Source of the DNA: Leucoraja ocellata
Taxonomy: Eukaryota
Length of the DNA stretch: 33,765 bases
Assembly (NCBI GenBank): GCA_036785375.1
Contig: JAWMAR010000217.1
Coordinates: 1,952,236 to 1,986,000, forward strand
Reading direction: 5' to 3'
Shown: piece after piece, positions 1 through 33,765 of the stretch
How the letters are laid out: each line of letters starts with the position of its first letter
How positions within the stretch are numbered: position 1 is the stretch's first letter
Position numbers and translations under genes: made by a program
The notes under the pieces: model-generated
Told to the model about the DNA's origin: nothing
What the model saw: the letters and a program-made list of their open reading frames with translations, nothing else
Databases searched by the model: none

Positions 1-2
1 AT

Positions 3-17
3 TATATATATGTGTGC

Positions 18-54
<37 letters not shown>

Positions 55-75
55 CACACACACACACACACACAT
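3..75. repeat. Compound (TA)n/(TG)n/(CA)n microsatellite
   Basis: Dinucleotide runs visible directly. Confidence 0.95.
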
Positions 76-599
76 AATTGCTGCATAATTTATTTTTGTG
101 TGTTTGTCTGTGTCTATGTGCTATGATCCTGTGATGTTGCTACAAACAAGATTTGCATTGCACTTGTGCTTCACTACATATGCATATTGCAATAAACTCG
201 ACGATGATTCATAGTGCAAAAATCAGATCATATTAGCTTTGAAGAAAACTCAATGACCGAGTGTCCATCGCTTTCAGGTAGAAAATTTGCAAGGTTCATC
301 AACCTTTAAGGCCAATTTTCAATTTCAGTCCTTAATTATAGCCTATAATTATAAATCATAAGTCTTTACTTCCCAAATTTCCAGTTAGTTAACGGTCCCT
401 TATATGCCTCACTGTTTACCTATTATTCGTAAACTCCAGAATGAACAACACATTCAGCCCAGCAATCTGCTCGCTGATGTGCTCAAATATAAGAATAAAC
501 TATCCAAAGCCAATCTGGACTGGCCTAAGCCTGAAAACTTCTATTTATTGCCTGGAGAATTCTATTATGGAAACTATACATTCAATCTACCCGCACTGT

Positions 600-1240
600 A
601 AGCTGCAATTTCTCTCCTATCCAAGTACCAGTCCAAATGCCTTTTAAATGCTGTGTTCAGCTTCCGTAATGTCCTCTGGCAGCTTGTTACAGTTATTCAC
701 CACCCTGCATGAAAGGCTTCTCAGATTTTCTTTAAAATTCTCCGTCCTTGGGAAAAAGATTCTGACACTTATCTATGGCCCTCATCAATTTGTAAACATG
801 GCGACTCTTGTGCACTGTCTCGGTGTAATCTACTATTCTTCCACTTTTGTACTTAAGTATGTTTAAGTGTGCCTATGTACAGTAAGATTGTATATACTTA
901 CTACACTACTATACTATATATAATGCAAACACTAGGATTTCACTGTACCTTGGTGCATATAAAACAGAACCACTGAATATCAAACCATTAGTCACCTCTT
1001 ATATTCCTGTTACAGTAAGAATAAACCCAGCCTTTTCAATCTCTTTATATAACTACAGCTGCCCATTCTAGACAACATCCTGATGGATCTCCTTAGTGTG
1101 ATGACCAGAACTGTGCACAATAATCATGTGCAGTATAACCAATGTTTGGTACAACTGTAACATGGCATTCCAACTCTTATATTCAATGCCTATGTCTATG
1201 AAGGCAAGCATACCAAATATATTTTTCACAACTCTGGATC
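600..1240 (-). mobile_element. Old CR1-type LINE 3' fragments, interrupted by a LINE/SINE tail at about 790-985
   Basis: Degenerate match to the younger minus-strand CR1 at 20062-20742 (gaccagaactgtgcacaataatc vs gaccaaaactgtacacaatactc). Confidence 0.6.
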
Positions 1241-1356
1241 CCATAAGGTCTTGAGGATTTATCCAGCTTAATGTGTTCCAATATTTCTAGCACCTCCTTC
1301 CCGATACAGATGTACGCCAGAACATTCCACTCCCTTATCTCGTCAGTCCCCACATT

Positions 1357-1430
1357 TTTCAGAAAGAGTCTCGACATGAAACGTCATAAATTCCTTCTCT
1401 CCAGAGATGCTGCCCTTCCCGCTGAGTATC
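1357..1430 (+). mobile_element. Degenerate Penelope-like terminal fragment with decayed hammerhead motif
   Basis: agaaagagtctcgacatgaaacgtcataaattccttctctccagagatgctgcc resembles the termini at 3170, 7538 and 17820. Confidence 0.65.
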
Positions 1431-1610
1431 TATCTTCGAGAACTATAAAGTGTCTAGCTGCAAGATGAAATTATGGTTTTCAAGCTCCCATCAGGTTTCA
1501 TTAGATCAGGATGAGAGGCTAGAGATGAAGAAAATCACCTCTTGGATCCTGCATCAGGTTGGGAGTTGTAGGATTGCAGATTAGGAGAGCCAAGGTCCTA
1601 TTTCATTTCA

Positions 1611-1684
1611 AAGATACACACAAAATGTTGGCATAACTCAGTGGATCAGGCAGCTTCTCTGGAGAAAATGGATAGGTGATGCCA
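1611..1684 (-). mobile_element. Penelope-like terminal fragment (part downstream of the hammerhead)
   Basis: Reverse complement catcacctatccattttctccagagaagctgcctgatccactgagttatgccaacattttgtgtgtatc matches the shared tail. Confidence 0.65.
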
Positions 1685-1879
1685 CCTAATTAACTATTTC
1701 TGCTACAATGCTGGGCAAACAATTCTATTTTTTAAACAGTAAATGCCAAGAAAAATGTAACATTTAAGTCCACTGCTTCCTTAGTAGCATCTTTTTAGGT
1801 TCTGGATTAGTTTACACAATCATTGCTCATATACTGTAGTTCCAAGTCAGTAAATTGTGGTTTGTAATCCTCTTACTGC

Positions 1880-2053
1880 TGTAATTACTGCTGTAATTTC
1901 AACATGGTGAGACCAAAATGTATAAAAAATGCCTTTATTAAAATCTGACTGTGCACTTTTAACCACGTGATTTTTTCCTATTACAAATCTCAAATTGTGG
2001 AGTACAGAGGTAAATAAATAAATCATGAGTCCCAAACATTATGGAGGGCACTG
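1880..2053. mobile_element. Tc1/mariner terminal inverted repeat fragment
   Basis: Ends gtcccaaacattatggagggcactg|TA, i.e. TA|CAGTGCCCTCCATAATGTTTGGGAC on minus: a Tc1-type CAGTG terminus with TA target. No partner TIR seen. Confidence 0.7.
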
Positions 2054-2661
2054 TAGTTGTATCATAATATCTCAACTTTTGTACTTAACACTCTTCCCAA
2101 TGACGGGCCTGATCTTGTGCTGTACTGTTCTACGTTCCGTGAGATGGACCATGTTAAAGTGGGAGTGGTGAAGGTACCATAAAAGTGGCAAAGCATTGAT
2201 TTTCACAAGACCAGGGAGCAGACACAATAGTCATTAATTTACAGGAAAATGTGATGTGTACATCTTTTGTTCAAAATATTCTCAAGGAACATATCTTTCG
2301 TCTATATGCCTTACACCTTCAGGGTTCAATACTGCATTCAACAATTTTGATAACCAGCACGTTCATTGTGTATTAAAGATAGGCAGTCTGTAACAAGTCT
2401 ACCTCTTTCTTTCTGCAGTCGCAGCCCAATCTGCTTTTTGTTTCAGATTTCCAGCAATTGCAGTGCGCAGAAAGTAAATTTTTGTATTTTATTTTAATTA
2501 TCTTCACTCATCTCCTTGCGTTTACACACCACTATTTTCTGCAATAATAATTATCACCTTCGCTCAGTTAGCACCATCAGCGTTTGCATAATTCAGTCTC
2601 TTTAAGCCTCCACCATATCACAGACAATTCCATTAGGGTCTTAATCGCTGAACGTTTTTTT

Positions 2662-2888
2662 CCTCAGGTCTGTGAAATTCTCTGCCGCAGAGGGTGGTGG
2701 AGGCCGGTTCTCTGGATACTTTCAGGAGAGAGCTAGATAGGGGTCTTAAAGATAGCGGAGTCAGGGTATATGGGGAGAAGGCTGGAGCGGGGTACTGATT
2801 GACGATGATCAGCCATGATCACGATGAATGGCGATGCTGGCTCGAAGGGCCGAATGGCCTACTCCTGCACCTATTGTCTATTGTCTAA
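2662..2888 (+). mobile_element. CR1/HER-type LINE 3' end
   Basis: ORF2 C-terminal WNSLP-region remnant and tail gatcagccatgatc...gggccgaatggcctactcctgcacc(tattgtc)2; close match to 20062-20290 and 12136-12409. Confidence 0.85.
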
Positions 2889-3164
2889 GGCCAAAACCTT
2901 TACTGGCGCCATGGAAGCAGGGTCAAATCTCATCATTGACTTCCCTCAACTGACAATTGTTTTTCAAATGTGGAAAGATGTCCTCATTGCACAGTGTCTT
3001 ATCAAGAACTTGTACTAACAGTGGACAGTAGAGCAGCAGAGGCAGGATAGTAGTAGTCCCTTGCTTTTCAGATCCAAAATCCTTATCTGTCCCATGGTGA
3101 TCACTGACTTTGGATCTTCCATACAGAATTTTGATTGACAAAAGTGCCAACAAAATAACTTCAG

Positions 3165-3203
3165 ATGGTCTGAAGAAGGGTTTCGGCCCGAAACGTTGCC
3201 TAT
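3165..3203 (+). ncRNA. Minimal type I hammerhead ribozyme motif, core intact
   Basis: CUGAAGA (3170-3176), extra A, stem II GGGU-UUCG-GCCC, GAAA (3190-3193), palindromic AACGUU, GUU triplet; weak stem I (auggu/gccuau). Activity untested. Confidence 0.65.
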
Positions 3204-3262
3204 TTCCTTCGCTCCATAGATGCTGCTGCACCTGCTGAGTTTCTCCAACTTTTTTGTGTACC
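3170..3262 (+). mobile_element. 93-bp Penelope-derived insertion with 9-bp TSD
   Basis: tcagatggt at 3161-3169 and 3263-3271; the insert matches the Penelope terminus at 7538-7630 and 17820-17908. Confidence 0.85.
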
Positions 3263-3622
3263 TCAGATGGTTGTTGTGTTTGCATTTTTTTTTATAGTTC
3301 ACCAGTAGTATCCCCATGGTGTTACACTCCTGATAAATTACAAACACCAAAATCCATTCCTGTTTTTTGTTCAACTATTAGACCATATGAAATAGTGAGC
3401 CATGATAATTACAAATTTGCTTTTTCTTGGATACTTTCTTTCAAATGATACATTCATTAACAAGAGTTAAGAATAAGGGATATAGACCCAAACTATTATT
3501 CTAAGGTGCAGCTTATTGGGAAATCAAGGAATTGTGATCAGTGCCACAGCAGAAGAAAACTATTAATGCCTTTCCATTGTTTTGTATGTTCAAATAAAAT
3601 ACAAATTGCTCATAATAATCAG

Positions 3623-3852
3623 GACACAAGTGACTGCAGATGCTGAAATCTCGAGCAAAAAACAAAGTGCTGGAGGAATTCAGCGAGTTGGGCAATCATC
3701 TCCGGAAGGAATGGACTGCCGATGTTTTGGATTTGGACTTTTCTTCAGATGAAGCAGTGCGAAGAAGGGTCCTGACCCCAAAATGTTGTCTGGCCATTCT
3801 CTCCACAGATGCTGCCTGACACGCTGAGTTTCGCCAGCATTTTATTTTTCGC
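3623..3852. mobile_element. Older degenerate fold-back of Penelope-like termini
   Basis: The minus arm (...gtgctggaggaattcagcgagttgggc...cttttcttcagat) faces a plus arm (gaagaagggtcctgacccc...gctgagtttcgccagcatt). Confidence 0.65.
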
Positions 3853-4919
3853 TAATAATACTGTTTTGTGAAAAGAAATGAAGTTAACATGCAAGACCGG
3901 TTACCCTTCATCAGAACCAATGATTAAAGAACATGGACCCAAAATGCTTCTGCTTTTCTCTCCATAGATGCTGACTGAACTGCCAAGTGCTTTTTCAGTT
4001 TTTAAATTTCATATTAATACCATCCACTAATTTGGGTTTTTGATTAGCATTTTGTATGCTATTGTGTATCAGATTCAGATTAAGAGCATACAAGTTTCCG
4101 AAGACCTAATACAGGTGTCAGAGGTGTGGAAACTGAACGATAAATATTTCATGTGATAAAATAGAATGTTCACCAATCCATTCATGCAAGCTCCATAATT
4201 TAAACAGACAAAAATCTGATATAGTTGCCTGACACTTTAATTAATTAATGACACTATTTTTCAGCCACAATTGTATTCCAATCTTTCACAATCTACAAAC
4301 AAACATAGGCAATTTGTTCAATTGACTCCAGCACATAGTACAACCTCACAATTAAAAACTAAATTCACACTATATTTGCTTTACAGTTGGGATCAGTATA
4401 TTATACAAAATATACAATTAAGAAGCACATTGTAAACACAAAATAATTCCTCAGGTTAATAGCTGTGAACAATATCTAGTTACACATTCTACATACCAAC
4501 ATGTTCAATTGAATAAAAATTAAATTACATCTTACTGAAATTATAATAATTTTATTTGCTAAAGTACAAATTTAAAACATTTTCCATTGTAGCTATTTTA
4601 TGATTTTTTAAAATGAATGTGCATGTGAAGAAACGTCCAGCTGTATATAGGTATTACCCGATAACTAATATTAGTCAAGTCAAATCATTATAAACATAAC
4701 ATATATTTACTGGTGTTCATGGGGATGAAATTGGGGGAAATAAGCACAAATTTCACCTTTAAATTAACAGATTATCGCATAATCCTTTCTTTTGCAATCT
4801 GCCAGTACAGTGTTTTCCGAGAGCGTAGTAAGGCAAACTGGTGTGATTGCAGTTATATTATCTGACAACACAATATAAGCAACAGTAAGAGAAGAAAGTT
4901 ATTTATTGCATGACAGCAA

Positions 4920-5495
4920 AAACATTTTGCAGAAAATACAGCAAGTAGTCAGCAAATCAAGCAGAATAAGTGAAGCAATCCATGTTTCACACCAAGGCCA
5001 AACTATCAGAACTGGAAAGGTTTGAGATTATTTAATTTGCAGAGCACAGTAGATGTATAATTTGATGCTCACGATGTGGCTCTGCGAAAGACCTTTGAGG
5101 TTGCTTCTAATCGCTTAAAAACATTCTGCCCCACTCATTCACATTGCCCTAACGATGTGCGGTATAAACTTAAGGAACAACTCATCTCCTAACTCGGGAT
5201 GCTACAACCCCCAGGATCTAATATTTAGTTTAACAATTTCAGGCATACGCACATTTTTCACTCTATGAATGAGGCTGTGGTATGTCTCAATTTCATTTAT
5301 TTTCCAATTGCCAGTTTTCAAAGTAACTGCTATCTGGTAGCTTTGGTCTGCTGTACCTGACTATCTCTGCAACTTAAACATACTTATTTTGCCACAACCT
5401 TGGCTTCAACCGTGTTTTGTTCCCCACAGATACTTCCCGATCTGCTGAGTGCTTCCAGCATTTTCATTTATATTTCCAGCGTCTGCAGCTTTTTG
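4920..5495 (+). mobile_element. Highly decayed Penelope-like element 3' end
   Basis: About 5160-5243 reads YKLKEQLIS*LGMLQPPGSNI*FNNFR, similar to KLEEQHLIFRLGSLHPSGMNIDFSNFR; the shared tail is at about 5420-5490. Confidence 0.6.
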
Positions 5496-7101
5496 TTTCA
5501 AAAGCTATGCACACTTGATGTTGTACTAATGACGCTTCAGCTCAAAACTTCAGTTATTTTGTAACTTTAAAGCAAAACTGAGCAATGGTTTGCCTTCCTA
5601 AATGAATAAACCTTCAATCTTTAAAGTTTGTCCAAATATTCACAACAATTTTGCTACTAGTTGTACACAGTTGAAACAATGGGAAGAATTATATTTAAAT
5701 GAAATAGTGATTCTAATCAATTTATTAAAATTCATTTAAATATTTGAACTAAACCATAGCAGCAATGAGTAAAACCGGCTAAAACAGTCAAATGAACTAT
5801 TGAACAGCTGTAATAGTTAAAAGGACCAGAATATCCCGGATTTATCACAACAGATAATGGGTCTAGCTCACTTGGAGATATTTATTCAAAGATATTGTCT
5901 TCTAATTTAAAATCTTAGCTTTAAAAATGTAAATTCATAAAACTGTAACCAGGGCTGGAATTTATTTTAGTTTTAAACTCTGAAAACAAACATTAGCCGA
6001 ACCCCTGTGTGACTATTCCCCCAAATAGCAGACCCCACTCCGGCAAAGGCAACCACCCAAGAGGGCGGTACACGTACACGTAGGCTATTCAAATATGTCC
6101 CTGGGACATGATGGTCAGGTCTTGCAATGTAAAATAGAGTAAAAATATACTTAAATGGGGTAAAAAAAAAAGGAGAATAATCTTAATCATGTCAAAGAAA
6201 ATGAAAACTGCCAAAATGCTGAGTGATTTCTCTCCAGAAGTTATATTACCTTGTACAAACTTCATGAATGGTCTGCAATATTCAAGTCAAATAGCAAAAA
6301 ACGTTTTCACAAAACAAAATGCACTGAGACATTGTTAAAGATAGCATTACTTTCCATACTAATCGAATTTCCTGGCATGTTAATAAGTAGCAATTTAGTT
6401 TCCTGAACATTTGAATAAAATACCAAGATTGACAAAATTCATTAACTTTCTTATAAAAGAATAAAGGCAGTCTTCATCACTATGTCCTGCAAGTGCATTC
6501 CTTCAAACTTAGTGCAAGCACCTTTCAAATCATTGCACTTTCAGTTTACAGATATATGATGTCAGCCATGACTATTAAAAACATTAAAAAAAAAGAATTC
6601 TATCGGTTTTGCTACACATGGAACCAAAAGCAAAAGACAAGGTTTTACTGAATCAATACTAAAAACAAAATTTCCAGCCCTAGTAATAACCAATTTTCTG
6701 TGATACATATATCACCAAGTCCTTCAAATTAATAGATCTGATTACACAATATTATTGAATTCATTTTTAAAGTTTTCTATCACTGGTATTAATAATGTCA
6801 AAATCATCTTTGCCTTAAAAATTATGTTCCACCTATGGGAGCATTTCACATAGTGTTTATTAATGCTTTGTTTTTTTTACAAAAAATAATTCAGGTATTA
6901 CTTTAGGAGCTGTGTTTATTGCATGCAACTACGAATTCCATAAATCTGAGGATTCAATAACGTACTCTCTGAAACCATAATATTGTGAAAGAGCATTTTG
7001 TTTGTTAAATAGTGCAGCTACTCTAACTAGATAGTGATAGACTCTGATTAAACTGCATTCAATACTCTGTTAAAATTCATCTCAGTAAGAGAAAGAAACA
7101 G

Positions 7102-7665
7102 GTGTACAAAAATGCTGGAGAAACTCAGCGGGTGAGGCAGCATCTATGGAGAGAAGGAAATAGGCAACGTTTTGGGCCGAAACCCTTCCTCAGACTGATG
7201 CGAGGATGGGGGGGAGGTGGGAAGAAGAAAGGAAGAGGAGGAGCCAGTGGGCTGAGGGAGAGCTGAGAAGGGGAGGAGAAACTAAGGACTACCGGAAATT
7301 AGAGAAGTCAATGTTCATACCGCTGGGGTGCAAACTGCCCAAGCGAAACTGCCCATCGGAGGAGCAGTACCTCATATTTTGCTTGGGCAGTTTGCACCCT
7401 AGCGGTATGAACATTGACTTCTCTAATTTCAGGTAGTCCTTACTTTCTCCTCCCCTTCTCAGCTCTCCCTCAGCCCACTGGCTCCTCCTCTTTCTTTCTT
7501 CTCCTCCCCCCCCCCCCCCCCCCCTCCTCACATCAGTCTGAGGAAGGGTCTCGGCCCAAAACGTTGCCTATTTCCTTCGCTCCATAGATGCAGCCTCACC
7601 CACTGAGTTTCTCCAGCATTTTTGTCTACCTTCGATTTTCCAACATCTGCAGTTCTTTCTTAAAC
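7102..7665. mobile_element. Penelope-like fold-back insertion (inverted arms of about 250 bp) with 15-bp TSD
   Basis: aagagaaagaaacag at 7087-7101 and 7666-7680. Arms about 7102-7348 and 7377-7630. The ORF track gives the same peptides on both strands, ending in the GIY-YIG C-terminus LGSLHPSGMNIDFSNFR*. Confidence 0.92.
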
Positions 7666-7837
7666 AAGAGAAAGAAACAGTCAGGTCCACACTACACATT
7701 ATATTACTGGGTTTCGATGAAAATTTATTGGGTTACAACATTTTGCAATGTCTTAGAAGAAATGTGCACTTACAATATAAGGGAAAATGAAATAGGAATT
7801 AAAAAGTCACTTCTAAAGCAATTTCAGATTTTTAATT

Positions 7838-8202
7838 TGACTGTCTACAAGGGATTGGACACGCTAGATGCAGGAAACATGTTCCCAATGTTGGGGGAGT
7901 ACAAAACCATGGGCCACAGTTTAAGAATAAGGGGTAGGCCATTTAGAACTGAGATGAGGAAACTTTTTCACACAGAGTTGTGAATTTGTGGAAATCTTTG
8001 CCTCAGAGATTTCCACAAATTGGCCAGTGCAGGCCAATTCACTGGATTATTCAAAAGAGAGTTAGATGGAGCTCTTCGGGCTAGTGGAATCAAGGAATAT
8101 GGGGAGAAGGAAGGAATGGGGTACTGATTGTGAATGATCAGCCATGATCACATCCAAGGGCCAAATGGCCGATTCTTGCACCTACTGTCTATGTATCAAT
8201 GT
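7838..8202 (+). mobile_element. CR1/HER-type LINE 3' fragment
   Basis: YKGLDTLDAGNMFPMLGEYKTMGHSLRIRGRPFRTEMRK matches the C-terminus of ORF 20208-20810; CR1 tail follows. Confidence 0.85.
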
Positions 8203-10117
8203 AACTGAAACAGCAATATTTAATTGAAAATATTGATGCCATTATTTATATGGAAAAAATTAGGCATTTTAGCACATTTTCCTTTACAATTATTTAGGGA
8301 ATTAGAGTCACCATGATAAAAATGTTATGATGAACATCCTCAAGAACTGACTACTGAATCTTTCAATAACATGATATCTCGACTCCAAAAACACATAAAA
8401 GGAACCCTCTATTTTGTCATCACGAGAATTCCATTCTCCTCAAATTCTATGCAATGCAAATTTTTAAAACTGTTAAAAGAAATTTGCTTTGATCAACGAA
8501 ATCCAATTCACAATCTGCAATTTTAGTTCATAAAATCGGAAATTCCATTTGATTGTCACTTTATACATTAAATTGTCTATTCTATTGTGTTTGGAATCCA
8601 ACTGAATAAAATGGATCCTTTTTCATGTACTCAAATTCACTGAAGACAGATTTACACATGGCCCCAGGGTAACACACTTAAATAAAACTTTCCCCCTACA
8701 ATTAAAAAAATCTTTGTTTAATTCTCTACTTTTGGAAAATATTTCAAGAACGGTTTAGTACAATGAGAAAGTAATTCTGCTATCATTTTTTTTATAATAA
8801 TACATTAAATACAAATAAGCATGAGGAGCAATGTTGAAAAATCTGCTATTCTGAATTACTTGGAAGATAAAGCAAGTCTATGTTAATCCTGAAATGTTAT
8901 TTGCCCTTTGTGGATAAATTTAAAGACCAATATACTATGCCATAGGTTGTTAACTATCATTAAATAAGTTATTTGATAGTGTGCAAGAGTGAATCTATTT
9001 TTCATTCCTGCTGATTTTATAAAGGCACTTTATCATTGTATAGTCAATGGGAAATGTAACATAATAGATTTGGCAATCAAACCAAACCCTACTCAGTACT
9101 TTGAATTTCCAAAATAACCCATTTAATTTCATGTGTTTATAAAATGAAACATTCAAGCTATTGGGCAATAACAGCGTCAGAATTATCATTCTTGATAAAT
9201 GGGTCAAGTATAATGACATTATCAAATATCATTACTTGTTGAAAGGAAGAAAAGTTTACCAAACAACCTCTATTACTACAACCAGTACAGTGATACTAGC
9301 TTGGTAACTTGGCTGATGATACACAGATGATTAAATCTATGAAGAAACATTAACCATTTAATAATTTATGGAGATGGCAAGGTGTCAAAGGAGTACTAAA
9401 ATATAAAATAACACAACTAAATGTTGGTACAATCTTGTGTAAGTTTTGCATGTAATAGATTTCCCACAGGTCACTCTGCCACTTAAAAACATTCACACCT
9501 TTGCTAAATGCTACAAAATTAGAAACACGGCATTGTATGTGCCAATAAATCACTTTGCACAACAGTGTAAAAGTCAGCTTTTATAAAGTCCACAGTAATG
9601 TTATCATACAAGTGTGATCTATAAGATAATCAATAAGTGAGCATTTATTTTACAAGTTCAGTCTGCCAAACCTGAAATTTTAATTTTAGACCATTCAAAT
9701 ACTCTGGCATTGGGAAATAAATTGAAAAGTTAGATGCAAGATTCTTGTTTTGATAATCTGGATGCTCAACTGTTACATCTGTACCAGCTATGGACATCAA
9801 GTTTTCTATTCAATATGCTTTGAAAGGTCATATTCCATTAAATAGAAGCTTTTAAAAAAAGACAAAATTGCACTTTCAAGTTAACAGGATTAAATCAAAA
9901 ATGCCCAATCTGTAGTAAAAATAATTCAATCATGTGTATTTCCAGCCACTAAACAAATCACATCCTTGCTGAATCATTGCTGATTGCAGAATTTCAATAT
10001 TGCATTCGCATCCTCTGAAATCTTTTTGCAAAATTAAACAATCTTGTGAAGACTTGTGTGATTCATGGATACTTGATGGCCTTGTTTGTGGATGCGTGCA
10101 ATCGTCCTGGTTGGCAG

Positions 10118-10147
10118 CTACCACATGTCATCTGGGAATGATGGTTC
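10118..10147 (-). CDS. PPM1A: PPM1A last coding exon with stop codon
   Basis: tttcttctctttatcaag|GAA CCA TCA TTC CCA GAT GAC ATG TGG TAG = EPSFPDDMW*. The terminal DDMW matches PPM1A rather than PPM1B. Confidence 0.94.
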   Translation of the reverse strand, partial: EPSFPDDMW

Positions 10148-11249
10148 CTTGATAAAGAGAAGAAATATAACTCTTTAAAGTCTGGAGTGCCCACAAATGC
10201 AGAAATTTCTAGACAACCCAGACTTCAAAGAGTTAGCAACCATAATGATTGGACTGAATTTATAGCTTATAGTAAATACAAACAATATTTTAATTCAGCA
10301 GTTGCACATATTGAGTAAAAATTCCCAGTAGTTGTCAAAACTCTGTCTGTGGCTTTGGAACTTTAACAACCTTAACCCAAGTGAACCCATAGGTTCTATT
10401 TCTGCTGTTATAATAATTTACTTCGTAATACTGTTATCAAGTTCAGACCATGAGAATTGGAAGTAGCAATTCAAAATGTTGATATAATAAGAGTTATTAG
10501 TATTCCATGATATCTTTAAATTTACATACAATTTCTCAGAGAAGAAAACTGAACTCCATTTCAAAATGATTTAAAATTCATGATATATTATCTACTCTAA
10601 TTAATGTGCCAGTTATGAGGATTAATCACACAACAGCAGAATATTTCCTGGGAATGGTAGACAAAGTTTGTATATCAAGCAAAGGAAGTACAAAAGGATT
10701 AAAAATTAACTTTGAAAGAGATCTGGGAGTTGTAACAGCCATTTCAAACTAACCCCTTCATCCTGAAAAGAGCACCAGAAAAAAACAAAACTTTATTAAG
10801 TTAATTATTCAATAGCCAACTCAAAAAATATTTGGTTAACAACATCTAATGCTTCTCAATGCTTGGGAAAACAGCAAATGAACAACCAACTTCCCCATCC
10901 CATGAAAGAATAAGCACACAACACCCAGATCCAATATTGTTTTCTGCAAGCCTTCTCTGCAAAGTACATGATACGAAGGATTACTTCATATAATTCAATC
11001 CTTTATTTTGTGCAGTTTAGTCGTGATTTGAAATGGGCTTGCTTGGAGAAACCCAGCATAAACCTGTTAAAGCCAATTTCCATTTAACTATGTTTTTGAT
11101 GAAGTAACAGAGAAGATTGAATCGGGAAACATGCTTCAAAAGGCGCCACACAGTAAATTCGACATCATGGAATTAAATGGACAATAACTGCAAATCCAAA
11201 AAAATTGACTAATTAGCAAAACAAACACAGGAGTGAAACTGTTATTGCA

Positions 11250-11432
11250 ACTGTAGGCCAGAGTAAGGTACATGGACATCGGGCCGCCCGTGGCTGCGAC
11301 TGCGGAGGGCACGGGGAGGCCCTGACCAGGGGGAACAATGGAGGAAGAGACTGACTTTGGTGCCTTCCCACACAGTGGGAAACTTTGATTCTGCTGTGTG
11401 GGGATGTTTTATGTCAAATTCTATAGTGTGTG
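11250..11432 (+). mobile_element. Fragment of an unclassified GC-rich element related to 32149-32967
   Basis: Shares gaagagac...acttt...tgccttcc..cacagtg...ctgtg..ggatgtt with the minus strand of 32270-32350. Confidence 0.55.
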
Positions 11433-11434
11433 TG

Positions 11435-11772
11435 GAATAGAGGAGAAAGGAGAAAGGAAGAGGAGGAGCCCGAGGGCTGAGGGAGAGCTGAGAAGAGGAG
11501 GAGACAGCAAGGGCTACCGGAAATTGGAGGTCAATGTTTATGCCGCTAGGGTGCAATCTGCCCAAGCGGAATATGAGGTGCTGCTCCTCCAATTTGTGGT
11601 GGGCTTCACTCTGGCCAAGGAGGAGGCCCAGGACAGAAAGGTCGGATTCGGAATGGGAGGAAGAGTTGAAGTGCTGAGCCACCGGGAGATTAGGTTGGTT
11701 ATTGCGAACTGAGTGGAGATGTTGTGCGAAGCGATCGCCAAGCCTGCAATTGGTCTCACTGAGGTTGATCAT
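11435..11772 (-). mobile_element. Penelope-like element GIY-YIG C-terminal fragment
   Basis: ETNCRLGDRFAQHLHSVRNNQPNLPVAQHFNS...KLEEQHLIFRLGRLHPSGINID within ORF 11242-11832. Confidence 0.88.
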
Positions 11773-11779
11773 ACGCCGA

Positions 11780-12135
11780 ATAATCCAACCAGAATTTTGT
11801 TTGGAAGTGGAAAGAAATAATAGAAATTGCATTCATTGCAACGTGTAAAAAGAGATGAGATACTGTATTGTAATTTTACTGCATGTCATTGGGGTATATA
11901 TCATGTCTTGATTGGTGAATATGTTTAGTTTGTGACTTTATTTGAAGCAGAAATAATATGTGAATGCTTCATTAACCATAATTCTGACTGGTAACTACGC
12001 ACTTTGTCCGAGCACATTATCGCACGCGTTATGCAAGCCGTCCTAAATGACCACCTAAACTGTCATTTGGCAACCCAAAAAGCTGCCTAGATTGCCCAGC
12101 TGGCAACAGGGAAAAAAAGTTAAGCGAGAGCCCTG
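11780..12135. mobile_element. Probable hAT-type DNA transposon end
   Basis: Ends ...gttaagcgagagccctg (CAGGGCTC on minus), an hAT-like terminus, and abuts other TE fragments. No partner TIR. Confidence 0.4.
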
Positions 12136-12409
12136 TACTTTCAAGTGAGAGCAAGATAGGGCTCTTAAAGAGTCAGGGGATATGGGGAGAAGGCAGGAAC
12201 AGGGTACTGACTGTGGATGATCAGCCATCTTTTTCTCTTGTATCTTTTAGTCCTACAGCTCCGTTGAGGTGAGCCAGGCCAACGATGAGATGGCATAAAA
12301 GCCATGCCCCCCCCCCAGGCCAGGCGGCACCGTTATCAGCCATGATTACATTGAATGGCGATGCTAGCTCGAAGGGCCGAATGGCCAACTCCTGCACCTA
12401 TTGTCTATA
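12136..12409 (+). mobile_element. CR1 3' end split by a 106-bp insertion (12229-12334)
   Basis: CR1 tail sequence on both sides; atcagccat duplicated at 12220-12228 and 12335-12343. Confidence 0.8.
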
Positions 12410-12689
12410 TAACAGGGATCAAGTGCATTCCTGAAGAAGTTTTAGTAACCGAGGAGCATACTTAAAAAGGAAATGAGGGGAGGAAAAGGATCTTTGATGT
12501 TGGATGACTGGAAACATACTAACGATTAAAATATTCTTGTACATGCTTCAAAAACTAATCATTTTCTTTGATTACTACAGTAGTATTGTAGGATAATCGA
12601 ATTAATTAATATTTCACACTATAAATAAAAAAAGGATAAAGTTGGCACTGCATTAAAAGAGGCATGATCAGTTTGAATTGAGTTGCTGA

Positions 12690-13150
12690 AAAGGCTGTAT
12701 CATCATTCTTGCTGTAATTTGGCATAGGCAACTTCATTTTATGAGGAGTTGTGAATTGAACTGAACATTGTGAATTCAACATGAATGAATATCCACGCTC
12801 TGATTTAAGATCAGAAGGAAAGTAATTGAAGCATCAGCTGAAGATGGTTGGGTCCAGGAAACCACCCTCAACAATGACTGCAATGATGTCATGGAGTTTG
12901 GATGATTACTAGTCATCTGCTTTGTGAAAGATGCAAATTCAACTGTTGCAGACTTTTTTCTCCCCGAGATTCCTATTGAAATCAGTTTTTTACAGGCTAA
13001 TGGATCACATTTGGTCAAAGGCTTTCTTGAAGTCAAGGGTTTGCACTATCACATTCCCTCTGGAATTCAGCTCTTTTGTCAACATTTGGGTCTACACTGT
13101 TATGAGGTCTGGAGCTCAGTGACATTGGACATGGGAATGGTGCAAAGATG
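12690..13150 (-). mobile_element. Ancient LINE reverse-transcriptase relic (CR1/L2 group)
   Basis: Minus strand gives broken RT motifs (APDLITV..., KELNSRG..., LDFKKAFDQM, VVSWTQ near the PQG region). Confidence 0.6.
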
Positions 13151-13156
13151 ACTTAT

Positions 13157-13572
13157 GGGCCTGTCCCACTTAGGCTATTTTTAGGCGACTGTCATAGTCA
13201 TAGCAGGTCGCGACTGGATCTTCCCCCCCCCCCCCCCCCCCACAATAAAATTTGAAATAGAATCATTACTTCAACATTAAAAAAACCCAAAGTCAGCACC
13301 GACGATAACCTACGTCACCTGGTGACAACCTACGTTAACCCGGCGACAACTACGACAGCACTTACGTCAGGAGAAGTCACGCTACGCTTCATTGGCGTCA
13401 AACCCACTGTCACCGACTGGCTTCGTAAAATTTTCAACATGTCCAGCGACAACCAGAAAGACGCTACGACTCTTTGGGCAACTGAGACTACTCACAACCA
13501 TACAGACGTCATCCCGGTGACTATGTGCCGACAGCATAGTCACCTAAAAAATCGCTTAAGTCGGACAGGCCC
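13157..13572. mobile_element. MITE / non-autonomous DNA transposon with TIRs of about 34 bp
   Basis: Left gggcctgtcccacttaggctatttttaggcgact; right (reverse complement) gggcctgtccgacttaagcgattttttaggtgact. Flanks are T/A-rich; superfamily (Harbinger or Kolobok-like) uncertain. Confidence 0.85.
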
Positions 13573-13724
13573 CTAAAGGACTGCAAATTTAGTATCTCTA
13601 TTCAAAAAGATGAAGTATAACTCAGCTGGTAACAAACAATAGCTATTGTAGAGTTGTAATATCACTAAGGAATTTGACAACGTAGGACATAATGGTCTCC
13701 TTCAGTGTTCCATCCATTTGGGCC

Positions 13725-13975
13725 CTTGAAGTGTGGTCACTGTTATAATGTACGTAACACTGACGACAATTTACACACTGCAAACTACCACAAATAGTTA
13801 GGTAATACCAACCAGATAATTTGTTTCACTTATGGGGTTAAGTAATAATCTGAACATCTAGCAAAATCCCCTGCATTACTCTGCAGTGCCTGAGAAAGCA
13901 ATTGGATTCAATTTAACATCCATCTGAAAAATGGCACCTTCCAACATCAACGTAGATTTTTATGTTCAACTTTTT
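13725..13975 (-). mobile_element. Deu-domain SINE relic (SacSINE1/AmnSINE-like)
   Basis: tgaagtgtggtcactgttataatgta...caatttacacactgcaaactaccacaaa...ccagataatttgttt...tttaacatccatctgaaaaatggcaccttcc resembles the Deu-SINE core as recalled; not aligned. Confidence 0.55.
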
Positions 13976-14139
13976 TCATGAATGGAAGTATATAGTAGAT
14001 TCCCCTAAATATGAAAATGGAAATCCTTTCTTACATATTTGACAAGTATTGTGGAGTGAGGTAGACAATTTCCAAGTTTTACAAATGACTAGCCGAGCTT
14101 CAGATGAAGTATTGCTTTTAATTCTTAACATCCGATTTT

Positions 14140-14580
14140 AACAAACTTCATGAAGAATCATGTGGCCCTGGAGAGGAGCAGGGAAGTTTCTCCACCATAA
14201 AATAGTTATGAGAGAGTTTGAGAGCTACTTCGAGAGCATGGAGAAGCTTGTGTTGTTCTCATAGCAGAGACGCTTAAAGTGAGATCTATGGCGATCTTCA
14301 GAAATAAGAGGTATGTTATGGGATCAGAGATTATTGATTTAAAATAATTGGTAAATTAATTAAGATAAAATGAGAACAGGATTACGATCTGAAACCGAAG
14401 ATTGATATTACACTCTATAAAAAGATTCATAAGTTCCAATGGAGTCAAGCTATGTACTTGAGGAATAATTTGCAGGGTTTTGGGGAAAAAGCTAAAATGG
14501 GATTCTAAATTAGGTCAACTCTTGCAATAAAAAAAACAACAACAAAAAAAACAAGCATGCTGAACGGTCTCCCTCATGCT
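14140..14580 (+). mobile_element. Old CR1 3' fragment
   Basis: gtggccctggagaggagcag...ggagaagcttgtgttgttctc...agacgcttaaagtgagatct resembles the ALERVQ...EKLGLFS..RRLRGDL region. Confidence 0.55.
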
Positions 14581-14829
14581 ATAAATATTTTGTGATATAT
14601 ATAGAGCTTAATTTTTTAATAAATATTAATATAAAACCATGATTTTTGGCAATCTAAAATTGCTGCTAATGGTGGAATTTTAGTACAGAAACTGCACATT
14701 TATAACAAATGTTCATAATTTTTGGCCTGGCATGTTACCAGCTACTGATTCTGTAAATACAATAACGGAGTTCACACTATAATTATTTAATTACTTTAAA
14801 CTATTTATGTTAAAAGTGCAGATACTCAC

Positions 14830-14884
14830 ACCATCAGCTCTACATGGATTCAGTCTGTGGTAAACTGCTTCAATAACACTCCGC
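14830..14884 (-). CDS. PPM1A: PPM1A penultimate coding exon
   Basis: ctttag|G CGG AGT GTT...GAT GGT|gtgagt, 55 nt. (K)RSVIEAVYHRLNPCRADG matches PPM1A KRNVIEAVYNRLNPY. Confidence 0.95.
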
Positions 14885-15261
14885 CTAAAGTAAATAAAAA
14901 CGGATATTAAAACTAAATTTTTTCATGCATGCATTGGGTTAATGGCACCAAAAAAAATATCAGTAAAATGAAAAGTGTTTGTTATTAAATGATTGGCAAT
15001 TCATTTCTTAAAATTAATTAAGCATTAAAGAATGATTAGAACTTCCTACACATTAGAACTTTTAATCTGACCATCCAAATAGTAAATTTTAAAATGCTAT
15101 TAAGTTAAAGAATGGCAGAATTTCATGTAATGATATGCTCAACTCAAGATTATATACACCCAACAAAATGTGTTTTCAATTCCATAACTTTAAAATAACC
15201 CCATTCCAGAAGTGCTCAAAATAACAAATTGTATATCATCTTAATTAGAATAAACCGTGTC

Positions 15262-15620
15262 ATGGCATCTACAATTATTGGGCTATAGGTGAGGTAAATA
15301 GCCAATGTCAGTTTCCCATGCTTGGAGTGTCAAAAACTAAAGGGCATTGGTTTAAGATGAGAGGGGAGGGTTTAAAGAAGATTTAAAGGGTAAATGGTTC
15401 ACAAGGAATTGTTGATATCTGGTATGAGATGCCAGAGGTAGTGGAGGCAGGAACATTGATAACATTTAAAATGCATCTTGACAGGTATTTCAATAAGCTG
15501 GGCATAGAGGGATGATGGAATTAATGCAGGCAAGTGCGTTTAGTATAGATCGGCATGATGGACGTTTAGATGCGACAGGCGATATGGCATATTTCTATGC
15601 CATACAACTCTATGACTTAT
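15262..15620 (+). mobile_element. Old CR1 3' fragment
   Basis: aaactaaagggcattggtttaagatgagaggg...gccagaggtagtggaggcagg...acatttaaaatgcatcttgacagg (TRGH..FK.HLD region). Confidence 0.7.
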
Positions 15621-16074
15621 TGGCTCCATATTATAAAATATATCTGTTATTTGCCAAAATACAGAAGAGAACTGGGGAACTGCCAAATGTTTACATAAAA
15701 GTTAAAATTGCAATAGTAACTGAAAACATTACTTACTTTTGATCATCTCAGGGAGACCTGTAAGTACAGCTTCATTTTTTTGTTGTCTTTGTATAACAAA
15801 CCATTTCGATTTCACCATTTTATTCAGCATTTTTAAGTCTTCATGAATTTCAACAATAATGTATTTATTATTGGTGTGACTCATGAATAATGCTCCACAT
15901 AAATTGAAATAAAAAGTCAGCAGCAACTACTGTTATTGATGGTCACATCCAGAATTTTACTATATTATGATGTAGAAGTAGGTCATTCAGTTTGAGTCTT
16001 TGCTGAATCAAGAGCAATTTCATTTGCCTGTTATTTTCACCACATTCCTATTCACTCCTCCTGGATTCTACACA

Positions 16075-16170
16075 CAAACAATTTACAGTGGCCAATTAAC
16101 ATATCTAGCAGTATATCTTTTGTATGTAGGAGGAAACTGGAGCAGTCAAAGAAAATCTATGCGTGTTGCA
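16075..16170 (-). mobile_element. tRNA-derived V-SINE/HE1-like relic
   Basis: atttacagtggccaattaac...tcttttgtatgtaggaggaaactggagcagtcaaagaaaatctatgcg resembles the antisense V-SINE core as recalled. Confidence 0.5.
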
Positions 16171-16789
16171 CCACTCTGTTGTTATATGGATACAATATAG
16201 GCACGTTTCTTTTCCAGTTTATAAACATTCCCAAAATTAAGCTACAGTTTAAGTAAACGTTAGTCATACTGAGTTTATCCATCCGAACAAGACAGAATTC
16301 TTCTATCTAATCATCATTGCCAGAGAACACCTGGAATGTTTTTTTTCTCTATGTTATTCCCACTGGAATTTCCCAACAATGTATCCTTTTACTCCCCCCC
16401 TGTATCGCCCCTATTTCCTATCCATATCTGGCATCATCATTATTGCAGCATCAATCAGAATTGTTAGATTTAGCAGGCATGCTAAGGATACCCAGTTTTC
16501 TCACCAACTTCCTTTTGAAGTTATCTATTGCCACGTTATCAAAGCCTCTGGTTCAACATCCTGCTCTGGATTAACCAGAATTATTTTCAAAATGCACCTG
16601 TATCATGTTTTTGGAATAACAAAAGAATTCAAACTTCCTTTGGGAAATTGTCTAAAGCTGAACCAATCCATTTACAACCTTAATGTTCTACCAATCCCAG
16701 GATAAGCTCCCCCTTACATAATCAATCCATCAACTAGTCTGCCTACTTTCATTCCTGGGACGCTGCTAAAGCTTTAACTCATGAGTTTG

Positions 16790-18650
16790 ATACCAGATAC
16801 TTGCATGATCTTTTGCAATCATGTGTTTAGAAACCCAGATTCTCTGCATCTCTGCTCTGCAATCTCTCATCATTTAGGCAATATGCTTCTTTCTCTTATT
16901 TTTCCTATCAAAACAGACAATTTTATATTTTCCACTATTTGCTCATTTACCCGAACTTTCTATATCACATCTGCACCCAGGATGAGGTGTTCCAAACCAG
17001 GGCTTCGGAGATGTCCTCATACTTTAGAGAACGGGGCATCCCCTCTTCAACTATAGATGAGGCTCTCACTAGGGTCGCTTCTATATCCTGTAGCTCCGCT
17101 CACATTCCCCATCCCTCCACTCGTAACAAGGACAGAGTTCACCTTCCACCCTACCAGCCGTCACATAAAACAGATCATCCTCCGACATTTTCGCCACCAC
17201 CAACGGGATCCCACAACTGGCCACATCTTGCCATCTCCTCCCCTTTCAGCTTTCCGCAGAGACCGCTCCCATCGTAATTCCCTGGTTAATTAGTCTTTTC
17301 CCACCCAAACAACCCCCTCCCCTGGTACTTTCCCTTGCAGCTGCAGGAAATGCTACACTTGTCGCTTTACCTCCCCCCTTGACTCCATCTAAGGACCCAA
17401 GCAGTCTTTCCAGGTGAGGCAGAGGTTCACCTGCACCTCCTCCAACCTCATCTATTGCATCCGCTGCTCCAGGTGGCAACTGTTCTACATCGCAGACTTG
17501 GCAATCGCTTCGCCCAACACCTCCGCATTAACCAACCTGATCTCCCGGTGGCCCAGCACTTCAACTCCCCCTCCCCTTCCCCTTCCGAATTCGGCCTTTC
17601 TTTCCTGGGCCTCCTCCATGGCCAGAGTGAGCCCTACCGCAAATTGGAGGAGCAGCACCTCATATTTCGCTTGGGTAGTTGACACCCCAGTGGTATGAAC
17701 ATTGATTTCTCCAATTTCAGGTTGTCCTTGCTTTCTCCCTCCTTCCCCTCCCCTTCCCAGTTCTCCCACAGCCCATTGTCTCAGCCTCTTCCTTTCTTCT
17801 CCCCCCCCCCCACATCAGTCTGAAGAAGGGTCTTGACGCGAAACCTCACCTATTCCTTCGCTCCATAGATGCCGCCTCACCCGCTGAGTTTCTCCAGCAT
17901 TTTTGACTACTTTCTATATCACTCTGTAGCTTCCTTATGTTCTCTTCATACACTATGCAACCAATCTCATCACCAATAAATGTATTAACCATACTTTGAG
18001 TGTCTGCTCAATTATCTACAATTTTCTTTTTAAAGTAGGGGCCCCAGCCTTGATCTTAGTGGTACACTACTTATTACATCTTGCCAACCTGAAAATAATG
18101 CATTTAAGCCAACTGTTTCCTTTTTAGTCAGCCAATCTTTTATCTATACTCATATTACTTCTTACACCATAAACATTTATTTTTTTGTAACAATCTTTGA
18201 TGTGGCACCTTATCAAATGCCTTTTGGGCATTGAAATGCATCCACTTTTTTTTCCTTATCCACAGCAGGTTACTTCTTCAAAAGAAATTCAATGTATTTC
18301 TTTCTTTCAAATGACCATGCTGAGTTTTCCTGAAGCACAAAATGTTTCTAATTTTCCTACAAAAACTTTTTAATAATAGCTTTTAAAAATGTTTAATGAC
18401 AGGTGTTAATAAATTAGTTGGCTGTTGATTCCTGCTTTTTGTTCAGCGTCGTTTTTGAAGAAGTGAATTACATTTACTATTTTTCAATCTAATGGAGTCT
18501 TCTCCGATCTAAAGAATTTTAGAAAATTAAATTCATTTCATCAACTATTTCATTCCCCTTTCCATTAAAATATTGTGATGAATCTATCAGGACCTGGAGA
18601 CTGGTCAGCTGACAATTCCAATATTTATTTAGAACACTTTCGTGGTGACT
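16790..18650 (-). mobile_element. Old CR1 RT relic, interrupted by the Penelope insertion
   Basis: Minus-strand motifs such as gtggcaccttatcaaatgccttttgg (QKAFDKVP) and catcaggacctggaga-like (SPGPD), with many stops. Confidence 0.55.
16969..17908 (+). mobile_element. 5'-truncated Penelope-like retroelement (RT C-terminal/linker + GIY-YIG + terminus) with 14-bp TSD; frameshifted
   Basis: actttctatatcac at 16955-16968 and 17909-17922. Peptides FQTRASEMSSYFRERG, C-x-C-xx-C-xx-C linker, CTSSNLIYCIRCSRWQLFYI (GIY-YIG) and KLEEQHLIFRLGS. Decayed hammerhead at 17820-17848. Confidence 0.92.
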
Positions 18651-18989
18651 TTCATTTTCTCTGAGTTCCCGCTTCTATCTAATTCACTATTTACAATTAG
18701 TTTTACACTGTCTATAAAAAGGATGATGCACAATACTTATTTAATTCATTTTCCTTTCCCCTGTTTTCCATTTTTAGTTATTTCCCCCCTCTCCCCTCCC
18801 TAGCAAACTGGCATAAATTCCAAATGTATTAATGATTTTGATGTCACCAATGATTAACTGCTGCTACATCCTTCACGGTAGTCAAAATTACCTCAACGTT
18901 CATTTGTAACATTTCAACAAAACTGTAACAAGATCTAGAGCTGTGAGATTCTGAAAGAACCCAAATTGAGTGCCAATATGCATATAATT

Positions 18990-19480
18990 GGTCAGCAAAT
19001 GGCATCACTGATAATTTTTTCGCCAATTTGCTGATGATTCAGAGCCAGATACTGGCTTTGGGAAGATTTTTTGTCCTCCTCTGCAGCCACGATATACCTG
19101 GGCAACCTTCGGTTTTGTTGGGCTTATGCCAACATTGCAACTGGCTAGGGATGCTATTAACTCTGGCCAACGTTTTCAGAACTACTGCCAGGATCTTGCT
19201 GCAATATTTGCTCAACCATGCTGACGTTGGCCTAATTTATCATGTGCTATCCAGAGCCATCAATCATTTCCTTTCATCAGATGCAGTATTTCAAATTGCC
19301 ATGATTAAAAAGTCAGGTGAAGATTAAGATGGAGAATCAACTCTTGAAGATGATCACAAATGCTTCAGCCTTGTCTTTGTTCTTATGTGCCAAATGCCAC
19401 CTTCATTTGGGGAGATTTTAGGGAACCTCCTCCTCTCTATAGTTGTTTAACTAAACATCACTATTCACAAATGGATGTGG
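18990..19480 (-). mobile_element. Ancient LINE relic (probably endonuclease region)
   Basis: Degenerate LINE-like sequence of similar style and age to 12690-13150; weak. Confidence 0.35.
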
Positions 19481-19483
19481 CAG

Positions 19484-20060
19484 AATGATAAGAACATGAC
19501 ATAGGAGCAGAATTGGGCACATCAAGTCTGTTCTGCCATCCAATCATGGCTGTTCCCTCTGGTTCTAGTGTCCCCCATTACTGAAAACATCCTTTACACT
19601 TCCACTCTATTTAGGACTTTCATCATCTGGTAGATCTCAACCCTCCCCCTCATCTTTCTAAACTCCAACGAGTCCAGTCTCAGAGCCTTCAAATGCTCAT
19701 TTTACGTCAACGCAATCATCCCTGAGATCATTCCCATAAACCTCCTCTAGATCCCCTCCAATGCCAGCACATCATTCCTCAGTGTCCCAAAATTCCTCAC
19801 TATATTACAAATATGGCTGCACCAGTGTTTTATAAAGCCTCATTATCACATCCTTGCTTTTATATTCTAGTCCCCTCAAAATGAATGCTTGCATTGCATT
19901 TACCTTCCTCACCGCCAACTGAACCAGCAAATTTAGGAATCCTGCACCAGCACCTAAGTCCCTTTGTACCTCTGATTTCTGAATCCTCTCCTCATTTGGG
20001 AAAGTAGTCCATGTATTCCTTCCATCAAAGTGCATGACCGTACACTTTGCTACACTGTAT
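19484..20060 (-). mobile_element. CR1 3' fragment (older subfamily)
   Basis: ORF 19805-20035: SEVQRDLG...AVRKVNAMQAFILRGLEYKSKDVIMRLYKTLVQPYL. Confidence 0.85.
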
Positions 20061-20061
20061 T

Positions 20062-21065
20062 AAGACAATAAACAATAGATGCAGGAGTAGGCCATTCGGC
20101 CCTTCGAGCCAGCATCACCATTCAATGTGATCATGGCTGATCATCCCCAATCAGTACCCGTTCCTGCCTTCCCCCCATATCCCCTGACTCCGCTATTTTT
20201 AAGAGCCCTATCTAGCTCTCTCTTGAAAGCATCCAGAGAACGCGGCTCCACCACCCTGAGGCAAAGAATTCCACAGACTCACCACTCTCTGTGAGAAAAA
20301 GTGTTTCCTTGTATCTGTTCTAAATGGCCTACTCCTTATTCTTAAACTGTGGACCCTGGTTCTGGACTCCCCCAACTTCAGGAACATGTTTCCTGCCTCT
20401 AGCGTGTCCAAACCCTTAACAATCTTATATGTTTCAATGAGATCCCTTCTCATCCTTCTAAACTCCAGAGTGTACAAGCCCAGCTGCTCCATTCTCTCAG
20501 CATATGACAGTCCTGCCATCCCAGGAATTAACCTTGTAAACCTATGCTGCACTCCCTCAATAGCAAGAATGTCCTTCCTCAAATTAGGGGACCAAAACTG
20601 TACACAATACTCCAGGTGTGGTCTCACTAGGGCTCTGTACAACTGCAGAAGGACCTCTTTGCTCCTATATTCGATGCCTCTTGTTATAAAGGCCAACGTG
20701 CCATTCGCTTTCGTCACTGCATGCTGTACCTGCATGCTTACTTTTGTATTCCATTTGCCAATTCTGTATGACTGTATTCCCTCTACCAAATGTCTTATTC
20801 TATTTACCACTGCTTTGACAACTCTCCCAACCTGTCCAAGTCCTTCTGCAGACTCCTTACTTCCTCAACACTACCTGGCCCGCCACCAATCTTCACATCA
20901 TCCACAAATCTGACTACAAACCATCAATTTCATCATCCAGTATCCAAAAGTAGCAGACTCGACACCAACCCCTGTGGAACACCACTAGCAAACGGCAGCC
21001 AATCAGAAAAGGCTCCCTTTATTCCAACTCATTGCCTTCTGCCAGTCAGCAAATCTTCTATCCAT
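20062..21065 (-). mobile_element. Young CR1/HER LINE 3' end (20062-20742) plus adjacent RT fragment
   Basis: ORF 20208-20810: KANGTLAFITRGIEYRSKEVLLQLYRALVRPHLEYCVQFWSP...WNSLPQ. Tail at 20062-20160; VPQGLVS/FVDD remnants at about 20890-20990. Confidence 0.92.
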
Positions 21066-22686
21066 TAACCCTTTCATTTCCTGCAAATGGACACAAGGAG
21101 GAATTCTGGTATTCAGTTTTGTAAGAATAGTGCATTAACATCCACAATATAATACATATTACTTATGAGTAAATAATAATTTAGTGCTTTCCATATATAA
21201 ATTAATTGGATATCTATATAATAATTGGGAATATTACTACATAAAGATTTTTGATAAAGAGAAGAAATTAAAAAGCTATTTCTTAAGTCGCGATTCACAG
21301 TGCAGTTTGATGAAATATTCTCCCTCACATGTTCACACCCGCTCCTCAGAACACTATTGTGTGAACTAGACCATTTGTATTTATAACATTAATTTGGGTG
21401 CACTCGTTTTTGTATAAATTTGAAAATAAAACCTACGTTCTCAGCCCCCAAAAATTATTAGACTAGAATTCATAGAGTTATACAGCACGGAAATAGCCCA
21501 ACTTGCCCGCACCCAACCCATATATATTATCCTATTTTCGAGGAGACTGCGCCGAGCACCAATTTAAATTACTCACGGGAGATATATCCATCAAGATTCC
21601 ACACTGATTGTAATAATTGCAAGAAGTTTTCTTAAAAAGCTTTAAATATATATATATATATATTCAACATACTGATGCAACTATTTGCATTATTATTTAG
21701 AATAAAGAAAAAAGCTTAGCACTGGAGTCAACATGTAGATGTTCTTCATTTACCCATGTTAAAGTTATGCTGCTTCAATGCTACATTTGCAAAAGTCATT
21801 AATTTTCAAAATAAAGATGTAATAATGGCAGTAGCGTCCTAGCTATATTTGAAATAAATATTTTAAATTATACTCCACTGAAATATATGCAAGTTAGAAT
21901 AAATCCATGAATGGTCCAACACTGACAGCTCAATTAGCTCTAAAACATATTTGTAGAATTCTACGAATGAAACGTGGCAAAGTATTTCAAGCATACATTG
22001 ATCAAATGTGCATGCAAATTTTTCAAATTTAAATTCCCTTTCAGAATCCTTTTCATTGGACTTTACATTGCCATTTACAGTCTTGCTATTGACAAGGGTG
22101 TGCATAGAAGTTTAATTCAAAAAGGTCACGAGCTTGTGAATTAAATAGTTATTAATTGTTGCTTTTAAACAACACAAGAAGCCTGAAATTATCAAAAAAA
22201 AATCAAAAATGTTGTAAGTCTGTCACTCATTTGGCCATAAATTAACAATGGGAATTGTACATATTTAAGTGCATGCAAGATTTTCTCCCATAATGTATAT
22301 TAAATCTAGAAACCACTTAATTAGTATATCTGTAACTTACAGTTTTTAAATGTCACGTTTAAATAATCATAAATTGATTTTGCACTGCAAAGGGGTTAAA
22401 TTTGGACTGTTAATCACTGTAAAGAAACAATCTAATACACACACACACACACAATATGTTTTTAGATAATCCACTCATTACCACCATTATTGAAAAAAAG
22501 ATAAATACTCCCTAAATGCAGATATGATCATAATAGGATTCACTCTTACCATTATGAAATGCCAAAAGTGGTAGTGAGTTTGTGCTCGTACATTATACAA
22601 GTGATTAGCAGCCCCCTTTAAGATCCTTTCAACAGTGCATATTGATCTTCAAATATAGGTTATGAATCCACACATTGTACACTCAC

Positions 22687-22798
22687 TTGCTGGCCAGTTC
22701 ACCTCCCGGTGGGAGGTTTGGGATGATCTCCGACGACAAAGCATGCATCATGTGGACTACATCTGGCACCCCCTCAGCACCCTGCTTCTCAAAGATTT
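22687..22798 (-). CDS. PPM1A: PPM1A coding exon (C-terminal helical domain)
   Basis: ccccag|AA ATC TTT GAG...GCC AGC AA|gtgagt, 112 nt. (E)[36 protein letters not shown](K) matches PPM1[11 protein letters not shown] and is in phase with both neighbours. Confidence 0.96.
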
Positions 22799-25700
22799 CT
22801 GGGGAATCAGAAGGACTTGTGGGTCAGTGGAATACGCATTTTAAAACTATTTGAATATCAGAAAATCAAAACTGGAAATACTACGACACAAACAACACAG
22901 CAGAAACTATGAAAGATCAGTGAACCTTCCAGAAAGAATCTGATGTAGTTTCTAAGGTATATTGTATTGGCAACACTCATCTTATACAATTACCAGATGG
23001 ATTTTTTGAGTACTCAATTAAAGTGTAAAAGTAGAACATTAACAATAGGAGAAAAAAAAGAATGAAATCTGATCGGATAATGTTCTGAGCACATGCAGCA
23101 TTTCACTTAATGTTAATGAGTGTATCAAAGCTGCTAGGTTCTGGATTGGAAGGCATAATTTACCACATGTATTAGTTCTACTTTTAATTAACAAAAATCA
23201 ATCATGACTCAGAGAAATCTTACTAGTGGGAACAGAGACAGATGTTAAATTCATTTCATGAAATATTCTATAAATGCTTTCTAAAACTTGGTCAAATAAA
23301 AAAAAATCCAAAGATCTCAGAATTGATTCAGTAAAATTCTTTATTAGAGTAACTTTTTTAACATAACTATAACTATGACTAACATTATCAGCATACTGTA
23401 TTTAATCCTAAGTGTATAATTTACTATACAAAAATATAAGATTTACAGCTACTTACTAGCCATATATTTTAAACCATAACTAAGCTGCTTGATTTGTATA
23501 TAAGATGATAATTATGCTAAAGTTTTGTGTGCAAACATTAAGCAAGTGACTACATTACATTAATCACTTTTTTTGTCACAGTATACGTTTGTAAATACTT
23601 TCTTAAATTCTTAAAAGTCTTATTTGACTGAAGATGTTGAGACAAAATGAGAACAGTGACAGTTCAACATCTCATCTTTATTCCCTACAAAAAAAGTCAA
23701 ATAAACTGCTCGTTATTAGACAGAGGCACAGGCAAAGGAGCTTAGCTGATGCTGCCACAGAACAAAACTTAAATACAATATGTATTAATATTAGCAAACT
23801 TTTATAATGTTATTTCATCTGTATATGCCTATTGTATTCTATTCTATCTATCTGCAGGGTGCCAACGTATTATATATTTCAATGTTACCTGGTGTCACTT
23901 CGGAAAATATACCATTAAATGTCCTGTTGCACAGCACATTATACAATGCCTTTTTTAATTTTGGTTAAAAATCTATCTAATTATTAAAATATATTATGTC
24001 TCCACACAGAATCTTTTTTTCCTTAAAGACCACAGGAAAAGAAAGACAGAATAAAACATATATAAAACTAAGAGAGAATTTTAAATTATAGCCTGCAGGC
24101 ACCAAAAATATGAACCCGATCATCAATTGTACACTTGTCAGTATAATTCTAGTTGGCTTAATCACACAACAATTGCACTGTGTTCATGAAAGTAAAAGCT
24201 TTTGGTGGAAACTCACAAAATATCAAACTTCCAATCTTAGCTGTATCCAAGATAAAGAGAAGGAACTAATTATTCAAACATAGTCGACCGATCAAATAGC
24301 TCCATAAATTTGTTGTTCTTTTTGAAAAAAAAAGGACCTCACGTGAAATTCAGTCAAGTTATTTTTTTTAGTTAATGTCAAGGCATTATATAATAGCAAT
24401 AATCAATTCAGAGATATGTATTACTGATGCACAATGCAATTACTGCCACGTAATGTAACTTTTGTTAGTACATGCATACATTTCACATCAATTTATATCA
24501 TGCAACTGCATTCTGCATCATTCTAAAAATGCACACCTCTACTCATCATTTGCTGATAATGTTCACATTGTACACGACAATTCTCAGCAATTCCCACACC
24601 ATCTTCATGCAGTTAAACTGGTTTTATATCCTGTATATCCATTGATACATTTAAGAAAATTAAATATCAAAGAAAGAAAAGGATAACTATTATATGAAAA
24701 TAAATTTCTTGCTGAAGTTAAGAAATACATTACTAGCAACAGGTCAATAATTTTACTAAACTAAAATCACCAATAAAACTATTTATAATTAAAGCCAACA
24801 TATTTAAAAAAAAATAGAATATAGCTTGTATGTACGTGGTTCACTGACCTCTCACTAAACTAGAACAAACAGAAAAATATTAATTTGACATGGTTAATTT
24901 GATCTTTGAACACTTTGTTCAATTCATGCATTAGAATTTATGCCAATTTAGTCCTAATTCTTATCAGGCAGTTGCTTCATAGAAGCAACAACTATAAACC
25001 ACCTCCATGTCCAATGCTGCACCAAATCATAGTGTTCCTCCACACAAATTTGATTAATATACCAAAACTCCAATAAACAACATATTTCAGATTTTGGTGG
25101 CACGAGACTAACAGATTTTCCAGACTCAGATGCTATTCCTAAAAATACCCTAAAACACGCTTAATTTTTAGATGTTACATAAATGTATAATACATTTTCC
25201 AGCGGGCTAGGTGAGATGCAAGGCAGCACAGGAACTGGGGTCGCAATGAGATTTTAGGGAGCATGGAAACCGGAGCCCCAGCAAGTCAGGGGAGCATGGC
25301 AAACTGAACCATGTAAGCCAGGTGACAAAACAAGCATTTCAAAAAATCTGATAGTCAGAGTTCAGAGTTTCCATATATAAATCTGCTGTATTTACAATAT
25401 TGGACAGCTCCACAACATAACCAGTGCTTATTGAATATTTAACCATATAAATGTTATAGATCTACTATAAAACATTTTATGAACTGCAGCTGCTTTTTTC
25501 ATTAAAAAATTGCATTTCTTTTCCATTACACCAGTCATTATAAAATAAGCTACATTATTAACTTAATTTATTTTGAAGGCATTTTAACCAGGGATTTTCT
25601 AGCAGAAGACAAAAATTATGCTGTTAATTCCAATGGATGAATGGTTTAATAATGTTTTTTCTTCATTTTACAGGTCTCCCTGCAGTCAAATGACTAACAG

Positions 25701-27249
25701 AAAATATGTATGCATAAAAATCAGATTCAAAAACACGTAACATTCAGTAACTAAACTGCTTAATCTTAGTTCATTTCTCAGTTCAGTAAATGTAAATTGA
25801 ACATTACATACAGCTATCCACAATTACAACGTATTTTATTCTATAATACATAAAATTACTGTTAAATGTAATAAAAATAATAGAAACTAATAAATCCAGT
25901 TAATAAGAAAGGATTATACGCATAAAAACGCTTTAGAGTGGAGCCTTTCCCCCACATAAGCACATGTAATGGCTCAATGATAGATATGCTTGTACAAACT
26001 TAATCTGAATGTGTTTGTTTTAAACACTGCATTTTCACACTGCAGTGACTGACAATCTTACAACTAGGTTCATCTAACCATAGGTAAGGCAACATTGTAC
26101 ATCTAATACTGGAATGGTCAAGAAGTTCACTTGAATTTTGATGAGTGCACATTATTTGCATTTCAAAGTCATATGTGGTTCCCATTTATAAACAAACTGT
26201 TACCTCTATAATATTAGATGTTATCCTTGAATGGAATTTACTTTTACCTGGAATGGTGGTAATTTTATCTTTCCCTCAACAGTATATTGTTCAAGCTGAT
26301 ATATTTAGAGCTGTAGCAAACACAGACGCTCACTATTTTAAATGTTAACTGCCATCTTCATTTTCAACTTGTAACGCAAAGTGAAATGACAAATTATTCA
26401 CACAAATATATTAAAAGGAAATAGGCCAAAACATACAATGACCCTGATCCCAATTTTCCCATTCAATGGAACAAATGTCAAAAATTATCAAAAATCTGAA
26501 AGTCTTGAAAACTTGGAACAAGGGCTTAATTTTTTTCAAAAATCCAGATACTTGCCCAGAGTGCCTAACTTAGTACTTAACATTATATGACAAACAGAAT
26601 GGTCTGTTGTGACCTTGTGCAACATTTTGATAAAGCATTATACAATTAAATACACAAACGGTGATAGTCCATTTTTTGGAGGTGGCAGAACCAAAGCAGC
26701 AACACTTCCAGTGCACAGCTACATTGTAATAATGACAGCCTTCAGAAACCTGAGCAAACTACAGTAAATAATCACTCTGGCAGCTTTCATTATTTAGATG
26801 AACAACAATTATAACAACCAGATATCCCTAGAAAATACGAGAACTAATGGAATTTAATTGGCCTGCAAGGGAAATGGTCTCCACAACAACCCTAGTTGTG
26901 CTAAAATAAGGTAGTAACTACATGACATGTAACTGAAAATTTCAACTTAAGTGTATTAAATGAAAGTTATCCCTCTAAGCTCAGGTGTGTATTTATGATA
27001 ACACAAAGTTATATAAAAGTAATTTTTAAAATATATACACTATTTTAATAAAATGTTTCAGGTACTAAGCATTGTATCCAGTATTACACTGAAGTAAAAT
27101 GTCAGTTAAGATTATCGAGGAGCAACAGAAAACCAAAGATATATAAAATTTAGTTGCTGGTTCATATGAATGAACTTAGAGGGTTAACACAATGTAATTC
27201 CTTTTTAAGTTATTTTACTTAGCAACAAGTGTTTTTTTAGATGCTCCAC

Positions 27250-27367
27250 CTTCCACTTTGTTCTCCAGATGTTTATCCAACTCAGCTTCTCTTTTCACTG
27301 CTTCTGGCGACACCTTTGGTGCATTTGGAAAGCAAATCAATACGACACTCATGTTGTCCCGACTCCC
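27250..27367 (-). CDS. PPM1A: PPM1A (protein phosphatase 1A / PP2C-alpha) coding exon, end of catalytic domain and start of C-terminal domain
   Basis: Reverse complement: cag|GGG AGT CGG GAC AAC ATG...GTG GAA G|gtggag. Translates [39 protein letters not shown], with the PP2C GSxDN metal-binding motif. 118 nt, phase-1 donor. Confidence 0.96.
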
Positions 27368-27524
27368 CTGTTTTGAAGGGTGAAGAAAATAATCTCATTT
27401 AAATAAGCAAAATAGTTATTAAATCCTTTCGTAAAGGTAATTTTAGAAGAGAACACAGTAAATATGTACCATTATTAATTTTTCCAGTAATTTTAAAAGA
27501 AAACACATTAAATGTACAGCTGCA

Positions 27525-28630
27525 AAATAATGAAGAATGTTATCAAGAATTGCAGGGGGATCTTGATCAGCTGGGTAATGGCCGAGGAATTGTAAATTAA
27601 GTTTGTTTCAGATAGGTGCAAGTTGTGAAAAATGTTCCCGATGTTGGTGCAGTCCAGAACCAGGGGTCACAGTTTAAAAATAAGGGGTCAGCCATTTGGG
27701 ACTGAGATGAGGAGAAACATTTTCACCCAGAGAGTTCTGTGAATCTGTGGAATTCTCTACCACAGAAGGAAGTGGAGGCCAATTCGCCGGATGTTTTCAA
27801 GAGAGAGTTAGATTTAGCTCTTCGGGCTAAAGGAATCAAGAAATATGGGGGGAAAATCAGGAAGGAGATACTGATTTTAGATGATCAGCCATGATCATAA
27901 TGAATGGCTGTACAGGCTCAAAGGACCGAATGACCTACCTCCTGAACCTATTTTTCTATGTTGGGTTATTAGGATGCATTTTTGGGATGTCAAACCAATG
28001 TAGGACTTTCACAGTGAACAATAGGGTCAGTGGAAGTGTTGTAGGAGTGGACAGGGTGGTGAAGGCCGTTTTTTTCATGCTGGCTTTCATTTGTTAGGGC
28101 ACAGAGTTTAGACGTTGGGATGGTATGTTATACAAGACGTTGGTGAACATTATATGCAGTTTTAGTCACCCTCTTGTAGGAAATATGCCATTCAGCTAGA
28201 AAAAGTGTAGAAACGATTTATGGCAATGTTGTCAGGACTCGAGAGACTGAGTTATAGGACGAGGTTGGGAAGGTTAGGATCTTACTTCTTGGAACGAAGG
28301 AGTGACCATATAGAGTTGTACAAGGTTATGACGGTATAGATAGGGTGAATGTACACTGTTTTTTTCCCCACAGAGTTTGGGGAAATTAAGAATTAGAGGG
28401 CATAAGTTTAAACTGAGATGGAGCAATTTTTTCACAGAGAATAATGAGTAAATGGAACAAGTTGCTAGAGGCAGTGGTTGAAGCAGGTACTAAAACAACA
28501 TTTAAAAGATATTTAGATAGGTAAATGGGTAGGAAAGTTTTAGCGGGATCATGGATATGGGATAGAGGCAAACAAAGGCATCATTGAACCGAAGGGCCTG
28601 TTTCCATGTTAAATGAATCTATGATGTGAT
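27525..28630 (+). mobile_element. Two or more adjacent CR1 fragments
   Basis: LQGDLDQLG remnant, SRTRGHSLKIRG, WNSLPQ and tail at about 27880-27960; an older copy at 27965-28630. Confidence 0.8.
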
Positions 28631-29387
28631 GGCATGGAGGGTATTTTCTGCTCAGTTGACTAAACAAAATTTTAAAATTCATTTTGAGAACCAGTTTGGA
28701 AACTCAACCAAGGAGAGCCCCGCTGAAAAGGTTTTTCCACATTTAATAAACTTTTAAGTTCTGTTTCATTTAAACATTTTAAACTAGGATCTGGGAATTT
28801 ATAACAGCAAATGTCATTAAGAAATGTGCATATAGTATAGGAATAGATGGCTGCCAATTTGCCAAGAACCTTTCGATTATTTTTAGTAAGAAAAAATGTT
28901 TAAAATAATTATTTGATATCAACATAAATGACAGCCCCATTGCATAAAAAGCTTGAAATATACTGGGTCAGTACTTCCTCTGACCTCCAAAAATATTTCT
29001 GGCTGTGTGCCACTGGACCATAGTACTCGTTCCAGTAAGGCCTCAGATGCAGACTTCCACTGGAAGCTCATTTGTAACACGTTGTGTGACTGAGTACAGT
29101 ATTGAGGTTGCCTTAAAGCAGACAGCTTGACATTCACAAGCATTCATTATGTTCAAGCTGTGCTTTTAGTGGCTTTTGGATGCTGTCGCTGCTGGCTTAG
29201 AGCAGAGCCTCCATGATCCGAGTTGAATTCTGGGATTATGTTTTGGCATGATTTCAGAAGATCTGCGCCATTGTAATCAAGGAAGCAACCAGTATTTGCC
29301 AAGTAAAACAAACTTATTTTTTCCCACATATCAGCAAATCTAAATATTTGGCAGCTGGCTGAACGAATTAATATTTTAAGCTATGGG

Positions 29388-29554
29388 TAGAAACAAGGAA
29401 CTACAAACGCTGGTTACTACACAAAAGGACACAAAGTGCTGGAGTAACTCAGCAGATCAGGCAGCAACTCTGGAGAACATGGATAGGTTGCCAATCCATG
29501 TTCTCCAGAGATGCTGCCTGACCTGCTGAGTTACTCCAGCACTTTGTGTCCTTC
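29388..29554 (-). mobile_element. 167-bp Penelope-terminus fold-back with 11-bp TSD
   Basis: taagctatggg at 29377-29387 and 29555-29565. Arms 29425-29484 and 29494-29553, 58/60 complementary. Confidence 0.9.
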
Positions 29555-29619
29555 TAAGCTATGGGAATGGGACGGAGAAGTGTTGTGGCTTTGGAAATAC
29601 CACTTCACCAAATGAAGTA

Positions 29620-30192
29620 TAGCAGTCAAGCACAAGGCCATAAGCAAACTGGAAGAACAGCAGCTCGTATTCAACTTGGGTAGCCTTCAAAACCACAAAA
29701 TATTGAATGTTCTCACCACCCTCTCATCTACGTAGGTCCTCCCGTGCACATCTTTCTTTCCATTCCCCCAGCCTTCCATCACCCAGTTCCTTTCCCCTCC
29801 TCCACCTCCACTTTCTGTGCATCACCCACTTCCTACTCCCTCCACGTTCCCTATACCCTGCATCCCTCCATCTCGTTCTACATTTCACATTCCTTTTTCA
29901 GATTCCACTATCTGCAGCCCATTATCTGTTTCACTTACCACGTCAGCCTTTATGACAACCTCCATCCTTCTCACCCCCACTTTGCTCACCTGCCAATCTT
30001 ACCAGAATCGACACATCATATGCCAGCTCTTGCACTACCCCATGCCTGCCACTCACCACTTTCTACCAGGTACCTACCCTTTAATCCAGTCTTGAAAACA
30101 GGTCACAACCCAAAATGACATCTGTCCATTTCCTTCTATAGATATTGCCCGACCTGCTGAGTTCCCACAAGATTCCAGTATTTGCAGTCTCT
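29620..30192 (+). mobile_element. Decayed Penelope-like 3' end
   Basis: KLEEQQLVFNLGSLQ at about 29646-29690, pyrimidine-rich UTR, then degenerate hammerhead and tail at about 30085-30190. Confidence 0.7.
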
Positions 30193-31025
30193 TATGTCAC
30201 AATCACCTGTTACTTGGTCAAATACTTAAGAGCAGTAGAGTGTGACCTCGGTCAAGTCTCCAAAATACCTCAAGAGCTTTGTGGTCTAGTCCACTTCATA
30301 ATTAAAGCTGTTGCTGAAATGCTTGTTAACAAATCAAGAATCTGTTCAGAATCTTTAAAATGTAGCATTACTTTCCACTCGTAAAATGCCAATTTAATCT
30401 AATTCCGATTTCAAGAATACAAATGATCCGATATTTGCTTTTCAGCATGATCAAAGCACAGCAGAGAACAACCTTCTCAAAGTCCAGCATGTAGTGTGTG
30501 AAATAGCCTTGGCAAATATTCTAAAGTCAATGCACATGTTTATCTTTACTTCATAAATTTGTTCTGCTATTAGACAACCTCCTCAAATTCAAAATTTGGT
30601 TTCTGATCAGTGATTACACAGAATGTCATATTCCAATTTGCCTTCCATTTTACACTTATAATCAAGTATCATAATTTGCTACACTATAAGAACATTCCAG
30701 CATAGGTAGCCTTGGCTGATTCAGCCAAAGTTCCTATACCTTGTACAAGGATCTTTTATGGAAGAATTCCTTTTTAAGAGCTTTCAGAATCCTAATTTTT
30801 CAATTGAAAAGGATGACATTTCCCCATAATTAATGTCATTTAGTTGTCCAAAACTCTTCATGCTACCAGAAAAGTAGGTCCATGTGATCAATGTACGGCA
30901 ACTTCCAGGATTTTAATTATAAACTTCAAACTGTGTCACTTTTTTGCATTTGCTGATTTTAGGAAGAAACGTGGCCTCATCTTGATGCTACTCAACCAGC
31001 ACATGAAGTAACTGCAATTATGTGC

Positions 31026-31225
31026 NNNNNNNNNNNNNNNNNNNNNNNNNNNNNNNNNNNNNNNNNNNNNNNNNNNNNNNNNNNNNNNNNNNNNNNNNNN
31101 NNNNNNNNNNNNNNNNNNNNNNNNNNNNNNNNNNNNNNNNNNNNNNNNNNNNNNNNNNNNNNNNNNNNNNNNNNNNNNNNNNNNNNNNNNNNNNNNNNNN
31201 NNNNNNNNNNNNNNNNNNNNNNNNN
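31026..31225. other. Assembly gap (200 N)
   Basis: Run of exactly 200 N; probably a nominal scaffold-join size. Confidence 0.99.
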
Positions 31226-31408
31226 GTGAGAAAGGGGTGTAAACATTGAGTGCAGGAGACTCCGGTGGCTGTGCCTAATGAAAACAAGTACGCCCTCTTG
31301 GGAGATGACGGGGCAGATGATGCTTCCAGTCTGAGCAACGGACAGGTCAGTGGCTCCAATCCTAGCGATGAGACTTGACTGGCGAGACCGACGTCGGGCA
31401 GATCCATA

Positions 31409-31909
31409 GTGGTGGGTGACTCCATTGTCCGAGGATCGGACAGGAGATTCTGTGGTGGCAGGCAAGACTATGTGGTGGTCTGTTGCCTCCCTGGTGCCAA
31501 GGTTCAAGATGTCACGGTCCAACTTCACAACATCCTCGAGAGGGAAGGTGAACAGCCAGAAGTAGTTGTGCATGTGGTCAAAAACAACATCAGGAAGAAG
31601 AAGAAGGAGGTTCTGCAACGTGAGATTAGAGAGTTAGGAATAAGACTGAAAAGCAGGACTCCTAGGGTGGTTATCTCTGGATTGCTTCCTGTACCTCGTG
31701 CTGGTGAGGGCAGGAACAGGGAGATAGGGGATCTGAATATGTGGCTGGGGGGCTGGTGCAGGGAGCCGGGATTTAGATTTATAGACCACTGGGATCTCTT
31801 CTCGGGCAGAGGTAACCAGTACAAAAGGGACAGGTTACACCTTAACTGGAGGGGGACCAACGTTCTGGCAGGCAGGTTTGCCCGTGCTACATGTGTGCAT
31901 ATAAACTAA
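31409..31909 (+). pseudogene. CR1 ORF1 SGNH/GDSL esterase domain
   Basis: VGDSIVR (block I), CCLPGAKV (II), VVHVVKNN (III, G lost), DRLHLN (V); lies directly upstream of the CR1 ORF2. Confidence 0.85.
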
Positions 31910-32148
31910 ATAGGGTCTGACAAATTGGGAGTATAAAAATGGCGTTAAAGGGGAAGTGAGTACAGGAAAAGTTACAAAAGACTCCTGAATTAATGGGAAG
32001 GAAAGTTCGAGAAGCGATAAGAGAGTAAGATCAGGGCCAATAGTGTGAGAGGGGAGGTGAATACCGAAGTCAAAGTGTTGTATGTGAATATGCAAAGTAT
32101 AAGAAATAAAGTGGATGAGCTTGAGGCTCAGTTAGAAATTGGCAAGTA

Positions 32149-32967
32149 AAATCAGATTAGATTAGATTAGATTTGTTCATTGTCATTCAGACCTTTCGGT
32201 CTGAACAAAATTTTGTTTCCCTGCAGTCACACATATAATAAATAATGACAAAAACACCCAATCAACACAAATTTAACATCCACCACAGTGAGTTCACCAA
32301 ACACATCCTCACTGTGGTGGAAGGCAAAATCTTAAAGTCTCTGTCTCTTCCCTCTTTGTTCGTCCTCTGCGCTGAGGCGATCCAGGCTCCAGATGTTGTG
32401 ACCCCACCGGGTGATGGTAAATCCCGCGGCTCAACCGTAATCCGCCACAGCTTCGGGGCCGAGTCGGGTCTCCGCTGCTGCTGCCTCCGTTACAGCTTCG
32501 GGGCCGAGTCGGGTCTCCGCTGCTGCTGCCGCTGCCACCGCCGCCACAGTTCCGGGGCCGAGTCAGGTCTTCGCTGCCTCCGCTACAGCTCCAGGGCCGA
32601 GTCGGGTCTCCGCTGCCACCGCCGCCACAGCTCCGGGGCCAAGTCGGGTCTCCGCTGCTGCTGCCGCTACAGCTCCAGGGCCGAGTCGGGTCTCTGCTGC
32701 CGCCGCTATCACATCTCCGAGGCCGCCAGCTCCGCCATTAGGCCTCGGCGCAGACGGAGACGGGGACGGGGAATACGACAGAAAAAAAGTCGCATCCCCT
32801 GAAGGAAGAGACCAAAACATGTTTCTCCCACCCCACCCACACACATACACAACTTAATAAAACAAAATTAACTAAAACATGACAAAGGAACAAAAAGAAA
32901 GAAAAAAAAACAGACTGCAGGTGGGCCACAGCTGTTAAGCCAGCGCCGCCATCTTAGCCTTCTGCAG
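32149..32967 (-). mobile_element. Unclassified non-autonomous retroelement inserted in CR1 ORF2
   Basis: Splits ...GGC AAG TA / GAT GTT GTG. The minus strand starts near AAGATGGCGGCGC and ends in a stem-loop plus (TCTAA)n tail. Confidence 0.75.
32443..32710. repeat. GC-rich minisatellite, 6 units
   Basis: Core cagctycrgggccgagtcgggtctccgctgc; spacings 45, 54, 39, 42 and 42 bp. Confidence 0.93.
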
Positions 32968-33765
32968 GATGTTGTGGGAATTACAGAATTACAGAGACAT
33001 GGCTGCAAGAGGACCAGGGCTGGGAACTGAATATTTAGGGGTATACATCCTATCGAAAAGAGACACAGGTGGGCAGAGGGGATGGAGTAGCTCTGCTGGT
33101 AAGGAATGAAATTCAGTCCCTTGCGAGGGGTGACATAGAATCAGGAGATATAGAGTCAGTATGGATAGAACTGAGGAATTGTAAGGGTAAAAATATCCTA
33201 ATGGGAGTTATCTGCAGGCCCCAAACAGAAGCCTGGATATAGGGTGTAAGTTGAATCGAGAGTTAAAATTGGCATGTCGCAAAGGTGGCTCTGGGAGATT
33301 TCAACATGGAGGTGTATGGGAAAAATCAGGTTGGTAATGGACTCCAAGAAAGGGTGTTTGTCGAGTGCCTCCAAGATGGATTCTTAGAGCAGCTTGTACT
33401 GGAACCTACCATGGAGAAGGCAATTCTGGATTTAGTGTTGTGTAATGAACCGGATTTGATAAGGGAACTCAAGGGAAAGGAGCCATTAGGAGGTAGTGAC
33501 CATATTATGATGTTTTAATTTACAATTTGAGAGGGAGAAGGGAAAACCGGAAGCGTCAGTATTACAGTTGAGCAAACAGGACTATGGAGGCATGAGGGAG
33601 GAGCTGGCCAAAGTTTACTGGAAAGAGACCCTAGAAGGGATGCCAGGTATTTCTGGGAATAATACAGAAGGTGCAGGATCAATTCATTCCAAAGAGGAAG
33701 AAAGATTCTAAGAGGCGACCGTGGCTGACAAGGAAAGTCAAGGACAACATAAAAATGAAAGAGAA

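Follow-up and report, generated by a model that had tools for sequence, protein, structure and literature searches.

The window, by which we mean the whole stretch of 33,765 nucleotides from Leucoraja ocellata analysed here, contains a short insert flanked by a 9-bp duplication, TCAGATGGT, at 3161-3169 and 3263-3271, with 93 nt (3170-3262) in between. A 93-bp insert with its own target-site duplication had been proposed in a first-pass annotation of this DNA, and the repeats are indeed found (Table 1). Target and element share bases at both junctions: GT at 3168-3169 is common to the duplication and to the element's own ATCAGT (present in 94 of 101 long copies), and T3263 is common to the duplication and to the element's continuation, so that the element-derived stretch is 3168-3263. 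The insert is one among tens of thousands of short Penelope-like retrotransposon stubs. Across the 3.44-Gb genome its 31-nt core (3170-3200) is matched exactly 25,986 times, the reversed control not once, and the core motif is therefore not a chance occurrence; a 29-nt anchor just downstream of the core has 76,172 genomic matches. Positions given below as +n or -n are counted from C3 of the hammerhead core, with window position 3170 as 0.

Further related termini had been listed elsewhere in the window, and these were confirmed together with an additional palindromic one at 29425-29554. It also holds that the copy at 3170 has the only intact core, every other copy in the window showing a broken core box or helix II.

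Table 1. Features of the insert and of related copies in the window
Feature	Position	Strand	Remark
Left copy of the target-site duplication, 9 bp	3161..3169	+	final GT doubles as the element's first bases (microhomology)
Helix I, 5' strand, 2 bp (G2.2 U2.1); modal 5' boundary of short copies	3168..3169	+	GT at -2/-1 in 51/70 simple short copies
Core box CUGANGA (N7=A) and extra nucleotide between A9 and helix II	3170..3177	+	extra nucleotide as in the PLE motif passages of PMC4209133
Helix II, 4 bp (three G-C, one U-G), UUCG loop	3178..3189	+	fourth pair U-A in older families
GAAA box, palindromic ACGU replacing helix III, triplet GUU	3190..3197	+	predicted cut after 3197
Helix I, 3' strand (G1.1, C1.2)	3198..3203	+	A1.1 in older families
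Conserved pLTR segment, ends at first 3' end point (~+93)	3204..3263	+	likely internal reverse-transcription start (main text of PMC11167929)
Right copy of the target-site duplication	3263..3271	+	repeats TCAGATGGT
Older short copy, decayed core	1364..1431	+	
Older short copy, decayed core	3755..3843	+	
Head-to-head inverted pLTR pair, related subfamily	7100..7666	.	both cores AAAA instead of GAAA
GIY-YIG C-terminal remnant of a related copy	11487..11770	-	
5'-truncated longer copy, GIY-YIG remnant and pLTR	16968..17905	+	helix II mismatched
Short palindromic pair of pLTR pieces, without core	29425..29553 (about)	.	
Old short copy, decayed core	30093..30192	+	

The hammerhead motif

The motif reads CTGAAGA (3170-3176), an extra A (3177), a GGGT/GCCC helix II closed by a TTCG loop (3178-3189), GAAA (3190-3193) and CGTT (3194-3197); judged from the sequence, the cut is predicted after U3197 (+28). 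The first-pass annotation had seen here a minimal type I hammerhead motif of a Penelope-like element (PLE), and this assignment stands. The CUGANGA, GAAA and NUH boxes are present in type I order, with GUU as the triplet, and the extra base between 9 and 10.1, the G10.1-C11.1 pair, the palindromic 15.2-16.2 and the missing helix III are all as in the PLE motif passages of PMC4209133, which likewise describe thousands of dispersed single motifs and ascribe them to truncated PLEs. The one exception is helix I, published as 4-5 bp long and here, in the element context, of 2 bp, as in the D. virilis variant; the schistosome families in the same passages have a helix II of 7-8 bp and a helix I of 4-5 bp, against 4 and 2 bp in the skate motif. 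The GUU triplet of this subfamily also differs from the motifs given there. PLE minimal hammerheads are known from the fish elements Xena, Poseidon and Neptune (PMC4209133, PLE passages), and the searched supplement of that paper holds no shark or skate entry.

Conservation speaks for the motif in part. Older families differ in loop II, at position 17 (U or C) and by two wobble-to-Watson-Crick changes (U-G to U-A, in helices I and II), and among divergent copies position N7 varied in 23/89 cases, the nearby A6 and A9 taken together in 15/176 (p=0.0003). Of the expected preferential conservation of the core over its flanks and covariation in stem II, it is the placement of variation at free positions, with the pairs kept, that was observed; motifs downstream of the core are conserved as well as the core itself, and the families compared show no two-sided compensatory change. 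The proposed check with Rfam hammerhead models gave no match, either on the window at E<=5 or on 3120-3300 at E<=10.

Folding stability across three window stretches did not exceed that of shuffled sequences (z from -0.43 to +0.04), and the catalytic fold is not the lowest-energy fold predicted. In a computation that leaves tertiary contacts outside the model, the catalytic monomer fold came out at -4.5 to -8.0 kcal/mol and the most stable monomer at -14.9, a gap of 7-10 kcal/mol, and the cross-paired dimer at -7.1 to -10.9 against a dimer minimum of -41.0 kcal/mol. At window 3191-3197, U at position 17 lengthens the palindrome to AACGUU, and A14 could pair with the partner's U17, holding the cut site; copies with this palindrome are predicted from sequence to be less active than GUC copies. 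Published metazoan PLE hammerheads cleave weakly as dimers (PMC4209133, PLE passages) or solely when the element's protein is present (main text of PMC11167929).

The parent element and the ends of its copies

Window 3168-3260 is identical in 92 of 93 nt to the 3' pLTR of a locus (L031) that carries a near-complete RT and GIY-YIG element in partial tandem, with pLTRs at 4191-4831 and 8128-8767; among the best 30 loci, two have at least 1,500 nt of shared upstream sequence. L031 and a second locus, L032, encode a reverse transcriptase (Pfam RVT_1, E 1.5e-06, 28.5 bits, just below the curated cut-off of 29.6); downstream of it come a CX4CxxC linker and then a GIY-YIG domain, which itself contains a CxxC. 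In both, the linker is CNRKRCNTC, which fits the CX2-5CxxC between RT and EN, and the parent would accordingly belong to the Neptune/Nematis type by the zinc motif definitions given in the relevant sections of PMC8557442. Further features of EN+ PLEs were found as well: RT with a C-terminal GIY-YIG, pLTRs in partial tandem, an optional 30-40 bp tail, inverted 5' copies and a variable duplication. The parent retrotransposon is very abundant and young. Identity to the L031 pLTR supports the earlier proposal that the insert was mobilised by a Penelope RT/GIY-YIG, presumably through target-primed insertion by the parent's own GIY-YIG/RT.

Several other arrangements of the parent were seen. One locus (L099, G000:C1:8664002-8673002) has three core matches 3,985 nt apart and represents a tandem array of full-length units; arrays of this type could supply read-through RNA. 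Long copies with identical flanks recur on several small contigs (L241, L243, L245-L247, L236-L240) and represent duplicated loci; those of the L243 group are chimeric, a pLTR of an older family being combined with the young family's body.

The 5' ends of copies were mapped in two sets. For set 1, the first 100 core matches listed on contig C1 were taken; the 98 retrieved reduce to 92 distinct copies, of which 45 begin at -6..0 (most often at -2, GT), 21 at -15..-454 and 26 further upstream. The stop rate is 0.096/nt at -6..0 against 0.0013/nt upstream, an approximately 70-fold difference, with 3 of the 92 copies starting between -7 and -50. Set 2 was collected with the anchor downstream of the cut site, which sees starts anywhere in the core; its 96 copies, from the first 100 listed matches, overlap set 1 and retain some duplicated loci. 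Here, 36 copies start at -6..0, 16 at +1..+12, 2 at +13..+26, 4 at +27..+31 and 38 upstream. Two of the four starts near the predicted cut (+28) are the arms of one palindrome and a third is a tandem junction. Since 5' ends are so rare at the predicted cut, cleaved RNA seems not to be the usual template, which agrees with the in vitro result for the anole element (main text of PMC11167929).

The 5' edge is a smear over several bases, C at -4 being still enriched (25/51 against a background of 24%). GT at -2/-1 is found not only in the simple short copies (Table 1) but in nearly all long copies, and it is therefore element sequence. This goes against the idea that stem I is partly supplied by the target: GU 2.1-2.2 is the element's own, the extension in this particular flank arises by chance, and a G at -3, the base that would lengthen helix I, is present in 8/51 simple copies, the background being 18% (p=0.86). 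From -750 to +375 no second comparable 5' peak was found. Five of 59 longer copies (L276, L291, L300, L316, L325) start at -374..-378, around a short palindrome within the sequence coding for GIY-YIG, perhaps a second hot spot of lesser weight.

Long-bodied copies that reach the upstream pLTR offer a second passage across the same site. In a hand count that merges duplicates and omits copies cut short before +12, the stop falls at -5..+4 in 4 of 20 independent events, one of the four being chimeric, compared with 45/92 in set 1 (p=0.024). Long-bodied copies mostly continue to -51 or beyond, and most long templates must therefore extend past the site.

At the other end, the copies of set 1 stop at about +93 (61/92) or about +130 (27/92), and both end points recur in short (29 and 14 of 45) and long copies (32 and 13 of 47). 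This bimodality is, by analogy, the optional PLE tail, which the main text of PMC11167929 links to two internal starts of reverse transcription, and a comparable internal priming would apply to the skate element. Duplications of 7-16 bp were found in 23 of 29 simple short copies, against 1 of 118 in a shuffled-pairing control, and in 5 of the 23 the duplication includes the GT, as in the copy at 3170; joining appears to proceed via microhomology of 1-2 nt. Of the 45 short copies, 15 form the arms of inverted inserts, and in some inverted or tandem inserts (L061/L165, L123, L105, L217, L227) both pieces start at about -2. Among 30 loci containing +138..+228, 15 (13 after merging duplicates; L214-L235) are short partial tandems, in which an upstream piece ending at +230..+298 is directly joined to a pLTR copy, often via a short C/T-rich microhomology near -89. 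The cluster hints that an RNA ends at these positions or that there is a second site of entry, its size being no more than indicative, as the +138..+228 query itself picks pieces that reach +228.

Origin of the short copies and of their 5' boundary

We consider it rather probable (roughly 0.65) that the insert is a short pLTR copy made by the parent's reverse transcriptase, which started internally and stopped at the front edge of the motif, likely at the 5' ends of template RNAs. Reverse transcription would begin within the RNA of the element, about 93 nt downstream of the core, and copying would halt at the front edge, most likely because some of the template RNAs have their 5' end at this point. 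For this cause of the stop taken by itself, an RNA 5' end at the edge, the chances appear slightly short of even. It is favoured because both pieces of tandem and inverted inserts start at about -2, as in run-off from a template end. The boundary lies within TCAGTC, which we take to match the initiator consensus. In its simple form, with all RNAs beginning at the edge, the explanation fails, since long-bodied copies stop there in 4/20 events; either read-through RNAs from tandem arrays exist beside RNAs of short start, or a roadblock at this site is leaky. The smeared edge, with starts also at +1..+12 in set 2, likewise counts against the explanation. In RNA reads of related species neither a start nor an end peak was seen, an uninformative result, reads of embedded copies probably swamping any start signal.

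In the roadblock case, which we regard as possible but the less probable of the two, templates pass through the site and the enzyme sometimes stalls at a C-rich pyrimidine tract followed by CAG (likely a 3' splice site), owing to bound proteins or to the tract itself. Such stalling would suit a hot zone that ends at the start of the C tract, with hardly a start just upstream of it, and the partial nature of the stops (49% on the first pass, 4/20 on the second pass in long copies); moreover, in D. virilis the intron stops where helix I begins (PMC4209133, PLE passages), which is the position of CAG|T here. What it lacks is an upstream run-off peak as a transcription start. A start site at about -171, hinted at by three early copies and the D. 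virilis spacing, was rejected on an independent sample, in which 0 of 59 ends fell at -170..-172, and RNA reads of related species had no GT..AG joint among those listed, 87 and 7 weaker joints lying below the listing. A boundary made by ribozyme cleavage or by splicing would account for its coincidence with the ribozyme edge and with the pyrimidine tract and CAG; it is largely excluded, however, as the predicted cut lies at +28, where 4/96 copies start, and as upstream element sequence is joined as an exon in 0/45 short and 0/7 tandem-tagged copies. With neither exon-joined copies nor a listed GT..AG joint, the model of a spliced template was abandoned. A DNA search with the pyrimidine-rich stretch returned no match, which has no bearing on its rarity.

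The short units are best read as products of the parent element, that is, as stubs of its RNA. The first-pass annotation had instead seen in them a separate non-autonomous ribozyme-bearing family, and this part of it is not borne out: short and long copies share the same two 3' ends, and all tabulated variants are found in both classes. An independent family, in which the 93-130 nt unit would be transcribed and mobilised in trans, appears improbable to us despite its discrete ends, own duplications and very high copy number. The unit ends at the presumed start of reverse transcription and would thus lack the downstream RNA that the anole protein needs, provided that this requirement transfers to the present clade; in the main text of PMC11167929, the protein needs the first 172 nt of the ORF and reverse transcription starts at 111-118. 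By eye, short copies have no upstream flank in common beyond whole-locus duplicates. The proportions of variants are unequal, with TAAC:TAC at 24:15 in short and 38:7 in long copies (p=0.025, uncorrected) and the GUC triplet rarer in short copies (7/52 against 13/38 in long ones; p=0.023, uncorrected), which leaves room for some separate amplification, subfamily-specific stop rates being another possibility. Still less credible, in our view, is an origin as solo pLTRs, through recombination of a full element's two end repeats. Direct repeats do exist at both ends of L031, and such an outcome would retain the duplication, but the 5' pLTR starts of long copies are scattered from -51 to beyond -1099, so that solos would not have one common edge, and a third of the short copies (15/45) are inverted-insert arms. 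The stub was likely dead on arrival, with its ribozyme motif as a passenger.

A wider picture may tentatively be drawn, to which we give a little less credence than to the RNA 5' end itself. The stubs would record Penelope copying in vivo: reverse transcription from two internal sites would run to a fixed RNA 5' end at the front edge of the ribozyme, yielding a strong-stop-like cDNA, which would subsequently either be integrated or jump to an RNA end lying about 230-300 nt beyond the core, and so would build partial tandems and inverted pLTRs without ribozyme cleavage.

Relation to described elements

The ribozyme class, the type of element, dispersed single motifs, the tail, inverted copies and duplications have already been published, and the insert is a real but unexceptional example of what is already known, apart from one oddity that is useful for the mechanism. 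As to EN+ PLEs of the Neptune/Nematis type, the sections concerned in Craig et al. 2021 (PMC8557442) and Arkhipova et al. 2013 (PMC3846280) describe, as seen here, 5' truncation, partial tandems, an inverted 5' copy, an optional 30-40 bp tail, variable duplication and solo pLTRs; the truncation is described there without a hot spot, whereas about half of the skate copies have one 5' boundary in common. In the Poseidon element of Anolis carolinensis (Frangieh et al. 2024, PMC11167929), the main text likewise reports two 3' end points 30-40 nt apart, a hammerhead in the pLTR and no sign of ends at the cut site, and the priming of both strands fits the inverted pairs found here. Poseidon belongs to another clade, however, the skate element having the CX2-5CxxC linker, and the likely start codon of the latter lies past the tail and not at helix II. 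A 5' stop at the ribozyme edge does not appear in that main text, although Fig. S2 of the paper could bear on the point.

Non-LTR retrozymes (Li et al. 2026, bioRxiv 10.64898/2026.07.22.740005), in the parts of that preprint considered here, are similar in being short non-coding hammerhead units related to PLE pLTRs, with many monomers, and occur in one chondrichthyan. They need tandem arrays of at least two hammerhead units, whereas the present insert is solo; no tandem hammerhead array lies in the window, and 7 of 219 copies are tandem-tagged.

The passages of PMC4209133 on PLE motifs do not map copy boundaries, and the searched open literature, exclusive of the supplementary figures of PMC11167929 and file 1 of PMC4209133, held no report of a 5' hot spot at a PLE hammerhead. 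What is added here are the second-pass count (4/20) and the junction cluster at +230..+298. Boundary statistics could matter for how PLEs build their pLTRs, tails and inverted ends and for the role that the hammerhead plays, since starts and stops can be mapped precisely in a young family whose identical cores number about 26,000.

Two further repeats of the window may be recorded. A second dispersed family (2691-2886, 7849-8160, 12170-12408, 20063-20417, 27627-27938) presumably resembles the 3' ends of CR1/L2-type LINEs, and 32435-32725 is taken up by a GC-rich tandem repeat whose period is about 42 nt.
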